In this document: in pieces, positions 1-64,000 of the stretch
Layout: every line of letters begins with the position of its first letter
How positions within the stretch are numbered: the first letter of the stretch is position 1
Virus record (IMG/VR): IMGVR_UViG_2693429713_000009
Length of the DNA: 64,000 nt
Source of the DNA: a virus
Taxonomy: Duplodnaviria > Heunggongvirae > Uroviricota > Caudoviricetes
Reading direction: 5' to 3' (one strand)
Made by a program: the position numbers and the translations under genes
The notes under the pieces: model-generated
The model's database searches: none
What the model saw: only the letters and a program-made list of their open reading frames with translations
Told to the model about the DNA's origin: nothing

Positions 1-49
1 ATGTGTTAGCCGTGCTCAACAGGGGGATCTTTTCACCGCTTGTTCCGAG

Positions 50-75
50 TTCTCTTAAACCAAGGTTTAGGATTG
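50..75. promoter_or_regulatory. cix/gix-like inversion crossover site
   Basis: Imperfect dyad TTCTCTTAAACC-AA-GGTTTAGGATTG with AAACC-AA-GGTTT core typical of hix/gix/cix sites; overlaps 3' end of the invertase gene at the window edge. Confidence 0.45.
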
Positions 76-627
76 AAATGATGATGCCGGAAACTTCTTA
101 TAAAGCGTGGAAACAGCCACATCATAGATGATTGCAACCTGCTTACGAGGGATGCCCTTCTCCAGCAATCGCCGCATTTGCTGCCATGTTTCTTCTTGGT
201 ATTTAGGCCGACGCCCACCTATACGACCTTCTGCGCGAGCTGCATCAAGTCCAGCGCGTGTACGTTCAATGATAAGCTCACGTTCCATTTCTGCCAGCGC
301 ACCCATTACGTGAAAGAAAAAGCGCCCCATTGGTGTACTGGTGTCGATGGAGTCAGTGAGACTCCGGAAGTTAATGCCTCTGTCACGCAGCTCTTCCACC
401 AGCACAACCAAGTGACGCATGCTGCGCCCAAGGCGATCTAACTTCCATACGACCAGGGTGTCACCTCTGGAAAGAATACGCAGAACCTTTTTTAACCCTG
501 GGCGTTCAGCCTTTTTGCCGCTCGCCTTATCCTCAAAAATTAGCTCACATCCTGCGCTTTCAAGGGCGTTTCGTTGTAAAGCGGTGTTTTGGTCATTAGT
601 TGATACGCGAATGTATCCAATAAGCAT
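67..627 (-). CDS. cin: DNA invertase, Cin/Hin/Gin-family serine recombinase
   Basis: 186 aa; N-terminus MLIGYIRVSTNDQ with catalytic Ser, C-terminal HTH; strong resemblance to Hin/Gin/Cin/Pin. Confidence 0.9.
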   Translation of the reverse strand: MLIGYIRVSTNDQNTALQRNALESAGCELIFEDKASGKKAERPGLKKVLRILSRGDTLVVWKLDRLGRSMRHLVVLVEELRDRGINFRSLTDSIDTSTPMGRFFFHVMGALAEMERELIIERTRAGLDAARAEGRIGGRRPKYQEETWQQMRRLLEKGIPRKQVAIIYDVAVSTLYKKFPASSFQS

Positions 628-732
628 ATGTCCCCCCTTGTATGTTAAGGGGGGAGATTCTAGAAGATGTCCTGTAAGGAAATAACAAACTGACTAAGTT
701 AGTGGCGCATTAGATGTTATTTCTGGAGGGGT

Positions 733-1059
733 ATGTTTGCAGATTATGAAAATCTGGCTGTAGTAGTCATAACATCCCTACTAAGTGGAACCGGCGTATT
801 CCTTCTCGGAGTTAGAGACGGGCGCATTTCTGCGTCCCTGCTCAATCTTGCGAGTGAATTGTTTACTGCGGTAACAGCCGGGCTTGCGGGGTATGGGGTG
901 GCGGTTAGCCAAGAATGGCCTGAAGGTATCATTTTCTGCGTTGTTCTGATTGCCAGTAACAACGGTAGTGAAATTTTACAGGGCTTGAAGTCCAGAGCTA
1001 GTAACGTCTTGAATCTCTTAAGCGTAATAGCGAATGGGGGAAAAGGTGGAGAGAAATAA
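733..1059 (+). CDS. holin-like small membrane protein
   Basis: 108 aa with about three hydrophobic segments; first gene of the rightward Dar operon. Confidence 0.4.
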   Translation: MFADYENLAVVVITSLLSGTGVFLLGVRDGRISASLLNLASELFTAVTAGLAGYGVAVSQEWPEGIIFCVVLIASNNGSEILQGLKSRASNVLNLLSVIANGGKGGEK

Positions 1060-1505
1060 TGGGTAACTTTGGAAATTATTTCATTTTTATCATGGCATTT
1101 GTTGCCATCATTGACCGTTTCATTTTTCGTCGCAAGAGTGTTGAGATTTTGAGTATTGGTGACGCTGTAGTGAAAGAATCCGCTATAGCATTTCCTGTTT
1201 CGCTACGTGTTAAGCGAAGCTGGGTCAGCAATGCTCAAATCGAATATTGGTTGCAAGACCTGAAAAATCCATCTGTGGTTATTTCAGGGAAAACGCGACC
1301 AGTTGACGCCTCAAAACGCGGTGAGAGAGAAGAGTATTTGCTCATCGATACGAAATATCTTGAGCCAACGAAGTGGGATCTGAAAGTCACATTGACTAAC
1401 GGTAACTGTCGACTGAATCCGCTTTATCGCATTTTCCCTATCAATGACTGCATAGAGCGCCAGTTTACGATCGAAAAGCGTGAAGGAGACTGGGATGTCA
1501 AATAA
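1059..1505 (+). CDS. hypothetical protein with N-terminal membrane anchor
   Basis: 148 aa, hydrophobic N-terminus FIFIMAFVAII; start overlaps upstream stop. Confidence 0.4.
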   Translation: MGNFGNYFIFIMAFVAIIDRFIFRRKSVEILSIGDAVVKESAIAFPVSLRVKRSWVSNAQIEYWLQDLKNPSVVISGKTRPVDASKRGEREEYLLIDTKYLEPTKWDLKVTLTNGNCRLNPLYRIFPINDCIERQFTIEKREGDWDVK

Positions 1506-2115
1506 GAATAATTATGTTCTTCTTAATTATGATGAGTTAAACGAAAAGGGGCTGGCAAAACTCGTCAAAGAAATCAGCAAAGGTGGTTACAAGATAGCGA
1601 GGGTGATCCCTGCAAGTAATGGCAGGAAGAAAGATGGGATCATGACGCGCACGTTTACCCTTATTGGTATTGATGAACAGACAATGGAAGTTCAGGTTAA
1701 CGATACCGGTGATATATCTGGGATCAAACTGAATGGTAAAACAGTACCATTCAAGCCAGTAAAAACAATGTCGGCTTTGGGGCAATCTCTTGCGGCTTTA
1801 TTTAATCGCGGAGCAACTTCTTTCCAGAAGTCATTAGCTCGAAAACTTGCTCGTGCAGCAAAAAATATTGATGACGGAAATAAGAAGCGGCAGGGAGTTA
1901 AATCTAACGCTCAGAAATTAGCTGAAGCGAAAGAATCACGTGATGCACTCCGTGAAGATATCGCTAATGCTAACGACAAACTGTCTAAACTCCAGAGCAA
2001 GTCAGACAAAGTAATGCAAGATACGGGTAACGTTAAAGCTGCCTTGTCTCAGGAAGTAGCTAAGACACGTGCTCTTAAAGAAGAAATCGCGCGCCTGGAG
2101 GATGAGCATGATTAA
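1495..2115 (+). CDS. Hdf-like Dar-operon protein
   Basis: ATG at 1495 preceded by AAGGAG; Lys/Ala-rich coiled-coil C-terminus; position immediately upstream of DarA-like gene. Confidence 0.45.
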   Translation: MSNKNNYVLLNYDELNEKGLAKLVKEISKGGYKIARVIPASNGRKKDGIMTRTFTLIGIDEQTMEVQVNDTGDISGIKLNGKTVPFKPVKTMSALGQSLAALFNRGATSFQKSLARKLARAAKNIDDGNKKRQGVKSNAQKLAEAKESRDALREDIANANDKLSKLQSKSDKVMQDTGNVKAALSQEVAKTRALKEEIARLEDEHD

Positions 2116-4063
2116 CAATCCTTTACGAATTAATATTCAGTCTACTTTTGCTGATACGATCCCCGGCTATATGCCAAGTCGCTGGTCTTCAGAAGAATTA
2201 AGCGAAGATGACCTGATTTTTGAGGCGGCGACCTTAGAAGATATTGAGCTTGCCTATATGGGCAATGAAATTCTGGTTGTGTCTGACGAAGCTATGTTTG
2301 AGTCCATAACTACAACCAGAATTCGGTTAGCTCAAACAATGCGAGCTTTCGTCCGTGCGCTGAATCGTGGCCTGAATGGTACGAATATTATGGCAGGGAC
2401 TGATGAAGCTGGGACCGATGAAAATGGACGTAATTGTATTGGAGGTGCGATTATCGGTCGTGTACGTCGGGTAGCTAATATCCCTGTTTTGACCGCGCAG
2501 ATACCGCTTACTGACGGGCAGAGTACAAGCATAATTTTCCACTCTCCAACAGCTGACGGGGCAAAAATAAAGAGTAACGACGAGCTTGTTGCATTTCAGT
2601 TTTTACTTAATAAGCGTAACGTAACTCACGTTGTCGCCCCGATTGGTGGGAGAGATGTTTCTTTAAGCCAGGTATGCCAGGCGCTATCTAATTTGATTGA
2701 GCGTAACAGCGAAAAATTTAAGAAAGCAAAAGAGCGCCAGGACAAAATGAAGGCAGATATTGAGAGTTATCTCAATGAAGCAGATAAACTGGCAGAAGAA
2801 CGGTCAATAATGATTGATCAGGTGGACGTTGCGCAACGTGGGCTGACTGAAAAGCGTGCTGCTCTTACGGAGATGCAAAAAAAACTTGATGCCCAGAAAG
2901 CCATCAACGAGGAATTACAAGAAAAACGCGATAAATTGTTGTCTGCTAAAGGTGAAAAAACGAAGGAACGAGCGTTTAGTGACCAGCTGCGACATGTAAA
3001 ACATAATCTTGCCATTGACGGAAAAACAGTGCTGGATAATGGCGCTGAAGTTAATTATGTCACGTCCGGCAGTGACAATTTCGTTACGATAGTAGCACCT
3101 GAAGGTAAATTCAGTATTGATGCCAGTGCTGTCAAAGGAGGCAGTTTGGCAGATGCTGCAACCAAATTACTTAAAGCCTACCGAGAGCATAACGCAGATA
3201 AATATAAAGTTGATGTGTTACCAGGCCAGCAGGAAGACTCCGAACCACCACAGACAGACCCCGAGACGAACCCAGTATCACAATCAGAAAGCCAAGATGT
3301 AGGTAAATACCACTATGCACTTCAATCTCGCCCGGCTGGTGTTGGTGCTGTGCCGGATGGAAATAAAGCCGTGCTTGATCGTCCTGACCAGGCTGATCAG
3401 TATTACGAATATGCTCGTCACGGTATCATTACGTATGACCGTAAACTGACAGATGAAGAAGTCAGCCAGTACGAGTTGCTCTATCTTCCTGATGAAGATG
3501 AGCTGAAAGATTTTGCAGACCAATTGGTTGCGTCCAGCATGTCGAAACATATTGATGGCTATGTGGACCTGTTTGGCAGTGACCTGAAAACATTCAAGGC
3601 GCAAGTGAAAATTCTTTTCCGCAAAGCGTTTCCAAACGTGGCGTATCCACTTAGTGATGGGGAGAACCTTTTCATTATGGACGTGTATAACGCCCTTCAA
3701 AATCATTCAAGCGAAGTAAAAATAGAGCATATGGTTGAGCCAGAATCACAACCACAACCACAACCACAACCACAACCACAACCACAACTACAACCAGCAC
3801 CAGAACAGGAGCCAGAAGAAACGGGTGAATCAGCAAGTGAAGCTGATCAGGAGGCAGATAAAGCACTGGAGTACCTGAAATCCGTGCCGGAGCAGTTTAC
3901 ATCCCGCGATCTGACGGTCATCAGTGCTGAACTTGATCATGTGCAGGAAGCAGCAAACGCTCTAATCAGTGCAGGTCGATACGACGAGAACGAAGCCACT
4001 GTTGGTGAAGCAGTTGACTACCTGATCAACATTCTGGCTGAAATTCAGCAGGGAGGTGCTTAA
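2102..4063 (+). CDS. darA: DarA-like antirestriction / internal head protein
   Basis: About 650 aa, size and operon position as in P1 darA; internal PQ repeat; overlaps upstream gene. Confidence 0.45.
   Translation: MSMINNPLRINIQSTFADTIPGYMPSRWSSEELSEDDLIFEAATLEDIELAYMGNEILVVSDEAMFESITTTRIRLAQTMRAFVRALNRGLNGTNIMAGTDEAGTDENGRNCIGGAIIGRVRRVANIPVLTAQIPLTDGQSTSIIFHSPTADGAKIKSNDELVAFQFLLNKRNVTHVVAPIGGRDVSLSQVCQALSNLIERNSEKFKKAKERQDKMKADIESYLNEADKLAEERSIMIDQVDVAQRGLTEKRAALTEMQKKLDAQKAINEELQEKRDKLLSAKGEKTKERAFSDQLRHVKHNLAIDGKTVLDNGAEVNYVTSGSDNFVTIVAPEGKFSIDASAVKGGSLADAATKLLKAYREHNADKYKVDVLPGQQEDSEPPQTDPETNPVSQSESQDVGKYHYALQSRPAGVGAVPDGNKAVLDRPDQADQYYEYARHGIITYDRKLTDEEVSQYELLYLPDEDELKDFADQLVASSMSKHIDGYVDLFGSDLKTFKAQVKILFRKAFPNVAYPLSDGENLFIMDVYNALQNHSSEVKIEHMVEPESQPQPQPQPQPQPQLQPAPEQEPEETGESASEADQEADKALEYLKSVPEQFTSRDLTVISAELDHVQEAANALISAGRYDENEATVGEAVDYLINILAEIQQGGA
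3747..3792 (+). repeat. (CAACCA)n hexanucleotide microsatellite inside DarA-like CDS
   Basis: About seven tandem CAACCA units encoding QPQPQPQPQPQP. Confidence 0.7.
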
Positions 4064-4431
4064 TGACCATCTCTGTTTTAGACCGCCTGAAATTAGGTAA
4101 AGAGCTATCAGATCTAATGCAGGCGCAGAAAACTGCGCCAGTATTGCAACGCGTCACCATTGGTAAGCAGATTGTTGATGTGATGCTGAAATTGGGCCTG
4201 GGGACTGCCGCGCAACCGGCAGCGGAACCGCAACAACAGACTGATCCTGTTGTAGATGAAGTCCCTAAGATAGTGACTGACTTCTTGGGCGGTGTGTTCA
4301 CAAAGTCCACACAAATGGAATTTATTGATGCGCTGCGTGGGATCTCAAACTATGTTGGCGAGTTCCTTACGTTGGAGCAGGCTAAAGAGCAGACCATAAG
4401 CTGGGTGAAAGCTAACGGTTATGCCGGGTAA
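4063..4431 (+). CDS. small Dar-operon protein (DdrA-like)
   Basis: 122 aa, start overlaps DarA-like stop. Confidence 0.4.
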   Translation: MTISVLDRLKLGKELSDLMQAQKTAPVLQRVTIGKQIVDVMLKLGLGTAAQPAAEPQQQTDPVVDEVPKIVTDFLGGVFTKSTQMEFIDALRGISNYVGEFLTLEQAKEQTISWVKANGYAG

Positions 4432-4513
4432 TCAAAAGGGGCTGAAATGCCCCTTTCACTTATCTGTTCTCACATAAATCACACACTTTTTACACTCACA
4501 GCTTTCTCTATAG

Positions 4514-5911
4514 TTGGAGTGTATTTTGAACAAATCCGTTACTTCTGCGCTTTCCGGGGCCACAGATATTAACAGCGTCATTGCTCTGGTTTCTTCATTA
4601 GAGAGGAAAGAAACACGCCTGGGGCGAAGTAGCTACGTAGTCACCAGCAAAGGTGCAGAGGTAAAGACGGCTTTTAAGGTCGTTGATGCCAGCAGTCTGA
4701 TCATTTCGAACAACCTTGACGGTACGATTAACCCGGCCTTCCCGGAAGAACTCCAACCACGAGATCGTACCCGGCTATCCAGCAAACTCCAGGTTAACCG
4801 TATTGCCTCCAATTTACGCCCGGCACAATTAACGGATTCCGGTATGAGCAGCCACGGAGCGCCGATAGTTGGTCCGGACAACGTTGTTGAATCCGGCAAC
4901 GGAAGGAGTATGGGTATCTGGCGTGCCTATGAGCAAGGACAGGCGGATGAGTATCGCCAGTACCTGATCGACCATGCGAAAGAGTTTGGTCTGAATCCTG
5001 ACGAAATTTCGCAAATCTCTATGCCCGTACTGGTGCGAGAAAGACTCACAGATGTAGACCGCGCTCAATTTGCCCGCGATTCAAACATTAGCGATCTGCA
5101 AGAGATGGCAGCAAGTGAAAAAGCGTATGCGGATGCGCAATTTCTCACTGAGAGCGTCATGGCGCTATTTAATCCTTCAGATGATGGAAATCTGCTGGCG
5201 CGGTCCAATGATGCGTTTATTCGTGCGTTTTTGCGCGAAATTGGCGATACAGCGACGGCAGGCTTGCTTACTGCCGATGGGCGTCCCACGAAACAGCTTA
5301 TCGATCGCATCCAGAATGCAATTTTTGCCAAAGCGTACAAGGATGAAAGGCTTGTTCGGCTGGTGTCGGAAGAGCCAGATCCGGAAATGCGTAATATCCT
5401 GACCGCATTAAATACGGCAGCCAGCGATTTTGCGCAAATGCAGTCGCTGTCTGGCGACGCTCACCATGACGCAGTAACAGGCTTAGTGGACGGTATAGAG
5501 CAGGTTAATGGCCTGGATACACAGGCGATAGCAGCACTCCAGGAAGCAATTAATCTTGTACGTGAAGCCAAAGACAACGGTCAGGCCGTTGAAGAAGTGA
5601 TCGCCCAAAGGGGGTTATTCGGCGATAGTACACCGGAAGCTGAGGCATTGGCGTTATTCATCGTAGCAAATAATCGCAGTGCGAAGCGTATGGGGGCAGC
5701 ATTCAAAAAAATGGCGCAAAAAATCAACGACGAGCTGACTCATAAACAACAGGCATTGGGCGATATGTTCGGCGGTGGCGATGTTGATCTGCGTCGTATT
5801 TTGTCTGCTGTATCTGATGAAATTGAGGGTGAATTTGGCGAAGGGAAAGGTCTGAACTTTGCTATGTTTGAAAATTCTACAGGTCTAAATAATTGCCGTA
5901 CGGAAAACTAA
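4514..5911 (+). CDS. hypothetical protein, head/Dar module
   Basis: 465 aa ORF, same strand operon, no motif recognised. Confidence 0.35.
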   Translation: MECILNKSVTSALSGATDINSVIALVSSLERKETRLGRSSYVVTSKGAEVKTAFKVVDASSLIISNNLDGTINPAFPEELQPRDRTRLSSKLQVNRIASNLRPAQLTDSGMSSHGAPIVGPDNVVESGNGRSMGIWRAYEQGQADEYRQYLIDHAKEFGLNPDEISQISMPVLVRERLTDVDRAQFARDSNISDLQEMAASEKAYADAQFLTESVMALFNPSDDGNLLARSNDAFIRAFLREIGDTATAGLLTADGRPTKQLIDRIQNAIFAKAYKDERLVRLVSEEPDPEMRNILTALNTAASDFAQMQSLSGDAHHDAVTGLVDGIEQVNGLDTQAIAALQEAINLVREAKDNGQAVEEVIAQRGLFGDSTPEAEALALFIVANNRSAKRMGAAFKKMAQKINDELTHKQQALGDMFGGGDVDLRRILSAVSDEIEGEFGEGKGLNFAMFENSTGLNNCRTEN

Positions 5912-5975
5912 ACCAACCGCTGAAATCACATACTGATTATGCTGCCGCAAAACTGGAAACAATTTGCGGTGATTC

Positions 5976-7658
5976 ATGGCAACGAAAGACAAAAACAAAG
6001 GCTTTCTGTCAGCATTGAAGAAAGCCTTCAACGGTGGTGATGTTACGCCCGCCGATCCGGTCGTTTTTACGAGCGGACATAGTGTCGTTGCTCGTTCCGG
6101 CCTGTCTGCTTTACGTCCAGGCATCCTGGGGAGCAATAGCGATGGCATGACGAGTGAAGCAGATTCAATTTCTTTATCCGCTGAACTGCCCGGCGAGCGC
6201 CTGCAAAAGTACAACATCCTGGAAACGATGGCTAAAAGCCCGACTATCTCGACGGCTTTAAATATTCACATTGCACATGCGCTTGCGCCTTCAAAAAAAA
6301 CCGGACAAGCATTCATCCTTTCGCCAAAGGATGGTTCCGATGCCGAGGCAGTAAGTAGATGTGAAGAGTTAACCGCTGATTTGGGGGCGATGATTAATGA
6401 CGGACTTCCTTCATGGGCCATGATTATGGCGATCTTTGGGGTGTCTTATGTCCGCCCTTATGCTGAACAGGGCAGGGGGATAACAGGCATTGAGTCCAGT
6501 TATTACACTCTGCCACACTTCGTCCAAGAGTTTTATCGTGGTAGCCAGCTGGTAGGTTTCAGTGGTGATTACATCCTGGATACGCATAGTTTGCGCAGAG
6601 TAATAACCGAACCGTGGAATCTGGTTTCCATGAAAAATCCCTATTGGACGCCGCAGCATAAAGTTATTCCGGTTAGCTACGGCACGAAAGGGTACTCACT
6701 GTTAAGTGAGCAGGCTGATAAGCCGTTAATGGAGACGCAGAATTACGGTACTTCATTCCTTGAATACAGCTATGAACCTTACCTGAATTTATGTGCTGCG
6801 CTCGCCGCGCTGAAATCAACGCGAAATAATGCAGCCAAAATTGACCGCCTGATTGCTCTTACGACGAACACACTGGACCCGGTTAATGCGGCGAACTATA
6901 CGCGTGGCGTCAGCCAGGCATTGAAGCGTCATAGTGACCTGGTGGCGCAAAGGTCGATTAATGCCAACGCTATTCCGACTGTGCTTAACCATCTGATACC
7001 TGTTATGGGAGACGGGAAGAACGGCATCACCATTGATACGCAATCCATACCCGCAGATATCAGTGGTATCGAAGACGTTATGTTTCACCTCCGGCAGCTT
7101 GCTGCAAGCCTAGGCATTGACGCAACAATGCTTGGCTGGGCTGATCAGATGAGTGGTGGACTTGGGGAAGGAGGTTGGCAGCAAACAGCTATCCAGGCCG
7201 CATTACGTGCGAACTGGATCAGACAGGCCGCCCAGCGAACTATTTATCGGCTTCATGATATTCACCTCGCTTATAAATACGGGAAGGTTTACACCGAAAA
7301 AAACCGTCCTTATGACGTGCAATTCAACTCAATGAACACTGCTATCCAGGAAGAGGAAAACCGGGAACTGGATGCACGCGCCAACTTTGTTGCTGTCATC
7401 TCCCAAATTATGGACCAGATCCAGAACAACCCGAAACTGGCTGGTAGTGACGCGTTTATGCGTTATCTGTTCACCGAGCAGTTGCACATCGATGATGACA
7501 CTCTCAACACCATGATCAAAGAGTTTAAGGCGAATGAATCAGAGCAAAACAACGAGCATGGTATGTACGAATCCTCGCCGTTGTCGTCCGGTGACGATCC
7601 GGAAAACTGGACGCCAGAACAGTTAATAAACTTTGCAAAATTTGTGATGAGCAATTAA
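5976..7658 (+). CDS. hypothetical protein, possible portal or head morphogenesis protein
   Basis: 560 aa; size and position in head-associated operon only. Confidence 0.3.
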   Translation: MATKDKNKGFLSALKKAFNGGDVTPADPVVFTSGHSVVARSGLSALRPGILGSNSDGMTSEADSISLSAELPGERLQKYNILETMAKSPTISTALNIHIAHALAPSKKTGQAFILSPKDGSDAEAVSRCEELTADLGAMINDGLPSWAMIMAIFGVSYVRPYAEQGRGITGIESSYYTLPHFVQEFYRGSQLVGFSGDYILDTHSLRRVITEPWNLVSMKNPYWTPQHKVIPVSYGTKGYSLLSEQADKPLMETQNYGTSFLEYSYEPYLNLCAALAALKSTRNNAAKIDRLIALTTNTLDPVNAANYTRGVSQALKRHSDLVAQRSINANAIPTVLNHLIPVMGDGKNGITIDTQSIPADISGIEDVMFHLRQLAASLGIDATMLGWADQMSGGLGEGGWQQTAIQAALRANWIRQAAQRTIYRLHDIHLAYKYGKVYTEKNRPYDVQFNSMNTAIQEEENRELDARANFVAVISQIMDQIQNNPKLAGSDAFMRYLFTEQLHIDDDTLNTMIKEFKANESEQNNEHGMYESSPLSSGDDPENWTPEQLINFAKFVMSN

Positions 7659-7671
7659 CCGGAGGGAAATA

Positions 7672-8670
7672 ATGCAATCACTGAATACTGTTACGGATCG
7701 CTTCTCCCTGGTAGAGAAAATCCGCAAACACACACCGCAGAACAACCGAAATTACGTCATTCAGTCGGTACGAGACACATTCAACTCGCCAGAAACAAAA
7801 GAGCGTATCGCGCTGGGTGAGATGTATGGTTATTACGGTCATGGTCGCCGGGCGATGCACTATAACAAAACGAAAAGCCTGAACTTGCCGGAAGTCTCTG
7901 TTGTGATGGTAGATGGGAAGCCTGTTGTATTGGAGAACGTGCCGTCAAACAGGACTATCGACATTTCGATTGACGACAACGGCATTGTTACGCATACGCA
8001 GGAAATACTGGATACAGACACCGGGCGTATTGTTCAGGGCATGATTAATTCTGGTGCTGGTGGTTGGTCGTGGGCTACATCTGGTCCAGATTCATCGGTA
8101 TCCTTGGTAAAGTCTTTCCACGGCTTTGATTACGTAACTGTGCCTAACTATATCAGCCTCGACAAGAAAAGCCTGATGCTTGAATCAGCAGAAGAGCGCG
8201 ATGCGGCTATTCATGCAGCACTTATCGAACAAGGTTTTACCGATAACGCAGCTACGGATCTGGTTCACCACTTTTCAGCAATGAAAAATCAGCAAGCCAT
8301 GCTCGAATCTGCACATCGTGAAGCCCTGGAATCAGAATTGATGCTCCTTGAAGTGGAAAACATACAGCTTCGAGATAAGCTGCGCGCTCAAACAGCGATG
8401 ATGGAAAGCCAAGGGGAAAATGCAAAGCAATGCCGCCGGATTTTGCGTGACGCTATCCAGGAAATGCCTGTTTTTATCAGCGCAGAACAGCGCCGGGCGC
8501 TCTGCCGTATGCAGTCTGAAGATGATGCCCGCATAGTGGCTGCGATGCTTGAATCTCTTGGGGCAAATGCTACTTATGGCTTACCGGTATCAGGCAAGAA
8601 AGAACCAGAGTTATCACCGAAGGAGAACAAAAACACCACCCCGTTACTCTTCGTTTCTAGAAGGGGGTGA
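7672..8670 (+). CDS. hypothetical protein, possible prohead protease/scaffold
   Basis: 332 aa, 13 nt after upstream gene; helical acidic C-terminal half. Confidence 0.3.
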   Translation: MQSLNTVTDRFSLVEKIRKHTPQNNRNYVIQSVRDTFNSPETKERIALGEMYGYYGHGRRAMHYNKTKSLNLPEVSVVMVDGKPVVLENVPSNRTIDISIDDNGIVTHTQEILDTDTGRIVQGMINSGAGGWSWATSGPDSSVSLVKSFHGFDYVTVPNYISLDKKSLMLESAEERDAAIHAALIEQGFTDNAATDLVHHFSAMKNQQAMLESAHREALESELMLLEVENIQLRDKLRAQTAMMESQGENAKQCRRILRDAIQEMPVFISAEQRRALCRMQSEDDARIVAAMLESLGANATYGLPVSGKKEPELSPKENKNTTPLLFVSRRG

Positions 8671-8688
8671 TTGCCTTGTTAAGTTAAA

Positions 8689-8697
8689 TTTCTAACA
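8689..8697. promoter_or_regulatory. C1-type operator-like motif TTTCTAACA
   Basis: Member of recurring TGTTAGAAAA/TTTTCTAACA family; followed by AGTGTA-N6-TACACT dyad and a cluster of three GATC sites (8721-8750) upstream of RepL-like gene. Confidence 0.45.
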
Positions 8698-8785
8698 TAG
8701 TGTATTTATATACACTGTTGATCCTGGTGGATGGGATCGAGTAGGATCGCGGTCACTGCTCCGGTAGCGACTGCCAAAAAAGCAA

Positions 8786-8808
8786 AAGCCGCTGAGAAGC
8801 GGCTTTTT
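8786..8808 (+). terminator. intrinsic terminator
   Basis: AAGCCGC-TGAGAA-GCGGCTT followed by TTTTT. Confidence 0.6.
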
Positions 8809-8870
8809 GGGCGTATAAATCCACTGCCATAGATTTATACGGTAGATAGATTTTTTCACGGAACTATCTG

Positions 8871-9833
8871 GTGAGTATTTTAAATTCAGTTTCAGTAACT
8901 TTCAACACTTCTGAGTATAAAAACAACACTGAATACCACAAAAAAATCAAAGGTCATCAGTTGAGTTTTTTTGCTCGTCATAGCGGTCTTCTTTCCCCTT
9001 CACATAGCGCCATTATTGCCGAGTTCGCCAACCTGGCAGGGTCTACCGATGAATACATGATCCGTCGCTCATATGCTGATATGTCCGAGATTACAGGACG
9101 CAGTATTTCTACTGTGCGCCGGGCATTTGCTGAAGCGACGAAGTGCGGAATGCTTGTTAAGCAACATCAGGTAGCGAATAACAATGCCCAGGTGTGTAAC
9201 GTATATCGGTTTACGACACAATTTCTCCACTTCATTCATGTAGCAATGGAGATAGGGGGTAAGCAGGGCATCAAATTTGCCAACGCCACAAAACTGGTTA
9301 AGCAGTTGATTTCAAAGGTTCGTTATTTTTTTGAAACTGGGAACCCCCTGTTCAAATTGAACAAGTCCCCCCATGTTCAAATTGAACAGCCAATAGAAAA
9401 TAAGAGTCACTCTATAGCAAAAAGAAGAGAAAGATCATGCGCGGTTCAGCCAAAGGCTTCACCAGCAGATAGTTCTCAAGCGGATAATGGGGTACTGGAT
9501 AAAAAACCAGTAATCAGGGAAGAACATACCAACCACTGCCTGGCGGCGGCAAAAGCGAGAGCTGCAAAGCGTCGTTCAGACGAGGGGCACGCAAAACGGC
9601 AGGCTCTGTATCGTACCGCTGAAAAGCTGGCAAAAAAATTTGCATGGATACGTAGTGCCGCTACCGCAGTGAATAAGCCTAAACAATCCAGTGCCCTGGA
9701 TTTCTCAATGGATTATTCTGGCTCCCAGGGGTGTGCAACCATTGGTGAAGCCTTTGACCTGATGAAACAGCGTGGCTATCGGTCTGAATTTGACCGTGAG
9801 GATTGGTCAATCCCGGCGGGCTTTAGGGGATGA
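8871..9833 (+). CDS. RepL-like replication protein
   Basis: 320 aa with HTH-like ITGRSISTVRRAF; operator-controlled promoter; internal twin palindromes. Confidence 0.4.
   Translation: MSILNSVSVTFNTSEYKNNTEYHKKIKGHQLSFFARHSGLLSPSHSAIIAEFANLAGSTDEYMIRRSYADMSEITGRSISTVRRAFAEATKCGMLVKQHQVANNNAQVCNVYRFTTQFLHFIHVAMEIGGKQGIKFANATKLVKQLISKVRYFFETGNPLFKLNKSPHVQIEQPIENKSHSIAKRRERSCAVQPKASPADSSQADNGVLDKKPVIREEHTNHCLAAAKARAAKRRSDEGHAKRQALYRTAEKLAKKFAWIRSAATAVNKPKQSSALDFSMDYSGSQGCATIGEAFDLMKQRGYRSEFDREDWSIPAGFRG
9349..9388. repeat. two copies of 15-bp palindrome TGTTCAAATTGAACA inside RepL-like CDS
   Basis: Perfect dyads at about 9349-9363 and 9374-9388; candidate origin element. Confidence 0.5.
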
Positions 9834-9887
9834 CCTGTGTGTCTACAAAACATCCCAATGATCGGAAAATGCTCGCTCGATGATTTG

Positions 9888-9917
9888 TGTTAGAAAATTA
9901 ATTTGATGTTTCTAAAT
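9888..9917. promoter_or_regulatory. paired operator-like motifs TGTTAGAAAA-N11-TTTCTAAAT
   Basis: Inverted pair of the recurring motif upstream of the icd/antirepressor unit. Confidence 0.5.
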
Positions 9918-10019
9918 CGGAATGTATGATCTGCATCATCGACTGAAGTCATCCATTGCTGAAATTTTTAGTTGATCTTCCATGTTTTCAGGCTTATATT
10001 CATGCCGTCGTAGCAAATT

Positions 10020-10215
10020 CTGCGACCGGGTTTGACAGCCTGAATACTTACGCGGACAACCGCACATTTCCGATATTGCGGTATTTTTGTGTCCGTAAAA
10101 CCACGTTACGCCCGAATTATGGTGGGGCGTGATGGGGAGGCTTCGGCCTGCTGGTTTCGTAAGTGCCAGTCTGTCAACCCTGTCACGTCCTGCCACCTGT
10201 TTGACAGCGGGTCGC
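10020..10215 (+). ncRNA. candidate c4-like antisense RNA region
   Basis: Non-coding leader upstream of icd-like gene with direct repeats GTTTGACAGC (about 10029 and 10199) and complementary CTGTCAACCCTGTCAC (about 10172). Confidence 0.25.
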
Positions 10216-10246
10216 AGGTTGTTTATCAACTTACGAGGCCGTAACT

Positions 10247-10471
10247 ATGGTTAATGCCAATCCTTGCTCACGCCCAGAATTCATCTGGCGTTTCCACTCC
10301 CTGCAAAAACACTGCGATCACTTCGCAATTGCCGCAACCGAAAAAGAAGCCCGTTCTCTGATCCCTGATCAGTATGGTGTTCTTACTGGTCGTTTCTCTA
10401 CTTCCCCACAACCAAACACTAATCCCTGGTATCGCAATATTACCAATCCCGGAATTGCGGAGGCACACTGA
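10247..10471 (+). CDS. Icd-like small protein
   Basis: 74 aa ORF ending in TGATG overlap with antirepressor start, as P1 icd-ant. Confidence 0.35.
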   Translation: MVNANPCSRPEFIWRFHSLQKHCDHFAIAATEKEARSLIPDQYGVLTGRFSTSPQPNTNPWYRNITNPGIAEAH

Positions 10472-11178
10472 TGGAAATCTGCATTCTTGAAAAGCCATCA
10501 ATGACCAGCATTGAGATCGCGGAGCTGGTGGGAAGTCGCCCGGATAACGTTAAACGCACTATTGAACGCTTGAGTAAATCAGGTGTTATTCCACTTCCTC
10601 CAATGGAGGTTTCCGAAAATATCAATAACTTAGGATTTAAAGTTAAAAATTCACACTACGTCTTCGAAGGCGAGCAAGGCAAGCGTGACAGTATCATTGT
10701 CGTTGCGCAGCTTTCTCCCGAATTTACCGCCCGGCTGGTGGACCGCTGGCGCGAACTGGAAGAACAAGTACGCCAGCCGTTGACCGAAATAGAGATGATC
10801 GCCGCAATGGCTGCAAATGCAGTTCAGCAGCAAAAGCGGCTTCATGTTGTTGAGTCAAAGGTTAGCCAGGTGGTAGAAACCGTCGAGCAAATCAAGAAGG
10901 GCAACATGCCAGATGGTTACATTGGCTACCGCCAGCTGGCTGCGAAATGTGGCCTGACCGAAGCCAAATGCCGCAACCTTGTCAACGCTTACCGGATTCC
11001 CACCGATACACATGAGTTTTTAACTCCAGAGGGGGTATTGTCGCGTCGTTCCATCGTGGCCTTATCTCCCTTCATGAATGCTTTTAACCGGATGATGTCG
11101 GAGGCTGAACACCGAGGAAAACGCTGGTATCACCCCAAAATGGGGCAATTCCAGGTGATCGGTTGGGGAGGTGAGTGA
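10471..11178 (+). CDS. antirepressor, Rha/Ant family
   Basis: 235 aa; N-terminal Rha-like regulatory domain. Confidence 0.5.
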   Translation: MEICILEKPSMTSIEIAELVGSRPDNVKRTIERLSKSGVIPLPPMEVSENINNLGFKVKNSHYVFEGEQGKRDSIIVVAQLSPEFTARLVDRWRELEEQVRQPLTEIEMIAAMAANAVQQQKRLHVVESKVSQVVETVEQIKKGNMPDGYIGYRQLAAKCGLTEAKCRNLVNAYRIPTDTHEFLTPEGVLSRRSIVALSPFMNAFNRMMSEAEHRGKRWYHPKMGQFQVIGWGGE

Positions 11179-11375
11179 TGGACATCATGCAGGCGGTAAA
11201 AAAAATCAGGGAAGGACAGGCTGAAGTGTGCCGCCGTAAAGCATGGAGTGTTGGTGTATGGGCCTGGCCTGATAATTACTCTACTACCGGATGGTTTTGT
11301 ATTAATGGACTCCAGATCCGGGAAGTTGATTTATCGACGGCTGATATAGTCGGTAATGATTGGATCGTGACTTGA
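11175..11375 (+). CDS. DUF2829-like small protein
   Basis: 66 aa; REGQAEVCRRKAWSVGVWAW and C-terminal DWIV resemble DUF2829/Tad2 signature; ATGA overlap with upstream gene. Confidence 0.35.
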   Translation: MMDIMQAVKKIREGQAEVCRRKAWSVGVWAWPDNYSTTGWFCINGLQIREVDLSTADIVGNDWIVT

Positions 11376-11383
11376 AGCGTGAT

Positions 11384-11408
11384 GCCCCGGCCTGGCCGGG
11401 GCTTTTTT
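11384..11408 (+). terminator. intrinsic terminator
   Basis: GCCCCGGCC-T-GGCCGGGGC then TTTTTT. Confidence 0.6.
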
Positions 11409-11893
11409 CATGCCTCATTAGTTGAGGTTGCTGCGTCTCCGACTGGTAACAGAGCGGTATTGCGTGGTTCGCCAGCAGGCCAGCGATAGCCAGACACTCT
11501 TGATGTTGGGAATGCGCGAATATTAACCGCATCCCCCTGGTTCCCACCCAGGACAAGCAGATCGCCATTGGCGCGGCGTCCGACAACGAAGCCTACGTGC
11601 CCACCGCCTACGCGGGTAAATACAACGATACATCCGTATGCCGGTGTATCTAATTTCTCGCCCCAATCCAGATAGGATTTTGCCGACTCAAATCTTGTTG
11701 AGCGGATGCCTACACGTTCCAGCATTGCACCGACAAATGCTGCGCACCACGGCGTTTCATCGTCTTTAATTCCGCCGCGCTTGATGTCGCGCCAGAACTG
11801 AACGATTTCAGGGTTGTGTTTAGCGCCTTTTATTTCAGTCAGGCCAATGTGCTTACGGGCTTCAATTAGCCAGCGAGGTTCAATGTTTGCCAT
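11408..11893 (-). CDS. CHAP/NlpC-P60-like cell wall peptidase
   Basis: 161 aa; catalytic-like Cys in TPWCAAFVG and His in GGHVGFVVG. Confidence 0.5.
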   Translation of the reverse strand: MANIEPRWLIEARKHIGLTEIKGAKHNPEIVQFWRDIKRGGIKDDETPWCAAFVGAMLERVGIRSTRFESAKSYLDWGEKLDTPAYGCIVVFTRVGGGHVGFVVGRRANGDLLVLGGNQGDAVNIRAFPTSRVSGYRWPAGEPRNTALLPVGDAATSTNEA

Positions 11894-12044
11894 ATTTTTC
11901 TCCCGGTCATGGGTTAATAAGTAGGCAAACTATGGGGAGTATGTGATTTTGACGGTAGTATCGTCCCCCTGAAAATAACATTCTCCATACCCTCTCAACC
12001 GTACCGCATAGCGGAATTTTTTACGGTTTAGAGGGGGAAATCCT

Positions 12045-15000
12045 TTGGACAAACTACTTCATTCAATCAGTGAAGCCTCCAGCTTAGGCGAACTGATTGA
12101 AATTGTTAGTCGGTTGCATAAATTACGTGCTGTTGCGACCTTTGGCGTCAGGAAAGCCGATGGCGTCAGTATTCAGAAAACACGCCGGGCAGCAAACAAT
12201 GCCGCAGTAAATCTTCTTAATTCCCTTCCGCCCGGCTTCGATGGGGCGAAATTAACTGACGAACAACGTCAGATTCTTGCTGGGTATACCGGTGAAGGCG
12301 GCCTGACAGATGGTGAGGGCAGCCAATACGAATACTACACGCCACAGTTTATGGCTGAAGGTATATGGGATCTGTTTGCTGACTACGGTATTGATGGCGG
12401 GCACGTACTGGAACCATCAGCGGGCACAGGTATTTTCCAGGAGACAAAACGGCAGGGCATGATAATGACCAGCGCGGAACTGTCTCCGATTTCTGGTCGA
12501 ATAAACCAGCTTTTGCACCCGGAAGACGATGTGAATATCGGGGCGTTTGAGGCGCTGGCGGCGAAAGATGCAATGTATGACCACGCTGTTGGTAACGTAC
12601 CGTTTGGTGAAGGGCGTTCCGGCGTTGCCGGGCTTGATCCGGCATATGCAAACGAGAAGAACGTTGGCAATTACTTTGTGCTGCGCACGATCGACAAGGT
12701 TAAGCCTGGTGGGCTTATCGTATTGGTGGTGCCAAATGGCATGACCGATGGTACGAAATATAAAAAATTGCGCGATAAAGTCAGCCGTAAAGCGGAATTT
12801 TTGGGCGCACATCGTATGCCTTCCGGTACGTTCAGCGAATCCGGTACAGATACCGTGGTGGACGTATGGGTATTGCGTAAACACCCGGAAACCTTCCTGG
12901 AGATGATCCCCGACACGGATGATTCAACACTCAAATCGGCAAACGTCCTTTGGGATACCTTCCTCAAAGGAAAATGGTTTACAACCGAAGGGAAGCGATT
13001 TGTTTACGGCGACATGGAACGTACCAGCTTCCGCAATACCTTGGTGGTGAAAAAAGACGGTCGTGTATCCAATGAGTCGATGAAAACCGCGCTATCTCGT
13101 CGCTTTGATAGTCGCATCAATTGGGATTTGCTCGGCGTAACTACTCAGGCATGGCAGGGCGCGAAAGTGGGCGATAAACGCCTTGTAGGCGGTATCTGGC
13201 ATGAGTTTGATGGTCTGAAATGGGTTAAGGACACGACAACCAAATCCTCCGCGCTTGATGTAAGTCGATATGGTGTTTCGACGTTTGGCGATCTGCAGAT
13301 CGCGTTCCAGTCAACAAACGGGATTCTGGCTTTGTCATGGGACCAGATATCGGCGATCGCGTCCGACTATCCATCGGTTGTCAGTGATGAAGTGGCAGCA
13401 ATGATTCGCTTTGCTGGCAAGCAGCGAGAAAAAGACAGGGAGCGCGTTATGCGCGGTGCGCTGATAGGTCAGTTGATCAACAAGGCACTTGATTTGCGTA
13501 ACCTGGGTGTGAACGTTGATGACAAACTGGCAGATGCATCCCGCCTGGCGGCAGCAGAAGTTGCGAAGTATGGACCACCGCACGCCATTAAGCTGAATGG
13601 GCTTGCTGAAGCTGGCGCTAAAAACTGGATGACGTTCACTGGCAATGTGAAACAGGATGGTTCCACTTCTGACCTTCTGGCAGGGCGACTTGATGTAACG
13701 GATGGTGCTGCCGGTATTGACTTTACACGTCCTGAACAAGTGATAGCACATCTTTTCAGTGATGTAGCCCTTAATCCTATAACGCTGGGAGACTTTCGTG
13801 AGGCGTTTGCTGGTGAACTGCCAGAGGACGACGACGCGGCCCTTGAATACCTGGCGAAATTTGATGATATCGCTATTGATGGGTATGGCTGCCTGCTGCC
13901 GATGGACCGCGCCACCAGCGGCGATATTGCAACCAAAACAGCATTGCTGATGGGCTGGCGTGATGCGTCAACAGGTGAGCAGAAAGCGAACTTTGAGCGT
14001 CAGTTGGCGAAAATCGAAGAGAAACGTATTTTCACGCCACTAAATAAAGTCACCGTTAATCTGAATGCCCGCTGGCTGGATCGCCGCTTGATAAAAGAGT
14101 TCCTGGCAGAGCAGGGCTATGACGAGTTTAAGTACACTGAACCTGATCTGAAGGTCGTCGATGGCATTCTGGTATCTCCGGACGATTACGAAGGTAAGGA
14201 CGGGGTATTTACCGGCTATCAGCTACGAACCGTAAACGGCAAAAACGGGAATGAGTTCAAGAAGGCCAACAATAAAGACGGCTTCCTGAACCAGTTAGAA
14301 AACTACCTGAACGGTGTTAAACCGCGTGGGCAGAACGCTAACGAGTACCTGGATAAAATTGCTCAACTGGAAGTTAGTTTTAACGACTGGTTACGCACTC
14401 ACCCGCAGGCTGATCAGATAGCCCGCGAGTATAACGACGCATTCAATGGTTTCATTCCGTTCACGCATTCTGACGCACCGCTTGGCCTGGAAGGGCTTAG
14501 TGGAAAGCGCATTCCTCTTACTTATCAGAATGAAGAAGTTCGGCGCTTGTCAGAAGATGGGCGCGGCATCATGGGATTTGGTACCGGGCTGGGTAAAACC
14601 ACGACCGCGCTTGCGCTTGAGGCGTATAACTTCGAAACAGGTCGCACTAAACGCACGTGTATTGTTGTTCCGAAGGCGGTTTATCAGAACTGGTATCACG
14701 AGGCACAGAGTTTCTACAGTGCTGATGCCTTTGCCAATATGATGTTTATCGGTTTGGATGAAGTTCGTGATGACAGCGGAAATATTCTGACCGCGCCGGT
14801 GCTTGATGAAAATGGCGAACCACGCCTCGACAGTAACGGGCAGCCTCTTACCAGAAATGTTGTGAAAGAGTCCGCCAGCGCCGTTATCGTTCAGCGCATG
14901 AACATGATCCCGTCGTCAAATTGGCGAACGGTCATCATGACAAAAGAACAATTCGCGTCTATCCCGCTACGAGAAAAAACCATCGAGGAGAACTCACAGC

Positions 15001-18000
15001 AAGCTGTCTTTAATGCTGTGGAAATGGGGCGTCTTGACCTGGCGTCCGGTAAACACCGTGATGCGCAGAAGAAGAACAAGATTAAGGATCAGGCCGCGAA
15101 TACCGGTACAACGAAGAAGCAGAATATCCCGTACTTTGAGGATATGAACTTCGATAGCGTGATTGCCGACGAGGGGCATAACTACCGCAACTCCTTTAAT
15201 GCCGGGCGTGAAGCGGGACAACTGGCATATTTGCCTAACCCGGCAGTATCCAAGATGGCCCGCGACATGGCTGTAAAAGCTGCGTACATGATGAAACGCA
15301 ACAACGGGCGTGGTGTAGTCATGCTGACGGCAACTCCGCTGGTGAACAGTCCGATTGATGCCTTCAACATGCTGTCTACTGTCATTCCGCAGGAAGAGTG
15401 GATGCGCATGGGCATCATTACGCCTGATGATTTCGTTCGTGTGTTTGGCAAAACAGCCACAGTTCAGGTCCAGAAAATTTCCGGGGAAGTGGAAGAGAAG
15501 CAGGGGCTGGTGGGCTTCCAGAACCTTGACGGCCTGCGTGGTATTTTCCATCGTTGGACCACTCTGAAGACTGCTGCAGATGTCGGAGCGACGGTTAAAA
15601 TTCCCGACATCATTGAGAACACCTTGCAGATCCCGATGACAGGGGAGCAGGAGATTGCTTATGAAGAGCTTCGTAAGCGTGCTCAGGAGTTAAGTCGCAA
15701 TGATGAGCTGACAGTCGATGAAAACGGGCATATCACTAACGACAAACCGGATGATTTCATCTTCTCCATCATCCGTGACATGGACAAGGTTGCTATAGAC
15801 CCGGATCTGTATGCCAGTGCGATTACATTCCAGTTCCCCGTTGAGCTTGCAGACCAGGTAAAAGCTATTGCTGATGCCTTGCCAAAAGTAGCTGGCGGTA
15901 AAGTGGCAGATGATGTTGATGAGGCCGAGGAAGACGGCGCTGGCGGGCTGGTCAGTACGCGTACCAGCAAGGTAGTGAAGACCGCTTTTAGTGAACATCC
16001 GACGCATGTTGAAATACGTGCCAGCATTGAACTGGAAGCTGAAATACTTAAGGCTATTGCGGCTGCCGGTATTGATATGCAGCAGGTATCGCACCCCATC
16101 CCGCCGAAGTATGCCGCGCTGATCGAAAATCTTCGTGAAGGTCTGAAGAACGGTAAGCAGATCGTCTTTATTGATGAAAAAGCCCAGCACCAGAAGTTGC
16201 GCCGTATTATCGCCAGTGCACTGCAAATGCCGGAACAGGAGATTGGCATTATCAATGCGACGACAGTTAGCCAGGCTGGCGGCATCAAGCTGAAGAAGGT
16301 GAATAAGCCGACCGAACCTACTCCAAACAAAAACGGTGAATACAAAGAAGGGGCATGGGAAACCTACTACAGCAAACTTGCCCAATATGAGGATTATCTC
16401 TCAGCTAAAAATGATGCTGGCCTTGAGGGCATGGAAGGTATTGCCGCCGACTATAACGAAGGTCGCACGCGTATCATAATCTGTAACAAGAAGGCTGAAG
16501 TAGGTATTAACCTGCACATCGGGACAACCGATATCCACCACCTGACACTACCCTGGACACCAGCCAGTATCGACCAACGAAATGGGCGCGGTGCGCGCGT
16601 AGGTTCACCGCAAGAGAAGGTCAATGTTCACTACTATTGTGGCAAAGGCACATTCGACGACTTCCGTCTGGATACGCTGAAACGTAAGAAAGACTGGATC
16701 AAGATGGTGATGACCTCCGACATGTCAGAGATCGCCAATGGTGATGCGGATGATGCTGATGAACGCGCCATTATGCTGGCGGCAAACCCGGAAGAACGCC
16801 GCGCAATCATGGCTCGCCAGGCGCAAGAGCGTGAAGAACGTCTGAAACTGAAAGCACAGCGCGAGGCCAACAATGCTCTCGATATCTACCTGAAAGCGGC
16901 AAACGCCGCCGGAAAAGATATCGGCATGATGGAGACAGAACTGAAAAGCGCGATGGAACAGATAGAGTATTACCAGCGCAATCTTGACGACCTGATAAAA
17001 GCGGGTACGAACAGGAATGGGCAAAAATACGCGCTTGAGCAGTTGAGTAGCTACAGAAAACGTGCGCGGGTGCTGCGGTTTGCGATCACCAGGGCAAAAG
17101 ACGCGGATACCATAATGAAACGCTCTCGTGGTGATGTGGAGCGCGCTATTAAGTCTGGTGTGCTGGATATCAGTATCGATGTTATTCAGAACCCACAGGA
17201 ATATATGCGCACTGACAAGAATATCCTGTTGCATAAAGGTAGTTATTACCGTGCAGTCATTGATGATCGCGAAACAACAGCGATTGTCCGGGTGGAAAAA
17301 ATTGACGGTGAAAAAGCACAATACCTCTGCCGTATCGCCTGGCTGGATAGAGCAAGTCGTTACGCTCGAGCACCGGGGTCAATCGTTACATTGCCGTTTG
17401 ACTCTGTGATTGAAGCGGTAACTTTTGAAGAGGGGGTAGCTGAATCGCGCGCAACGGCTGCGCGTGGTGTTCAGTGCCACCAGCTATCAACAATACTTAC
17501 TCGCGATCAGTTCTATGATGCTATTCGCAATGGGGTAATGAATGTTATTGCTGGTAAACCTGGTAATGCATGGGGCGGTGGGTCAGCTATTAAATACTGG
17601 GCTTATCGCACAGATGATGGTCAGATCGCGCTGTCATCGACCTATGATGGCATGATAGGACAGAAAATCGGGCGTACATCGGATATTGCACCAGAGCAGT
17701 GGATTTACCCTGATATCAACAATGAGGCGCTGAAGCGTGAAGTGGCAAAAATACAAGCCAGTGATAATCCGCTGAATATCGTGGACGGAGAGGGATTCCT
17801 CCAGGCATTGTATGGGTATGATTACATCCAGGGAATGCAGGCATGGGGCGCACAAGCAACGATGGATGATGTTGCCCAGGAGTTCGAAAACTGGATGGCT
17901 GGGCGTGGTCTGTCAGGTCGTTCGCTTAATAAAGTCACTTCTGAAGATATTCTTAGCTTGTTCCGTAAACCGTCCGGAGAAGGTCTGGAATCATTCTGGA

Positions 18001-18881
18001 GGACCGTGCTGGCATACCGTTTATTCCAGGGCAGGATGAAAGCCTTTAGCAATATCGATGATATTGAACGGATGTTTAATCAGGTCAAGATCGCGAAAAT
18101 TAAGGCGAAGATCGAAAAAACACGTTCTGCGCTGGTGGCCTGGCGCGATGCATTGTTTGAGCAATATAAATCACTCAGTGATGCAGATGGATGGGCGGCA
18201 TTGGAACAGCTGGCGAATAATGGGGTAGATGGAGCGAAACTCGCCATTGTTCAGGCTGATAACCCCTTGGAATCACCGGCAGCACAGTGGATTAAGGTTG
18301 GGGCTGTCATCAATGCATTTGATGAAAAACACATTAGTAAGGACGATTTTGCTGATGCTGTTTCTGTTAATCGCCTGGTAGAAATGGCTACCCGTCGCGC
18401 CCGTGAGTTGAAAGACGGCGACTATGTGAATGAGTTGCCGGATGCGCTCAAATCGGCAACGTGGCAGGACTATGTATCGCTGAAAAACGGCGGGGCCACT
18501 GAATCAGAGATCGCGAAAAGGCTTGAGCAGGCTGAAAGCAAAAGAGAAGAGCAGGCGGCAGTGGCTGAAGCCAGAGCTGATGAAGCGGCGAATGATGACT
18601 ATATCATTGTGGTTAATGATAAGCCGATTCGCGCTAAGGCGCGTGTTCGCGGGCGCTGGTGGAGCGTCAGCGAAGACGTTGGCGCGGTTTATCTCATTGC
18701 CGACCAGCCAGGTTCCTCGACAATACGGAACGCCAAAGACGCGATTAAGAAGATTGGCGGGCGTTTCTGGAATTTTGAAGCAAACCCGGTTGCTGATGTG
18801 AACTTTGACCGTCCGGCGTGGATGGTATCTACGCGTTACTCGGTAGATGAACTGCGTAAAATAATCGCCGATGCGGCCTAA
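12045..18881 (+). CDS. darB: DarB-like antirestriction protein, N6-adenine methyltransferase plus helicase
   Basis: 2278 aa; TTG start after GAGGGGG; SAM motif VLEPSAGTGIF and NVPFG; helicase Walker A GFGTGLGKTT and DEGH box. Confidence 0.8.
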   Translation: MDKLLHSISEASSLGELIEIVSRLHKLRAVATFGVRKADGVSIQKTRRAANNAAVNLLNSLPPGFDGAKLTDEQRQILAGYTGEGGLTDGEGSQYEYYTPQFMAEGIWDLFADYGIDGGHVLEPSAGTGIFQETKRQGMIMTSAELSPISGRINQLLHPEDDVNIGAFEALAAKDAMYDHAVGNVPFGEGRSGVAGLDPAYANEKNVGNYFVLRTIDKVKPGGLIVLVVPNGMTDGTKYKKLRDKVSRKAEFLGAHRMPSGTFSESGTDTVVDVWVLRKHPETFLEMIPDTDDSTLKSANVLWDTFLKGKWFTTEGKRFVYGDMERTSFRNTLVVKKDGRVSNESMKTALSRRFDSRINWDLLGVTTQAWQGAKVGDKRLVGGIWHEFDGLKWVKDTTTKSSALDVSRYGVSTFGDLQIAFQSTNGILALSWDQISAIASDYPSVVSDEVAAMIRFAGKQREKDRERVMRGALIGQLINKALDLRNLGVNVDDKLADASRLAAAEVAKYGPPHAIKLNGLAEAGAKNWMTFTGNVKQDGSTSDLLAGRLDVTDGAAGIDFTRPEQVIAHLFSDVALNPITLGDFREAFAGELPEDDDAALEYLAKFDDIAIDGYGCLLPMDRATSGDIATKTALLMGWRDASTGEQKANFERQLAKIEEKRIFTPLNKVTVNLNARWLDRRLIKEFLAEQGYDEFKYTEPDLKVVDGILVSPDDYEGKDGVFTGYQLRTVNGKNGNEFKKANNKDGFLNQLENYLNGVKPRGQNANEYLDKIAQLEVSFNDWLRTHPQADQIAREYNDAFNGFIPFTHSDAPLGLEGLSGKRIPLTYQNEEVRRLSEDGRGIMGFGTGLGKTTTALALEAYNFETGRTKRTCIVVPKAVYQNWYHEAQSFYSADAFANMMFIGLDEVRDDSGNILTAPVLDENGEPRLDSNGQPLTRNVVKESASAVIVQRMNMIPSSNWRTVIMTKEQFASIPLREKTIEENSQQAVFNAVEMGRLDLASGKHRDAQKKNKIKDQAANTGTTKKQNIPYFEDMNFDSVIADEGHNYRNSFNAGREAGQLAYLPNPAVSKMARDMAVKAAYMMKRNNGRGVVMLTATPLVNSPIDAFNMLSTVIPQEEWMRMGIITPDDFVRVFGKTATVQVQKISGEVEEKQGLVGFQNLDGLRGIFHRWTTLKTAADVGATVKIPDIIENTLQIPMTGEQEIAYEELRKRAQELSRNDELTVDENGHITNDKPDDFIFSIIRDMDKVAIDPDLYASAITFQFPVELADQVKAIADALPKVAGGKVADDVDEAEEDGAGGLVSTRTSKVVKTAFSEHPTHVEIRASIELEAEILKAIAAAGIDMQQVSHPIPPKYAALIENLREGLKNGKQIVFIDEKAQHQKLRRIIASALQMPEQEIGIINATTVSQAGGIKLKKVNKPTEPTPNKNGEYKEGAWETYYSKLAQYEDYLSAKNDAGLEGMEGIAADYNEGRTRIIICNKKAEVGINLHIGTTDIHHLTLPWTPASIDQRNGRGARVGSPQEKVNVHYYCGKGTFDDFRLDTLKRKKDWIKMVMTSDMSEIANGDADDADERAIMLAANPEERRAIMARQAQEREERLKLKAQREANNALDIYLKAANAAGKDIGMMETELKSAMEQIEYYQRNLDDLIKAGTNRNGQKYALEQLSSYRKRARVLRFAITRAKDADTIMKRSRGDVERAIKSGVLDISIDVIQNPQEYMRTDKNILLHKGSYYRAVIDDRETTAIVRVEKIDGEKAQYLCRIAWLDRASRYARAPGSIVTLPFDSVIEAVTFEEGVAESRATAARGVQCHQLSTILTRDQFYDAIRNGVMNVIAGKPGNAWGGGSAIKYWAYRTDDGQIALSSTYDGMIGQKIGRTSDIAPEQWIYPDINNEALKREVAKIQASDNPLNIVDGEGFLQALYGYDYIQGMQAWGAQATMDDVAQEFENWMAGRGLSGRSLNKVTSEDILSLFRKPSGEGLESFWRTVLAYRLFQGRMKAFSNIDDIERMFNQVKIAKIKAKIEKTRSALVAWRDALFEQYKSLSDADGWAALEQLANNGVDGAKLAIVQADNPLESPAAQWIKVGAVINAFDEKHISKDDFADAVSVNRLVEMATRRARELKDGDYVNELPDALKSATWQDYVSLKNGGATESEIAKRLEQAESKREEQAAVAEARADEAANDDYIIVVNDKPIRAKARVRGRWWSVSEDVGAVYLIADQPGSSTIRNAKDAIKKIGGRFWNFEANPVADVNFDRPAWMVSTRYSVDELRKIIADAA

Positions 18882-18917
18882 CAGATAAGGAGCGGCCCCA
18901 ACCGGGGCCGAATTTGA

Positions 18918-19352
18918 ATGACGACACTAATTGACACTGTAAAACCGACGGAATCCTACCTTGAGGAAATCTTGCCGCAGGCGCTCAATGGCAGGAGTGA
19001 AGAAGAATACCTGACAGTTTATCTTGATGGCATGGTAGAAAGACTGAAGAAAAATCCACAGCTTTATCACCTTTATGGTCCGTGGTGGCCCGCGCTCAAA
19101 ACGATATTGCTGGAGCGCGGCGACATATCATTTGGACAAGTTGTAGATAGTGATGTGGCAGAGATCTACAAAATGAGTCGCCCGGCGCTTACGGTTTTGG
19201 CTGGGCATCTGTATTCGAGCGATCGCCTGGAAAATGACGCGGTATACAATCCCGTTCATGCTCTGGAAGTCGCACCTTATGCTGATGATACAGAGCCATA
19301 CGTGTACATAAGTTACGACGAGTCTATAGAGAAATATCGAATCATGGGGTAG
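18918..19352 (+). CDS. hypothetical protein
   Basis: 144 aa ORF immediately downstream of darB. Confidence 0.4.
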   Translation: MTTLIDTVKPTESYLEEILPQALNGRSEEEYLTVYLDGMVERLKKNPQLYHLYGPWWPALKTILLERGDISFGQVVDSDVAEIYKMSRPALTVLAGHLYSSDRLENDAVYNPVHALEVAPYADDTEPYVYISYDESIEKYRIMG

Positions 19353-19354
19353 CC

Positions 19355-19615
19355 ATGCGAAAGAATCGTAGGTTTACGGTCGAAGACCTAAAGGAATATT
19401 CCATATCGAAGGGGTATGTCCTTGAGTTCCACCGTTACAAGAAGGTTTTTACGCTGCGAAAAGCAGAAAACCCAGCGAGCTGGAGCTGGGTATACTTCCC
19501 TCATACAGAAGACAAACTGGTAGAGCTTGTTGATGATTTAACCTATGAAGGGTGGTTGATCGCAATCGACAAGACAATCACAGAAATATCCGAACAGGAT
19601 AAAATAACCCTTTAA
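19355..19615 (+). CDS. hypothetical protein
   Basis: 86 aa ORF 3 nt after upstream stop. Confidence 0.35.
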   Translation: MRKNRRFTVEDLKEYSISKGYVLEFHRYKKVFTLRKAENPASWSWVYFPHTEDKLVELVDDLTYEGWLIAIDKTITEISEQDKITL

Positions 19616-19751
19616 AAATAACAGGTTGGGTAAATGCCATGCGATTTACCCTCCTTGTTGATTAAGGTCACTCTTTACTCTAAAAGCAAATCCGACCTGT
19701 TGCATATAGACCATCCTTGAGTAGTATCTCTCTTGTTTTACAAATCTAACG

Positions 19752-20246
19752 TTGTTGTTATTATTTCGCATATTTACTATCAATGGGTGTGTTAGAAAAA
19801 TAGCGCGAAAGAGAAGGCGTCGCAGTGAATATTCTGAAACATCCCCACATGCCGCAGCTCTTAGAGAACTGGAGAAAAATCCAGATCTAATCAAAAGGAA
19901 CCATGAGCATTACGAGCAGGTTCGCGTCCTGGACTGGTTGTATCGCAATATGCGTTATGTGTATGAGCATACTCACGCCACTCCAAACGGTGGCCTGCGA
20001 GGCATAAGGACGGCAATAAAAATGGTGGCAGAGGGCCAAAAGAAGGGATATCCCGATCTTTCTATAGACCTTGCTTGTGGGGGATACCACGGAATGCGCA
20101 TTGAGATGAAACATGGGAGAAATCGCCTGACTCCCGAACAACTCGTCTGGATGACCCGCCTCACTGAAGCCGGTTACTACTGCTTTGAGGCGCGCAGTGC
20201 CGCTGAAGCCATAAAAGCTATCACGGAGTATGTTTGTCTTGATTAA
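19752..20246 (+). CDS. VRR-NUC domain nuclease
   Basis: 164 aa; GYPDL and E-x-K signature; start uncertain (TTG in track, operator-like motif at 19790-19799 lies inside predicted N-terminus). Confidence 0.5.
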   Translation: MLLLFRIFTINGCVRKIARKRRRRSEYSETSPHAAALRELEKNPDLIKRNHEHYEQVRVLDWLYRNMRYVYEHTHATPNGGLRGIRTAIKMVAEGQKKGYPDLSIDLACGGYHGMRIEMKHGRNRLTPEQLVWMTRLTEAGYYCFEARSAAEAIKAITEYVCLD

Positions 20247-20260
20247 ACGGAGAAATCGTT

Positions 20261-20461
20261 TTGCGTTTACTTAACGTGGCAGAACTTATCCCTGCAGGAA
20301 CTAATGCTATCGCTCGTCGTCGCTCATGGCAGCAGGCTCTATGTATTGAGATCTCGAAACGTATCAATGGAAGTTTTGAAGCTCACAATATTGTTACTGG
20401 CGATAAGGTTCACATAACCCCGGAAAGTGCAAGCGCTGATGATTGGGAGTTTGTACATTGA
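20261..20461 (+). CDS. hypothetical protein
   Basis: 66 aa ORF. Confidence 0.3.
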   Translation: MRLLNVAELIPAGTNAIARRRSWQQALCIEISKRINGSFEAHNIVTGDKVHITPESASADDWEFVH

Positions 20462-20757
20462 GCAAAAAATATTATGTGAGTCTGGCGTTCGCTGACGATG
20501 CGGGGAGGACGCGGAGTATCACGTTGAGCACACCGGTTAAGGCTGTGACAGCGCCGTTAATCCGTGAAGCTCTCAGAGAGCTGGAATTGGGGGAAAACTC
20601 GGCACTGTTGTCGGTTAGTTGGTTAGGGAAAATGTCAGAGAAACAATACGTGGATGGAGTTACCCCAATAACAGTAATGAGGCTACTTTCATTGCTGCAA
20701 TGGGCCATCGTACCTGTATTTATCGCGTATCTTATTTATCAGGCTGCAACACAGTAA
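20443..20757 (+). CDS. hypothetical protein with C-terminal transmembrane segment
   Basis: 104 aa, hydrophobic C-terminus; followed by terminator. Confidence 0.35.
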   Translation: MGVCTLSKKYYVSLAFADDAGRTRSITLSTPVKAVTAPLIREALRELELGENSALLSVSWLGKMSEKQYVDGVTPITVMRLLSLLQWAIVPVFIAYLIYQAATQ

Positions 20758-20766
20758 TTGCATAAA

Positions 20767-20790
20767 AACCCGCCAATTAGCGGGTTTTTT
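20767..20790 (+). terminator. intrinsic terminator
   Basis: AACCCGC-CAATTA-GCGGGTT then TTTTTT. Confidence 0.65.
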
Positions 20791-20832
20791 GTTTATTGCA
20801 TCTTCCGATACCGTCATCAAACTAATAAAATA

Positions 20833-20842
20833 TGTTAGAAAA
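20833..20842. promoter_or_regulatory. operator-like motif TGTTAGAAAA
   Basis: Upstream of 407-aa gene. Confidence 0.45.
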
Positions 20843-20855
20843 CTAATTTAACAAA

Positions 20856-22079
20856 GTGACGGGAACAGCAATGAGTCAACACACTGATACTTCTAATCTG
20901 GAAATTATCTCGACAGCAATTGAAACGCTGCGCACACAAATCGCTCTTATACAGAAACGGAATCCGGGTGATGACCTGTCAAAGCGACTGCACGAGAGTG
21001 TCATTGCCACTACAGATAACCTGGTGGCGGAAATCAACAAGCTGCTTGATGATGGGGCAGTTGATTACAATAAGCTGGTGGATCAGTTTGAGGAATACCA
21101 ACAAGCCGTTAATGATGGCTTGATCCGTTTTTCACAAGTCACAGGCGTATCAGCGACAGTTGAAAGCCTGGGCGATGCAGTTAATCAATTTGCCGCGAAT
21201 ATGCGTAATGAGATCGGCAATCTGGAAGCGCGTCTTGAACAGGCAAATACACTGCGTAAATCTGCCGAAGCTGATTTGAACCGTTACAAAAAAGACTATC
21301 CGCCCAGCCTGACAAAGCGGCTGGATGTTGCGGAGAAGGATAACCGCACGCTGAAAAGAGAGCGCCGGGAACTAAAAGAGCGTTTAACCAAGCTCAATCA
21401 GCAATGCATTGATTATCAAGGCGAAGGCGTCACACTGCGTAAAAAGTTGGCTACAGCGCAGAGCATTATCGAAACATTAAAGCGAGAGTGCTCACAGCTT
21501 GGTCACGATCTGAACCGTGCTTGTGGCATGGGACAAAGACCAGAGACATTTCCACTTATGTATGACGGAAGGGATGCCATTGCCTACATCCATGAGTATC
21601 CGCACGGCCTGGTTGCGGAAACTGGGCAGCGTGGCGAAGCACTGCTGACGGCTAATTACCATCAACAAATCAGAACCAATCGCCTGTTAACGATGGATGT
21701 GATCCCATCGGTATGGGGAACGCCGCTTTACTATCGCCTGCCGGGCTTCGAAAAGGACTGGAATACCGACATAGACGAATGTCTCGCAGATAAAATTATG
21801 GCGTACCTGGAGACGGATTTTCCGCGCTTATATCGCCGGATTATGGACTCTAAGGATGCGCCAATCGATGAATTAAAAATGCGTCCGGAGACGCTGGAGG
21901 CAATCAAGCAGACGGAGTTTGATACTGTATTCAGTGTGGCCTGCATTCCAAGCTGTTTCCATGAAAGCATTCCGTTCATGCAAGGAGATCGTCGTCAGGA
22001 AATCATTGACGCTTGCCGGGTATGGGCGAACGAATGGGATAAGAAGAATGGGGGTGTAGAAGATCTTTACGGGAAATAA
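20856..22079 (+). CDS. hypothetical coiled-coil protein
   Basis: 407 aa; GTG in track, alternative ATG at 20871. Confidence 0.45.
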   Translation: MTGTAMSQHTDTSNLEIISTAIETLRTQIALIQKRNPGDDLSKRLHESVIATTDNLVAEINKLLDDGAVDYNKLVDQFEEYQQAVNDGLIRFSQVTGVSATVESLGDAVNQFAANMRNEIGNLEARLEQANTLRKSAEADLNRYKKDYPPSLTKRLDVAEKDNRTLKRERRELKERLTKLNQQCIDYQGEGVTLRKKLATAQSIIETLKRECSQLGHDLNRACGMGQRPETFPLMYDGRDAIAYIHEYPHGLVAETGQRGEALLTANYHQQIRTNRLLTMDVIPSVWGTPLYYRLPGFEKDWNTDIDECLADKIMAYLETDFPRLYRRIMDSKDAPIDELKMRPETLEAIKQTEFDTVFSVACIPSCFHESIPFMQGDRRQEIIDACRVWANEWDKKNGGVEDLYGK

Positions 22080-22081
22080 TG

Positions 22082-22091
22082 TGTTAGAAAT
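22082..22091. promoter_or_regulatory. operator-like motif TGTTAGAAAT
   Basis: At start of the non-coding RNA locus. Confidence 0.4.
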
Positions 22092-22237
22092 CTAAAATCA
22101 CAATTCGAATGTATTGATTGTGAAGGTAACTTAACATAGAATTTTCCTTGCTGGTGGGCGGTACCCACGTTTCGCTTGCTGGGCTTGATAGTCACTTATT
22201 GGTTATTGTTCACCCACCAGCATTTAACAAATTAAAG

Positions 22238-22247
22238 TGTTAGAAAA
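22238..22247. promoter_or_regulatory. operator-like motif TGTTAGAAAA
   Basis: Second site upstream of the tRNA/hairpin locus. Confidence 0.4.
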
Positions 22248-22588
22248 GTATAGTAACGCAAGAGCACGCTTTGGCACCGTGCAGGCCAAAGTTCAGTAGG
22301 TTTAGTGCGGAAAGTGGTTTCAGAGAGAGCACTTTGCGAAGTAAACGACAATACATGTTGAGCCACGGAAGGTCTTTTTAAGGTGTTCATTGATGATGGT
22401 CCGGCAGAGAGTAACGGTACATGCTGCATCTAATCATCAATGCACATCTTCAACATTAAGGAGGCATAGGGATTTTTGTGGCGGTTACCTTTTGCCCTGA
22501 GTCTCCTTAATGTTGCAGTAATGCACCTATGCGGATGTGGCCTTGCATTGTGTCTTGAAAGAATGGGGTAAGGCCGGGGATATCCCCA

Positions 22589-22603
22589 GGGGGAGGCACC
22601 CCC
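22589..22603 (+). repeat. GGGGG-AGGCA-CCCCC hairpin (GGAGGCACC family)
   Basis: One of three hairpins with identical loop AGGCA and covarying stems. Confidence 0.5.
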
Positions 22604-22829
22604 GCTGCAACGAACAGCCACAGACGGCAGTCGAGTGATGGAAACGTGCAAAGACTTTAAACCTCGTTACGGCTGGCGTGGCAAACGCGACAACCGAGAC
22701 AGAGCGGTGACGGGCGGAGAGAGTGCCGCATCAAGAAAGAAGCCGACTTGTGATCCCTTTCAGCGGGCATTTGAAAGTGAATCCAGCTCAGGCAGTCGGC
22801 TTCTTTCTTGTGTGAGATGTAGCGTATTT

Positions 22830-22853
22830 GCCCATCTTCGGGTGGGCTTTTTT
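22830..22853 (+). terminator. intrinsic terminator
   Basis: GCCCA-N-TGGGC hairpin followed by TTTTTT. Confidence 0.5.
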
Positions 22854-23290
22854 AGGGTTTTCGTCATGGTTAGCGACTTTGCGGCGGTTTAGAAACCGAC
22901 CATTAAAGTAAATGCAAACGATGATCTGATGATGGTAGCGGCCTAAGAAGCCAGACGCCACGGGGTATGAGTCGTCCCCCGTCAAAAAATCGACCGCAGA
23001 GTGTCCCCGTCTGTGTATTAGGGAACGGGGAGGCATAACAGGCAAGGGCGCTGGTGTGATTAACCAGATGAATGAGAAGGGTCAGGTCTTTCTGGTCAGC
23101 GCCCTTACCTGTTACGTCCCTCCCGCGTAACAGCCATTGCTTAATGGCATCCTGGGGGAATTTCTTGTAACGGGTATATCCCGTCATGCTGAAGGCGCTA
23201 ATCACGCTGGAAGCCAGGGTTATGCATCCCCTGTTACTGAATTGCAGCCAGGGCGCGGTGCGCCGAAAAGCATACGGAGGTGGAAGCCCT

Positions 23291-23313
23291 CGCCGGAGAC
23301 GTACCCGGCACAG
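23291..23313 (+). other. tRNA leader motif, diverged copy
   Basis: CGCCGGAGACGTACCCGGCACA resembles the conserved leader found at 23754, 24149, 24471. Confidence 0.35.
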
Positions 23314-23314
23314 T

Positions 23315-23391
23315 GGTGGTGTAGCTCAGTAGGATAGAGCAGCAGCCTTCTAAGCTGTCGGTCGGTGGTTCGAATCCACCCACCATCGCCA
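23315..23391 (+). tRNA. tRNA-Arg (anticodon TCT)
   Basis: Cloverleaf by eye: acceptor GGTGGTG/CACCATC, D arm GCTC..GAGC, anticodon loop CTTCTAA, T arm GGTGG-TTCGAAT-CCACC, encoded CCA. Confidence 0.75.
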
Positions 23392-23396
23392 ATTTA

Positions 23397-23483
23397 GGGG
23401 AGTTAGTCCGTAGGGGTAGCGGGGTAGACTGTAAATCTACTGTCATTGCGACTCGGATGGTTCGACTCCATCACTCCCCACCA
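23397..23483 (+). tRNA. tRNA-Tyr (anticodon GTA), long variable arm
   Basis: Acceptor GGGGAGT/ACTCCCC, anticodon stem-loop GTAGA-CTGTAAA-TCTAC, variable arm TGTCATTGCGACTCG, T arm GATGG-TTCGACT-CCATC, CCA. Confidence 0.65.
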
Positions 23484-23487
23484 AATT

Positions 23488-23563
23488 GCCGGTTTTGCTC
23501 AGTTGGTAGAGCGCCTGCCTTGTAAGCAGGATGTCAGCGGTTCGAGTCCGTTAACCGGCACCA
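23488..23563 (+). tRNA. tRNA-Thr (anticodon TGT)
   Basis: Acceptor GCCGGTT/AACCGGC, D arm GCTCAGTTGGTAGAGC, anticodon loop CTTGTAA, T loop TTCGAGT, CCA. Confidence 0.8.
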
Positions 23564-23564
23564 A

Positions 23565-23673
23565 CACAACAGGTAAGGGTATTTTGCGACGTCGGAGATC
23601 GCCGAGCTTGGCAGAGGGTTCGAATCCCTACGAAGTACCCTTACCGTTGTGATGAATGCGCAGGCTGATGCGC
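23565..23673 (+). repeat. long-stem hairpin repeat unit A (tRNA trailer element)
   Basis: CACAAC(A)GGTAAGGGTA pairs with TACCCTTACCGTTGTG; encloses T-arm-like AGGG-TTCGAAT-CCCT; followed by GATGAATGC and GCGCA-GGCTGA-TGCGC hairpin. Confidence 0.6.
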
Positions 23674-23753
23674 GAAAGACATTGCAGCTATTGCGGAAAA
23701 GAGCTGTCCGGCGGGGCAATTAAACGCCCGTGAGAGTCTGAAATAACCGCAAG

Positions 23754-23778
23754 CCGGAGATCAGCACCGGTCATCACA
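23754..23778 (+). other. conserved leader motif CCGGAGATCAGCACCGGTCATCACA
   Basis: One of three near-identical 25-nt copies preceding tRNA or trailer elements. Confidence 0.45.
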
Positions 23779-23856
23779 ACACAACAGGTAAGGGCATTCT
23801 CCTTATGGGGCTTGGCTTAAATGCATCGAGTGCTCTTACCGTTGTGATGAAGTGCA
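23775..23856 (+). repeat. long-stem hairpin repeat unit B
   Basis: ACAACAGGTAAGGGCATTC pairs with GAGTGCTCTTACCGTTGTG, then GATGAAGTGC tail. Confidence 0.55.
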
Positions 23857-23984
23857 GCTCTTAGAAGCAACCAGAAGATAAGCATCTGGCTTCACAACAT
23901 AAACCGCAGGAACGACCAATAAACGGTAGTCCGTATGGAGAACACCCCGTTGAGGAAGAGGCCTGGCCGGAACCGTAACCGGCA

Positions 23985-24101
23985 CTACAACGTTGAGAAC
24001 ACTGGCGTAACGGGGTCATATCCCAATCTATGAATAAATGTTGCGTTGCCGCGTGACAACCAGTGTTCTCAACATTGTGGTGAATGCACAGGCTGATGTG
24101 C
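23985..24101 (+). repeat. long-stem hairpin repeat unit C
   Basis: CTACAACGTTGAGAACACTGG pairs with CCAGTGTTCTCAACATTGTGG; stem sequence differs from unit A but flanks ACAAC and GTGGTGAATGC plus GCACA-GGCTGA-TGTGC hairpin are conserved; preceded by a tRNA-Thr-like 3' remnant. Confidence 0.55.
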
Positions 24102-24148
24102 CGCAACTACAGTAGTGCGCGCTTTGCGGGGCTTGCTACAACCCTGTG

Positions 24149-24173
24149 TCGGAGTTCAGCACCGACCATCACA
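24149..24173 (+). other. conserved leader motif TCGGAGTTCAGCACCGACCATCACA
   Basis: Second copy of 25-nt leader. Confidence 0.45.
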
Positions 24174-24260
24174 GTTTGATTCTCTGGCATGAGCATAACG
24201 CTGAAATAAGTCCAGTCTGGTGCGGTCTGATCACCCGCCGTTAGCTCCACGAAACGGAGC

Positions 24261-24371
24261 GCACAACAGGTAAGAGTATTTGTAGAGTTCGACTCTCTAC
24301 CGTGGGCTTTTTCCCGCGATGCGAGCCATAAATGCTCTTTCCGTTGTGGTGAATGCGCGTTGCTGGCGCGC
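24261..24371 (+). repeat. long-stem hairpin repeat unit D
   Basis: GCACAACAGGTAAGAGTATTT pairs with AAATGCTCTTTCCGTTGTGG; encloses T-arm-like GTAGAG-TTCGACT-CTCTAC; GTGGTGAATGC plus GCGCG hairpin. Confidence 0.55.
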
Positions 24372-24470
24372 AAGTCCGCCCTATGGCAACGAGGCGGTGT
24401 AGTAAATATCGATGCCTCAGTCATCAAGCGTACTGACCGGCCTTATGGGCTATGAAAAAAAGAGGCGCAG

Positions 24471-24494
24471 TCGGCGATCAGCACCGACCATCAC
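24471..24494 (+). other. conserved leader motif TCGGCGATCAGCACCGACCATCACA
   Basis: Third copy, directly upstream of tRNA-Ser-like element. Confidence 0.45.
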
Positions 24495-24501
24495 AATCAC
24501 T

Positions 24502-24588
24502 GGAGAGTAGGGAGCATGGTGCTCAAGCGGCCTTGAAAACCGTCCCATTGCGCAAGCGATGATGGTTCGATTCCATTACTCTCCGCCA
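24502..24588 (+). tRNA. tRNA-Ser-like (anticodon TGA) element, possibly degenerate
   Basis: Acceptor GGAGAGT/ACTCTCC plus G-CCA, anticodon loop CTTGAAA as in bacterial tRNA-Ser(UGA), T arm GATGG-TTCGATT-CCATT, long variable region; D arm and anticodon stem imperfect. Confidence 0.4.
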
Positions 24589-24720
24589 GTGCAACGTTAA
24601 GAGTATTTGGCTAATTAAGCGAATGCCGGAAGCAGAACCGGATCACCAAATGCGTACAGGCGTCATCGCCGCCCAGCCAGCCAAGTGCTCTTACCATTGC
24701 GGTGAATGCGGCTAAGCGCA
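24589..24720 (+). repeat. long-stem hairpin repeat unit E
   Basis: CAACGTTAAGAGTATTTGGCT pairs with AGCCAAGTGCTCTTACCATTGCGG; GTGAATGC plus TGCG-GCTAAG-CGCA hairpin. Confidence 0.5.
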
Positions 24721-24796
24721 CGCGGAACAGTTAAAACAATTTTCCTTAATAGTTAAGTCAAACATCCCGGCGTTAATTGTTAACTGGTTAACGTCA

Positions 24797-24811
24797 CCTG
24801 GAGGCACCAGG
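24797..24811 (+). repeat. CCTGG-AGGCA-CCAGG hairpin (GGAGGCACC family)
   Basis: Same loop as 22589 and 25605 copies with compensatory stem changes. Confidence 0.5.
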
Positions 24812-25211
24812 CACCGCAATCTAATAAAGTTTCAAGCAATGGAGTTTTTGTTGTCAGACTTCAGATATAGATGGTTGTGGAAGGAGAGCCTGTGCATAGT
24901 GCAGTTATTTCTTCCGCTATTTGTCTGCTTTTTCATGCTTCCTGAGCTGAAATACGCAATTTCAGACACTTTAAGCACTATCGTTACTTTTGTGTTTTAT
25001 CTTTACTTTGATTACTTATTGAGCACTAAAATCAATGAATTATCCGAGGAAATGCAAGGTGGCTGTAAGTGATGAATTTTTGGGCGTTTGCCGATAAGAA
25101 CCCTGGTTGGACATTTTTATTTTTGCTGGTGGTTGCATATGGGGTCGAGCAAGCGGCAAAAGCCTTACGCGGTTCTGGCAAAAAGCGTAAGCGGAATTAA
25201 CAGTAATCTGG

Positions 25212-25287
25212 CCCTTTAGCTCAGTGGTTAGAGCAGGCGACTCATAATCGCACGGTCACCGGTTCAAATCCGGTAGGGGCCACCATA
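25212..25287 (+). tRNA. tRNA-Ile2 (anticodon CAT, lysidine type)
   Basis: Near-identical by recall to E. coli ileX: GGCCCTTTAGCTCAGTGGTTAGAGCAGGCGACTCATAATCGC...TTCAAATCC...GGGGCCACCA. Confidence 0.75.
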
Positions 25288-25467
25288 TTTGGTTGTAACA
25301 CGGCGTCTGGCACATGCGTCGTTAGCGGTCTGGTGTAGCTGTTAGGTACCTTACTAACACTGCATGGGCACATCAGGTAGCCGGAATGTGCAAGTCACCG
25401 CTGGAGGGATAGCGGACTCAGGGACTCACCATCCTGGCGATTCGGTGTGACAGCCGGAATAGCACGG

Positions 25468-25537
25468 CGCACAACAGGAAAAGGCGTTTAATTAACGCGA
25501 GCGCCGTTTCCGTTGTGGTAATTGCGGCTATGCGCTC
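25468..25537 (+). repeat. long-stem hairpin repeat unit F
   Basis: CACAACAGGAAAAGGCG pairs with CGCCGTTTCCGTTGTGG; GTGGTAATTGC tail. Confidence 0.45.
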
Positions 25538-25604
25538 GTGACGAAGCCATTTTCATTCACTACGTTCTGATAAGTGACGTCGCCGGGAGTGGCTAACCTG
25601 GCAG

Positions 25605-25619
25605 GTGGAGGCACCACCG
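25605..25619 (+). repeat. GGTGG-AGGCA-CCACC hairpin (GGAGGCACC family)
   Basis: Third copy of loop AGGCA hairpin. Confidence 0.5.
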
Positions 25620-25739
25620 CCACAACTCCTCTCAATTCATCATATAGCCGCTCAGGCTGTACCTCTTAATTAATACGAAGTTACGACATCACTACCGGTA
25701 CTTCCGGGGGATAGTCGCGCGTGTAAAAAAGGAGACGTT

Positions 25740-26315
25740 ATGTTAATGGCGAACGATAACGCATATGCAGAAGAAGATCTCATTTTGAGTGACTTCATAG
25801 GGAAGCGGGAACGCTGGACCCAAAAGCGAGAGGAACTTTACGCCTCATTAGTTCGCAAAGGCGTCAATATCGAAACCGCACAGAGCGGCGATATGACAGT
25901 GGTAAGCGTTGGATTGCACGGTGTAAGCGTGTCAGCAATCAATCATGAGCCATACGTTGCGTTATCCGAGTCAATGGTAAGGTTAGTTAAGTTCCTGAAG
26001 TACACAGAAGCGAATAATGTAATCATTGGCAAAAAGAATATCCCTTTTTCCTCGGCTTTTTACTGGATGATGAAAGGGCTTGATGCCCGGCGGACATCAT
26101 GGCCTAAAGGGAGCTATATATCGATGTTCCGTGGCAGCATTGGCAGCAAAGAAAAGCTCTTCGAATTCTTGCCGGAAGAGGCATTCGATATTGTGGAAGG
26201 GTGCGATGTGATGGTGATGCCTCGCCTGGTAATGATGAATGGGGATTTACAGGCGCAGACAGACTGGTTTGCAACTGGTGTGGATATTATCGCGACTGAC
26301 TGGGAGGCTTTCTGA
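25740..26315 (+). CDS. hypothetical protein with DUF2829-like region
   Basis: 191 aa; SSAFYWMMKGLDARRTSWPKGSYISMF and C-terminal ATDWEAF resemble DUF2829. Confidence 0.4.
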   Translation: MLMANDNAYAEEDLILSDFIGKRERWTQKREELYASLVRKGVNIETAQSGDMTVVSVGLHGVSVSAINHEPYVALSESMVRLVKFLKYTEANNVIIGKKNIPFSSAFYWMMKGLDARRTSWPKGSYISMFRGSIGSKEKLFEFLPEEAFDIVEGCDVMVMPRLVMMNGDLQAQTDWFATGVDIIATDWEAF

Positions 26316-26707
26316 TGTACGGGACTACCAAATTAAGTACTCAACAGGCCACCAATATGGAGTGGTCTATCGCTAACTGTAAGATCGTGTCATGCAATGC
26401 CACGCGTACTGATGTGGGCCATAAAAGCACTATAACAGGCTATCTAGTAATGACCACCAGGGGGATGAGGGTTAGATTTCGCTGGAAAGCAGAGCAAGTA
26501 ACGCCATTCAGAGAGCCATCAATGCCGCTGCAGGTTGAGCAGGATTATCTATGTTTACCAGAAATAGATGGAGGAATGCTGGTGGAGTCTGATGGTAGTA
26601 AGGCTGATTTTGAAGCCAATTTGAAGCTGGCACAGGCCGTAATCAATAGTTATCGCGGAAAGTGGATCGCAAAAGTGAAACATGTTGTTCGTTTGTCTCG
26701 CTGGTAG
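26315..26707 (+). CDS. hypothetical protein
   Basis: 130 aa, start overlaps upstream stop. Confidence 0.4.
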   Translation: MYGTTKLSTQQATNMEWSIANCKIVSCNATRTDVGHKSTITGYLVMTTRGMRVRFRWKAEQVTPFREPSMPLQVEQDYLCLPEIDGGMLVESDGSKADFEANLKLAQAVINSYRGKWIAKVKHVVRLSRW

Positions 26708-26727
26708 CGTTAGGTGTTTAATATTAA

Positions 26728-26737
26728 TTTTCTAATA
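26728..26737. promoter_or_regulatory. operator-like motif TTTTCTAATA overlapping TATAAT
   Basis: Variant of recurring motif fused to a -10-like hexamer upstream of Lpa-like gene. Confidence 0.45.
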
Positions 26738-26815
26738 TAATCATCTTTTTACCAGTCTATACAGTTTTAACATTCTCATTATCATCCCCTCGGTCATTTC
26801 CTGCCCGGGGGATTA

Positions 26816-27208
26816 ATGGAACAAATCAGCAGCGCAGAAATTGCGGATATCATGATCAGGGCTGACTGCTATCTGACAGTCACTGAAATTACCACTCTCG
26901 CCAAAGAAAAATACCCTCATCTCCATGTTTCACGAGTAAGTGTAACTAACATCATTCGTCATTTTGTTCGTTCAAGCAGGGCAATCTGTGAGCTGGATGA
27001 TCGTGTGTATCCACGAAAATACTGGCTACATGGTCTGAACGGATATCAGTTCAAGGTGCGCGGGCGCACGCCTGAATACGGTAGCTTACTGGTTAAAAAC
27101 TGTAGCAGGAAATCAGTCGAACAGGCGCGAAAAGAGCAACGAGAGCTGGTGGACATGGCGAATAAGCTGTGGAATGCCGCCGTTAAAAAGCGTGGTGTTG
27201 CTTTATGA
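26816..27208 (+). CDS. possible late promoter activator (Lpa-like)
   Basis: 130 aa immediately upstream of pacA with operator-controlled promoter, as lpa in P1; assignment by position. Confidence 0.3.
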   Translation: MEQISSAEIADIMIRADCYLTVTEITTLAKEKYPHLHVSRVSVTNIIRHFVRSSRAICELDDRVYPRKYWLHGLNGYQFKVRGRTPEYGSLLVKNCSRKSVEQARKEQRELVDMANKLWNAAVKKRGVAL

Positions 27209-28569
27209 GTCTGGTTAATTGGGAGGAGCACCGCGCCCGCTTTATAGCGTTGCGTGAAGAAAAAGGGATCACTGTAAAGGAATACTGTGAGGAGCATGGC
27301 CTTAGCTTCAATACAGCCAGAAAGCATCTCAATATGAAAAAAAATGAGGTGCGGTCGCAGGTAAAGACAACAAAAAAAAGCACCAAATCACCTGAAAAAA
27401 AACGGGCGGGAAGAGCAACAAAAAAGCTGGAAGAGGGTGCAGAAAAAACAAAATTTACAGAAATTGACAATTCGCAGGGCGCAGGTTCTTTCCGAAGTAT
27501 GCCGAGAAAGAAAACTTCGGATCATGAAAATAATGCAAATAATAACAATGAGATAAAAGAATCTGTCAGGAGATCATTGCGCGAAAAAATGGCGAAAATG
27601 ATCCCCGAAGAAGATAAAAGCGCCCCAAAAATTGAGGGATCTTCAGCAATGATCCCTGGCGGTGCTGTGCAGCGTGCCACATTGCCCACTACGAATGTGG
27701 CTCGCGATATGATGAAGAACGGCGCAGAAGAACACCTGCGGTTAGCAATTCAAATGGCGCAAGAGCGCGCACTTCAGTATCAAAGCATTGTTGATCAGGA
27801 GGCCGAACGTCTACAGGCGGAAATAGACGCCTTGGGCGATAAAGAGCCAGAAGGAATGCACCCTGGGCAGCGCCTTCTCGGTCTAATCAGTGACGCGGCC
27901 TACTACATGAATGATTTTATCAGTAGGTTGGCAGCTATATATCAGTCCGAACAAAAGCTGCGACAGGGGGATGAAAAGCTTCGTCAGAGCGCTCGCCAGC
28001 AAGCATTCAAAGAGGCTGAGGCCAGAGAAAAACTCGAATTAGCACGCCTACAGGCCGAACAGCGTGGCAAAGAGATTGAATATCGCATTGGCGCTGACGC
28101 ACGCGCTGCCAGAGTTATCGCCGCCGCTATACGTATGCGTGAGCGCGAGGAACTGGATGATATCGGTGTTGCTGAATACATCGAGCGCCAGGGGGTCAGC
28201 GTCCCGGCTATCCTCGCGGCGCGCGCGGCGAAAGCTATCACTCTTCTCGAACCACCTGTTTCTGACGTCAATGATGTTGATGATGAACAGCTGGACAAAG
28301 AGGCAAGGGAGTTTGCAACGCTTCAGGCTAACCATCCGCAATGGCTGGCAGAGCGCCGGGCGGATGTGGCAACCATTGTTGAAGAATTGGGGTGCGGAGA
28401 TTACGACCGCAATGGCGAGCGTAAAGCTGGAGAATTCGAGGCCAACGACGAAGAGCTGGATATTGACCCTTCGGCAACGGCTGAAATTTACGGTGATTAT
28501 GATGCATCTGATGCAGGGTATGACGCCGGAGATGATGATATCGCGATAGAACCGCCGGAGGATGATTAA
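27205..28569 (+). CDS. pacA: terminase small subunit PacA-like
   Basis: 454 aa, coupled to terminase large subunit; contains internal GATC-rich pac-like cluster. Confidence 0.65.
   Translation: MSLVNWEEHRARFIALREEKGITVKEYCEEHGLSFNTARKHLNMKKNEVRSQVKTTKKSTKSPEKKRAGRATKKLEEGAEKTKFTEIDNSQGAGSFRSMPRKKTSDHENNANNNNEIKESVRRSLREKMAKMIPEEDKSAPKIEGSSAMIPGGAVQRATLPTTNVARDMMKNGAEEHLRLAIQMAQERALQYQSIVDQEAERLQAEIDALGDKEPEGMHPGQRLLGLISDAAYYMNDFISRLAAIYQSEQKLRQGDEKLRQSARQQAFKEAEAREKLELARLQAEQRGKEIEYRIGADARAARVIAAAIRMREREELDDIGVAEYIERQGVSVPAILAARAAKAITLLEPPVSDVNDVDDEQLDKEAREFATLQANHPQWLAERRADVATIVEELGCGDYDRNGERKAGEFEANDEELDIDPSATAEIYGDYDASDAGYDAGDDDIAIEPPEDD
27520..27654. promoter_or_regulatory. candidate pac site (GATC hexamer cluster)
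   Basis: Five GATC-containing hexamers (GGATCA, AGATCA, TGATCC, GGATCT, TGATCC) within about 135 bp inside pacA, as in the P1 pac site. Confidence 0.45.
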
Positions 28570-30077
28570 TGGCTGGCGGGCGCAAGATTAAATGCGTCAC
28601 CAGCGATCCACGCTGGCGCGATATGGTAATCAAATACCGCTACAACTTTACCCAGGCTGTTGTCGATATTTTTGGGATGTTCCCCTCCCACCAGCAGCAG
28701 CAGATCATTCAGTCAGTGCAGGAAACGGGGAGTAGGACGACCGTCACGTCCGGACACGGAACGGGGAAGTCGTCCCTTACCGCGATGTTGCTGTTGATTT
28801 TTATGATCCTGTTCCCCGATGCCCGTGTCATCATTGTTGCTAACAAGATAGGCCAGGTAAAAACAGGCGTATTCAAATACGTTAAACAGTATTGGGCGAA
28901 TGCAGTTAAGCGTCATGGGTGGTTGCAGACCTATTTTGTCCTCTCTGACACCATGTTTTATGAGCGCTCCCGTAAGGGGATTTGGGAAGTTCTCTGCAAA
29001 GGTTATCGACTCGGCAACGAAGAAGCGCTGGCGGGGGAACATGCGGCACATTTGCTTCTAATTCTGGATGAAGCATCTGGTATATCTGATAAGGCGATCG
29101 GCGTAATGACCGGTGCTCTTACTGAAGAAGATAACCGGATGTTGATGCTATCCCAGCCAACAAGGCCAAGTGGTTATTTCTACGATTCGCACCATTCTCA
29201 AGCAAAAACCCCAGACAACCCGAAAGGGATCTGGACAGCAATTGTTCTTAACTCGGAAGAATCACCGTTCGTCACACCACAATTCATCAAGCAGAAGCTT
29301 CTGGAATATGGCGGGCGCGATTCTATTGAGTACATGGTCAAGGTGCTTGGTCAGTTCCCACGAGAAATTAACGGCTATTTGCTTGGTCGTGATGAATGCG
29401 ATCGCGCAGCTCGCCGCAAGGTGTTGTTGGAGAAAAACTGGGGATGGGTGGCAACGGCTGACGTTGGTAATGGGCGAGATAAGTCGGTCCTCAACATCTG
29501 CAAGGTATCTGGTCACAGGGATAAGCGGCGCGTTGTTAACTTTAAGGTAATGGAGATGCCTGGCACTATGGACCCATTGGCCTTTGCTGACTTCATATAT
29601 AACGAATGTACGCCGGAAAAATACCCGAATATAACAATCGCGGTTGATGCCGATGGTTTTGGTTCTGATACGTGTGCGCAGTTGGTGCGTCGTGGTGCGA
29701 ACCCGGTACGTATTCGGTGGGGAAAACCCATGTTTGCGAACAAAGACAGGGAGCGATTTGTTAATCAGCGTGCCTACGCAAATATTATGGCGCGTGATGC
29801 CATAAAGTCAGGGCGTATGCGGATAGACAGTGACCCTAAAACGGCAGAGCAAGCGTCAAAAATCCCCTTTTTACTGAATGAGGAAGGGAAAATGGCGATG
29901 ATGCGCAAAGAGCACATGCGGCAAAAGCTAAACATCAAATCGCCTGACCGATGGGATACCTACTGCTTCACTATGCTGGTGGACTATGTGCCTGCTAATG
30001 AAGATATTGGTGCCGAAATGGCAACTTTCCGAGATCAGGTTCTGGCGGATATCGAAATGCCAGATCTGGATATATAA
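28569..30077 (+). CDS. pacB: terminase large subunit PacB-like
   Basis: 502 aa; Walker A SGHGTGKSS, Walker B LLLILDEASG. Confidence 0.85.
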   Translation: MAGGRKIKCVTSDPRWRDMVIKYRYNFTQAVVDIFGMFPSHQQQQIIQSVQETGSRTTVTSGHGTGKSSLTAMLLLIFMILFPDARVIIVANKIGQVKTGVFKYVKQYWANAVKRHGWLQTYFVLSDTMFYERSRKGIWEVLCKGYRLGNEEALAGEHAAHLLLILDEASGISDKAIGVMTGALTEEDNRMLMLSQPTRPSGYFYDSHHSQAKTPDNPKGIWTAIVLNSEESPFVTPQFIKQKLLEYGGRDSIEYMVKVLGQFPREINGYLLGRDECDRAARRKVLLEKNWGWVATADVGNGRDKSVLNICKVSGHRDKRRVVNFKVMEMPGTMDPLAFADFIYNECTPEKYPNITIAVDADGFGSDTCAQLVRRGANPVRIRWGKPMFANKDRERFVNQRAYANIMARDAIKSGRMRIDSDPKTAEQASKIPFLLNEEGKMAMMRKEHMRQKLNIKSPDRWDTYCFTMLVDYVPANEDIGAEMATFRDQVLADIEMPDLDI

Positions 30078-30078
30078 A

Positions 30079-30095
30079 GCCCCGCGATGCGGGGC
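30079..30095. terminator. hairpin terminator between convergent pacB and repressor genes
   Basis: GCCCCGC-GAT-GCGGGGC. Confidence 0.45.
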
Positions 30096-30104
30096 CAGTT
30101 GTGA

Positions 30105-31142
30105 TTACCAGAGCTTCGCGGCGTACTGCGTTTGGGGGAATGTGTATCCGTAACGTTCTTCGATTGCTTTGCCGTATTTTTTACGAGCTTCATTCAGTTT
30201 AATGCCGGTCAGGTCGTCTCCAGAGGCCATCATTACGTCTAACAATTCCAGATCCATTTTATCCAGCCTTGCCATTGCTTCACGTGATGTACGTATCTTA
30301 CGCTCAATGATATGGCGAATAGCCGGATCGGCATCCTCCAGCATCTTAGCGGATTTCTGCTTAAGGCTTTCATTGCGAATATCGATGTTCCTTAAGATGT
30401 ACGACTTCGCAACGTAGCTTGGCTGGTGTTTTTCCAGGTCACGAACACGATATAAGTTAAAATCGCCGAGAAGGCTGCAAGGTACCGATTCGACGCCAGA
30501 ATAAATTGTAATGCTCCGGCGTTCACCAACATTATTGACAACGGGGATCGTTGTCTTCGGTAGTCTTGCGAAAACCAATGCGCCATGTGCGCCAACTCTA
30601 AAGCGAGAAAGGGCATTGCTGCCTTCGATGTTTGTTGTCAGCACAACATCTGTATATGCCTCTTTACGCGCCCGGTAGATCTCGCCTTCAGGCTCAGCTT
30701 CAAAGAAGCGCTGTTCTTCTTCAAGAGCACCTACGATTTGAGAAAAAACCCTATTTTTCAGGCTTTTCTTTATGATTTTGTCGTATTTTTTGAGCAATTG
30801 TTCACGTGTAAATGTACGTGTTGTTGTAGCGCTTTGCACAACAACATGCGTGCTTTGATTGGTGTCCTCAATGATGAATGGGATCGGAGAATATACAGAC
30901 TCAACAATGTTCGACGCTTTGCCGTCGGCATCGCGACACATGTCAACGAAGGCTTTCCATTCAGCAAGACATTTTTCAGCTTCTTCTAATATGTTTTGGT
31001 CATGCGTTAATGCAACATGGCGGAATTCCTCGCCAGCATAACTGGTATCATGGAAAACAGAGTTTGCGACCACCAGCTCTTTCCACCGTTCAGCGGTTTG
31101 CAGGAACCGTTTGTACTCTTTCTCGATCGACTTCTTACTCAT
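30105..31142 (-). CDS. C1-like primary repressor (by position)
   Basis: 345 aa, convergent with pacB and divergent from lox-cre as c1 in P1; operator-like motif in its own promoter. Confidence 0.4.
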   Translation of the reverse strand: MSKKSIEKEYKRFLQTAERWKELVVANSVFHDTSYAGEEFRHVALTHDQNILEEAEKCLAEWKAFVDMCRDADGKASNIVESVYSPIPFIIEDTNQSTHVVVQSATTTRTFTREQLLKKYDKIIKKSLKNRVFSQIVGALEEEQRFFEAEPEGEIYRARKEAYTDVVLTTNIEGSNALSRFRVGAHGALVFARLPKTTIPVVNNVGERRSITIYSGVESVPCSLLGDFNLYRVRDLEKHQPSYVAKSYILRNIDIRNESLKQKSAKMLEDADPAIRHIIERKIRTSREAMARLDKMDLELLDVMMASGDDLTGIKLNEARKKYGKAIEERYGYTFPQTQYAAKLW

Positions 31143-31160
31143 TATTCCTACTCGATTTAG

Positions 31161-31170
31161 TTTTCTAACA
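31161..31170. promoter_or_regulatory. operator-like motif TTTTCTAACA in repressor promoter
   Basis: 19 nt upstream of repressor start codon. Confidence 0.5.
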
Positions 31171-31351
31171 TAAAATTACTATGACAAATTTATGTCGAAT
31201 AACAGAGTGAGTAAAGGATCGAACTGTGATTTTTTGTCATCAATTTTAGAAAACCAACTGTATAAACCACACTTCGCAAATTAAAGACCATGAAGGCAAC
31301 GTGTTACTGGTCAGAATCAATCTGTGATGGATTAAAAAAAATCGCCATTTT

Positions 31352-31385
31352 ATAACTTTAAATAATTGGCATTATTTAAAGTTAG
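31352..31385. promoter_or_regulatory. lox-like recombination site
   Basis: ATAACTTTAAATA-ATTGGCAT-TATTTAAAGTTAG: 13-bp inverted arms (12/13) around 8-bp asymmetric spacer, arm ends ATAACTT as in loxP. Confidence 0.7.
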
Positions 31386-31536
31386 GCTATAATCATGTGT
31401 AGATGAACAGTGTTGACATCACTGAAAATACGTGCCTCGAATCAAAGGCTTGTATTTTGAAAATTAACTTATAGCTACCCTGTCATTTTTATATTTTTCG
31501 CGTAGCGTCATCTGTATATAGAGGTCAAATAGTTTC

Positions 31537-32565
31537 ATGAGTGAATTAATTATCTCTGGCAGTTCCGGTGGTTTTCTGCGCAACATTGGCAAAGAGTACC
31601 AGGAAGCCGCAGAAAACTTTATGCGGTTCATGAATGACCAGGGGGCTTATGCGCCGAATACTCTGCGCGACCTCCGTTTGGTGTTTCATTCCTGGGCGCG
31701 CTGGTGTCACGCTCGCCAGCTTGCCTGGTTTCCGATCTCACCAGAAATGGCCCGCGAGTATTTTCTTCAGCTGCATGATGCCGATCTGGCTTCGACCACC
31801 ATTGATAAGCACTACGCCATGCTGAACATGCTGCTTTCGCATTGTGGCCTTCCGCCACTTTCGGATGATAAAAGTGTTTCTCTGGCTATGCGGCGCATCC
31901 GGCGCGAAGCGGCAACTGAAAAAGGCGAACGAACAGGCCAGGCTATACCGCTGCGGTGGGACGATCTGAAACTGCTCGACGTCCTGTTGTCCAGGTCAGA
32001 ACGGCTGGTGGACCTGCGCAACCGGGCTTTTCTCTTTGTTGCATACAATACGCTGATGCGTATGTCGGAAATATCGCGTATTCGTGTAGGTGATCTGGAC
32101 CAAACAGGTGACACTGTCACGCTACATATTTCACACACGAAGACAATAACGACCGCCGCCGGGCTTGATAAGGTGCTTTCCCGTCGCACTACCGCTGTGC
32201 TGAATGACTGGCTGGATGTTTCCGGGCTTCGCGAACACCCTGACGCAGTGCTGTTCCCGCCGATACACCGTAGCAATAAGGCCAGGATCACGACAACGCC
32301 ACTTACTGCACCTGCAATGGAGAAAATATTCAGCGACGCCTGGGTGTTGCTGAATAAAAGAGATGCTACGCCAAACAAAGGAAGATACCGGACGTGGACC
32401 GGGCATAGTGCACGCGTCGGGGCCGCTATTGATATGGCTGAAAAGCAGGTGTCTATGGTGGAGATCATGCAGGAAGGAACCTGGAAGAAACCGGAAACAC
32501 TTATGCGGTATCTCCGCCGTGGCGGCGTGTCTGTGGGGGCTAATAGCCGCCTGATGGATTCGTAA
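31537..32565 (+). CDS. cre: Cre-like tyrosine recombinase
   Basis: 342 aa; SWARWCHARQLAWFP and C-terminal GHSARVGAA closely parallel P1 Cre. Confidence 0.9.
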   Translation: MSELIISGSSGGFLRNIGKEYQEAAENFMRFMNDQGAYAPNTLRDLRLVFHSWARWCHARQLAWFPISPEMAREYFLQLHDADLASTTIDKHYAMLNMLLSHCGLPPLSDDKSVSLAMRRIRREAATEKGERTGQAIPLRWDDLKLLDVLLSRSERLVDLRNRAFLFVAYNTLMRMSEISRIRVGDLDQTGDTVTLHISHTKTITTAAGLDKVLSRRTTAVLNDWLDVSGLREHPDAVLFPPIHRSNKARITTTPLTAPAMEKIFSDAWVLLNKRDATPNKGRYRTWTGHSARVGAAIDMAEKQVSMVEIMQEGTWKKPETLMRYLRRGGVSVGANSRLMDS

Positions 32566-32572
32566 ATTAAAT

Positions 32573-32581
32573 TTCTAACAC
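32573..32581. promoter_or_regulatory. operator-like motif TTTCTAACA
   Basis: Between cre and downstream gene. Confidence 0.4.
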
Positions 32582-32638
32582 ATCTTTTTAGATTAACATC
32601 TTTGCTGTAAAGTACCCTCGCCTACTTAGGAGGGTGCT

Positions 32639-32983
32639 TTGCAGAGTCAAATCACGGAATCAAGACGCTTCAAGGTGGATGGTTACACCGTAACCTTCGC
32701 CGCTGGTGTTAAGAACAGTCATGCTGTCGTTGTGTTCGGCATCATGACCGGGCTTGAGGCCGTCCCTGTGTTTACCCTCGAAAAAAACTGGCGAAATCTG
32801 GCGGAAGCAGAAAGCTACGTCCGGAAAGTAACCATCATTGCCGCCGAAAAACTCCTGGCCCACTATCAGGAAAATTATCGCACTATGGTCGAGAAGATTA
32901 ATCTCGCTTTCACTCGCCCCACTACCGGCTTTATTGCACCGGATACTAATGCAGGTCGATATCCTGCAAGGGGGCGTCGGTGA
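32639..32983 (+). CDS. hypothetical protein
   Basis: 114 aa ORF. Confidence 0.4.
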   Translation: MQSQITESRRFKVDGYTVTFAAGVKNSHAVVVFGIMTGLEAVPVFTLEKNWRNLAEAESYVRKVTIIAAEKLLAHYQENYRTMVEKINLAFTRPTTGFIAPDTNAGRYPARGRR

Positions 32984-33456
32984 AAACTTATTACCCATCT
33001 CTGAATTGTTACCCATCTTCCTATCCAGAATTATCCGGGAAGCTGTTAGCTCTATTAGCTAAAGCACCTACGGAATGGTTTAAGCCAGTCGTTATCAATC
33101 CACACTTCCTGGATTACGGAACTGTTCGCACTCGTAACGAACTCAAAAACCTACTGGCGCATGGATTCATTCGACACCGTGCCGGGAAAGGCTATCAGTT
33201 AGCGATTGCGCCAGAAGAGGCCGTGCGGCTATTCGCATATCGTGACAGCCAGACAAAAGCTCGGGTAATAGCTCAAATACTTCATAACGGCAGCACCTAT
33301 GCCCGCCAGTTTGGCGGCGACACGTCGCAGTTCTTGCGGGCGGTGCGATCGCTGGAGGAGCAAGGAGTTATTGAAAGTTCCTGTCTTCCTGTTCCTACCG
33401 TTCCACATATCAAACGTCGGGTTTACACCTTCACGCAGAGAGCTAAAAAACAATGA
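32980..33456 (+). CDS. hypothetical protein
   Basis: 158 aa ORF, coupled. Confidence 0.4.
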   Translation: MKTYYPSLNCYPSSYPELSGKLLALLAKAPTEWFKPVVINPHFLDYGTVRTRNELKNLLAHGFIRHRAGKGYQLAIAPEEAVRLFAYRDSQTKARVIAQILHNGSTYARQFGGDTSQFLRAVRSLEEQGVIESSCLPVPTVPHIKRRVYTFTQRAKKQ

Positions 33457-33947
33457 TTTACGTAAAAGTGAAACGCCTACATCCGGCAGCAAAACTTCCA
33501 GCTTATGCCACCTCCGGATCGGCGGCGATGGATTTTGAGGCTGTTGAAATAAAACCATGCGTCGATAGCAATGGTGCAATTTCCTCAAGCTGGTGGGTGT
33601 ACACCGGACTGGCTATGGAGATCCCGCCCGGCTGGTGTCTGAAACTCTATCCGCGCTCCGGATTGGGCTGCAAAAAACATACTCGCCTGGCTAACTGCGT
33701 AGGAATTATCGACTCCGATTATCGCGGTGAAATCATGGCAAAACTGATTACTGATCCAGGCGGGGAAGTCGTTCGTCTCAAGCCTGGAATGGCTGTCATG
33801 CAAGGCATTTTTGAGCGTGTTGAACAAGTCTCACTAGTCGAGGTTGAGGAACTCAACGAAACGGAACGTGGTGCTGGTGGCTTTGGTAGCACATCGGAAG
33901 ACCACTTTGAAATCAAGCGCACACCGCTTCAGTACGCAAAGTTTTAA
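33453..33947 (+). CDS. dut: dUTP diphosphatase
   Basis: 164 aa; GIIDSDYRGE and RGAGGFGST motifs. Confidence 0.8.
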   Translation: MIYVKVKRLHPAAKLPAYATSGSAAMDFEAVEIKPCVDSNGAISSSWWVYTGLAMEIPPGWCLKLYPRSGLGCKKHTRLANCVGIIDSDYRGEIMAKLITDPGGEVVRLKPGMAVMQGIFERVEQVSLVEVEELNETERGAGGFGSTSEDHFEIKRTPLQYAKF

Positions 33948-33961
33948 GCAGAGGAAAGGCT

Positions 33962-34612
33962 ATGAATTACATGGCAACGAAAGAGCTTTTTAAGTTCCTT
34001 CCCAAATACAAAGCTCACAAAAACGTTAGTGCATCGAAAATCAAAAATGTTGTTATTTTCGGAGTAACTGATGCCCCACTTTGGGGCTGCATTGAACTCG
34101 TTGAACCAAAAGGGGCAACAGTTTGTGTTGACGCAATATTTTTACAAAAACACCGACCAAAAACTGGCGGGTATCTGATCGTTTATGAAAACGGTTATCT
34201 GTTCTATGCCCCGGAGAAACCATTTGAGGAATGCTATGGCCTGGTTAACGACGCCTCCGAAAATGGAACCACGGTCATCATTACGGATGACAACGGCGTG
34301 ATGATTAATATTACCGGGAGCGTAACTATTTCTGCTGGTGGTACCACTACCCAGCAAGAGGAAATCGACCTTGAAGCAGCCGACTTTTCTGATGCGCTAA
34401 TGTGGCTGAAAGAAGGAAAAAATGTAGCTCGACGCGAGTGGAAAGGCGAAAAGCAATTCTGCTGGTTAGTTCTCGCTGGGAGCGTCAATTTACACGACAT
34501 TCAGGTTCCTTATGGTGACCATTTCGTATTGAAAGATGCACAAAATATGGACAGCGTTTGGTTGCCGTCTGTTGATGATTTACTGGCTTGTGACTGGTTT
34601 GTAGTGGAGTGA
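33962..34612 (+). CDS. two-domain protein with C-terminal DUF2829 (Tad2-like) domain
   Basis: 216 aa; C-terminal FSDALMWLKEGKNVARREWKGEKQFCWLV...ACDWFVVE. Confidence 0.5.
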   Translation: MNYMATKELFKFLPKYKAHKNVSASKIKNVVIFGVTDAPLWGCIELVEPKGATVCVDAIFLQKHRPKTGGYLIVYENGYLFYAPEKPFEECYGLVNDASENGTTVIITDDNGVMINITGSVTISAGGTTTQQEEIDLEAADFSDALMWLKEGKNVARREWKGEKQFCWLVLAGSVNLHDIQVPYGDHFVLKDAQNMDSVWLPSVDDLLACDWFVVE

Positions 34613-34618
34613 TTTGAC

Positions 34619-35386
34619 ATGGAAAGCACCAAAACAATTCAATACCGCTTGCGTAATGGCCTGCTGGTGGCTGTTAACGCCGACATGTCACTGCCGTTTG
34701 ACACGATTGAACGCACTATCATGACGTATCTCGGCTTTAATGAAGAGCTGAATGAAGAGCATGGCGTAGCTATATGGAGTGATGCAGACAGCGGCGTTCG
34801 TCGTTACATCACCGCCAGGGGCAAAGACTACTCTCTGGAAGAACTGTTTGCCCTTGCGCAGTCTTTCGAATGTGTAGCATTAGACCTGTTTAATGATCCT
34901 GCTATAGCGCAACGACTTATACGCGAGCTTGGGCTATCCGTTACACCAATTATCTTTAAAAATGGCAGCCTGACTGGCACATGGCGCGTAGAACGCATCT
35001 CAAACTACCTTCCATATAACCGACAGTTAAATGGAGTAATCTCCGGCGTTAATCAGCCCGTAGCGTGTGAAAATGTAAACCTGGTTGTCGCTGTTTTGGC
35101 AACCGCATGTCGTGTTATCGGTTTGGCTAAACAGGCATTTATTCATTTCCCAAATGGTGCAGAAGGTAGCGCAGAGATTATCGCGTGTGATTTCGAATTT
35201 ACCTGGATGCTACGCGAATATCTGGACCAAACAGTGTTCCGCGCCGAAGAACTGGATATGTATATCACGTCAACGATTCCTGATGATGTGCGTGCTGAAG
35301 CAATCGCTACAGCAAGGGCCAAATGCCGTGCGGCGATTGCAGAGCAGGCCAAAGAAGAAGTTAAGGAAGTGGCAGATGGCGACTAA
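34619..35386 (+). CDS. hypothetical protein coupled to terminase-like paralog
   Basis: 255 aa; stop overlaps start of downstream gene (ATGGCGACTAA). Confidence 0.4.
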   Translation: MESTKTIQYRLRNGLLVAVNADMSLPFDTIERTIMTYLGFNEELNEEHGVAIWSDADSGVRRYITARGKDYSLEELFALAQSFECVALDLFNDPAIAQRLIRELGLSVTPIIFKNGSLTGTWRVERISNYLPYNRQLNGVISGVNQPVACENVNLVVAVLATACRVIGLAKQAFIHFPNGAEGSAEIIACDFEFTWMLREYLDQTVFRAEELDMYITSTIPDDVRAEAIATARAKCRAAIAEQAKEEVKEVADGD

Positions 35387-36470
35387 GAGCAATATTTATA
35401 AAGATCCGCGCTGGCTGTCGCTGGTGGAGAAATATAAAGACAATTGGGTTCTGGCAGCAAAAGAATTGTTTGATATTGATTTAAGCCACCAGCAACAACA
35501 AATTGTTGAAGCTATACAGCCCAATAATGCAAAAGCTACTGTCACCACTCCGCATGGGATCGGACGACCGCAAGTGCTTGCTGTTATTAGTACCCTTTAT
35601 ACGATTATGTATCCTGATTCCCGGACAGTAATTGTTTATCCAAAATCAAATGCTTGCAAAAAAGGAATTGTTGCATATGTGTGGCAATGTTGGGAGGCAT
35701 TACTGAAAAAACAACCTTTTATCATTGAGTATTTTAAGGTCGGTGATAGCGGTCTGATGTTCAATGAATTTTGGGGAATGTGCTTTTGTAACTACCGCCT
35801 TAACTATGAAGATAGCATTGCAGGTCACTACGCCGACCATCTGTTATTCATTATTGTGGATTCCGCACATATAAGCGATCGGGCATACAGTATTGTGTGG
35901 GCAAGCATGACTAGTGGTGATTCACGCATATTGCTCACTTCAATTCCGTCACCAGAGGAAATAGGATTTTTTTATGATTCTCATCATGGGCGTGCTTTAG
36001 CTGAAGATAATCCGAGTGGTGTCTATAAAGCCATTAAGCTGAGTGCTGAGGATTCACCATTTATTACCCAAGAATATCTTGATCATTTTGCCGAAAGGTA
36101 TGGCGGGCGAAATAGTGATGACTACCGTCGTATGATTCTTGGTGAGTTCCCTGGTATTAGGGAGGCTGTTCTTGAATCAGATATGCCGAAAACAATGCGT
36201 TTTTCAATGCCTGATGGCAGTGAATGGACAATGCCATTACGAGTGATAGCCAAGCATCATGCACAGCACCACGCCAAAAAACATGGCGTTACAACATTAG
36301 AGTGGTTGAAATCGCACACCATTCCACTCTTCACTGCAGATCACAATGCTATCGTTGAGTGGGCAAAAACAATTCCGTGGGGGAATGTCGCTGAATACGC
36401 CCACATGCTAAAACCGCCGAAAGACAGGCAAGAAATTAGCTGGCTGACAGCAGAAAAAATCATTGAGTGA
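35376..36470 (+). CDS. degenerate terminase large subunit paralog (ATPase motifs inactivated, nuclease domain absent)
   Basis: 364 aa; aligns with PacB (DPRW, HQQQQI, FYDSHH, EDSPF) but Walker A is HGIGRPQ and Walker B is IIVDSAH. Confidence 0.6.
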   Translation: MATKSNIYKDPRWLSLVEKYKDNWVLAAKELFDIDLSHQQQQIVEAIQPNNAKATVTTPHGIGRPQVLAVISTLYTIMYPDSRTVIVYPKSNACKKGIVAYVWQCWEALLKKQPFIIEYFKVGDSGLMFNEFWGMCFCNYRLNYEDSIAGHYADHLLFIIVDSAHISDRAYSIVWASMTSGDSRILLTSIPSPEEIGFFYDSHHGRALAEDNPSGVYKAIKLSAEDSPFITQEYLDHFAERYGGRNSDDYRRMILGEFPGIREAVLESDMPKTMRFSMPDGSEWTMPLRVIAKHHAQHHAKKHGVTTLEWLKSHTIPLFTADHNAIVEWAKTIPWGNVAEYAHMLKPPKDRQEISWLTAEKIIE

Positions 36471-36478
36471 TAGTAGAA

Positions 36479-36507
36479 AGCCCGCCTGGTTGAGCGGGCT
36501 TCTTTTC
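36479..36507 (+). terminator. intrinsic terminator
   Basis: AGCCCGC-N8-GCGGGCT then TCTTTTC. Confidence 0.55.
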
Positions 36508-36886
36508 AAATATTGGAACCATATAGTTCACGTAGTTTTTCCGCTACTGAAGATACGGGGATTTCACCAGTTGCAGCCCCCACCGCAAGTTCCACCAGCA
36601 CGGGAGAATCATATACCTGTATACCGTTACGGCGTAGAAATAGCAGCGCACTGTTTAGCGCGGTACGCTTATTGGCATCATTGAATATATGCCCTCTCGC
36701 TGTAGCCACCAGGTAGGTGGCGGAGACTTCGAAAAGGTCGGTGATCTCTTCGTAGGCAACTCTGGCCTGAACTCTCCCGATAATGGCCTCTGCCCTACCC
36801 GGATCTGACATTCCCGGCAGGCCGCCGTAGCGGTTTATATTCGCATCATGAAGCGCAATAAGTTCTTCCGGTGATATATGCCTCAT
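36506..36886 (-). CDS. doc: Doc toxin (Fic family)
   Basis: 126 aa near-identical to P1 Doc as recalled. Confidence 0.9.
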
Positions 36887-37107
36887 TATCGGTTAACCAG
36901 TTCCTTGTTGGTGGAGTCCAGGGTGTCAAACAGGGATGCAAATTCAGCATCCAGCGCCGCTTTTTTGTAGGCTTCGAAAGTAGCCTTGCTGACAATTACT
37001 GCTGGCTCACGGCCTCTGCGGGTGATTTCAACCTCTTCCCCGGCTTCAACATTGTTGAGCACTTCAGAAAGGTTGCCGCGCGCGGTACGGAAGTTAATGG
37101 ATTGCAT
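36886..37107 (-). CDS. phd: Phd antitoxin
   Basis: 73 aa [16 protein letters not shown]..., overlaps doc start. Confidence 0.9.
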
Positions 37108-37179
37108 AAACACCTCGTGTACTCGTTATGTGTACACAATTATAAACCTCACAGGCATAAAGCACCAGACCTTTGCAGC

Positions 37180-37569
37180 TTAAATAACCGGACAATCATC
37201 AAACTCCCCACTTCGGGCATCATTGATGACATGAGTGATCACACCAAAAACAGCATTACTCCCCGTGCATCCATCGTCATCCACTGGTAACGCCTCTTTC
37301 TTCCCAGTGCTTAAATCCTCCAGGTGCTGGCGCGGATACTTCCGGTATCTCTTTATGCGATATTCACCCTCCATAGCGCAGACAAGTAGCGAACCATCAA
37401 CCGGAGTAAGTGAGGAATCGACCACCAGCAAAGCACCCTGCAATATTCCCTCACGGTGATGGCTATCAGCTGCCCGCATGAAGTAGGTTGCTGATGGATG
37501 CCTGATTAGTTGCTGATCAAGAGAAATTCGGCTTTCAACATAATCCGCCGCAGGAGAAGGGAAGCCCAT
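37180..37569 (-). CDS. humD: UmuD-like protein HumD
   Basis: 129 aa; S24 peptidase-like with conserved Ser (AADSH) and Lys (RIKRY). Confidence 0.75.
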   Translation of the reverse strand: MGFPSPAADYVESRISLDQQLIRHPSATYFMRAADSHHREGILQGALLVVDSSLTPVDGSLLVCAMEGEYRIKRYRKYPRQHLEDLSTGKKEALPVDDDGCTGSNAVFGVITHVINDARSGEFDDCPVI

Positions 37570-37588
37570 AGCGTTTTCACCTTAATGA

Positions 37589-37608
37589 TACTGTTCATTT
37601 ATACAGTA
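37589..37608. promoter_or_regulatory. LexA (SOS) box
   Basis: TACTGTTCATTTATACAGTA matches CTGT-N8-ACAG about 20 nt upstream of humD. Confidence 0.7.
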
Positions 37609-37834
37609 TACATTAAAGGGACACCTTTGGTGCAAACGCGTTACGTACATCAACCACCGCTGATGATTTTGTGCTCTTTGCTACTATTCATCACCAACGG
37701 ATCAGCGTAACCAAGCCCAGCATGAAGTAGTTCTGAACCGGATTAGAGAAATGCAAAACGATAATAGAGGCTAAATCGAGGTAGAAAACACATTGTTTAA
37801 GGCCACTAATTGTGGCCTCAAAGGGGAGAGATGC

Positions 37835-38359
37835 TTATTGGCTATGGCTAAAAATCAAATGAGACACTTCATGTGGTTGTAGCTCGTCAAGATCCGGGGC
37901 CACAAAACCTTTTCCGAAAGACTTCACAAGTAATTCACCAGCCGCATCATTGTCACCTATTACACGAAAGTCATACGGCAGCATCGCAAGTTGACGGCGT
38001 AATCCTGCGGAGAAAGTCGAACCTAACAGCGCCCACGAATTGCCGCCCGCGTTGTGTACAGCTGCGCTCTTAAAAATAGACTCAGTTATCCATATTGGGC
38101 CATCTTTTAAAGGAAGATAGGTTCCCCAAAGTAACTGTCTGCCGTGTGATCGCGTGAAATACCGGGCCATCTTCGGATTGCTATGCTGCTTAGGTGCACC
38201 TGGTCTATATGTCTGATACCCAGCCAACATCCCATCAAACCTGTAGAGAGGGAATGTAACTACTCCTTCGCTTTCATCGATCCACTGTCTATATGGGTGT
38301 ATATCATGGCGGTAGTTGCGAGTTAGCAAATGAGCTTCCAGCTTTCCAAATTTTGTCAT
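37835..38359 (-). CDS. hypothetical protein
   Basis: 183 aa in track; probable start at internal Met giving ATGA overlap with upstream gene. Confidence 0.4.
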   Translation of the reverse strand: MTKFGKLEAHLLTRNYRHDIHPYRQWIDESEGVVTFPLYRFDGMLAGYQTYRPGAPKQHSNPKMARYFTRSHGRQLLWGTYLPLKDGPIWITESIFKSAAVHNAGGNSWALLGSTFSAGLRRQLAMLPYDFRVIGDNDAAGELLVKSFGKGFVAPDLDELQPHEVSHLIFSHSQ

Positions 38360-38661
38360 ATTCCGTTCTTCCTGCATACTGGGCATGTGTTCTCTGTGAA
38401 ATATGGGAAACTATTATCCAGCTCATCTACCCACTGTTTATGGTCGAAGCAGAAAAATATCTCCCACGGCATTCCATATTCTTCCATCCATAGGCGGATC
38501 TGCATTTCTATTGGAATCGGCGGTATTGCAGACACCATATCAACAGGATAACAGTTCAGACGACGTTCCAGTTCTTCTACTCTCTTCTGGAGATGAAATA
38601 TCCGATCCAGATGCACACGCCGCTCCCGTGCCATTTTAAAATAAAGCTCGCCGGTCATCAT
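38356..38661 (-). CDS. hypothetical Cys-motif protein (paralog pair member)
   Basis: 101 aa; C-terminal W..F.C.DH..W.DELD.SFPYF...CP.CR shared with next gene. Confidence 0.4.
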   Translation of the reverse strand: MMTGELYFKMARERRVHLDRIFHLQKRVEELERRLNCYPVDMVSAIPPIPIEMQIRLWMEEYGMPWEIFFCFDHKQWVDELDNSFPYFTENTCPVCRKNGI

Positions 38662-38957
38662 TAACGCCTACATTCAGGGCAAGAGTTCCCTTCTGCAAAA
38701 TAGGGGAAACTGCTATCAAGCTCATCACACCATCCGCGATGGTCGTAGCACCAAAACGCCTCCCACGGCGCACGGAAATACTTCATCCACCAGGACACTC
38801 GATCTGGTATATCTGCTGGTGGCAGCTCTTCTGGCAATAATTTGCCTGATAATTCCCTTTCCGCCCGTGCCAGCATTCCTTTTAGACTCGCGTTTTCTTT
38901 TTCAAGAATCTCTACGCGAGCCTGTAACTCAGCTTTCGTTGGCATGGCCCGCCTCAT
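38661..38957 (-). CDS. hypothetical Cys-motif protein (paralog pair member)
   Basis: Shares C-terminal motif with 38356-38661; start trimmed to internal Met. Confidence 0.4.
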   Translation of the reverse strand: MRRAMPTKAELQARVEILEKENASLKGMLARAERELSGKLLPEELPPADIPDRVSWWMKYFRAPWEAFWCYDHRGWCDELDSSFPYFAEGNSCPECRR

Positions 38958-39693
38958 GTTTATCAGCCACCAGCGGCAATAAAGCCTTAGCCATTTCATG
39001 AACCAACATGGCATCAATAACGCCTAGCGTATGGCCTGGCTTAATCTTTAATGCGGCCTCAAGATAGCCTCTTTCCAGAGTGGTTTTTACGCTTTTCCTG
39101 GGCGCTTGTTGGGAACTATCCGGAAGAACCGGATGGTTCCCAGCCTCATAGGCTACCCGCAACCAGTGCATGAATGTTTCCGCAGACACACAGCCGCAGT
39201 CCACATCGATTTCCCCGCGTTGCTGCTCCAGCCATTGCTCAAAATCTAACTTGTAAGCCTTACTTTCAGGTTCATCACCATTGAACTCGACTTTCTGCGA
39301 CGCTATGAGAGCGGCTTCGTACTGTTCGCGAGTGACAACCGATGTAAACGCACTGCGATCAAGGTCACTGATATCGCAAATAATGCCATCAATGGAATAA
39401 TTCTTTGATGATTGGTAATTTTTATGGTGCGTACCAAAAAGAACCATAGCGCGACTACTACCTGGCATCGTAATGGATAGATGGCAAAAATCTTTTCCAT
39501 CAGGCCATCCACGCCCCTTAGATAATTCCTTCACTAACAAGTCAATCAGTGTCATAGCGTTACCATCCTTGCAAGGCGCTAAAGCTATTTTGGCAAGCTC
39601 CAATACTTCATCTGCTGCGTATCCAGCACTGTGACCATACATTTCGATGCTGGTGATAATCTCTGATATGCGTTTTTTAGTGATTCTTGTCAT
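38929..39693 (-). CDS. hypothetical protein
   Basis: About 254 aa. Confidence 0.4.
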   Translation of the reverse strand: MTRITKKRISEIITSIEMYGHSAGYAADEVLELAKIALAPCKDGNAMTLIDLLVKELSKGRGWPDGKDFCHLSITMPGSSRAMVLFGTHHKNYQSSKNYSIDGIICDISDLDRSAFTSVVTREQYEAALIASQKVEFNGDEPESKAYKLDFEQWLEQQRGEIDVDCGCVSAETFMHWLRVAYEAGNHPVLPDSSQQAPRKSVKTTLERGYLEAALKIKPGHTLGVIDAMLVHEMAKALLPLVADKHEAGHANES

Positions 39694-39899
39694 AGTTTTA
39701 TTTCCTTGCATGGTTCGCCTTTACGGCAAACAGCTACACGGTCATTTCTTACATTAACCACAGTCACCGTTCCGTCATCGCATTGAATAACGATGAAAGG
39801 GTGTTCATTCTCTTTTGTGCAATGTTGCTGTTCTCCAGCCATTGCAGCCGGAGGAGCAAATAGCGCCAGAACAAATGCCAGCCTTAAAAAATGCTTCAT
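39690..39899 (-). CDS. small exported protein
   Basis: 69 aa with signal peptide MKHFLRLAFVLALFAPPAAMA. Confidence 0.45.
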   Translation of the reverse strand: MKHFLRLAFVLALFAPPAAMAGEQQHCTKENEHPFIVIQCDDGTVTVVNVRNDRVAVCRKGEPCKEIKL

Positions 39900-39984
39900 T
39901 TGGCCTTATCCGTTATCAAAATTGGAATATCCGTTATCACGAGAGTGATATCCGTTATGAAGTGGGGAATAAGACCACTTATCA

Positions 39985-40158
39985 ATACCCTCCGCCTGAC
40001 TCAAAGTTGGCGATAAGCCAGGCTGCGAAAAGAGTAACCCCACTCCAAAAACCACACCCCACCGTACCCCATTTAACACCACCAGCTAATAAAACAAATA
40101 AACCGCAAAGGCATACAAACAAAAAAGTAATCCAAAATTTCTTTCTGTTTTTCATTAT
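39985..40158 (-). CDS. small membrane protein (not in ORF track)
   Basis: 57 aa MKNRKKFWITFLFVCLCGLFVLLAGGVKWG..., two hydrophobic segments, ATGA overlap with upstream gene. Confidence 0.4.
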
Positions 40159-40448
40159 GGTTGACTCCAGTTATCTTCAATAGCAATGCTCAATCTTTGT
40201 AACCATTCTGCTAATTTCAGCATTGCTTCTCTTTCGCTTAAACCACGCGGAAAATCATCAAGCGCTATTGTTGGCTTGAAGTTCCCAAAATTATCCATTT
40301 CAACGGTCAGATTTTGCTCCAGCACGGTATTTCTTACGCGACTATTGTGCCGAAGCAAATATACTGAACGTGATTTATTGGTTTTGTGGTCGAACGTATA
40401 TTCGGTAAGTATCATCTGACTTCCGCCATGATTATTACCGCGCCACAT
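40155..40448 (-). CDS. hypothetical protein
   Basis: 97 aa. Confidence 0.4.
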   Translation of the reverse strand: MWRGNNHGGSQMILTEYTFDHKTNKSRSVYLLRHNSRVRNTVLEQNLTVEMDNFGNFKPTIALDDFPRGLSEREAMLKLAEWLQRLSIAIEDNWSQP

Positions 40449-40471
40449 AATTACTCCGTGTTAATTGAAAT

Positions 40472-40774
40472 TTAGCTATTAATCTTCACTTTTATCGCGA
40501 ACACCTTTACCGGTTTATCACCGAAGTGTGGATGTGTGATTGTTTTTATTTCATATCCGTTATACGGGACGTCAATTCTGCGACTGAAGTCGTCGCGCTT
40601 CGGATATCCCTTTGTGATAATCAGGCGGTCATATTCCCGGAACATGATTCGCTTATTCCAGTAGTCATTACACAGGCGATACTCTTCCGTTTTATCTCCG
40701 CGAATCATGGCATCGAAGTATTCACCTTTGACGGCAAGTTGCAGGTTAGCCATTACCGCTCCTCCAGTCTCCAT
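40472..40774 (-). CDS. hypothetical protein
   Basis: About 95 aa; start probably internal Met. Confidence 0.4.
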   Translation of the reverse strand: METGGAVMANLQLAVKGEYFDAMIRGDKTEEYRLCNDYWNKRIMFREYDRLIITKGYPKRDDFSRRIDVPYNGYEIKTITHPHFGDKPVKVFAIKVKINS

Positions 40775-41013
40775 ACTGCCTGACCAATCCGGCTGGCATG
40801 TTTATCTTTAGATACTGTTCCGTCTTTAGCAATCTCCATAAGAATTTTGCGCAAATCTGCCGAACGCCATTCTTCATCAGGAAATTCCTTCTCCATTGCC
40901 AACCGCAGATTCCAGGTTGCTATCGTGAATGGATATTCCCCGCCGAGAGCTTTCTCTTGCAGGGCAGCACGGGAACGTATCACCTGCAATACCTTCTCTT
41001 TTACATCCATCAT
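40753..41013 (-). CDS. hypothetical protein
   Basis: 86 aa. Confidence 0.4.
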   Translation of the reverse strand: MMDVKEKVLQVIRSRAALQEKALGGEYPFTIATWNLRLAMEKEFPDEEWRSADLRKILMEIAKDGTVSKDKHASRIGQAVWRLEER

Positions 41014-41477
41014 TTTGTCTCCTGCGGCGGTTCTGGTAGCGGCATCCAGTGAGTTGCTTGCTCAATACCATTACCCGGCTTAATCGTTGCATCTCCGCGC
41101 CGAAAGGTGCTTCCGGTATAGCGTGCGGAGCATATTAGCGGTTCAACCAGAGAGCTATCGAAATTCACCGAAATAAGCACGTTCTGGCCCTTTTCAGGCA
41201 TTCGCTCACTACAGCTTATCCAACCATCCGGAGTTACCGAAACTGGCGACGCGGCATATAGTGGTTTAGGCGATATCTCCGCGCGTTTTGCGTATGCTTC
41301 AACTGTGTCAGGGTTAAACAGGATTATGTTTTCACCGCATTCCCACGCTATCGGTTCTGCTTCCAGCGAGGCTAACGCTATTTCATAAGCACGGCGCTCA
41401 ATATTGTCTCTCACGTCCAGGCTACCTATGCGCTCTTTGATTTCTTTAATCAGTTCTTTGTCGGTGAAAGTTGTCAT
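41010..41477 (-). CDS. hypothetical protein
   Basis: 155 aa. Confidence 0.4.
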   Translation of the reverse strand: MTTFTDKELIKEIKERIGSLDVRDNIERRAYEIALASLEAEPIAWECGENIILFNPDTVEAYAKRAEISPKPLYAASPVSVTPDGWISCSERMPEKGQNVLISVNFDSSLVEPLICSARYTGSTFRRGDATIKPGNGIEQATHWMPLPEPPQETK

Positions 41478-41480
41478 GTG

Positions 41481-41789
41481 TTAGTCCTCATCCACTTCAA
41501 CGCCATCTTTCAGCGTGATGCCGTGCCAATCATCAGCCCAACTGGTTAGCCCTGGCGCATCAATGCTAGGCATATAAACGCTTGCAGTGTGGTAGCCCTT
41601 ATCGTTATCAATGCTGGCAACGTGCTCGCCGTTGTATGCGCTCAGCGTGTCCAGGACGCTATAAAACTTTCCTCCGGCTGCCCTGAAATCCTTTACAGCC
41701 TTCACAAGGCGATTCCACGCTTTTTCCTGTTCTGGCGTCAGGTCGATTAATTCCTGCAAAGTTGCCATATCACTCTCCTTTGATGTCAA
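41481..41789 (-). CDS. hypothetical protein
   Basis: 102 aa. Confidence 0.4.
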   Translation of the reverse strand: MTSKESDMATLQELIDLTPEQEKAWNRLVKAVKDFRAAGGKFYSVLDTLSAYNGEHVASIDNDKGYHTASVYMPSIDAPGLTSWADDWHGITLKDGVEVDED

Positions 41790-42219
41790 TGTTTACAGCT
41801 TGGCAAGCCTCTTTGAGCACCCAGTCAACAGCGTCTTTCCATGCTCCGGTTTCGACTGGCGGATTTTCACGCTTAACCTGTTCATAGAAGCGCACTGCTT
41901 TAACCAGTCCTTCTGATGTCACCGGGACTGGCGGGGCAGTGAATAAGGCCTGAATCTCATAGCTCGGCCTGTCGTTGCAATCCTCTTTTGTCGGTACATA
42001 TTTCCAGTCACCAACCCACGAATCCCCCTGAGAGTCCGTAACACCTTTTTTCACGTAGCGATATCGCCACGCGACTGGCTCTGCTTCCAACGATGCCAGT
42101 GCGATACGAAACACATTGGCAAGCAGACTGCTTGAAGATTGGTTATCGTGCGCCGGGTCGCTCAGGAAACCAGTGATGAATGATTTAATTTCCGCGTTTT
42201 CTCTGGTAATAGTGGTCAT
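41770..42219 (-). CDS. hypothetical protein
   Basis: 149 aa. Confidence 0.4.
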   Translation of the reverse strand: MTTITRENAEIKSFITGFLSDPAHDNQSSSSLLANVFRIALASLEAEPVAWRYRYVKKGVTDSQGDSWVGDWKYVPTKEDCNDRPSYEIQALFTAPPVPVTSEGLVKAVRFYEQVKRENPPVETGAWKDAVDWVLKEACQAVNIDIKGE

Positions 42220-42476
42220 TTATTAATCCTCAAAACTTTATGCCCGGGCGCAAAAGCACGTGTTTTGTCTTTGCTTATTCGCCAGCCATCCTTGCGCGCC
42301 TCTTTTGCACAGCCAGCCCATGACGTACCGATATACTCACCGAAGTCTGGCGTTTGATATTTACCATTTGTACACTGGCGACAATCACAGTAGAGATGCA
42401 TGGTGTAACTTGCAGCGATAGCCACATCACTCTCCTTTAGTACGCAAGTGGTTTTTCCAGCGGTTTTGCGCCGCAC
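42216..42476 (-). CDS. hypothetical Cys-rich protein
   Basis: 86 aa with CDCRQC...C pattern. Confidence 0.35.
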   Translation of the reverse strand: MRRKTAGKTTCVLKESDVAIAASYTMHLYCDCRQCTNGKYQTPDFGEYIGTSWAGCAKEARKDGWRISKDKTRAFAPGHKVLRINK

Positions 42477-42619
42477 TGGGCTTTTTGCAACAACTGTGAC
42501 CCATCACCCCGCAACACCCCGCCAACCTCACTCGTCTGTTACTAATCCTCAACCAGCGCCAGATCCCAACACCGTTTCTGCGAGCTAACAGAATTTTTGC
42601 TTTACGGTTTTTCATCGCT

Positions 42620-43402
42620 TTACTCTTCTTCCTCACGCCCAAGATATGAAAGAGATGTGACTGCTGTTGCATGGAAACCACAAACCTTGCTAAGTGCGCT
42701 TTTAAACTCTTCAAGGTCGGATTGCGATTTGATTCTGAAAGGTGACTGCGCAATCCCGGACATGGTAATGCCACTAACATTGCTCACTGCGTTGTAGTGA
42801 TATACGTGCCTATTAGCTGATTGAGTCACGCGTTCCTGTTGGCTGTTTATATTGGCATCCTGCCCTGTGGTGGTCTTCTCCAACTCTTCGATACGTTCAG
42901 CCATCGCAGCACACTCTTCAAAATTGCTTAATGCTTTCCGCTCCCATTCAGCGCATTGTTTTTTCAGTTCTGCAATGCGCTTCTCTGCGGATTCCAGCGC
43001 CGCAACCAATTCGTCTACAGTTCCGGAAGCTTGCAGTGCGTAATCGGTAATAGCCATCTCATGATCAATTTCAGTACCGTTCTCATTCGTTGAGGTGATA
43101 GCAAAATAATCAGAGTCGATTTCGTTATCAGCTAAGTGGCGTAGCGTATCGGCAACAAGCCGGCCGTTTTCGATTAGCAGCTTCCCTACCGTTAGCGCAA
43201 TATCCTCGTTCTCCTGGTCACGGCGTTTGATGTATTGCTGGTTCCTTTCCCGTTCTTCCAGAAGCGCCAGCACAATATGTGGCGTTATCAAGGACTTAAA
43301 TTCGGCAACAGCTTGCTCGCCTCGCTTGTAATTCTTAATCCCACCTAAATTTTTCGCGTTCTGTGCCGCCTCACGCAGTGCCTGGTAATTAATTTCGCTC
43401 AC
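42620..43402 (-). CDS. Ea22-like coiled-coil protein
   Basis: 260 aa; N-terminus MSEINYQALREAA paralogous to next gene. Confidence 0.4.
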   Translation of the reverse strand: MSEINYQALREAAQNAKNLGGIKNYKRGEQAVAEFKSLITPHIVLALLEERERNQQYIKRRDQENEDIALTVGKLLIENGRLVADTLRHLADNEIDSDYFAITSTNENGTEIDHEMAITDYALQASGTVDELVAALESAEKRIAELKKQCAEWERKALSNFEECAAMAERIEELEKTTTGQDANINSQQERVTQSANRHVYHYNAVSNVSGITMSGIAQSPFRIKSQSDLEEFKSALSKVCGFHATAVTSLSYLGREEEE

Positions 43403-43847
43403 TGGTTGCCTCCTTATTAATCAGTTTATACAGGTGCACCACAGTCACAGAGAGTGCATCCATCGCTCGTTTATCCAGGCGCGGGGCCAGAGCAACCAGT
43501 TCATTTATTGCAATCTGAATACGCTGCTCCGCCGCCAGCGTCGCGCGATTGCTCTCCAGTTCTGCAATTCGGCACATGGCATCAATATTTGTGTCTTCCA
43601 GGCGCTTAATTTCGCCCAGGAGTGCCAGCGCAACTTTTGGTGGGATAGCCGCGATATAACGGGCATTAGCACCAGCATTCCTTTGTCCATCAATGCCAGG
43701 CCAGTCAATAAAGTATCCGCAATGCCTACCTTCAGACGTGCGCGCAGGATAAATGCCGTTATGACCCGGCAAAATATATGCTACCCATTCATCTTGCGTT
43801 GCCTGTTCCGCCGCCTCGCGCAGTTCTTGATAGTTAATTTTGCTCAC
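43389..43847 (-). CDS. Ea22-like protein (paralog)
   Basis: 152 aa; MSKINYQELREAA and LESNRATLAAEQ. Confidence 0.4.
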   Translation of the reverse strand: MSKINYQELREAAEQATQDEWVAYILPGHNGIYPARTSEGRHCGYFIDWPGIDGQRNAGANARYIAAIPPKVALALLGEIKRLEDTNIDAMCRIAELESNRATLAAEQRIQIAINELVALAPRLDKRAMDALSVTVVHLYKLINKEATSERN

Positions 43848-44133
43848 TGGTTGCCTCCGCTTCCCACGTTTTCAGACTTTCACCACAGAATGGGCAAAAT
43901 GAAACTCGAATAGGCGATTTAGAAAATTCACCAGACCGCAGCATGATCAGGTCCTGTGAATGAATTAATTCATGGTTATAGACTTTGTATTTCAGCAGGC
44001 CTTTTCGCGTCGTGTATTCAGCATCCTGCTCCAGAGATTGTGCCAGCGCCGCGCACGGTTCTATTTTTCTGCCATTAATCAAACAAGTGGAGATTCTGCA
44101 CTTTGCAGCTCCGTCACCGTTACCTTGACTCAT
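43834..44133 (-). CDS. hypothetical zinc-ribbon-like protein
   Basis: 99 aa; C..C ... CPFC. Confidence 0.35.
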   Translation of the reverse strand: MSQGNGDGAAKCRISTCLINGRKIEPCAALAQSLEQDAEYTTRKGLLKYKVYNHELIHSQDLIMLRSGEFSKSPIRVSFCPFCGESLKTWEAEATSEQN

Positions 44134-44146
44134 TGCGTTGTTCCCA

Positions 44147-45142
44147 TCAGTTATTGAACGTGATCACTCCGCGCTCGATGGCGAAGTCGAAAAGCTGGTT
44201 AGCGGCTACATAAAGGCGTATGCCATGTGCTTTTTCCCATGCCCGGACATCGTTTTCTGCGCTTCTGGCGCAGTCATCGCAAAGAGGAACAGCCCAGCGG
44301 TCGTGTTCGTTTAACGAGCGGGCACGGTACATGAACGGGTGATTAACCTTGCCACCGCAGCCTACACACGGACGAGACACCACAAACCGGAGATAAGCCT
44401 GGCTTTTTCCGAGTAAGGTTTTTGGACGGCGCATATATAGGAGGCCAGAATCCTCATCGACGGACAGATTGACGATCTGCTCTGCGGAAATATCCACCAG
44501 CTCGCGGGTACTATGCTCCCAGGTAATATCCGACTCTTTCAGAGTGCCGGTAGGGATTTCAGTTTTTGGCTGACAAAATGCAATGCGACCAGCTTCATCA
44601 GGCAGTTCGTCTTTAAGATTCCGGCGAATGGCCCAAAAGGTGAGTTCAACCATGCTCAGATCGCGATCTGGCGGAAGTTTTAACTCGCTGGCAGCCCAGT
44701 TCATAATCCAGTTGGCGCGATTCCGTGACAGTTGGTCTTCCAGCTTGCCGTATCCCTTCATCATGTATTCCGCATCATGCTTCCAGCACAGGCGAACGGC
44801 AGAACCGTTATAGAAATGGGTGGTTAGCTGGTGGCTGCAATCGCGCTTATCATGCGCCTGGCAATCGTGAATGTTGGTGCTAACCCAGTGAACGAGAGAA
44901 TCCTCACCACCTAACGCGTTAAATACGCGCTCACTTTGAAAAAAGGGTGCCAGTGACTGGTTGGCAACCAGTGAATAATTCAGGTCAACGACACCATCAG
45001 GGGTTTTTTCAGCCTGTTCACGCGGTAATGGGGATATAAGAAAACGGCGTCCTGCGCCGATGTAATTGCTGGTGGGCTTATCTACAGGAAAGACAGCCAC
45101 ACCAGTTTCATTTACGACATATGGGGTGATTATTGCACTCAT
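44147..45142 (-). CDS. hypothetical protein, DUF968-like
   Basis: 331 aa; C-terminal Cys cluster CVGCGG...CDDC; family assignment from memory. Confidence 0.35.
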   Translation of the reverse strand: MSAIITPYVVNETGVAVFPVDKPTSNYIGAGRRFLISPLPREQAEKTPDGVVDLNYSLVANQSLAPFFQSERVFNALGGEDSLVHWVSTNIHDCQAHDKRDCSHQLTTHFYNGSAVRLCWKHDAEYMMKGYGKLEDQLSRNRANWIMNWAASELKLPPDRDLSMVELTFWAIRRNLKDELPDEAGRIAFCQPKTEIPTGTLKESDITWEHSTRELVDISAEQIVNLSVDEDSGLLYMRRPKTLLGKSQAYLRFVVSRPCVGCGGKVNHPFMYRARSLNEHDRWAVPLCDDCARSAENDVRAWEKAHGIRLYVAANQLFDFAIERGVITFNN

Positions 45143-45184
45143 AATGCATACCGACTCTGTTTTGTTCCGATCGGTAAAATAATA

Positions 45185-45213
45185 TGTTAGAAAACTAAAA
45201 TCAATGTTCTAAC
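45185..45213. promoter_or_regulatory. paired operator-like motifs TGTTAGAAAA-N11-GTTCTAAC
   Basis: Intergenic between phosphatase gene and downstream gene. Confidence 0.45.
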
Positions 45214-45240
45214 GTGATTTTGAGTGCGTAAATGATTTGA

Positions 45241-45933
45241 TCAGACTTTAAGCTGCCCTCCCTTCACCTGCATTAGCGTCAGATTTCCGCAAAAAACCGC
45301 GCCCGTGTCTATGTAGTGCTGATTCCAGTATGCTTTTGGTCTTCGTACCGGTGTGTGCCCAAAGATAAAGCGATCTGCGCCTGTGATTTCTCCACCAATG
45401 CCATCTATCGAATCACCGACGCGACTGCGCGACCAGACAACATCAAAAAGCGACACATCCTTACCGAACTGGTACTCTCCACCTGGATAGTCGGCATGGG
45501 CTATAACGATAGTTTCATGCCCGGTGTTCAACTCAATGATATAGGGCAGACGTCTTACCAGCTCCACCAGCGCCCTGGCTAATATTTCCTGATCAGCGTC
45601 CAGCATGAAGAACCATTGTCCGCCATTCATTAGCCAGTTATTCACGTTGCCATCAGGACTTAACGCATCGATCATTAATCGCTCGTGGTTTCCCATAACC
45701 GACCGAAACCAGGGCATCTGCAATAGCTCCAGGCATTCAACATTTTCGGTGCCGCGATCGATAAGGTCGCCAACCGATATCAGTAAATCCTGCGCCGGGT
45801 CAAAATCCACACGATGGAGTTCGGACATCAGTCTGGTGTAGCAACCATGCAGATCACCAACAACCCATATGTTTCTGTAGCCAGAACCATCAATACGGCT
45901 ATATAAATTCACTTCATGCATAGCCTGGATCAT
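45241..45933 (-). CDS. ppp: Ser/Thr protein phosphatase (lambda PPase-like)
   Basis: GDLHG, GDLIDRG, GNHE metallophosphatase motifs; start trimmed to internal Met. Confidence 0.8.
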
Positions 45934-46241
45934 GCGGCAACCTTCTCCCGCAGCCAGATACAAACTGGACCATCTTCAGTGTCATGGATAGAGCCAACAA
46001 ACCAGCCTTCACCCTCTGGTCGCTCCGGTTCCCAGGCGGCAATATCGGGTCCAGCTGCGTCCAGATCAAAATCATCTTCATCCATACTGCGAATAGTCCA
46101 CTGAAGATTATTTTCCTTCATCCAGGCGTCAAATTCCTCAGTGGAAATATATTCACGACCTGCGCAAAACTTCTCATACTCCGGATGTGTCCAGCAGCCA
46201 TATTCATCACGTTCTACCGGCATTTCTTTAATGATGCTCAC
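45930..46241 (-). CDS. hypothetical protein
   Basis: 103 aa. Confidence 0.4.
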
Positions 46242-46462
46242 TCTTCATCCTCCAAGTCGGCAACGGCCTCCATCACATCAGAACCGCGAATAACCTCAAA
46301 AGCACGGCAGGCCATTTCAAACACCTGTTGTTCTTGCGGATGCGGTGACTCCCAATACTTAAAACCAGGTCGATGCTCGTAACCCATCATGGAATAAAAA
46401 TCGCCAGCAAGTTCAATCGCGGCATCAACAAGTTCGCGATTTGTCATCGTCTGTTCTGTCAT
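46238..46462 (-). CDS. hypothetical protein
   Basis: 74 aa. Confidence 0.35.
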   Translation of the reverse strand: MTEQTMTNRELVDAAIELAGDFYSMMGYEHRPGFKYWESPHPQEQQVFEMACRAFEVIRGSDVMEAVADLEDEE

Positions 46463-46734
46463 TTGGTTTTCTCCTGTCTGAACATCACTATCATCAGGTC
46501 GCCTTTTGTCGCTATTCTGGCTGTTGTGCCTGGTTCAATGCGGCTAAGCTCAAATGCGTCATAGAACGCTTCTAATGCCTTCTGGCGTAGTTCCTGTTTG
46601 CGCCGTTTTTTCCACTCTTTTAGGAAAATGGACCCCAGCCATCGCCAGGTACGGGACATGATGTAAAGCCAACCGAAAAGTGCCAGACCGGTATTTAGGG
46701 CCGTATCGATTGTTATCGTGGTGTCGATATTCAC
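46459..46734 (-). CDS. hypothetical membrane-anchored protein
   Basis: 91 aa with hydrophobic N-terminus. Confidence 0.35.
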   Translation of the reverse strand: MNIDTTITIDTALNTGLALFGWLYIMSRTWRWLGSIFLKEWKKRRKQELRQKALEAFYDAFELSRIEPGTTARIATKGDLMIVMFRQEKTK

Positions 46735-46979
46735 TGTGGTGGCTCCTGCTTTTCTGCCTTCAATACCATGCGAGAACCATCATCCAGCTCCCAATTAATT
46801 TCACCGCCTTCTGCCATGACCAGATGCCAGACGAGTTGAGCGGCCTCGTTGGTTACATCACGACCGCGATCATTGCCAACACGACGTTTTGTTCCATCCC
46901 CTAAGTCACGCATTTTTGCCAACACGATGGTTTTTGATAGCGGTGAAAAACCAAGCTGTAGTCGTGCGGTATTACTCAC
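46731..46979 (-). CDS. hypothetical protein
   Basis: 82 aa. Confidence 0.35.
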   Translation of the reverse strand: MSNTARLQLGFSPLSKTIVLAKMRDLGDGTKRRVGNDRGRDVTNEAAQLVWHLVMAEGGEINWELDDGSRMVLKAEKQEPPQ

Positions 46980-47773
46980 TGTTTACCTCCTTTTCGAAGC
47001 TGTTCGGCGATATCTTCGAGAACGCCATCAGAGAATGAACGGTCAAAATCGCCTTCCCGCGCATTAGCCATAAACTCAGTAGAGGTAAGAATCATCCGGG
47101 CAATATCCGCGGCGTTCTTCGCAGTATCATCAATAAAACCAGCTTCCCAAGCAGCCAGCATCCTGTTCGCCACAAAGTAAGCGCCCTCCTTGCGTGCTTC
47201 AGTCTTCACTTCATCCAGGAAAGTGTCGGTCGCAGGAGTGGTTTTTTGTGGTGATAGGGCGATACGAATTGTTTCAAGCGCTGGATCTATTTCCACTGTT
47301 GGCACCTTGATAAAACCAAGCTGCACGCCATTCATAATGAACGTGCGGCGATCCTCACATATCGCCTTCAGTCTCGCATTCTCCGCAGCCAGCGCCGCGC
47401 GATTACCCTCCAGCTCTGCAATGCGCTGTTTTGCGGTATCAAGTTCAATCGATAATTTTTCCAACTGCTCTTTATGCTTCTTGTATTCCTGATATGCGTG
47501 CCAGGACTGACCTTTGCGCACACTATCAGTAATATCAGTAATCTGTTCTGGTGTTAGCGTAGTCAGTGGCTGTGCTGGGAAAATCAGCACTTTCCCGGAA
47601 TCCCAATCAAAACCAGCGTGAATTGACTGAACCTCAACTGAGGGTGTTGAACCAATGCTGCCAGGCGAATGAACAACGATCGTTACATCCATATCGCGAC
47701 GATGGCTGTGGTTGTTGGACAAAATACGATTCACCAACTCAGAAAATTTGGAGAATTTCATGCGGAGCCTCAA
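46976..47773 (-). CDS. Ea22-like protein
   Basis: 265 aa; LEGNRAALAAENARLK and C-terminal block shared with 48177-48665. Confidence 0.4.
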   Translation of the reverse strand: MRLRMKFSKFSELVNRILSNNHSHRRDMDVTIVVHSPGSIGSTPSVEVQSIHAGFDWDSGKVLIFPAQPLTTLTPEQITDITDSVRKGQSWHAYQEYKKHKEQLEKLSIELDTAKQRIAELEGNRAALAAENARLKAICEDRRTFIMNGVQLGFIKVPTVEIDPALETIRIALSPQKTTPATDTFLDEVKTEARKEGAYFVANRMLAAWEAGFIDDTAKNAADIARMILTSTEFMANAREGDFDRSFSDGVLEDIAEQLRKGGKQ

Positions 47774-48171
47774 TATGCAAAATAGACCGTTGCCACGCCG
47801 TTATAGTGATCAAACGATACGGCGTTTACTTCATAGCTGGCAGGGAGCTTCGAGCCGAGAACATATCCGGGCCACGTTTTCCATGGAATTTCTCTACTCT
47901 CACTATCCCCATATACCGTACATCCAAGTGAACCTACAGCCTCGTCAGAACGTTTGCCGCATGTTATGAAACCTATATTTTTCTTGCCGGTCTTAATGGC
48001 GATTGGGTGAACACTGGCTGATGCATTGGCAGCACGCTGTGACTGTTGGTTTGCGATATTCGCAGAGTTCGCAGCAGCTACAGCAGCCGTGGTCGCGGCG
48101 GTAGATGCCACAATAACTGCTGAAGCCTGCGCCTGTTGGGTAATGGTCAGCAATGCCGCCACAAAAATCAT
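47770..48171 (-). CDS. exported protein with signal peptide
   Basis: MIFVAALLTITQQAQA signal-like N-terminus after trimming start. Confidence 0.4.
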   Translation of the reverse strand: MIFVAALLTITQQAQASAVIVASTAATTAAVAAANSANIANQQSQRAANASASVHPIAIKTGKKNIGFITCGKRSDEAVGSLGCTVYGDSESREIPWKTWPGYVLGSKLPASYEVNAVSFDHYNGVATVYFAY

Positions 48172-48176
48172 CCTCT

Positions 48177-48665
48177 TCACTTGCCAGCTCCTTTGCGAAT
48201 CTGTTCCGCCCATTCTTCAAGGGATTTCTCCGCATATTCACCAGACAGGCCATCAATCGGATGCGCTTCATTAGCCAACTCTTCTTTCGCTGACAAAATC
48301 ATGCGTGTAACGTCGAAAACTTCACGCAAAGACTTATTGATAAATCCGTGATTGAACGCAGCAGCAAGACGGCTGGCGGTATAGTTAATCCCCTCGTTGC
48401 GTGCTTCCGCACGTACTTCAGCCAGGAAAGCATCGGTGGCTGGAGTTTCGCTGTGGTGCAGGGCATCGTTGATAATCATTGCAGCAACTCCGGCCTGCCC
48501 TGCATCCGTGACCGACACATGCTCAAGAGTTACAGCCATTGCATGTTTCAGCCCAGCATTCTCCGCCGCTAGCGCAGCACACGCTTTCTCAAGTCGGGAA
48601 ATTTCCGTTACATACTCAGCGTTACGCTCTGCCAGTTGTGCGGGCGTTAAACCTTCAGACTTCAT
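48177..48665 (-). CDS. Ea22-like protein (paralog)
   Basis: 162 aa sharing ALAAENAGLK and C-terminal block with 46976-47773. Confidence 0.4.
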   Translation of the reverse strand: MKSEGLTPAQLAERNAEYVTEISRLEKACAALAAENAGLKHAMAVTLEHVSVTDAGQAGVAAMIINDALHHSETPATDAFLAEVRAEARNEGINYTASRLAAAFNHGFINKSLREVFDVTRMILSAKEELANEAHPIDGLSGEYAEKSLEEWAEQIRKGAGK

Positions 48666-48972
48666 ACACTCTCCTTTCGAAATAAACGTACTGATTAATC
48701 ATGCCCAGGGGCATTTCGAGTTTTTCCGCGATCTCACGGCGGGGAACACCACACTGATGAAGCTGCCGTGCCAGTTCTATATCGCTCTGCCGGTATTTGG
48801 CTGACGGATGAAAGTCTCCTTTCAGAATCATGCTGATCCCCAACTCCCGCGCTTTAGTCCTGACGGCATCACCGGTACGACCGATCAGCTTCCCAATACT
48901 CTCGACCGTCATAGTTCCGGCGCACTGGCGGAGTATCATGATTTCTGCCCTTCCCCATCCCCGCCAGCTCAC
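48655..48972 (-). CDS. small HTH DNA-binding protein
   Basis: 105 aa; two HTH-like segments. Confidence 0.4.
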   Translation of the reverse strand: MSWRGWGRAEIMILRQCAGTMTVESIGKLIGRTGDAVRTKARELGISMILKGDFHPSAKYRQSDIELARQLHQCGVPRREIAEKLEMPLGMINQYVYFERRVYEV

Positions 48973-49580
48973 GCAGAACTCCTTCTAACCAAAAGAACGC
49001 CATCTTCAGAAACAACGTTGCAGGACTTCAGGTAATTCATTGCCTCTTTCGGTAATGGATTCTTTGGATCGGCGTTTGCCAGGGATTTCGATAACCTCAT
49101 GATAAATTTGATCATTACCTTCTGGCGGAGCTTGTGCTCATGAGATAAAGAAAGGTAATAGGAAATGGTATGGGCTAAACGCTCACGAAGCTGTTCTGTG
49201 CCGTGATATACAGCAGCGATATCACGCAGTGCATTGACCAGTTCCCGGTAAATATGTGGAGCAACCTGGCATTCAATGTTGGTTGGTGACTCATAAATTA
49301 CAGTCAGCCCCAGCTTTTCAGCCAGCGCGTGCTCTGCACGAGCACCAACCGATTCTTCCCATCGATTGAGCAAATAGATCGCATCAGCAGAACGCACCAT
49401 TGCCAGGCAAATATCCATGTATTCACTCTGGCAAAGGCCACCAGGTAACACCGCTGGATTCAGAACGATATGCCCTTCAGCCATCAGCTCGATCGCTTTC
49501 GCATTAAACGCCGCACGGTTGTAATCTGGATAACCAGTCATCGGCCCCGCGATGTAAATTTTCAAAACACGTTTCACCAT
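48969..49580 (-). CDS. nucleoside 2-deoxyribosyltransferase-like / DUF4406-like protein
   Basis: N-terminal KIYIAGPMTG motif; start trimmed. Confidence 0.4.
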   Translation of the reverse strand: MVKRVLKIYIAGPMTGYPDYNRAAFNAKAIELMAEGHIVLNPAVLPGGLCQSEYMDICLAMVRSADAIYLLNRWEESVGARAEHALAEKLGLTVIYESPTNIECQVAPHIYRELVNALRDIAAVYHGTEQLRERLAHTISYYLSLSHEHKLRQKVMIKFIMRLSKSLANADPKNPLPKEAMNYLKSCNVVSEDGVLLVRRSSA

Positions 49581-49735
49581 CAAAATTTCCCCAAAATCGT
49601 GACGCAAAACATAAGCACTGCGAAAAGCTCAATACCAAGTTCAAGTAGCGCCAACGCCCCGAAAAACAACACATAGAACAGGCCAATCTCATTCACAGAT
49701 GGCTGGTGGATCGCACTTAAAGCTATAAGCATCAT
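49580..49735 (-). CDS. small hydrophobic membrane protein (not in ORF track frame)
   Basis: 51 aa MMLIALSAIHQPSVNEIGLFYVLFFGALALLELGIELFAVLMFCVTILGKF, preceded by GGAGGA; first gene of leftward operon. Confidence 0.4.
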   Translation of the reverse strand: MMLIALSAIHQPSVNEIGLFYVLFFGALALLELGIELFAVLMFCVTILGKF

Positions 49736-49774
49736 GTCCTCCAAACAGTTATCAGGAATGATATTAATGTTTTG

Positions 49775-49805
49775 TGTTAGAAAATCTATTTTGAATATCT
49801 AACCA
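49775..49805. promoter_or_regulatory. operator-like motifs in divergent promoter region
   Basis: TGTTAGAAAA at 49775 and ATCTAACCA at 49797 between leftward operon and ref. Confidence 0.45.
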
Positions 49806-49852
49806 TTTTGATCAATCATAGAAAAATCGCTGAAAAGTAAGAGGCTGCCATC

Positions 49853-50431
49853 ATGCAGAAACAGAGCTATTGGGAGAAACAGAGGCAAAAAGCCATGCAA
49901 AAATTGGCTGACCCGGCCTGGCGAGAGGAACAAAGGGCAAAGCGCCTTCAACAAGCTCAACGCCAGCAGCAGCGAGCGAGAGAAAAAGCCGCATCGCCTG
50001 AATATCGGCAAAAAAAAATTGAAAAAGCAAAGCAATATGACCAGCGGAGAAAAGAGAAAGCTGTATCCGCTCCGTCCAAAAAAACACGCACGTCACGCGG
50101 CCTGAAGGGCAGATCACTCACAGCCGATGAACGCCGGATACAGACCGCTATCGGTACTCTCCCCTGCATTGCCTGCCATATTCACGGGAAACATAGCCCA
50201 GTGGTATCCCTGCACCATATCTTCGGGAGAACGGCAGAGAACGCACATAAATATGTCCTCCCTTTGTGTAAATGGCACCACCAGTACGCAGCGCCAGCCG
50301 AGGTCCGAGAACAATATCCCTGGCTGGTCCCTGTTCATGCTGATGGAAAAATAGGCGGAAAAGCAGATTTCATACGGCACAATGCCGATGAAATGGCGTT
50401 GTATCAGATGGCGATTGAATTGATAAATTAG
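49853..50431 (+). CDS. ref: Ref HNH endonuclease
   Basis: 192 aa; LPCIACHIHG...SLHHI.GRT...LPLCKWHHQYAAPAEVREQYPWLVPVHADG matches P1 Ref as recalled. Confidence 0.8.
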   Translation: MQKQSYWEKQRQKAMQKLADPAWREEQRAKRLQQAQRQQQRAREKAASPEYRQKKIEKAKQYDQRRKEKAVSAPSKKTRTSRGLKGRSLTADERRIQTAIGTLPCIACHIHGKHSPVVSLHHIFGRTAENAHKYVLPLCKWHHQYAAPAEVREQYPWLVPVHADGKIGGKADFIRHNADEMALYQMAIELIN

Positions 50432-50440
50432 TTTTCTAAC
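50431..50440. promoter_or_regulatory. operator-like motif TTTTCTAACA
   Basis: Immediately after ref stop. Confidence 0.4.
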
Positions 50441-50763
50441 ATTTTAAGTTGAATTGTGAATTTCCCCGATGTACATTCACTACCGATTGGTACACCGGTC
50501 AACTTTTTGAGACAAACTGTTTAGTTTTTCGTATTATTGCCGCCGCCATACCTATGGCGGTGCAATATAGGTGGCTGAAAAGCCCCCGTTGACTCACGGT
50601 GTTCCAGCCTTTATTGCGCCGCCACCAGACCGTGGAACAGTCGATGGCGGCTCCGAAAGCAAGGAGTCACTACACTATGAACAACTACAGTCTTTTCCCA
50701 TCACTCGTCGTCCACCACTCACGCGATAATCTGCATTCTTTACTCGCGCCGGGGGTGTCAAAA

Positions 50764-50937
50764 TGACTGTTCGCTACCTCAACTTTCAAATCAAGAACAT
50801 TACTGGCGGTTGCTATGACTGGTTTGTCACTCTCGGAAAAGAAGTGATTACTGGTAAACTGGATGAAGTGAAAGCTAAAGCAATGGCCTACGCCTGCAAG
50901 CAAACCAGGAAGAAATCAACCAAGCATAAAGCCTGAA
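50764..50937 (+). CDS. small hypothetical protein (not in ORF track)
   Basis: 57 aa ORF with GGGGGTG upstream. Confidence 0.3.
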
Positions 50938-50998
50938 GGTGTAGGGTTACCCGGGGTCGTCGGGGCTTTAACTACTAAATAACCGGATTCTCCGCACG

Positions 50999-51310
50999 AT
51001 GAAGAAAATAGATTTCACTTACTCTGCTGCCACAATCCAGCGACGTTTCAGTCTCATAAGGGAAGTAGAACTATCAAAAAACTGTTATCAAATTCTACTG
51101 GATGAAGAGTTTTCGCTGATGATAATGGCAGAAAAATTGGCTATGCCGAATGACCGGCACAAAGTCATTGCCAGCCTGGATCTGGTGACAAATAGATACA
51201 GGGAAACAGAGGAACTACGTGAAGCGGGAGCAATGCGTGACCTGATGGATAATTCCGTTCCCCGTCGTTATCGTACGGGGAACGACATCTCCGTGATTAA
51301 AGGGGCTTAA
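50999..51310 (+). CDS. hypothetical protein
   Basis: 103 aa. Confidence 0.4.
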   Translation: MKKIDFTYSAATIQRRFSLIREVELSKNCYQILLDEEFSLMIMAEKLAMPNDRHKVIASLDLVTNRYRETEELREAGAMRDLMDNSVPRRYRTGNDISVIKGA

Positions 51311-51699
51311 AGCTCACCTGTGCGCTGTTTTTCAAGCACAGATTTAACATTTGGCGCTTTCCCTTTAAAAGAATGGAAAGTGCCACATTTTTCTGTTTTA
51401 ACCTCGCGCAGAGCTTCTCCATCGGCGTTCTGCCATTGATGGGATAATGTCATATCACCGCGAGAAGGAACATCCAGCGAGTACAGCGTATAAGTTCCCC
51501 CCATCTCCGCATACTCCTGGAACACATAGCTCATTACGTCAGATTCAGTTTTTCGGTGTGCGTTATCAACCTTATTCCCATTCAGAAATATGGCATCCGG
51601 ATAGATTTTTATATCAAACCGACCGCACTTAACTTGTAAATTTCCGGCGCTCGCGATCAAAGGGAAAGACGCCAGTAAAGCAATAGCCAATCTTTTCAA
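51307..51699 (-). CDS. exported protein
   Basis: 130 aa; signal peptide MKRLAIALLASFPLIASA. Confidence 0.5.
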   Translation of the reverse strand: MKRLAIALLASFPLIASAGNLQVKCGRFDIKIYPDAIFLNGNKVDNAHRKTESDVMSYVFQEYAEMGGTYTLYSLDVPSRGDMTLSHQWQNADGEALREVKTEKCGTFHSFKGKAPNVKSVLEKQRTGEL

Positions 51700-51719
51700 T
51701 TCTGCCTCCGCTGCGTAAC

Positions 51720-52343
51720 TTATTGCCCGTATTTTTTACACCATTGCTCTGCCATTTGTTTGGCTAAAGGCCCGGCTACTGCACTGTATTCTGCTGTTTT
51801 ACTTTGCACACATGAAGCAGATGGTTTTTTATTTCGCTGCTCGGTTAGTTTGCGCTCATAAGCCATCATGCTATCGAACCCGGCAATATCACTTTGGCGA
51901 AGCATTCCCTTTTTAACCAAAAATTGCTGCCCCTCGGGCACCAATGCAAGCATAAAAAGTGGTTGCAATAACTCACCTAATCCTTGCTGGCGATACACTT
52001 CGAATTGCTGCCATCCCTGACTTAATCTGGAAAGAGTATCTTTGGTTGAGTAACCTGTTTTTGTTATAGCTTTGTCCGTCAGATATGCTGTATATGCAAA
52101 AACGCAAAAGTCAGTTTTACCAATAAACTGAGTTCCAACAGGCCGTAATGGAATGCCCTCCCTCTTGCAAAAGTCCATAATGGCCGCTTGTGAATGATCC
52201 CCACCAGCGTTATTCATAACCTGCTGCCCTGCCCTGAATTGTGCAGGTAACGCAGTTGCATTGGCAGTATTAGCAGATACGCATCCCAACATAGCCGCGA
52301 GCGCGGCCCCTAAAACCCTTAACTTCACTACACCATCCTTCAT
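51720..52343 (-). CDS. putative lipoprotein
   Basis: 207 aa; signal peptide with lipobox-like MLGC. Confidence 0.5.
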   Translation of the reverse strand: MKDGVVKLRVLGAALAAMLGCVSANTANATALPAQFRAGQQVMNNAGGDHSQAAIMDFCKREGIPLRPVGTQFIGKTDFCVFAYTAYLTDKAITKTGYSTKDTLSRLSQGWQQFEVYRQQGLGELLQPLFMLALVPEGQQFLVKKGMLRQSDIAGFDSMMAYERKLTEQRNKKPSASCVQSKTAEYSAVAGPLAKQMAEQWCKKYGQ

Positions 52344-52438
52344 GTAAACAAAATGAAGTTTTATGTTATAAAAACAATTAACTACATCAACATGATTTAG
52401 GCCAAATTTCGGTCAAAAAATAAAATCCACAAAAAGTG

Positions 52439-52584
52439 GTTGACACTATTTTGGAAATCACAAACTGCACATAATCCATCGCGCTAACGGCTCCCGTTGA
52501 AGGTTCTTTTGACGATTAACTTTCAGCCGAAGCGCGGTAGGGAGTCATAACGCCAAAGCAGGCCGCCATGTGCGGCCTTTTTTT
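52439..52584 (+). ncRNA. candidate leader or small RNA (promoter-like TTGACA to terminator)
   Basis: TTGACA at about 52439, then about 110 nt ending in AGGCCGC-CATGT-GCGGCCT plus TTTTTTT directly upstream of the 52612 gene. Confidence 0.3.
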
Positions 52585-52611
52585 GTATCCGTCATCCGTG
52601 GAGGAAGGACA

Positions 52612-53265
52612 ATGGAAAAGATCGCAATATTCAGCCTGACCACCAGCAAGCCTCAAATGCTCACTGCAATACTGAAAGACGGTGCTCTCATTATTAACGA
52701 AGTAAAACCCCTTCCCGCGTCAGCATTGGAGCAAAAGCAAAAAATTCCTCCAGCTATAGCAGCCCTGCGGAAAAGCAAATTCAAGGTTCTAGTAGACGAA
52801 ATTACGCCAACGATCTCCGCTGGCACCGGAGCAAGCCAGGTGACTCTCAAGACCCGTCATGCCGATGGTAGAGCAGCAATCATCGTCGGGATGGAAAGAT
52901 ACAGAGAGTTAAAACTCCAGAAACTATTATCCCTGCCGCAAAATAACAAAGGTGCTTTCGAAATCCCCGACTCTATCGTTGATACCGAATACAACGGTAA
53001 CGGAGAAGAAGTCTACAGGGTGAACTGGCAGGATATCAGGCCGGAGCATATTCTGATGATCCTGTGTTGCTACGCGACCGTATACCACAACGTTGCCAGT
53101 GCAGATTACGTAGAGCAGATGACCGGTACAGTCGAGAAAGAGCAAAAAACAGGCATACTCGCTTCGTTCCTGTCCATTATTGGGCATGAAAAAGTTAAAG
53201 CAGGCACCTCCCAGCCAAAGTCACTGGCTGGGAAAGAAGTTGATGAAGATACCGTGATACTTTGA
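52612..53265 (+). CDS. hypothetical protein
   Basis: 217 aa from ATG with GGAGGAAGG upstream. Confidence 0.45.
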   Translation: MEKIAIFSLTTSKPQMLTAILKDGALIINEVKPLPASALEQKQKIPPAIAALRKSKFKVLVDEITPTISAGTGASQVTLKTRHADGRAAIIVGMERYRELKLQKLLSLPQNNKGAFEIPDSIVDTEYNGNGEEVYRVNWQDIRPEHILMILCCYATVYHNVASADYVEQMTGTVEKEQKTGILASFLSIIGHEKVKAGTSQPKSLAGKEVDEDTVIL

Positions 53266-53400
53266 TCACATTAGTAGCTTTGTTAACTCCCTCAATACCA
53301 GGTAGAAGAGTAACAAAAATATTGACGCGAGTATTTGAGTGGTCAATGAAGCGTTCATAAACAGATCAATTAGCATTAATAATTCGAAGATAACATCCAT
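53266..53400 (-). CDS. small hydrophobic peptide (candidate membrane toxin-like)
   Basis: 44 aa MDVIFELLMLIDLFMNASLTTQILASIFLLLFYLVLRELTKLLM with GGAG upstream; hairpins in its 5' region. Confidence 0.25.
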   Translation of the reverse strand: MDVIFELLMLIDLFMNASLTTQILASIFLLLFYLVLRELTKLLM

Positions 53401-53593
53401 GTCATTCACTCCGTTTAATTTTTAATCTAATGCCAGCAAATGAAGCTGGCCCCCGCATAAAGATTAATGAAAGTCACTTGTCACCAGTGAGGGGATTTAT
53501 GAACCACATCCCCCTGAACTGGTGGCCTGTCTGTTTCTCGCATTTCACACCCTGCATACAGTTTCCCCCAGGTTATGACTGAGAGGCTTTGTT

Positions 53594-53923
53594 ATGGGCT
53601 ATAGCAGACTCGACGATAGGTACATTGAAGACGATATTTTTCGTGCGCTGTTTCACCAGGAAATGATTAAGCGGGTATCGGAGTATCACTCTGATAATTT
53701 CCAGTACACGATAAAGATTGATGAAGTATATCGTTCAGACCTTGCAGCCTACAGGGCGTATGGCAATGCAGATTTGCGCTGGGTATTCCGGGTGCTGGTG
53801 GGCCATGAGTCAGAAATGGAAGAAATGCCCGCCGGGACCACGTTAACTCTTCCTGATGTGGCATGGCTGAGGAACAAGATCCGTGATTACGCGAGCGCGG
53901 AACCGGAGATAGAAAATGCCTGA
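53594..53923 (+). CDS. hypothetical protein
   Basis: 109 aa, overlaps start of SWIM gene. Confidence 0.4.
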   Translation: MGYSRLDDRYIEDDIFRALFHQEMIKRVSEYHSDNFQYTIKIDEVYRSDLAAYRAYGNADLRWVFRVLVGHESEMEEMPAGTTLTLPDVAWLRNKIRDYASAEPEIENA

Positions 53924-55112
53924 TTTCCTGAAAAACCAGGACGGGCGCTATATCACTGACGGCCTGTCCTCTAAGGACTTCACGCGTTTATTCGACCTTA
54001 TCAGGAAAGAACAAACCCGTAAGCGCCGACAAGCTCACCGGACGCTGACGCCAGGTAGACTGAGGAACAAATCCGCCGAAGATATTCTCAAGTTAGGGAA
54101 GAAAAAAGGCGGCACGTTCTTCACGCGAGACGACCTGAAAGGTTTCGAAAAGCTACGGAGTAAAACACGCGAAAAATATGACAGCAAGACGGCTGGCATC
54201 ACATACGCCCAGCTGGTGGCATCCAGCCAAGCAATCGATATTAAGCGTGCAAATAACGCCGTGGATGACGGATCTGGTATCAAAAGAGCTACACCCGTAT
54301 CTCTTCGCCACAACGTGATTAATATCCGCGTAGAAGCATCGGATATATCCGTCCACCAGCACCATATCGTCCGGATACGCTTTGAAGAATGGGATCAGAT
54401 GGTCGATGACATCGCAGAAGACGATAAATCAGCCCTGAAAATCACTAAATCACTGTGCGCCGGGCGGGTGTCTTTCGATTGTGACTGTGGTCGTCATCAA
54501 TACTGGTATCGTTACATCGCTACTGCGGGTAACTTTGCCCTGGCCCCGCCAAAAGAATACGCCTATCCAAAAGTTCGTAACCCTAAGCTACAAGGCGTCG
54601 CCTGTAAACACGTGATCCACTCAATGACGCGGTTACAGTCCGCTAGTTGGCAAATGAGTATTGCTCGTGCGTTACAAAAGGCCGCAACGCAAATTGCATT
54701 TGGTGACGATCGCCGCCGTACAACCAAACACTTCTCAAAAGAAGACGAGAGGGAGTTTAATCGCAATCGCAACAGTAAAACAAACGTTGACGTTGCCAAG
54801 CGCGAATGGAGGCTCTATCAGAAGCGCCAGGCCGCTTTAAGCACAAAACTGGCAAAGGACAACGGCAAAATTGACAAGCTACGTGACCAATTGACCAAAG
54901 CCAGAAAGTTGTCAGACGCACAGAAAAAACGGGCGGCAGCAAAAGAAGCGGCCTTGCAACGTGAGAAACAGAAAAACAAGGAGCTTCAGCAACGCCTTGC
55001 CGATCAGTTCGCACTGAAGAAGCAGGCGTTCATTGATGCGCTTGTCATGGCAGGAACGTCACCTGAGCAAGCTGAAAAAATGTTTATGGAGTATGTGAAG
55101 AAAGGTTCTTAA
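53916..55112 (+). CDS. SWIM zinc-finger protein with basic coiled-coil tail
   Basis: 398 aa; CDCGRH...CKH pattern; Lys/Arg-rich helical C-terminus. Confidence 0.45.
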   Translation: MPDFLKNQDGRYITDGLSSKDFTRLFDLIRKEQTRKRRQAHRTLTPGRLRNKSAEDILKLGKKKGGTFFTRDDLKGFEKLRSKTREKYDSKTAGITYAQLVASSQAIDIKRANNAVDDGSGIKRATPVSLRHNVINIRVEASDISVHQHHIVRIRFEEWDQMVDDIAEDDKSALKITKSLCAGRVSFDCDCGRHQYWYRYIATAGNFALAPPKEYAYPKVRNPKLQGVACKHVIHSMTRLQSASWQMSIARALQKAATQIAFGDDRRRTTKHFSKEDEREFNRNRNSKTNVDVAKREWRLYQKRQAALSTKLAKDNGKIDKLRDQLTKARKLSDAQKKRAAAKEAALQREKQKNKELQQRLADQFALKKQAFIDALVMAGTSPEQAEKMFMEYVKKGS

Positions 55113-55121
55113 TTTACAACA

Positions 55122-55146
55122 AAGGCGGTTATCCCGCCTTTTATAT
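55122..55146. terminator. hairpin terminator
   Basis: AAGGCGG-TTATC-CCGCCTT then TTTT. Confidence 0.5.
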
Positions 55147-55883
55147 TACTTGTCCTTTGATGTCGATTGAGACTCATATATTGTCTCCACGTCATCTATT
55201 AATTTATTAATACCCCACAATCCAGTGTCTTTATAAAAATCACTTTCTTCAATTGCTTTTAATAAATCGGCAAAATCTTCTTTGGTGGAAATCCTTTTAT
55301 CTTTTGCTTTATATATATCAACAATTACTTTTATACCGTGATACAGAGCCACTCTGGCACTCTCAATCTCTCTCTTCTTTTCTTCGATTGTATTCAGTAT
55401 TTTTTGTTGACCTTCTATTTGTTCCTCTAATTTTAAAAGCTCTTCCTCTTTTTTCTTTAGGTTTCTCAGTAACGCCTTTACTCTTGCTTTCTCTTCTGAG
55501 TCAAATTCATGGTCAATGTATCTTATTTGCGCATAATTTCTACCAGTTAGTTTTGATATACGCATAGTAATATAAGGCATTACTATGGACGCAATAGTGC
55601 CATATATAAACGGCATCACAAAGTGAGCTAAAAACGGAGATACAATGAAGGTTCCAAAATAAGGGATTTGATATTTATCCCCTACCCATACTATAGACAG
55701 TGTTGTGTATATATCATATTTAGATTTAAACAAAATTAGTATTTCTTGCCAATTAACGACAAAAAATGAAACCACCACATATGCAAATAATTTATTAAAT
55801 AATTTATCTTTTATGGCTTCATCCATTGTGCCCTTGATTGAGTCAATTGTAGATGTGTTTTCTGTTGATGAATTTTTGCTCAT
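55146..55883 (-). CDS. AT-rich membrane protein with cytoplasmic coiled coil
   Basis: About 245 aa; GC content by eye roughly one third, far below flanks; multiple TM segments then Lys/Glu-rich coiled coil. Confidence 0.5.
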   Translation of the reverse strand: MSKNSSTENTSTIDSIKGTMDEAIKDKLFNKLFAYVVVSFFVVNWQEILILFKSKYDIYTTLSIVWVGDKYQIPYFGTFIVSPFLAHFVMPFIYGTIASIVMPYITMRISKLTGRNYAQIRYIDHEFDSEEKARVKALLRNLKKKEEELLKLEEQIEGQQKILNTIEEKKREIESARVALYHGIKVIVDIYKAKDKRISTKEDFADLLKAIEESDFYKDTGLWGINKLIDDVETIYESQSTSKDK

Positions 55884-55945
55884 ACAAGCTATCAAACCTT
55901 CTAATTTTTATTTTAGATAAAAAGCGGTCCTCCAGACCGCCAAAC

Positions 55946-56305
55946 TTAAACACCAACCAGACTTTCCAGTGGAATACCAAACTGGGCATGTAAACGACGA
56001 ATCATAGGTAACGTCAAATTTCGTGTCCCATTAAGCACTTCGTAAACACGGTTTGACTTACCAATTGCCGGTTCCAGATCCTTCACGGTCAGCCCTTGCT
56101 GTTCCATACGGAATTTAATGGCCTCAATAGGTGATGGTGGCTCAATTGGGTAATGTTTTTTCTCGTACTCCTCAATGAGAAGACACATAACCTCAAAGAA
56201 ATCGCCTTCCGGTGTGTTCATTTCCGGTTCATTATCGAACATCGGTTCGACCGCACGCAGTGCGGCCTCATAATCTTGTTCTGTACGGATAGGTTTAATG
56301 TTCAT
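55946..56305 (-). CDS. higA: HigA-like antitoxin (HTH)
   Basis: 119 aa with C-terminal HTH; downstream of toxin. Confidence 0.65.
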   Translation of the reverse strand: MNIKPIRTEQDYEAALRAVEPMFDNEPEMNTPEGDFFEVMCLLIEEYEKKHYPIEPPSPIEAIKFRMEQQGLTVKDLEPAIGKSNRVYEVLNGTRNLTLPMIRRLHAQFGIPLESLVGV

Positions 56306-56308
56306 GAT

Positions 56309-56611
56309 TTACTCCAGTTCTATTGTATCCGCTTCAATGGCATCGTATTCCTTATGTGTTCCAATAAACTTAACGAACATCCATCCTCGCTGATAAGCAA
56401 TTGCGACAATTAACCTGTAATCATTTCCCTTAATATTGAACACCACGCGCCTGTTTTTAAGGATGCTGGCTGTCCGGTACTGTTCTTTGATCTCAGCCGG
56501 ATTTTTCCAGTCAGCCTTTGTTGCTTCATCAACCCATGCCTTTAATGGCTGTTCTGCATCGGGATTCTTCGCCCAGAAATCCCTTAGTGTTTTTACCGAA
56601 ATTATTTTCAT
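56309..56611 (-). CDS. higB: HigB-like toxin (RelE/ParE superfamily)
   Basis: 100 aa from MKIISVKTLRDFW; THKEYD motif; toxin precedes antitoxin. Confidence 0.65.
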   Translation of the reverse strand: MKIISVKTLRDFWAKNPDAEQPLKAWVDEATKADWKNPAEIKEQYRTASILKNRRVVFNIKGNDYRLIVAIAYQRGWMFVKFIGTHKEYDAIEADTIELE

Positions 56612-56638
56612 CACAGATTCCTTCTCTCTGAAAGTATA

Positions 56639-56688
56639 GTAGTCCCAATATGGGACAATGTAAAGCACTTTAGTCCCATGCTGGGATA
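56639..56688. promoter_or_regulatory. higBA operator-like dyads
   Basis: Two TAGTCCCA-N4-TGGGA palindromes upstream of higB. Confidence 0.5.
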
Positions 56689-56756
56689 TGAATTGAAATC
56701 ACAATCTCCAGACAATGCACCCTCGATACCTGATAAATCGACCTTTGAGGATGCTT

Positions 56757-57548
56757 ATGGGCCGTTTTGACGAATGGTTTGCTGACGATGCAAACCTGGC
56801 AAGTAAGAAGTCAGAACATGACAGCACGCAGAGAGAAACGCCAGCGCCGATTGAAGCGAATGCAGGAGGCACGCCGGAACATGGCAATACCGGTTCGGAT
56901 TCATTCAGCATTCTGGAAGAGCAACCCGCCGCCAAAGCTGATAGCCATGATAATTTTGCTGATAGCAACGGTGGCCTTACTCCGGATGCTGGCGAATCAG
57001 ATATAGCCATACTTCCACCTTCCCTGGCTGGCAGAGAACCAACTCCACAGCTAAAAGCACGCTATAACGGGCATAAAGCCTTTAACGACCAAATCCGCGC
57101 AGACTGGATGCTGATTATTGAATCCAGCCCAGACGCGTTTCAGGCTCTCTTATATCGACCAGATGTTGGCACATATGGGGTAGTCAGCGACGAAACAGGA
57201 GAAGAGTCATTCACTGAACTGGATAACAACCAACGCGAACTGACTTACCAGGAACCTGAAATCGTTTATGTGCTGGATAACCCGGACGGGCGTGACTCTT
57301 TCCATGCGATTGACGCAGACGGTGAGCAGGATGGTTTAACCGATGATGTTCTGATTCTGCGTATTGCAGCAAATAACGTCCCCGTCGGATCAATTCTTGA
57401 ATGGAATGAAGAGATGGTAAACGGCGTAGCCCGCCGCTGGTGGTACGTGCACCGTATTTTTAGCTACGGCACACAGCATGTTGGTTCGCTTTACTACTGC
57501 ATACCTGCCAGAAATTTTGATACGACTCAAAACGGAGTGATCGAATGA
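56757..57548 (+). CDS. hypothetical protein, possible tail/baseplate module
   Basis: ATG at 56757 after GAGGATG; acidic N-terminal half. Confidence 0.4.
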   Translation: MGRFDEWFADDANLASKKSEHDSTQRETPAPIEANAGGTPEHGNTGSDSFSILEEQPAAKADSHDNFADSNGGLTPDAGESDIAILPPSLAGREPTPQLKARYNGHKAFNDQIRADWMLIIESSPDAFQALLYRPDVGTYGVVSDETGEESFTELDNNQRELTYQEPEIVYVLDNPDGRDSFHAIDADGEQDGLTDDVLILRIAANNVPVGSILEWNEEMVNGVARRWWYVHRIFSYGTQHVGSLYYCIPARNFDTTQNGVIE

Positions 57549-58312
57549 CTTCAAATAAAACCCTCCTGGCGCGAACAGGTGAATGGCAAACATCACGCAC
57601 AGGAAAATTCCAGACCACGGGCTTTGAAAACGTGGATAACGCGTTTGCTACGCTAATCAGCAATATCTTTTCTGATATCTTACTGGTGGCCCCCGCGCCG
57701 GAAGAAAAACGCTTTGCGTCATTCCTGAATCGTCCACCAGCAGAGCGTGTCTATGTGGCCCGTTTTGACAATGCGATCGAGTTTCTTAAAGCAGTTCGTC
57801 GCGCAAATGCCGGGCAAGGGAGAAAACCTGAAAACCAGAACATTAACCGGGATGCTCTCCCCCTAGTCAATATCTCACGCACTATGGATATCAATTATAT
57901 CAACGATGATCAGCAGATTGACCGCAAAAAAGTAGCCAGTTTTTGCGAACCAGATACCGGAATGCCTTTAGCAGAACTGGAATACACCCAGGCCATTCTG
58001 ACGTATGACGTTACGTTAATGGCAACTGATAAAGCGACCATGAGTCTGATGTGTAATTCGCTGGGCGCACGGCTTCGCCTGATGACAGGTACACAATTTG
58101 AAGCAACCACTCACCTTGTTCGTGTCCCGGTCCCGCTGATTTGCTCGATACAGGATGCCAAAGAAGTCGGCTTTACGGATGTTTCAGCACCAATTGGAGA
58201 AGAGCGTATTTATGCCACACAAGCGCCGATAAGTGTGATTGCAGACGTGATCACAGCATGGGAGTTGGACGCAAAACGTATTATTACCGAAACCTCGATA
58301 TCTATGGGGTGA
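57545..58312 (+). CDS. hypothetical protein, possible baseplate module
   Basis: 255 aa, overlapping starts. Confidence 0.4.
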   Translation: MTSNKTLLARTGEWQTSRTGKFQTTGFENVDNAFATLISNIFSDILLVAPAPEEKRFASFLNRPPAERVYVARFDNAIEFLKAVRRANAGQGRKPENQNINRDALPLVNISRTMDINYINDDQQIDRKKVASFCEPDTGMPLAELEYTQAILTYDVTLMATDKATMSLMCNSLGARLRLMTGTQFEATTHLVRVPVPLICSIQDAKEVGFTDVSAPIGEERIYATQAPISVIADVITAWELDAKRIITETSISMG

Positions 58313-58315
58313 TAA

Positions 58316-59296
58316 GTGGCCCAGGAGTTACAACAATATTTTCTACAGTCAGTGCTCATTAACGATAACAAAGTGCCACGAGACTGGATTTTTACCGCAG
58401 TATATGTAGAAAAAACCAGCCTCAAAGCCCCTTTGCTAAAACTGGAAATTCATGACGCTACCGGCACCGTAATTGATGACTGGAAAGCCAAATACGGTGC
58501 ATCGCTGGTGGCTGAAATGGGCGATCCAAACGGTAATGCAGGCACTTTTAAAACAGATTTCTTTGTTACGTCTGCAATGCTGGCTGGTGATGTTGTTACC
58601 GTTATTGCTGTCAGTGAAGACGTGCGTAGGTTTAAGATCCCCTCCCCGCGCACAAATTTACATACCAACAAAACACCAGACGCTATATTCAAGGCATATT
58701 CCGGCAAGCTTAAAATTACCAGCAGCGTGCTAAAACGCGCAGTTACATATCATCTGAATGCCGGTGACAAACCGTCAAAAATGCTTTCGGAGATAGCGCG
58801 AGACAAAGGTGCATTATGTTGGGTATGCCGGGGGGAATTTAACTTTTACACCCTGGCTGATCTGATGAAGCAAACGCCATCATTTACCTACGAGGGGAAT
58901 AACCCTAAAGCAGAATACACTTTGTCCAAAATGCGCCTACTCCAACAGGAACATGCGACAACAGCAAAGAATCAATATCGTTTTGTTGGGTATTCCATGA
59001 CCGATGGCTACGTCGAATATGGCGATAGCTCACTCCCAGTGCGTTATATATCCGACTCTGATATGGAAACTCTTCGCAATATGCAGCTGTCTCTCGTCCC
59101 CAAAATGGATATAGAAGTCGCAGGCAATCCTGATATAAAACCGGGGATGGTGATAGAGATTATCGTATACCGCTATGACCAGGAAAACCGCATTGATGAA
59201 TCAATGCCCCGTAAGCTAATAGTAAAAAATGTTGCGCACTTTGAAGACCGCGTAGGCTACACAACACGAATGATATTGGGAGTGCCGAACAAATGA
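58316..59296 (+). CDS. hypothetical protein, possible baseplate module
   Basis: 326 aa. Confidence 0.4.
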   Translation: MAQELQQYFLQSVLINDNKVPRDWIFTAVYVEKTSLKAPLLKLEIHDATGTVIDDWKAKYGASLVAEMGDPNGNAGTFKTDFFVTSAMLAGDVVTVIAVSEDVRRFKIPSPRTNLHTNKTPDAIFKAYSGKLKITSSVLKRAVTYHLNAGDKPSKMLSEIARDKGALCWVCRGEFNFYTLADLMKQTPSFTYEGNNPKAEYTLSKMRLLQQEHATTAKNQYRFVGYSMTDGYVEYGDSSLPVRYISDSDMETLRNMQLSLVPKMDIEVAGNPDIKPGMVIEIIVYRYDQENRIDESMPRKLIVKNVAHFEDRVGYTTRMILGVPNK

Positions 59297-59946
59297 AGCG
59301 TAGAGCGCAAATTGTTGGAACTGTGCACCCGGCAGGGCTTATGCGTGCTCAAGTCCGTGTTTTACCTGACTGGAATGGCGTTCCTGATGACGATCTACCC
59401 TGGGCGGAATACCTGTTACCCATCGGTAACGCTTTTGTACCCACAGTCAAAGGTGACCTGGTCTGGGTAGAGTTTCCTTATTTAGATGTTAACGGTCGAA
59501 TAGACACCAGACGCCCAATGATAGTTGGTGCCGCTCAGGATGCACCGGGAGGAATTCCAAACGTTGCACCAGAAGCATCTGGCAAAGGCAACGGCTGGAC
59601 GCCGCCGGAAGTAGATGGAGCACCTCCCCGCCCCCAAATCTCAGCAACGAAAGACTTCGTTATTCACCGCAACAATATTCTTGAAGTACGAACTGCTGGT
59701 GGCGGCTATGAAATTGCCAATACGGCAGCAGGCTCAAGGATTGGCATGAATGAGTCCGGGCAGATATATATCATTGGTCCGGCTGATGTAATCGTGAATG
59801 CAGGAGGGAGTGTTAACGTCAAATCAGCCAACAACATCAATGTTAAAGGGGAAAATATTGCTGTCACCGCTAACGGAGACATAGCTTTCAAGGCAGGAGG
59901 AACCTTTCAGGCCACTGCTAGCAACTTCGATTTCAAGAAAGGATAG
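59293..59946 (+). CDS. possible baseplate spike / gpV-like protein
   Basis: 217 aa; N-terminal OB-like region then Gly/Asn-rich repetitive beta-strand-like tail. Confidence 0.4.
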   Translation: MKRRAQIVGTVHPAGLMRAQVRVLPDWNGVPDDDLPWAEYLLPIGNAFVPTVKGDLVWVEFPYLDVNGRIDTRRPMIVGAAQDAPGGIPNVAPEASGKGNGWTPPEVDGAPPRPQISATKDFVIHRNNILEVRTAGGGYEIANTAAGSRIGMNESGQIYIIGPADVIVNAGGSVNVKSANNINVKGENIAVTANGDIAFKAGGTFQATASNFDFKKG

Positions 59947-59962
59947 AAAATGCACCCATTTA

Positions 59963-59992
59963 TGTTAGATAATTAACATGCATTTTCTAACA
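59963..59992. promoter_or_regulatory. paired operator-like motifs TGTTAGATAA-N10-TTTTCTAACA
   Basis: Inverted pair upstream of rdgC. Confidence 0.5.
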
Positions 59993-60005
59993 CAAATGGT
60001 GAGAC

Positions 60006-60911
60006 ATGAGATCAGTCGCTTTCAAAAATATCTTCATCTATCGTCTTTCACGCGAAGTTAGCTGGGATACTGCAGAAGTAAATGCAGCCCTTAGCAAGTT
60101 TGTGTTTACCCCATGCGGTTCTCAGGATATGGCTAAAGCTGGTTGGACCCCCGTTCTTGGCGACAACCTCACCCATGAATACCAGGGTTTTCTTCTGATA
60201 CAGCATAAACGAGAGGAAAAAATCCTACCCTCTCAAGTGCTCAAAGAAGAGTTACAGAAAAAAATCCTGACACTTGAAGAAGAGCAAGACAGAAAGCTGA
60301 AGAAGACTGAAAAAGATTCGCTGAAGGATGAAGTGCTTCACTCTCTGCTTCCTCGTGCTTTCACGAGAAAATCAGTCGCTAAAATCCTGATAGACCGAAG
60401 CAATCATCTGGTTTTTGTCGAGGCCAGCAGTGCTAAAAAAGCAGAGGATCAGCTGGCTTTGTTACGGAAATCGCTTGGCAGCTTGCCCGTTGTCCCCTTC
60501 TCTCCGAAAGACCCATTAGAACTGACCATCACTGGCTGGATTAAAAATGGCTTCCCGAACGGTTTCCGTGCCGGTGAGGAAGCGACCTTAAAAGCATTGC
60601 TTGATGATGGCGGCGCGGTCCGCTGCAAAAAAGTGGACCTGCTATCCGACGAGATCATGAGTCATATAGAAGCTGGTAAGGTTGCAACCACAGTTGCGGT
60701 TAACTGGCAAGACCGTGCATTTTTCAGACTGAATGACGATATGAGTATCAAGGCTTTGTCGTTCAGCGACGAATTGTACGACCAGAACGACGATATTGAT
60801 CGAGAGGATGTTGCGCAACGATTTGACGCTGACTTTATCCTGTTTACTGCTGAATTATCCGCGATGTTCACTTCGCTGGTGGAGGCCGTTGGTGGTGAAG
60901 CAGAACGTTAA
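60006..60911 (+). CDS. rdgC: recombination-associated protein RdgC
   Basis: 301 aa; [29 protein letters not shown]-terminal [17 protein letters not shown] match RdgC. Confidence 0.8.
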
Positions 60912-60924
60912 CAATAGACCTCTG

Positions 60925-61575
60925 ATGGTGAGTCTTTGTGATTTCACGGGGAAAATGGTCGCCCCCTGGCTGGAGCATGGTATAGATGCTGTTATCGTCG
61001 ATCCACAACACGCAGAGACCAGAGATGAGCTGATGCAATCAGGCGCAGTTCTGACACGTATCAGTGCGATTATCGATAGTGATGAAGTTTATGCTTTTCT
61101 CCGAAATAATTTACAACGTATTGTGTTTTTAGCTGGTTTTCCGCCGTGCACGGACCTTGCTGTTTCCGGTGCGCGCTGGTTTGCGCATAAGGCTGACAAA
61201 GATCCGTTTTTCCAGTTCAAAGCGATGCAGGTCGTCTGGCAGTGTTACGATATTGCAAAGATGATTGGTTGCCCGTACATGATTGAAAACCCGGTCAGCC
61301 AAATATCGACATTCTGGCGTAAACCTGATCACATCTTCCATCCTTACCACTTCACTGCATATTGCAAGGAAGACAATTACACCAAAAAAACATGCCTCTG
61401 GAGCGGGCAAGGCTTTGTCATGCCTGATGCCCTAATGGACGAATCATTAGGCAAGCCAGATAACAGAATCCATACCGCGCCACCTGGACCTGAAAGGGCT
61501 AATTTTCGAAGTGCTACTCCGCATGGATTCGCAAAGGCAGTTTTCGAAGCGAATAAGGGGGTGCTCTATGAGTAA
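60925..61575 (+). CDS. short DNA methyltransferase-like protein (C5-cytosine MTase motifs)
   Basis: About 216 aa; GFPPCTDLAVSG (PC motif) and MIENPV (ENV motif). Confidence 0.4.
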   Translation: MVSLCDFTGKMVAPWLEHGIDAVIVDPQHAETRDELMQSGAVLTRISAIIDSDEVYAFLRNNLQRIVFLAGFPPCTDLAVSGARWFAHKADKDPFFQFKAMQVVWQCYDIAKMIGCPYMIENPVSQISTFWRKPDHIFHPYHFTAYCKEDNYTKKTCLWSGQGFVMPDALMDESLGKPDNRIHTAPPGPERANFRSATPHGFAKAVFEANKGVLYE

Positions 61576-62473
61576 ATCTATAGCAAGCATAGCCATAGAA
61601 AAACAGGATACGATGGCTGAAATTAGCTATATGCGCACCATTCGGACTCAGGATGAATATGAGCGCCCGATCTTCAAATGGGTAGGCGGTAAATTCTCAG
61701 AGTTGCCTACAGTGCTTGAGCATCTACCACACGGCAAGCGGTTAATAGAACCATTCGTTGGTGGCGGTTCCGTATTTACAAATGCAGGATTTCGCCACAA
61801 CCTGCTTAATGATATTAACGGTGACCTGATTAACTTCTATCAGACATTGCAGCGAGAAGGACATTCGCTCGTCACGCTGTCATATAGTTTTTTCCAAAAT
61901 TACAACAACGCTGACGCTTACCTAGAAGTGCGTGAGGCATTTAACAGAGGAAAGTATGACCAGCTACATCATGCTGCCGCCTTTTTGTACCTTAATCGGC
62001 ACTGTTTTAATGGCGTAACGCGGTACAACCAAAATGGCGAGTTCAACGTGGGGTATGGCAAATACAAAGCGCCCTACTTCCCACATGCAGAGATGGAGGC
62101 ATTTTTGGCTGATGACGTACTCAAAAACACGTCCTTTGTATCAGGTGACTTTGCTGGCGTCATCGAGGCGGCTGGTGAAGGCGATGTGATTTTTTGCGAT
62201 CCGCCGTATGAACCGCTGCCGGATACAGAAGGGTTTACCAGTTATTCAGGAAATAGCTTCCGTTTCGACGAACAGAAACGGCTGGTATCTCTATTGGTGG
62301 AAGCCCACCAGCGCGGCGCTAAGGTAGTGATAACAAATAGTGGTGCGCCAAACATCCGTGAACTATATGAAGGAAACGGGTTTAAAGTACATCATATGGC
62401 AGCCAGACGGTCGGTGTCCTGCAAGGCGTCAACACGTGTAGTTGCTAACGATATAATTGCAATAATGAAGTAA
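61568..62473 (+). CDS. dam: DNA adenine methyltransferase (Dam family)
   Basis: About 301 aa; FKWVGGK, PFVGGGS and DPPY motifs. Confidence 0.8.
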   Translation: MSKSIASIAIEKQDTMAEISYMRTIRTQDEYERPIFKWVGGKFSELPTVLEHLPHGKRLIEPFVGGGSVFTNAGFRHNLLNDINGDLINFYQTLQREGHSLVTLSYSFFQNYNNADAYLEVREAFNRGKYDQLHHAAAFLYLNRHCFNGVTRYNQNGEFNVGYGKYKAPYFPHAEMEAFLADDVLKNTSFVSGDFAGVIEAAGEGDVIFCDPPYEPLPDTEGFTSYSGNSFRFDEQKRLVSLLVEAHQRGAKVVITNSGAPNIRELYEGNGFKVHHMAARRSVSCKASTRVVANDIIAIMK

Positions 62474-62475
62474 AA

Positions 62476-62504
62476 AACGCCGCAGTAGCGGCGTTTACTT
62501 TTTT
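62476..62504. terminator. bidirectional intrinsic terminator shared by dam and glnS
   Basis: AACGCCGC-AGTA-GCGGCGTT flanked by A-run and T-run. Confidence 0.7.
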
Positions 62505-62521
62505 ATGTGGCGAAATACCTA

Positions 62522-64000
62522 TTAACCTAACTTCGCCCAGGTATCACGCAGCCCAACGGTGCGGTTAAATACCGGTTTTTCCGCCGTAGAATGGCGGCTG
62601 TCGAGGCAGAAATAACCTTCACGCTCAAACTGGAATGCTTTACCCGCTACCGCTTCTTTCAGCGACGGTTCAGCAAAACCCTGTTTGATCACCAGCGATT
62701 CCGGGTTAATCACCGACAGGAAATCATCCGCAGCACCTGGGTTCGGCACGCTGAACAGACGATCGTACAGGCGGATTTCAACCGGCAGCGCATGTGCCGC
62801 GCTCACCCAGTGAATAACGCCTTTCACTTTACGACCATCTGCCGGATCTTTGCTTAAGGTGTCGGCGTCATAAGTACAGAAGATGGTGGTGATATTGCCT
62901 TCGGCATCTTTCTCCACGCGTTCAGCCTTAATGACGTAAGCATTACGCAGACGCACTTCTTTACCCAGCACCAGACGTTTGTACTGCTTGTTAGCTTCTT
63001 CGCGGAAATCGGCGCGGTCGATCCAAATCTCACCGCTAAACGGCACCTGACGGCTACCCATTTCCGGTTTGTTTGGATGGTTCGGCATGGTGACCATTTC
63101 GCCTTCGCCCTGGTAGTTTTCGATAACCAGTTTCACCGGATCGATAACCGCCATTGCGCGCGGCGCATTTTCGTTGAGATCTTCACGGATGCAGGATTCC
63201 AGCGACGCCATCTCAATGGTGTTGTCCTGCTTGGTCACGCCGATGCGTTTGCAGAACTCACGAATAGAAGCCGCAGTGTAACCACGACGACGCAGACCGG
63301 AAATGGTCGGCATACGCGGGTCATCCCAGCCTTCAACGTGCTTGTCGGTCACCAGCAGGTTCAGCTTACGCTTGGACATCACAGTGTATTCCAGATTCAG
63401 GCGCGAGAATTCGTACTGGCGCGGGTGAACAGGAATGGTGATGTTGTCCAGTACCCAGTCATACAGACGACGGTTGTCCTGGAACTCAAGCGTACACAGA
63501 GAGTGCGTAATACCTTCCAGCGCATCGCTGATGCAGTGGGTGAAGTCGTACATCGGGTAGATGCACCACTTATTGCCAGTCTGGTGGTGTTCAGCAAACT
63601 TAATGCGGTACAGCACCGGGTCGCGCATCACGATAAACGGCGAAACCATGTCGATTTTCGCACGCAGGCAGGCTTTACCTTCTTCAAAACCACCGGCACG
63701 CATTTTTTCGAACAGCGCCAGGTTCTCTTCAACGCTGCGGTCGCGGTACGGGCTGTTTTTACCCGGCTGCGTCAGGGTGCCGCGGTATTCGCGGATCTGT
63801 TCCGGCGTCAGTTCGTCAACATACGCCAGGCCTTTGTTGATCAGTTCAACAGCATAGGCATGGAGTTTGTCAAAATAATCGGAGGAGTAACGGATGTTGC
63901 CAGACCAGTGAAAACCTAACCATTCAACGTCGTTTTTAATCGACTCGACGTACTCGATATCTTCTTTTACCGGGTTAGTGTCGTCGAAACGCAGGTTGCA
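62522..64000 (-). CDS. glnS: glutaminyl-tRNA synthetase, 3' portion (gene continues beyond window)
   Basis: C-terminal 490+ aa ending [29 protein letters not shown], very close to enterobacterial GlnRS; host-like codon usage. Confidence 0.9.

Follow-up and report, generated by a model that had tools for sequence, protein, structure and literature searches.

A candidate lytic origin with paired putative RepL boxes inside repL of a D6-type, P1-family phage-plasmid

A 64,000-nucleotide stretch of phage DNA (the window) carries, at positions 8681-9833, what to judge from sequence comparison is probably the lytic replicon of a D6-type phage-plasmid of the P1 family, with its origin, oriL, embedded in the middle of repL. 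Within this gene a pair of palindromes stands directly before an A-rich tract. The palindromes share the core TCA-N3-TGA, and we propose that a pair of such cores, 24-25 bp apart and 5' of an A-rich tract, constitutes the RepL recognition element throughout the family, a proposal that we hold to be a little likelier right than wrong.

RepL and its genetic context

Over 8600-9900 the window matches E. coli plasmid CP088573.1 at 100% identity and Escherichia phage D6 at 96.7%, and this region is shared, at an identity of at least 80%, by about 110 plasmids of ~90 kb that are non-mobilizable and come from E. coli, Salmonella and Shigella. Phage D6 is a plasmid prophage of the P1 family. The D6 homologue of the open reading frame at 8871-9833 is orf20, which lies downstream of prt/pro and upstream of icd/antirepressor and is recorded as 'lytic replication protein, similar to P1 gene repL'. 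Neither an origin nor any operator or promoter is annotated in the D6 record.

The reading frame at 8871-9833 (plus strand, GTG start) encodes a lytic replication initiator of 320 amino acids. Its product shares 97.8% identity with D6 orf20 and 27-29% with P1 RepL. Pairwise BLASTP against P1 RepL gave an E value of 1e-27 (29% identity, residues 28-320), and the RepL proteins of P1, P7, SJ46 and RCS47 matched across the same residues at 26-30% identity; tblastn recovered P1 and P7 RepL at E ~1e-15. A direct Pfam scan of the product returned a weak HTH_36 match, and the family PF26868 (Phage_P1_RepL) was found in the 98%-identical cluster representative P0001 and close relatives. In PHROGs there was a weak match to phrog_391, 'replication initiation O-like' (E 4e-7), and a search of NCBIfam gave no match. 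By these alignments the frame encodes a genuine but distant RepL homologue, in keeping with the RepL-like gene proposed in the initial annotation. An exhaustive profile search of 1.84 billion representatives found 33 members at E ≤1e-3, which shows the RepL family to be narrow. A word-indexed protein search returned few relatives, and a scan of genome contigs returned two P1-like loci.

An AlphaFold model built on nine sequences predicts a winged-helix domain (residues 28-131, pLDDT ~80-88) and a long C-terminal helix. Residues 162-212 have pLDDT values below 50, and this low-confidence segment covers the codons of the palindromes and the A-rich tract, which together encode residues ~160-190; the peptide encoded by this stretch varies between clades. 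A fold search of the PDB with the model found generic winged-helix proteins only (MarR, ArsR, TFE and plasmid RepA_N), all at E >1e-3. The invariant residues S78, T81, V82, R84 and A85 sit in the predicted recognition helix (residues 79-91), an arrangement that would fit the invariant DNA core described below.

In P1, repL is preceded by kilA. No plus-strand reading frame of at least 40 amino acids was found at 8698-8870, upstream of repL, and D6 has no annotated kilA. In P1 kilA is dispensable for replicon function (PMC9948254), so the mechanism proposed below does not depend on it.

Paired boxes before an A-rich tract

Across the 64 kb of the window there are just two exact copies of the 15-mer TGTTCAAATTGAACA, one at 9349-9363 and the other at 9374-9388, where ~1e-4 would be expected by chance for an exact 15-mer (2 x 64000 / 4^15). 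Each copy is built of 7-bp arms around one unpaired central base, and its reverse strand differs from it by one mismatch. The copies lie 25 bp apart from start to start with a gap of 10 bp, bearing out the two perfect palindromes that the initial annotation placed at this spacing within the coding sequence. A run of C precedes each palindrome and extends the unit to a 20-nt direct repeat of 95% identity with a 25-bp period. We treat these units as candidate RepL boxes: box 1 (9344-9363) joins a C5 run to the palindrome TGTTCA-AAT-TGAACA, and box 2 (9367-9388) joins C6-A to the same palindrome. They are read in different frames, box 1 as F-K-L-N and box 2 as V-Q-I-E.

The boxes are followed by a purine- and A-rich tract on the plus strand (9390-9436) with a GATC at its end (9433-9436). 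Of the 918 45-bp windows of the reading frame, the segment 9392-9436 has the sixth lowest stability, and, measured against the window as a whole, the tract reaches the 99th percentile both in low duplex stability and in purine content. It aligns with the A/T-rich tract AT2 of P1 repL and is consistent with a counterpart of AT2 and a candidate DNA-unwinding element.

The P1 record annotates oriL inside repL, and one study has examined this replicon by experiment (Huan 2023, PMC9948254). There, synonymous changes in the 43-bp AT2 abolished RepL-driven amplification, DnaA and IHF sites were dispensable, and truncated non-coding fragments that kept AT2 functioned in trans. The smallest working fragment, T5 (~90 bp, ccccctccccctgtcaggatgacgtggcaataaag...aaaaagatcagtttccggcggtgccgg; PMC9948254 supplement), contains the second repeat, AT2 and a downstream GC palindrome and suffices in trans. 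The first P1 repeat is dispensable in trans, T5 having one repeat, and the repeats themselves were left unmutated. The assay read fluorescence or copy-number amplification and was not origin mapping. Huan et al. remarked on the C/G-rich stretch before AT2 and could not distinguish binding of RepL to AT2 from binding to the preceding sequence. That paper (PMC9948254) uses none of the words 'palindrome', 'inverted repeat' and 'iteron', and RepL recognition repeats are not described in the P1 literature consulted.

The palindromes and the A-rich tract of the window align with the P1 repL stretch CCCCCATGTCAAAATGATA / CCCCCTGTCAGGATGACG and AT2. P1 reads CCCCCA-TGTCAAAATGATA, CCCCC-TGTCAGGATGACG and then GGCAATAAAGAATAAGAAGTCAC...AAAAAGATC; the window reads CCCCC-TGTTCAAATTGAACA, CCCCCCA-TGTTCAAATTGAACA and then GCCAATAGAAAATAAGAGTCAC...GAAAGATC. 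Since the two layouts match side by side, the palindromes of the window are, on this alignment, the positional and architectural homologues of the repeat pair directly before AT2 in P1 repL. Box 2 is homologous to the repeat inside the minimal T5 fragment. The suggestion that the origin lies within repL, as in P1, draws support from this homology with the repeat pair and AT2.

Conservation and competing readings

The repL DNA of 13 lineages was compared: the D6 type, an E. coli clade at 65% identity to it, two Enterobacter types, Raoultella/Klebsiella, two metagenomic lineages, Xenorhabdus, E. kobei, three Pantoea lineages and P1. An exact pair of TCA-N3-TGA dyads is present in 10 of the 13 genes, at a relative gene position of ~0.5, and in 12 when one mismatch is allowed; one very divergent Pantoea repL has no such pair. 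The spacing between the dyads is exactly 24 bp except in the D6 type and its 65%-identity relative, where it is 25 bp. In an alignment of 12 sequences the TCA and TGA of box 1 are invariant, as are the CA and GA of box 2, where both T positions are at least 90% conserved, and a purine-rich tract follows the boxes in all 12. The flanks of the core are clade-specific (TGTTCA, TGATCA, CTGCTCA, TGTCA, AGTCA/GGTCA).

The reading frame through the boxes separates selection on the DNA from selection on the protein. In clades with 24-bp spacing each box is read as NNT-CAN-NNT-GAN, and the wobble base is T at both positions in 18 of 18 canonical-frame dyads, with residue 1 (D, A, C, S, G, V) and residue 3 (H, A, R, P, G, N, D, F, I, T) free to vary. 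Given the peptides and the codon usage of the family, the joint probability of all-T wobbles is ~1e-13, a figure that assumes independence and is therefore overstated, although its direction is plain. The D6-type gene amounts to a natural experiment, in which a single DNA box persists in two reading frames: an insertion of one base pair between the boxes (alignment column 36) shifts the frame of box 1, and the 15-bp DNA is still kept. Retention in two frames, together with the family-wide wobble T, points to a specific candidate site of 9-15 bp.

Variation within clades follows the same pattern. In 22 distinct D6-like haplotypes neither the arms nor the C-runs change, and inside the palindromes only the central 3 bp vary (9355, 9356 and 9382). 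In the 65%-identity clade the arms are intact and the centres differ (AAA and TGA). Position 9382 is T in this window alone and A in all other D6-like haplotypes, so that the identity of the two palindromes is specific to this variant. Across 49 distinct haplotypes of the P1 clade, nucleotides 481-510 form the sole 30-nt bin of repL without a variable site, and this bin holds the second dyad and the start of AT2. The initial annotation had set its origin against a loss of the palindromes in relatives; what is found is arms that are invariant among D6-like sequences and a TCA-N3-TGA core kept family-wide. Because the wobble T is constant while the residues vary, the D6 type keeps the box in two frames and the arms are invariant, we conclude from the sequence comparison that what selection maintains in the boxes is the DNA sequence and not the protein.

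In a rival reading the boxes are binding sites of RepL or another regulator that serve autoregulation or a transcriptional roadblock and are no part of the origin, with lytic replication starting elsewhere. Initiators commonly autoregulate through their own binding sites, which we count in favour of this reading, and GC skew lends no support to an origin here: it shows no switch at repL (~9.3 kb) and follows the direction of transcription across the window, and so is uninformative. We nevertheless regard autoregulation without an origin as unlikely, in that the corresponding segment of P1, a homologue, suffices in cis for amplification that depends on RepL and the boxes adjoin a conserved A-rich tract of low stability, as an origin would.

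Another reading takes the palindromes as hairpins in the repL mRNA, acting on stability, processing or translation. Each palindrome, or the pair, can fold (-12.4 kcal/mol for the single strand, z -6.2), and the confinement of D6-clade variation to loop bases suits such a role; yet what is invariant across clades is a specific sequence, TCA and TGA, and not pairing, and the arms of several clades are noncomplementary beyond the core (AGTCA..TGAAC in Pantoea, CTGCTCA..TGAACAG in L087). This makes the RNA reading very improbable.

Slightly less credible still is the view that the repeats encode a repeated peptide motif of RepL ('PPxQxD', for example for docking to a host protein), of which the DNA palindromes would be a coding by-product. 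Most clades do have dyads 8 codons apart in one frame and hence similar peptides (PPCQND / SPCQDD), but the D6 type and the 65%-identity clade read their copies in different frames (LFKLN against VQIEQ), tetrapeptide residues 1 and 3 vary freely under an unchanging wobble, and the region is predicted to be disordered with a peptide that is otherwise unconserved. Chance would accommodate the GATC triple described below (p ~0.59) and, by calculation, a few single palindromes with 7-bp arms per 64 kb, but it is refuted for the palindromes, whose exact 15-mer occurs twice at 25 bp and nowhere else in the window and is conserved in relatives and across the family, and we give it next to no credence as an account of the features.

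Upstream control and a model of the replicon

Upstream of repL lies a C1-type operator motif, AAGTTAAATTTCTAACA (8681-8697, plus strand). In P1, several operons, lpa and ref included, are under C1 control. The window holds 8-9 copies of the motif, seven of them at ≤3 mismatches against 0.21 expected, and in D6 the motif precedes repL, immI (c4-icd-antirepressor), lpa, ref, pmgS and orf117. The copy before repL is the counterpart of Op53, which the P1 record gives as the C1 operator upstream of kilA-repL. An operator-like motif had been reported within an interval beginning at 8689; the motif is present and multi-copy, and it starts 8 bp before that edge. The conserved promoter-like hexamers (8718-8747) lie outside it. 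A weak promoter, TTGCCT-16-TAACAT, does overlap the operator and is not conserved.

Between the operator and the -35-like hexamer lies the AGTGTA/TACACT dyad of the initial annotation, AGTGTAT-TTAT-ATACACT (AGTGTATTTATATACACT, 8699-8716), which is unique in the window and for which shuffled sequences give an expectation of 0. Its right arm, TACA(C/G)TG, is kept in all pro-repL clades examined and its left arm in some only. The dyad is not a LexA box: it reads GTGT..ACAC and not CTGT..ACAG, and no other clade retains more than one good half-site. Its single occurrence in the window also speaks against a repeated late-promoter element.

An alignment of the pro-repL spacer from six clades (seven sequences) has two blocks without any change, TGTTGAT and GTAGGATC; the 17-18 nt between them are unconserved and, within the D6 clade, hypervariable. 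The blocks fit a sigma-70 promoter, TTGATC-18-TAGGAT (8718-8747, plus strand), and this promoter-like element is present in six of six clades. A minus-strand candidate, TCAACA-16-TATGTT (8721 to 8694), was rejected as it is not conserved in all clades.

The three GATC sites (8720, 8735 and 8745) do fall within 29 bp, close to the 30 bp first reported, and no other triple in the window is as tight. The window has 227 GATC sites, and when these were placed at random 59% of trials gave one or more triples of this kind; density by itself therefore does not make the cluster significant. The first and third sites lie inside the promoter-like hexamers (-35-like TTGATC, -10-like TAGGATC), and the third alone is conserved in every clade. 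According to the P1 record, PkilA (P53) has the -35 hexamer TGGATC with three Dam sites at or beside it. We assign the GATC cluster and the dyad to the promoter and regulatory region upstream of repL and not to the origin. A separate group of four GATC sites at 27572-27651 was considered as a pac site and rejected, there being no array of TGATCA hexamers.

Further signals lie in the leader of repL. A G+C-rich hairpin terminator (8784-8807), which a scan picked up on the minus strand, is bidirectional and stronger on that strand; it is shared by the six clades, the longer T-runs being those of the minus strand, and in every clade it stands between the promoter-like element and repL. It is followed in the 5' leader by an inverted repeat with 10-bp arms, CGTATAAATC-N10-GATTTATACG (8812-8841). 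On the minus strand, within the first repL codons, an antisense promoter-like site TTGAAA-17-TAAAAT (8877-8905) matches at 10 of 12 positions; it is the same in L086, from the 65%-identity clade, and similar in L087. A putative countertranscript from this site would be ~95 nt long and end at the terminator (8807-8784); it folds at -34.8 kcal/mol (z -5.8), with the inverted repeat as its main stem-loop, a 13-bp stem. Within the D6 clade this stem is invariant and the loop variable, and L086 carries a double change from T:A to G:C. An Rfam search of 8500-10500 found nothing credible in the leader (sar match at E 0.99). The P1 record places PaskilA at the 5' end of kilA, and the antisense site (8905 to 8877) with its terminator resembles P1 P53as and may be its analogue. 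The terminator, the inverted repeat and the antisense site had gone unremarked in the initial annotation.

We propose the following model. In the prophage state a C1-type repressor at the upstream operator would keep expression off. Transcription would start at the conserved promoter-like element, with Dam (GATC) sites in its -35 and -10 hexamers, and expression would be damped further by the terminator in the leader and by a short antisense RNA arising at the 5' end of repL, as P53as does in P1. RepL dimers would bind the two boxes through their N-terminal winged-helix domains and melt the adjacent A-rich tract, where the host replisome would be loaded. The coding stretch for a disordered linker would leave codons free for such a cis-acting site.

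The locus resembles the P1 lytic replicon in its homologous initiator; in two repeats of a C-run and dyad followed, at mid-gene, by an A-rich tract ending in GATC; in a C1-type operator motif upstream; in a GATC in the -35-like hexamer; in a putative antisense promoter where the first gene begins; and in a hairpin that would terminate leftward transcription. The differences are several. The two RepL proteins share the low identity given above, and kilA is missing here. The D6-type boxes are full 15-bp palindromes 25 and not 24 bp apart, which puts box 1 in another frame. A search for DnaA boxes (TTWTNCACA) found none in or near repL, unlike in P1. The operator ends 20 bp upstream of the -35-like hexamer, the dyad filling the gap, whereas the P1 operator lies over the -10. 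The terminator stands between promoter and repL here and upstream of the promoter in P1, and the locus lies between pro and immI here and after immI in P1.

In phage lambda the origin likewise lies inside the initiator gene, O, in part coding for a flexible linker, and repeated dyad-symmetric sites in ori-lambda bind initiator dimers beside an A/T-rich unwinding region. The general layout of an origin within the initiator gene and the weak phrog_391 match are shared with lambda, but there are two boxes and not four, DNA similarity is undetectable, and no gene for a lambda P-like helicase loader is adjacent. Iteron origins such as P1 oriR with RepA (Rep_3) resemble the locus in having initiator-binding repeats beside an A/T-rich region with GATC present. 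The locus differs in having two palindromic boxes in place of an array of at least three direct iterons of 17-22 bp, in the position of these boxes inside the coding sequence, in its lack of a DnaA box and in an initiator from a family unrelated to Rep_3.

The P1 oriL has been placed within repL since 1989. To the known location inside P1 repL, the comparison adds a family-conserved candidate binding site for RepL. The RepL/oriL pair serves synthetic biology as an inducible amplifier of copy number, for which a defined minimal origin and a second, possibly orthogonal RepL/origin pair would be of use, and the origin feature could be annotated in ~100 D6-like plasmids of E. coli and Salmonella. 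If the proposed recognition element is correct, it would supply the missing initiator-binding part of oriL, and the clade-specific flanks (TGTTCA, TGATCA, TGTCA) would set origin specificity. The lytic origin of the family would then consist of two RepL boxes and an unwinding element, carried by the codons for a disordered linker, much as in lambda O and ori-lambda.

Promoter-like spacer, putative antisense RNA and palindromes at repL

The promoter-like hexamers upstream of repL (TTGATC-18-TAGGAT, 8718-8747) enclose a spacer (8725-8734) that is hypervariable in the D6 clade and falls into three haplotype groups. The flanking hexamers are constant, and the clade is elsewhere 95-99% identical.

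A putative ~95-nt antisense RNA on the minus strand (8774-8905) would target the start codon and 5' leader of repL. Its features, likewise on the minus strand, are a promoter-like site (8905 to 8877), a 13-bp stem formed from the inverted repeat at 8812-8841 and a terminator (8807 to 8784). Within the D6 clade the loop varies and the stem is invariant; the stem in the E. coli clade of 65% identity carries one T:A to G:C double change.

Among the 22 D6-like haplotypes, two single-base changes were found only in the window. One of these, 9382 A to T, renders palindrome 2 inside repL (9374-9388) identical to palindrome 1 (9349-9363). The other, 8812 T to C, brings the inverted repeat of the leader up to 10 bp.

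Likely C1-type operators and the immI module

The motif AAATTAAATTTCTAACA is present in multiple copies in the window (8681, 9888, 20833, 22082, 26721, 32564, 49775, 50425 and 59963) and is likely the D6-type C1 operator. It and the P1 operator are alike in the core (TTCTAACA against CTCTAATA), yet distinct. Just upstream of the copy at 59963 lies an inverted partner, tgTTAGAAAat, which suggests that this operator is bivalent.

Directly 3' of repL, the window encodes an immI immunity module (9888-11178). A C1-type operator (9888-9904) adjoins a promoter-like TTGATG-16-TATGAT (9903-9930). The module contains an a1/b1 element (9994-10046) that is the target of the C4 antisense RNA (10115-10200; Rfam, 69.6 bits), as well as that RNA itself. 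Its coding part consists of an ORF resembling icd (10247-10471) and an antirepressor of the Rha/Roi type (10471-11178). This order, repL then immI, differs from that of P1, where immI precedes kilA-repL.

GATC sites in the pacA homologue and in putative origin dyads

The pacA homologue contains four GATC sites in 80 bp (27572-27651). This group was considered as a candidate pac site; no P1 pac-type TGATCA hexamer array is evident there.

The origin dyads of Enterobacter and Raoultella repL (L085, 2879-2930; L089, 2924-2975) have the form TGATCA-N3-TGATCA, and each box therefore holds two Dam (GATC) sites, giving four in ~40 bp. Unlike these, the D6- and P1-type origin dyads are devoid of such sites. 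In the Enterobacter and Raoultella boxes, the Dam sites could link origin use to methylation state.

Follow-up and report, generated by a model that had tools for sequence, protein, structure and literature searches.

Does the unit at 9840-11408 merely look like the immI region of phage P1 or is it related to it by descent, and which immunity would its antisense RNA specify? A sequence-only reading of the window, that is, the whole stretch of 64,000 nucleotides that was analysed, had described an immI-like unit here, and the unit proved to be real: the operator pair, the leader, a 74-aa open reading frame (ORF) and an antirepressor-type ORF are all present at the coordinates given below. The window is, judged by its sequence, a D6-like phage-plasmid (plasmid prophage), and its immI unit is 99.1% identical to that of phage D6. 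D6-like phage-plasmids occur commonly in E. coli and Salmonella. Matching plasmids in PLSDB number 577; in 110 plasmid records 80% or more of the unit is covered, and copies of at least 95% identity occur in dozens of E. coli and Salmonella plasmids. A region related to ImmI, with c4, icd and an antirepressor, has been reported from a D6-like plasmid (PMC6799933). A scan for the b' hairpin of c4 across a genome collection gave one match, to a metagenome-assembled genome, and was uninformative since the collection holds one genome per species.

Homology of the unit with P1 immI

Between 9987 and 10358 the DNA is 86-92% identical to that of P1, P7 and Salmonella phage SJ46, over a segment spanning the a1/b1 region, c4, a2/b2 and the first ~37 codons of icd. 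The P1-like similarity ends abruptly at both coordinates, the latter lying inside the icd-like ORF, which gives the unit a mosaic structure. Two Rfam models exceeded their cut-offs in searches of the whole window: C4 antisense RNA (RF01695) at 10115-10200, with a full-length match (1-87) of 69.6 bits against a cut-off of 45 (E = 1.7e-11), and c4-a1b1 (RF03163) at 9994-10046, with 55.9 bits against 46.7 (E = 1.9e-11). The order of operator, leader, icd-like ORF and coupled antirepressor had been described as parallel to that of P1; with these RNA family matches and this level of DNA identity the relationship is stronger than a parallel, and 9840-11408 is, on such evidence, a true homologue of P1 immI rather than a look-alike. 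The accompanying statement that the sequences are different was wrong for the RNA part, because of the 86-92% identity and because both Rfam models pass their gathering scores, and was correct for the operator and the antirepressor. The unit is thus very probably the operon for secondary immunity (immI) in a D6-like plasmid prophage, homologous to c4-icd-ant of P1 and P7, and by analogy would work in the same manner. This reading is based on homology, RNA family matches, fold, complementarity, three-way covariation, ORF overlaps and enrichment of an operator motif. The kind of regulator is already known, the phage lineage has already been sequenced and standard tools recognise the unit.

The leader comprises 407 nt (9840-10246). 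It contains direct repeats, GTTTGACAGC at 10030 and 10199 and ACTTACGNGG at 10046 and 10229, and complementary repeats that pair 10157-10164 with 10229-10236, 10158-10164 with 10046-10052, 10171-10177 with 10201-10207 and 10029-10042 with 10167-10180. All features described here are on the plus strand, except for the operator pair, which has no strand. The mature c4 antisense RNA is predicted as 77 nt at 10121-10197, the ends being mapped from the P1 misc_RNA feature; it consists of an outer stem of 17 bp, two hairpins, the first of them a UUCG hairpin, and an ACC tail at the 3' end. The element b' (UCGUAAGU, 10157-10164) is situated in the loop of the second hairpin, and a' (CUGUCAA, 10171-10177) forms an unpaired joint. 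RNA folding, which had been proposed as a check, yielded -42.8 kcal/mol for the 77-nt RNA (z = -5.16), with none of 200 shuffled sequences as stable and with a' and b' unpaired. Across 37 distinct sequences, pairing was complete (100%) in all c4 stems. In P1, c4 is processed by RNase P, and the window has the P1 sequence both in the stem and on either side of the cleavage site (AAUUAU|GGUGGGG, with the 3' end ...GCCACC).

Upstream of c4, the a1/b1 target motif forms two hairpins at 9994-10053, in which a1 (TTGACAG, 10032-10038) is complementary to a' and b1 (ACTTACGC, 10046-10053) to b', the coordinates of all three being mapped from the P1 annotation. A terminator-like hairpin at 10058-10090 (ACCGCA...UGCGGU followed by AUUUUUG), which was absent from the output of a simple terminator scan, closes an IsrK-like short RNA at 10007-10088. 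Folding gave -26.3 kcal/mol (z = -2.4), and the Rfam isrK model (RF01394) scored 46.5 bits over 10007-10088, slightly under the gathering threshold of 50. Two other interpretations of the leader were discarded. The mechanical ORFs found on either strand (41-97 aa) run across c4 and the conserved hairpins and are without support, and a long-range complement of CTGCGACC with GGTCGCAG (10020-10027 with 10210-10217) is not shared by P1.

An inverted pair of D6-type C1 operator-like half-sites, GTTAGAA-N14-TTCTAA, lies at 9889-9916 (arms at 9890-9896 and 9909-9915) and was assigned from motif enrichment. The left arm is part of the 17-mer motif GTTAGAAAATTAATTTG, for which ten sites with three or fewer mismatches were found in the window against 0.38 expected; the second arm is a poor fit to the full 17-mer, with seven mismatches. 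Sites of the motif are positioned just upstream of c1, lpa, ref, pmgS, hrdC and repL as well as c4, and the bivalent inverted geometry recurs at ~45197, 49776 and 59964. C1 would be expected to bind at these GTTAGAA sites. The P1 operator consensus ATTGCTCTAATAAATTT had no match in the window at up to three mismatches. A consensus scan identified two promoter-like sites. The upstream one (TTGATG-16-TATGAT, 9903-9930) occupies the position of P1 P2c4 (P51a), and its -35 element (9903-9908) is overlapped by the operator pair; in P1 the -35 element of P2c4, the operator-controlled promoter, is likewise overlapped by Oc4. The downstream one (TTGATC-17-TATATT, 9972-10000) aligns column for column with TTGACC / TATAGT of P1 P1c4 (P51b). 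The P1-type layout of tandem promoters, with an operator over the upstream one, is therefore present, and the operator is lineage-specific.

The coding part of the operon

The icd-like ORF (74 aa, 10247-10471) matched the NCBIfam model phage_ICD_like (NF033153) with 40 bits against a cut-off of 25 and PHROG 1426 with E = 5.7e-39, and across 61 aa its product shares 61% identity with P1 Icd. Its stop overlaps by one base the start of a 235-aa ORF (10471-11178; TGATG at 10469-10473), the ATG of which is preceded at 9 nt by GGAGG. The stop of the latter overlaps in turn the start of a third coupled cistron of 65 aa (11178-11375; TGATG at 11176-11180), which corresponds to D6 orf17 and to PHROG 7385 (E = 1.8e-49). 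A terminator scan placed an intrinsic terminator, with eight G-C pairs followed by TTTTTT, at 11384-11408, where it closes the operon.

The product of the third ORF shares 40% identity with the last 65 aa of D6 orf82, a 313-aa Ant-like protein, to which the 235-aa protein is 65% identical; the third ORF is therefore part of a split/fused pair. The family of the third ORF is tiny, with three and seven matches in two large protein searches. Its AlphaFold model is of low confidence (pLDDT 65, pTM 0.42), and Foldseek returned nothing below E = 1 for this model against the PDB. A relationship to the Thoeris anti-defence protein Tad2 is unsupported, the Pfam match being sub-threshold (E = 0.032; 15.2 bits against 25).

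The 235-aa protein had been described as a Rha/Ant-type antirepressor. The Ant part of this description agrees with its best PHROG match, to PHROG 63 'anti-repressor Ant' (E = 1.4e-47). As to the Rha part, Phage_pRha (PF09669) aligned with residues 11-98 over the full 91-position model at 26.4 bits, under the cut-off of 29.9, while plasmid copies of the protein are named 'Rha family transcriptional regulator' by PGAP. There was no significant similarity to P1 Ant1 (best BLASTP E = 0.37), none to Gifsy-1 AnrP, no significant match to any PDB sequence and no matching NCBIfam model. Its position and family name lead to the presumption that the protein is an antirepressor acting on C1.

Alternatively, the protein may be no antirepressor but a DNA-binding regulator of Rha/Roi type with another role, such as direct activation or action on the host, in which case the unit would be an RNA-gated regulator cassette instead of an 'ant' cassette. 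This explanation is rather unlikely. It draws on an N-terminal winged-helix match (Pfam HTH_24, 31.3 bits), on the 70-84% identity of residues 11-98 with the N-terminal parts of 'DNA-binding' Roi proteins of the lambdoid type and on the dissimilarity from Ant1 and AnrP mentioned above. Full-length homologues also occur in contexts lacking c4: the closest, in an Stx1 phage and a Klebsiella phage, have no c4 or icd annotated upstream, for which reason these contexts are of no help in assigning a function. Against it, the ORF is located exactly at the position of ant and is predicted from the overlap to be translationally coupled to icd, and the protein carries the PHROG assignment to Ant. In related elements, moreover, the c4 cassette precedes either a protein of the 235-aa type or a P1-type Ant1 interchangeably, which suggests that the two have equivalent roles. 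A Rha/Roi-like protein with a presumed antirepressor function is consequently the preferred description.

Target sites and recognition alleles

The predicted target of c4 on the icd mRNA (10201-10238), defined by complementarity and mapped from the P1 a2 and b2 features, is composed of a2 (TTGACAG, 10201-10207), a 7-nt exact complement of a', and b2 (ACTTACGA, 10229-10236), an 8-nt exact complement of b'. The b2 element overlaps the icd Shine-Dalgarno sequence GAGG (10235-10238), itself 8 nt before the ATG. Each element of c4 is exactly complementary to both of its partners, a' to a1 and a2, and b' to b1 and b2.

These pairings are maintained among relatives. In a set of 37 distinct leaders the paired cells amounted to 99.2% and 99.9%, against 32-54% when the partners were slid, although this covariation stems from a small set of alleles that are inherited as blocks and not from ~100 independent events. 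In the b'-b2 helix double compensatory changes were found in 6 of 8 pairs, with 97.6% of cells paired; the b helices together have double changes in 6/8 and 6/7 pairs. The pairs a1-a' and b1-b' also covary in the 37 leaders, being 99.6-100% paired. This strict covariation of a1/b1 with c4 provides comparative support for a function of sites that are labelled 'putative' in the P1 annotation.

The predicted c4 is identical to P1 c4 at 72 of 77 positions, and all five differences are confined to the b' loop (CGTAAGTG here, CACTAACG in P1). The elements a1, a' and a2 are identical to those of P1 (CTGTCAA / TTGACAG), while the b elements (b' UCGUAAGU; b1 and b2 ACUUACG) deviate from P1 by five bases (5/8 positions; b2 is ACTTACGA compared with GTTAGTGA in P1) and from P7 by four. 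The changes match at all three sites, b1, b' and b2, as they do in SJ46. By its pair of alleles the unit is of a chimeric type, with the P1 allele of a and an SJ46-type allele of b. The distinct antisense specificity that had been proposed accordingly applies to the b elements, where the departures from P1 are compensated, and does not apply to the a elements. The c4 RNAs of P1, P7 or SJ46 would match at most one of the two target sites here.

An alternative is that the machinery is shared without a distinct immunity, so that P1 c4 represses the icd-ant mRNA of the window and vice versa and the two elements are homoimmune at immI. Because the a elements are identical to those of P1, partial cross-repression by P1 c4 may occur; the a'-a2 duplex is predicted at -7.9 kcal/mol for the RNAs of the window and of P1 alike. 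Natural chimeras such as JL22, which combines the P1 allele of a with the P7 allele of b, further imply that single-site matches between co-occurring elements must be common. The b elements argue otherwise. It is b2, the element overlapping the Shine-Dalgarno sequence, that differs from P1 at 5 of 8 bases, and whereas the cognate b duplex reaches -11.1 kcal/mol, the P1 b' loop attains just -1.9 kcal/mol on the b target of the window, at an unrelated position, and that of P7 -5.5 kcal/mol; the b' loop of the window on P1 or P7 targets gives -3.4 kcal/mol. Strict complementarity of both a and b is retained at almost all of the loci surveyed, which argues that each site is needed. Heteroimmunity of P1 and P7 has been attributed to minor nucleotide differences in ImmI (PMC6906374), and in the alignment their recognition elements differ by two bases in a and two in b. 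Homoimmunity with P1 is on balance improbable, and a specificity set apart by the b allele is preferred.

A survey of ~120 related loci distinguished two alleles of a and seven or more of b, which are combined in at least 11 ways and, with few exceptions, are complementary to one another. A tentative reading, rather more doubtful than secure when taken as a whole, is that the two short c4 recognition elements together serve P1-like and D6-like phage-plasmids as a combinatorial immunity 'barcode' made of RNA. The alleles would then reassort independently of the antirepressor type, close relatives would diverge mainly in these ~45 nt, many mutually heteroimmune immI groups would exist in place of the two known from textbooks (P1 and P7), and the a1/b1 segment, which covaries, would be a cognate decoy or an activator RNA like IsrK of Gifsy-1. 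No description of c4 allele combinations was found in the literature searched; the D6 genome paper was outside that literature and may describe them in part.

That the unit is a decaying, non-functional remnant of recombination with a P1-like phage is highly improbable: the similarity to P1 is indeed mosaic, stopping at 9987 and 10358, and the second c4-icd-ant module of D6 is missing from the window (junction near 50930-50961; no second c4 or icd in the 64 kb by Rfam at the gathering score or by blastn/tblastn), but the parts are intact, with c4 stems that all pair, open ORFs with coupled starts and complementary recognition elements, and the unit is kept at the high identity noted above in dozens of plasmids.

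Proposed mechanism and comparison with known systems

Promoter activity, processing, translational repression, antirepressor activity and heteroimmunity are predicted here from sequence. Transcription would start from the two promoter-like sites, of which the downstream one is without an operator; the upstream one would be shut in the lysogen, since it is overlapped by the D6-type C1 operator half-sites. The transcript would carry, in order, a1/b1, the weak terminator-like hairpin, c4, a2/b2, icd, ant and the third small ORF, and would end at the terminator at 11384-11408. The tRNA-like c4 stem would be cut out as the 77-nt RNA, with its 5' end generated by RNase P as in P1, and its unpaired a' joint and b' loop would pair with a2 and b2 on the mRNA. 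Because b2 overlaps the ribosome-binding site, icd would remain untranslated, and because each start overlaps the preceding stop, ant and the third ORF would be silent too. Synthesis of the 235-aa protein would follow if c4 were missing, outnumbered or non-cognate, and the protein would presumably inactivate the D6-type C1 repressor, leading to lytic growth. In P1 itself, the c4-icd-ant1/2 operon is repressed by C1, complete repression of ant calls for the antisense RNA C4 as well, and C1 is bound by Ant (PMC8198154); the pairing region of C4 surrounds the ribosome-binding site, and P1/P7 heteroimmunity has its basis in C4 (PMC12197685).

One c4 scaffold carries many co-adapted recognition alleles and stands before unrelated antirepressor-type proteins (P1 Ant1/2, the D6 Rha/Roi-like protein and Gifsy-1 AnrP), and can therefore be regarded as a natural, compact and programmable RNA switch. 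The a allele together with the b allele offers a simple sequence marker for predicting superinfection and induction among P1-like and D6-like phage-plasmids. P1-like phage-plasmids have been reported with antibiotic-resistance and virulence genes in E. coli (PMC6906374). The wider allele pattern is more useful than the single window, in which the unit matters little.

In comparison with immI of P1 (Oc4, P2c4/P1c4, a1 b1, c4, a2 b2, icd, ant1/ant2), every element is found in the same order. The annotated promoters, a1, b1, c4, a2, b2 and the icd start align column for column, and in both phages b2 lies over the icd Shine-Dalgarno sequence, the operator over the upstream -35 element, and ant is coupled to icd. 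The window differs from P1 in the b1/b'/b2 allele and the D6-type operator, in its presumed antirepressor, a Rha/Roi-like protein of 235 aa that is unrelated to that of P1 and lacks an in-frame Ant2, and in possessing a third coupled ORF. The surroundings also differ, repL being upstream of the unit in the window, whereas P1 has sim genes upstream and kilA-repL downstream. P7 immI shares the architecture and the c4 scaffold, but both alleles differ, a by two bases and b by four. SJ46 has 91.7% DNA identity in the c4 region, the highest among the listed non-D6 phage records. The b allele of the window (b' CGTAAGT, b1 and b2 ACTTAC) is shared with SJ46 and with 'Punavirus P1' MH422554, both of which, unlike the window, have the P7 allele of a and a differently annotated downstream antirepressor gene.

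Escherichia phage D6 (MF356679 / NC_050154) has essentially the same locus at orf19-orf18-orf17, with the c4 allele pair and the genes of the window; its record annotates icd and the anti-repressor there, but not the c4 RNA. Unlike the window, D6 has in addition a second, divergent c4/isrK-icd-ant module at ~74.0-75.5 kb (C4 76 bits, isrK 59.1 bits). In Salmonella, the Gifsy-1 locus isrK - STnc1160/orf45 - anrP, an arrangement described previously (PMC4825925), comprises by its Rfam matches the corresponding a1b1/IsrK and C4 RNAs, followed by a small ORF and a coupled antirepressor-like gene. It differs from the window in that isrK passes the Rfam threshold of 50 (79.3 bits), the small ORF has 45 aa and AnrP is unrelated to the 235-aa protein. 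The activating role of the short IsrK RNA has been shown experimentally in Gifsy-1 and might extend to units of the P1/D6 type. The experimentally studied antirepressors under c4 control are thus P1 Ant1/2 and Gifsy-1 AnrP, and neither is related in sequence to the 235-aa protein that the same RNA scaffold precedes here.

The c4 RNA and its recognition elements

The RNA part of the immI unit is homologous to that of P1. Positions 9987-10358 share 86-92% identity with the c4-icd region of P1, P7, SJ46 and other P1-like phages. In Rfam, the C4 antisense RNA scored 69.6 bits at 10115-10200 (cut-off 45) and the c4-a1b1 motif scored 55.9 bits at 9994-10046 (cut-off 46.7); an IsrK-like match at 10007-10088 was slightly under threshold (46.5 bits; threshold 50). 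Feature coordinates were transferred from the richly annotated P1 record via its alignment to the window, placing the upstream targets a1 and b1 at 10032-10038 and 10046-10053, c4 at 10121-10197 and the targets a2 and b2 at 10201-10207 and 10229-10236, the last overlapping the icd Shine-Dalgarno sequence GAGG. The leader with direct and complementary repeats described in the sequence-only reading was recovered; it is 407 nt long and contains direct repeats GTTTGACAGC and ACTTACGNGG plus the complements of both. RNA folding, proposed there as a check, yielded a stable predicted structure for the 77-nt c4 RNA (-42.8 kcal/mol, z = -5.16), comprising a 17-bp stem, a UUCG hairpin, a second hairpin carrying recognition element b' in a 9-nt loop, and a 7-nt unpaired a' element.

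Comparison with the c4 RNAs of P1 and P7, likewise proposed, revealed the same scaffold, with just five differences from P1, all within the b' loop (CGTAAGTG versus CACTAACG in P1). The changes in b1 and b2 match those in b' (ACTTACG versus GTTAGTG in P1), and the a elements are those of the P1 allele. The suggestion of a distinct antisense specificity thus holds for the b elements but not for the a elements. In computed duplexes, the isolated window b' loop gave -11.1 kcal/mol on its own b2, whereas the window b2 target gave -1.9 kcal/mol with the P1 loop and -5.5 kcal/mol with the P7 loop, and the window loop gave -3.4 kcal/mol on P1 or P7 targets. The recognition elements of the window are chimeric, joining the a allele of P1 to the b allele of SJ46. 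The window's b allele occurs with the a allele of P7 in SJ46 and in the 'P1' isolate MH422554; in JL22 the a allele is that of P1 and the b allele that of P7, and D6 carries the same pair as the window.

At least 120 IMG/VR stretches contained an exact match to a 21-mer taken from the c4 scaffold. The matches listed contained two a alleles, at least seven b alleles and at least 11 combinations, and at every typed locus among them a1 and a2 were identical and complementary to a', as were b1 and b2 to b'. For 37 distinct leaders from the matches listed, standard pairs accounted for 99.2% of c4-a2/b2 pairing and 99.9% of a1/b1-c4 pairing, compared with 32-54% in a slid-partner control; double compensatory changes were present in 6/8 and 6/7 b pairs, respectively. 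The alleles are passed on in blocks, so the count of independent events is nearer to that of alleles than to that of loci. At least 16 of the matches listed were collinear with the whole unit at 83-97% identity, with five different allele pairs, and in the closest of these (96.7%) 13 of the 24 leader mismatches fall inside the six short recognition elements. Across many allele types in the matches listed, the c4 cassette is followed by P1-type Ant1 at some loci and by the window-type protein at others. These allele combinatorics across the c4 family are the most interesting by-product of the analysis. The b alleles of close relatives among the matches listed differ in two-base steps (CACAATC, CACAAGT, CGTAAGT). 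One c4 scaffold precedes three unrelated effectors, namely P1 Ant1/2, the D6 Rha/Roi-like protein and Gifsy-1 AnrP (related loci L004-L123; Gifsy-1 stretch L129, 34131-34329).

Operator and effector genes

The operator and effector protein of the unit are lineage-specific; the earlier statement that the sequences differ from those of P1 is correct for these and incorrect for the RNA part. The putative operator pair noted previously is present at 9889-9916 (GTTAGAA-N14-TTCTAA), its left arm lying in a repeated motif with a consensus of about TRTGTTAGAAAAYTAATTTA; the window has 10 copies of this motif at three or fewer mismatches, against 0.38 expected. The inverted geometry of the pair is seen again at three other window sites. 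D6-type C1 operator-like sites, some of them overlapping inverted pairs, are located at 8680-8696, 20834-20850, 22079-22103, 26720-26736, 31153-31169, 32563-32579, 45182-45217, 49772-49796, 50424-50440 and 59960-59995. Such sites precede c1, lpa, ref, pmgS and hrdC by 10-100 nt and repL by approximately 175 nt, the pattern expected of a C1 regulon, and taken together they look like the predicted C1 regulon of the element. The P1 operator consensus had no match in the 64-kb window. A P1c4-type promoter was transferred from the P1 alignment to 9972-10000, and the operator overlaps the -35 of a second promoter-like site (9903-9930), mirroring the position of Oc4 on P2c4 in P1.

The two overlapping ORFs were as first described, an icd-like ORF of 74 aa (10247-10471; ATG at 10247) sharing one base with an ORF of 235 aa (10471-11178). 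Icd matched NCBIfam phage_ICD_like and shares 61% identity with its P1 counterpart; DNA similarity to P1 stops within the gene, at 10358. The 235-aa protein has an N-terminal winged-helix, Rha/Roi-like domain, is a member of PHROG 63 ('anti-repressor Ant') and is unrelated to P1 Ant1. A third ORF of 65 aa (11178-11375), coupled in the same TGATG manner, is followed by an intrinsic terminator at 11384-11408. Its product is homologous (40% identity) to the last 65 residues of orf82, a 313-aa Ant-like protein encoded in the second module of D6; the two are therefore a split/fused pair, and the 235-aa and 65-aa products probably act together. The third-cistron family is very small. A Tad2-like identity is unsupported, the Pfam match being sub-threshold and a low-confidence model and fold search adding nothing in its favour.

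Relatives and comparison with P1, D6 and Gifsy-1

Escherichia phage D6 is 99.1% identical to window 9700-11400 and collinear with the whole 64 kb at 86-99% identity, with mosaic gaps. The closest plasmid records, NZ_CP028198.1 (Salmonella enterica) and CP088573.1 (E. coli), each reached 99.9%; 577 plasmids matched, 110 with query coverage of at least 80%. The D6 gene order is repL-like, Icd-like protein, 'anti-repressor Ant (similar to HK97 Roi)', hypothetical orf17, a convergent CHAP-domain gene and a darB-like gene. The immI unit of this D6-like phage-plasmid is genuine, of P1 type and intact. Directly upstream lies repL, and no terminator-like site was found between the two on the + strand. 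The P1 oriL is located within repL, so the two copies of the palindrome GTTCAAATTGAAC (9351-9363 and 9376-9388, 25 nt apart) inside the repL-like lytic replication ORF (8871-9833) are a candidate oriL. Four tRNA genes occur in two groups (23315-23560 and 25210-25282), where the D6 annotation has three. The 161-aa CHAP-domain protein (11408-11893, - strand; Pfam 31.4 bits) is encoded convergently with the immI operon, its gene end adjoining the operon terminator, and its naming differs among records (baseplate hub/lysozyme in that of D6). Work on a Salmonella plasmid of the D6-like kind described it as a predicted peptidoglycan hydrolase beside ImmI and had already stated that homologues of c4, icd and an antirepressor occur in an ImmI-related region (PMC6799933).

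D6 possesses a second, divergent c4/IsrK-like/icd/Ant-like module (record about 74000-75490; 24022-25456 of the D6 stretch L125; C4 76 bits, isrK 59.1 bits) that the window lacks, the collinear match skipping past it at about 50930-50961. From P1 (PMC8198154, PMC12197685), we infer a similar mechanism for the window, in which transcription would be gated by C1, c4 would be excised from the transcript and would block the icd ribosome-binding site, and the coupled effector genes would be silenced along with icd. The same front end occurs in Gifsy-1, in the order a1b1/IsrK, C4, small ORF and antirepressor-like gene; AnrP and the window protein are unrelated. In Gifsy-1, a processed species of approximately 80 nt maps at the c4 position, and IsrK, as a short terminated RNA, acts in trans to switch on translation of the coupled orf45-anrP (PMC4825925). 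After b1, the window carries a terminator-like hairpin that resembles the Gifsy-1 one but is weaker, and, given IsrK activation, an extra layer in which a cognate a1/b1 RNA would counteract c4 is reasonable.

Follow-up and report, generated by a model that had tools for sequence, protein, structure and literature searches.

The immI regions of phages P1 and P7 are organized as c4, icd and ant1/ant2, with a C4 antisense RNA and its a1/b1 sites, an icd-type first cistron and translationally coupled cistrons downstream, and in P1 the C1-operator-controlled promoter of the region is P51/Op51. An operon with these features and the same regulatory logic occurs in the 64,000-nucleotide stretch of phage DNA analyzed here (the window), and its c4-icd segment is 84–88% identical to that of P1 at the DNA level. 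In this comparison the similarity extends only as far as query base 159, near the start of icd, and the Rha/Roi-type gene that follows icd has no DNA similarity to P1. Unlike P1 immI, the window operon contains orf17 as an extra fourth cistron, and D6-like elements, unlike P1, often have two immI-type operons. The second immI-like locus of phage D6 follows the c4-icd-ant order of the window and encodes Orf82 (313 aa, annotated as 'anti-repressor Ant'), in which a proline-rich linker forms part of one continuous polypeptide and the C-terminal 64 aa are 45% identical to Orf17; the window has instead a split Ant and Orf17, and orf82 is absent from it.

The other relevant group is the Tad2-like family (Pfam PF11195, formerly DUF2829), exemplified by SPO1 gp34.65, ModTad2 and HgmTad2 (AcrIIA7). 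All characterized members are small-molecule sponges (10.1101/2023.05.01.538930; 10.1101/2023.11.15.567273; 10.1101/2025.08.24.671296), and the homologues tested take very different ligands (10.1101/2025.08.24.671296; 10.1101/2023.11.15.567273). An insertion between strands beta2 and beta3 forms the dimer interface (alpha2) in SPO1 Tad2 and the cyclic-dinucleotide site in HgmTad2 (10.1101/2023.05.01.538930; 10.1101/2023.11.15.567273).

Organization of the immI operon and coding status of orf17

The operon consists, in order, of the a1/b1 sites, the C4 antisense RNA, icd, a Rha-type ant, orf17 and a terminator (Table 1), with both RNA elements on the same strand as the genes that they regulate. 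A single C4 copy was recovered from the window by Rfam scan, and the promoter matches found upstream, at 9903–9930 and 9972–10000, are generic sigma-70-like ones. The icd stop overlaps the ant ATG as TGATG. Ant has a winged-helix/pRha domain at its N-terminus, followed by a coiled segment and a C-terminal part that is conserved, and owes its designation as an antirepressor to annotation. The terminator stem is constant across related plasmids, the differences being confined to the loop. Also, a darB-like anti-restriction gene lies 0.7 kb from orf17.

Table 1. Features of the immI operon and canonical Tad2-like genes in the window.
Feature	Coordinates	Strand	Basis
a1/b1 target sites of C4 antisense RNA, immI transcript start	9994..10046	+	Rfam RF03163 (c4-a1b1), 55.9 bits (gathering score 46.7)
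C4 antisense RNA, negative regulator of downstream cistrons	10115..10200	+	Rfam RF01695, 69.6 bits (gathering score 45), full model length
icd-like gene (74 aa), first cistron after C4	10247..10471	+	'host cell division inhibitor Icd-like' in D6 and plasmids
Rha/Roi-type 'Ant' (235 aa)	10471..11178	+	Pfam HTH_24 (31.3 bits), Phage_pRha (26.4 bits); phrog_63 'anti-repressor Ant' (1.4e-47)
Shine-Dalgarno box GGAGG for orf17, within ant 3' end	11167..11171	+	read from sequence
orf17 (65 aa), minimal divergent Tad2-like/DUF2829-superfamily protein; final cistron of immI operon	11178..11375	+	
Intrinsic terminator ending immI operon	11384..11408	+	terminator scan; 8-bp all-GC stem, 3-nt loop, TTTTTT
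191-aa protein, canonical C-terminal Tad2-like domain	25740..26315	+	PF11195, 39.1 bits, residues 103–190
216-aa protein, canonical C-terminal Tad2-like domain	33962..34612	+	PF11195, 64.6 bits

An earlier note had described a stand-alone 66-aa ORF at 11175–11375, coupled to the antirepressor gene through an ATGA at its stop codon. The ORF listing returns the same coordinates (plus strand, from GTG 11175), yet the likely start is the ATG at 11178, which gives 65 aa and is used in RefSeq for D6 orf17 (YP_009914694) and WP_001344836. The coupling holds, but not through ATGA: the junction reads GTGATGG, with the ant stop TGA at 11176–11178, so that the overlap is of one base with the ATG (TGATG) or of four with the GTG (GTGA). 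Both the TGATG overlap and the GGAGG box, 6 nt from the ATG, are kept in all ten related loci compared. A programmed -1 frameshift joining Ant to Orf17 is ruled out in the window, since a TGA at 11172–11174, immediately upstream of GTG 11175, shuts the orf17 frame. In a divergent haplotype CGA replaces this TGA, which leaves an open frame of 88 codons.

The length of orf17 is in itself uninformative, as the window has 977 stop-to-stop frames of at least 35 codons. What raises it above chance is that its homologues are 31–45% identical with saturated synonymous sites, that it is conserved in about 110 plasmids and that the operon terminator begins 9 nt past its stop codon. It is a genuine protein-coding gene and the translationally coupled last immI cistron of a D6-like (P1-related) phage-plasmid, its predicted translation being based on the Shine-Dalgarno box, the coupling and the protein-level conservation of the homologues.

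Distribution of the family

The window ORF corresponds to phage D6 orf17 and WP_001344836, annotated as 'hypothetical protein', and is 99–100% identical to the annotated coding sequences of D6 and of Salmonella and E. coli plasmids. Its family is a very small, enterobacterial one; orf17 itself is present in about 110 plasmids sequenced from E. coli, Salmonella and Shigella, and many of the elements bearing it circulate in clinical and food-animal isolates. NCBIfam holds no family for the ORF, for its relative P0007 or for a fourth candidate, and a pattern scan of GTDB yielded no member outside enterobacterial phage-plasmids; its matches were spurious, namely a GC-rich frame and a single long ORF from each of two alphaproteobacterial MAGs. 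An 825-aa match from the exhaustive search (P0004) was likewise discarded as a PKD-repeat protein sharing a short DNxxTTGWF string.

Remote homology to Tad2-like proteins

The earlier note had likened the ORF to DUF2829 on the basis of REGQAEVCRRKAWSVGVWAW and a C-terminal DWIV, both of which are found in the translation. On Pfam alone this assignment is weak, as PF11195 scores 15.2 bits against Orf17 (E 0.032), under the curated gathering cutoff of 25 bits; the match runs end to end (residues 1–64, profile positions 1–72 of 73), and of the relatives, P0006 scores 14 bits and P0007, an intermediate that lends some support, 23.9 bits (E 6e-5). The profile-profile comparison supports the assignment. 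When the orf17 family profile was aligned with the DUF2829/Tad2 profile by hhalign, a probability of 87.7% (E 3.4e-6) was obtained over 65 colinear columns, and in a control run with the -M first setting none of 200 column shuffles reached the real score of 30.6 (mean 10.1, sd 2.2, maximum 18), the reversed profile scoring 10.

Structural modelling is in agreement. The AF2 model built from the family-only alignment predicts a helix alpha1, a five-stranded antiparallel sheet (beta1–beta5) and a short alpha3 between beta4 and beta5, which is the Tad2 topology. Several other approaches were negative: single-sequence AF2 of Orf17 gave a pLDDT of 60.7 and, with Foldseek, only noise; a PDB sequence search with Orf17 alone gave no matches; the same search with a four-sequence family profile retrieved no Tad2 and only chance matches (E of at least 0.3); and BLASTP of Orf17 with the window's two canonical DUF2829 proteins as targets gave nothing significant (E 0.2–1.1). 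Orf17 is best described as a remote, truncated and very divergent Tad2-like member below the curated threshold. The proposal of three DUF2829-like domains in one element is borne out by two domains above threshold, both encoded outside immI (Table 1), and Orf17 as a remote third. The domain of the 216-aa protein alone matches ModTad2 (9eib, 7e-11), SPO1 Tad2 (8sme, 6e-7) and AcrIIA7.

Orf17 and Tad2 are both small phage-encoded proteins and have in common a G turn past alpha1, an R in beta1, a W in the beta1-beta2 loop, a D in alpha3 and a C-terminal D-W-x-V. They differ in length (65 aa versus about 85–105 aa), the approximately 20-residue beta2-beta3 insertion being missing from both the family alignment and the AF2 model, and in a set of family-specific invariants (C-R-R, W28 and P31). 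Also, unlike Tad2, the orf17 family is under C4 RNA control and is fused to a Rha-type regulator in its paralogues.

The six main gcADPR contacts of SPO1 Tad2 were traced on the merged hhalign alignment. W25 and D79 correspond to W23 and D56 of Orf17, both invariant in the family, and S76 to S53 (S or A in the family). The other three are replaced, N26 by S24 (S or P), W73 by V50 (V, I, F or Y) and T78 by A55 (A, E or N), leaving about three of six retained. Since about half of the known ligand-contact residues differ, 'DUF2829-like' is not to be read here as 'Thoeris sponge'.

Split, fused and solo architectures

The orf17-like domain occurs in several arrangements. In the fused paralogue P0005, as in D6 Orf82, an Ant part 65% identical to the window Ant is followed by a proline-rich linker and an orf17-like domain 45% identical to Orf17. 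The loci fetched comprised 33 split, 22 fused, 6 frameshifted-fused and 3 solo cases, which, being closely related, amount to only about four independent architectures. In all of them a C4 RNA lies upstream at a fixed distance and in the same orientation, as judged where the upstream sequence was sufficient; the only confirmed family loci without C4 are four IS-flanked remnants, and a weak partial match (L086) also lacks it. The link of the family to C4 persists through saturated divergence.

In the solo loci L003 and L004 the small protein begins 45–53 nt past C4, in the slot occupied by icd in the window, and a terminator comes directly after it, so that no other product is under C4 control there. 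The two proteins are 38% identical to each other. These genes occur without Ant and, conversely, L020 encodes an Ant (235 aa, 72% identical) without orf17. Most D6-like plasmids carry the fused paralogue as well. Elements like that of the window appear to carry only the split copy: NZ_CP028198 has one orf17-like place, and the window has one C4 and no fused copy. Orf17 is the separate-chain counterpart of the C-terminal domain that the 313-aa Ant paralogue carries in the second immI locus of D6-like elements.

Selection on split and fused copies

The fused domain is under strong purifying selection and the split copy evolves almost neutrally. In the fused protein pN/pS is 0.13 for the orf17-like domain, below the 0.27 of the Ant part, and window-type Ant has 0.27–0.29; deep paralogue pairs have saturated pS (0.73–0.91) with pN of 0.39–0.54. 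Split orf17 segregates 7 synonymous and 25 nonsynonymous changes (ratio 0.95; 0.73 in pairwise comparison), only 32 in all, so that the lack of stop codons among them is uninformative either way, and the adjoining Ant C-terminus has a ratio of about 0.07 in the same comparisons. Some alleles alter family-invariant residues (G13E, R19C, G26D), and rare shortened or frameshifted variants occur (P0002, P0003, P0008, L038). The split copy may be under relaxed constraint. At the same time, all but one of 42 copies are intact, their start codon, Shine-Dalgarno box, stop codon and terminator are conserved, and the allele of the window, the commonest, is identical in about half of the loci.

Possible functions of Orf17

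Our preferred reading, advanced tentatively, is that Orf17 acts as a binding module in the anti-immunity arm of the switch. As the last coupled immI cistron and the separate-chain equivalent of a fused domain, its output would match that of Ant at about 1:1 and be limited to times when C4 (presumably also C1) control is lifted, just after infection or on induction. In favour of this reading are the Tad2-like fold, the fusion to Ant in paralogues, the constant association with C4, the position of the two canonical Tad2-domain genes outside immI and the purifying selection on the fused domain. It would work together with Ant or, where an Orf17-like protein is the sole C4-controlled gene product, alone, and would not be an ordinary 3'cADPR sponge. 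Association with Ant or a repressor, and the nature of what is bound, are conjectured from context; within this reading, the odds seem about even between a protein partner, which could be a repressor or Ant, and a nucleotide ligand with a modulating effect on the switch. Repressor binding is suggested by the sole-product arrangement of L003 and L004 and by the fusion to Ant, although we know of no Tad2-family member that binds a repressor. P1 Coi, the 69-aa C1 inactivator, and other small antirepressors share with Orf17 its small size and a possible anti-immunity role; coi lies in immC, whereas orf17 lies in immI, and Coi was rejected as a relative (hhalign probability 0.1%), so that any resemblance would be a functional analogy under this one hypothesis only. 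Several points argue against a binding module: the antirepressor role of Ant is itself an annotation, the loci compared stand for only about four independent architectures, the separability of Ant and orf17 (L020; L003 and L004) fits an independent function equally well, every characterized Tad2-family member is a small-molecule sponge, and the polymorphism of the split copy is near-neutral and hits some invariant residues.

Somewhat less probable is an ordinary sponge function against host defence, with a shift in ligand specificity: as a minimal Tad2 homologue, Orf17 would oligomerize and sequester an immune nucleotide of the host (cADPR isomer, His-ADPR, cyclic mononucleotide or cyclic dinucleotide), its place in immI serving only for an expression burst right after infection and for C4 silencing in the lysogen. 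The remote but full-length Tad2 homology and fold match, the invariance of W23 and D56 and the diversity of ligands among tested homologues (10.1101/2025.08.24.671296; 10.1101/2023.11.15.567273) are consistent with this, as are the occurrence of the module both with and without Ant and the proximity of the darB-like gene. Also, the invariant C18, R19, R20 and W28 are of the Arg/Trp type frequent in nucleotide pockets, which may point the same way. It is harder to reconcile with the unconserved equivalents of N26, W73 and T78, with the lack of the insertion that provides dimer interface or dinucleotide site, and with the failure of the family profile to retrieve any Tad2 sequence from the PDB. 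Moreover, an association with C4 through saturated divergence and in-frame fusion to a DNA-binding regulator would not be expected for a free sponge, and the variable positions of the split copy probably map to the pocket-forming loops of Tad2.

It is rather unlikely that orf17 is a decaying leftover of gene fission, in which a frameshift or linker deletion severed the C-terminal domain from an ancestral fused Ant, the detached part still being translated through coupling but no longer important in this lineage. The contrast between the near-neutral split copy and both the adjacent Ant C-terminus and the fused domain, the altered invariant residues, the rare disrupted variants and the presence of the fused paralogue in most D6-like plasmids would all fit such decay. 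Set against it are the intactness of nearly all copies, with their signals conserved, the sharing of one allele by about half of the loci and the apparent confinement of elements like that of the window to the split copy; the absence of stop codons, given so few changes, weighs on neither side.

Less probable still is that the Tad2-like module is a sensor which binds a host immune second messenger (cADPR-type or a cyclic nucleotide) and, tethered to or co-made with Ant, couples the abortive-infection alarm to the anti-immunity arm. If so, the phage-plasmid could escape or alter its lysis-lysogeny decision upon host alarm, and the 313-aa fusion would represent a phage sponge fold turned into a one-component regulator.

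Finally, the shortness of the ORF, the abundance of comparable frames, the subthreshold Pfam score and the lack of visible frame-specific constraint among close alleles might suggest an untranslated chance ORF with a coincidental DUF2829 resemblance, but this is very improbable given diverged homologues in four gene architectures with synonymous sites saturated, purifying selection on the same domain when fused, and a Shine-Dalgarno box, coupled ATG and terminator that frame the gene.

Implications for phage-plasmid immunity

To our knowledge, Tad2/DUF2829 proteins have hitherto been known in one role only, that of free sponges which take up bacterial immune nucleotides, and a literature search for a link between DUF2829 and antirepressors found nothing. 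The present analysis identifies a minimal, insertion-less Tad2-like branch, missed by curated models, that is tied across deep divergence to the immunity switch based on C4 antisense RNA in P1/D6-type phage-plasmids, whether it has a cistron of its own, is joined to a Rha-type antirepressor or stands alone under C4 control. If Orf17 binds a nucleotide, the ligand and architecture range of phage sponges would be wider and immI operons would carry anti-defence cargo; if it binds a repressor or Ant, it would be the first recruitment of the Tad2 fold to the lysis-lysogeny decision. Either way, a 'hypothetical protein' of about 110 plasmids acquires a name and a testable hypothesis.

Element and gene identity

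Around orf17, the window shares 99.3% identity with Escherichia phage D6 and, over the region compared, 100% with a 92-kb plasmid of Salmonella (NZ_CP028198). This region occurs in about 110 plasmids of E. coli, Salmonella and Shigella, nearly all of them typed as non-mobilizable. These identities and carriers point to a D6-like, P1-related phage-plasmid as the source of the window. The ORF is annotated from an ATG start as a 'hypothetical protein' both in D6 (orf17, YP_009914694) and in RefSeq plasmids (WP_001344836). It is unnamed in Pfam, NCBIfam and the genome annotations, and forms a PHROGs family of its own (phrog_7385, unknown function).

Position of orf17 in the immI operon

The ORF listing of the window places the gene where an earlier note had located it. 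Its frame opens at GTG 11175, right after an in-frame TGA (11172-11174), and the spacing of GGAGG (11167-11171) suits ATG 11178 (65 aa) better. The proposed coupling to ant holds as regards the overlap of the two genes, but not as regards an ATGA junction: the sequence reads TGATG, in which the ant stop (TGA 11176-11178) and the orf17 ATG share one base, a form also seen at the icd/ant junction. The Shine-Dalgarno box, start, stop and hairpin 3' of the stop are unchanged in ten related loci. ORF length alone is no proof of a gene, since 977 open frames in the window reach 35 codons or more.

The C4 antisense RNA with its a1/b1 sites, the icd-like gene and Ant precede orf17 and a terminator follows it (see table), which makes orf17 the final cistron in an immI operon of the P1 type. 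In P1, C4 prevents the cistrons 3' of it from being expressed, and immI products appear mainly before C4 accumulation or once immunity is lifted. Known anti-defence cargo, the DarB-like gene, adjoins immI; DarB functions in anti-restriction in P1. Also, the Rfam model of isrK, an Hfq-binding sRNA of Salmonella prophage islands, matches the a1/b1 leader upstream of C4, slightly below its gathering score in the window and at 55-63 bits where the second immI locus is concerned, with an equivalent position in L006, L020 and L040-L058, which suggests that isrK and the immI leaders represent one type of element.

Features of the window, with coordinates and supporting matches
Feature	Position	Strand	Remarks
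a1/b1 target sites of C4	9994-10046	+	Rfam, 55.9 bits, above gathering threshold
isrK match	10007-10088	+	Rfam, 46.5 bits
C4 antisense RNA	10115-10200	+	Rfam, 69.6 bits, above gathering threshold
icd-like gene	10247-10471	+	
Rha/pRha-type Ant	10471-11178	+	
Winged-helix domain of Ant	10471-10790		N-terminal, residues 1-105
orf17	11178-11375	+	65 aa
All-GC 8-bp hairpin and T-run	11384-11408	+	After orf17
CHAP/TIGR02594 peptidoglycan-hydrolase-like gene	11408-11893	-	Convergent on immI terminator
darB-like gene	12045-18881	+	2278 aa, methyltransferase/helicase
Minimal ORF	20261-20461	+	66 aa, TTG start, closely 3' of VRR-NUC gene
tRNA genes (four, in two clusters)	23315-23560 and 25210-25282	+	Closely 5' of 191-aa DUF2829-domain gene
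DUF2829-like domain	25740-26315		39.1 bits
DUF2829-like domain	33962-34612		64.6 bits; ModTad2 at 7e-11, SPO1 Tad2 at 6e-7

Tad2-like homology and fold

Residues 1-64 of orf17 align with positions 1-72 of the 73 of PF11195 ('Tad2-like', formerly DUF2829), a full-length match that at 15.2 bits (E 0.03) stays below the curated cutoff of 25 bits, and BLASTP against the window's two canonical DUF2829 proteins gave no significant match. An exhaustive HMMER search of 1.84 billion representatives recovered a tiny family, consisting of P0005 (313 aa, its last 64 residues 45% identical to orf17) and the stand-alone P0006 and P0007 (68 and 96 aa), the last of which reaches 23.9 bits (E 6e-5) on PF11195. 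A PKD-repeat protein among the matches was a false positive.

Against a DUF2829 profile of ten sequences, which comprised both window domains, SPO1 Tad2, ModTad2 and homologues from E. coli and Salmonella, a seven-sequence profile of the orf17 family aligned over 65 colinear columns with a probability of 87.7% (E 3.4e-6). In a control using the -M first column setting, the real alignment scored 30.6, the reversed profile 10 and 200 column-shuffled family profiles 10.1 on average (sd 2.2, maximum 18). The AlphaFold2 model (pLDDT 72.4), for which only family sequences and no canonical Tad2 were aligned, comprises helix 3-11, strands 17-20, 27-31, 39-43 and 46-50, helix 54-57 and strand 61-64, in the same order as in SPO1 Tad2 (10.1101/2023.05.01.538930) except for helix alpha2 of the beta2-beta3 loop. 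From profiles and model we conclude that orf17 belongs to the Tad2-like fold as a remote and truncated member. The DUF2829-like nature proposed for it is thereby supported, and the proposed total of three DUF2829-like domains for this element is right.

The minimal ORF at the VRR-NUC gene contains '...AGTNAIARRRSW...' and a C-terminal 'DDWEFV'. It matches the orf17-family HMM over its full length (E 0.0028 among 977 ORFs) and scores 20 in hhalign against 9.9 +/- 2.1 for shuffles (maximum 15.7), at a probability of only 16%, and has no match in Pfam or NCBIfam. This is suggestive of a possible fourth minimal Tad2-like ORF.

Fused, split and solo copies

In D6, P0005 is orf82, encoded as 'Ant' in a second c4-icd-ant locus adjoining ref; it consists of Ant (65% identical to the window Ant over 237 residues), a proline-rich linker and the orf17-like domain; fused Ants of this type are 309-314 aa long, with the domain C-terminal. 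The locus lies at L059 2554-3710 (phage D6 74022-75178) and is also found in L006, L040-L050 and L077-L084; a published account mentions this second immI-like region of D6 without remark on the domain (PMC6799933). Most D6-like plasmids carry both split and fused loci; NZ_CP028198 has the split locus only, and the window has one C4 and no fused copy among its ORFs and Rfam matches. L003 (a Raoultella plasmid) and L004 have a1/b1 and C4, then, 45-53 nt further on, P0007 or P0006 and directly a terminator, with neither icd nor ant and with phage genes as neighbours, so that the module is there the sole C4-controlled gene. P0006 and P0007 are only 38% identical, which makes this an old arrangement.

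The full set of loci retrieved from IMG/VR, metagenomes, plasmids and assemblies comprises 33 split copies, 22 that are fused, 6 frameshifted-fused ones and 3 solo copies, closely related loci that amount to about four independent architectures. A same-strand C4 lies upstream of all of them, at 967-1006 nt with icd and ant between and at 54-112 nt in solo copies, bar four IS/integrase-flanked remnants and L086, a weak and probably spurious match. Ant alone also occurs, as an orthologue of the same length (72% identical) in L020, and all four combinations are therefore seen: Ant alone, module alone, split and fused.

L020 (E. coli plasmid CP088875, 393 kb) has a tandem C4 (2843-2930 and 3499-3586) after this Ant, the first copy inside a CDS annotated 'ash family'. 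In several D6-like IMG/VR and metagenome contigs (L053, L054, L055-L057, L085) the fused ant is frameshifted and the Tad2-like domain is open from an internal Met, which corresponds to P0009-P0012 (83-98 aa). Such loci may reflect faulty assembly, pseudogenes or a stand-alone module reached independently.

Patterns of constraint

Across the deep branches (window, fused, L003, L004) pS is saturated (0.73-0.91) and pN lower (0.39-0.54), arguing that the Tad2-like domain is a real, constrained protein. Among 14 fused alleles, pN/pS is 0.27 in the Ant part, 0.19 in the linker and 0.13 in the Tad2-like domain. Split orf17, represented by 16 alleles among 41 intact copies, gives 0.95, with 7 synonymous and 25 nonsynonymous segregating changes, and the neighbouring ant of the same loci 0.29. 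Between a divergent haplotype and the window, the ratio is about 0.07 for Ant residues 151-235 and 0.4-0.7 for orf17.

Recurrent multi-state replacements in split orf17 affect codons 29, 34, 45 and 57 (A29 to V/I, Y34 to C/S, L45 to C/Y by two-base changes, I57 to A), and travel with the divergent haplotype, which also alters the Ant C-terminus. On the model, these positions would lie in loops equivalent to the Tad2 ligand pocket. The pattern fits relaxed constraint and diversifying selection alike. The divergent haplotype (L013, L014, L035-L037, L039, L072-L074) also has T 11172 replaced by C, losing the in-frame TGA and leaving the orf17 frame open 88 codons back into the ant 3' end. Ant variation in D6-like plasmids clusters in the winged-helix domain, with 17-61 replacements there versus 0-5 in residues 151-235, and the DNA-binding part looks mosaic and exchangeable.

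Ligand-pocket residues

SPO1 Tad2 contacts gcADPR through W25, N26, W73, S76, T78 and D79, and mutations at equivalent residues of HgmTad2 markedly lower binding (10.1101/2023.05.01.538930; 10.1101/2023.11.15.567273). Mapped through a merged alignment, W25 and D79 correspond to W23 and D56 of orf17, both invariant in the family, and S76 to S53 (S or A); N26 is replaced by S24 (S or P), W73 by V50 (V, I, F or Y) and T78 by A55 (A, E or N). Also, orf17 lacks the beta2-beta3 insertion, which serves SPO1 Tad2 as its dimer interface and HgmTad2 as its cyclic-dinucleotide site (10.1101/2023.05.01.538930; 10.1101/2023.11.15.567273), and its family has invariant residues of its own (C18, R19, R20, W28, P31). 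The changed contacts, absent insertion and family-specific residues make a classical 3'cADPR sponge unlikely; orf17 may have another ligand, because the Tad2 homologues tested so far bind very different nucleotides (10.1101/2025.08.24.671296).

Functional interpretation

The analysis shows a real gene closing the immI operon, its remote Tad2-like fold lacking the insertion, and the fused and solo forms of the module in other loci; the translation of orf17 and what it binds are inferred. Our tentative preference is that it would be a binding module in the switch's anti-immunity arm, acting with Ant here and alone in L003 and L004, because the C4 association persists through saturated divergence, because this genome has its canonical Tad2 genes at other places, and because the strong constraint on a module fused in frame with a DNA-binding regulator suggests that the two share a function. 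Somewhat doubtful is the main rival, a free sponge of new specificity sited in immI for immediate-early timing, which is favoured by the separability of Ant and module and by the biochemistry common to the known Tad2 proteins. That split orf17 is a decaying fission product, as its near-neutral polymorphism could indicate, is unlikely, and a sensor domain coupling host immune nucleotides to the prophage switch decidedly so. A chance, non-translated ORF is very unlikely. Our literature search found no link between DUF2829 and antirepressors. The function of orf17 is predicted only from fold and context, the fold assignment being solid but remote, and the context pattern is striking.
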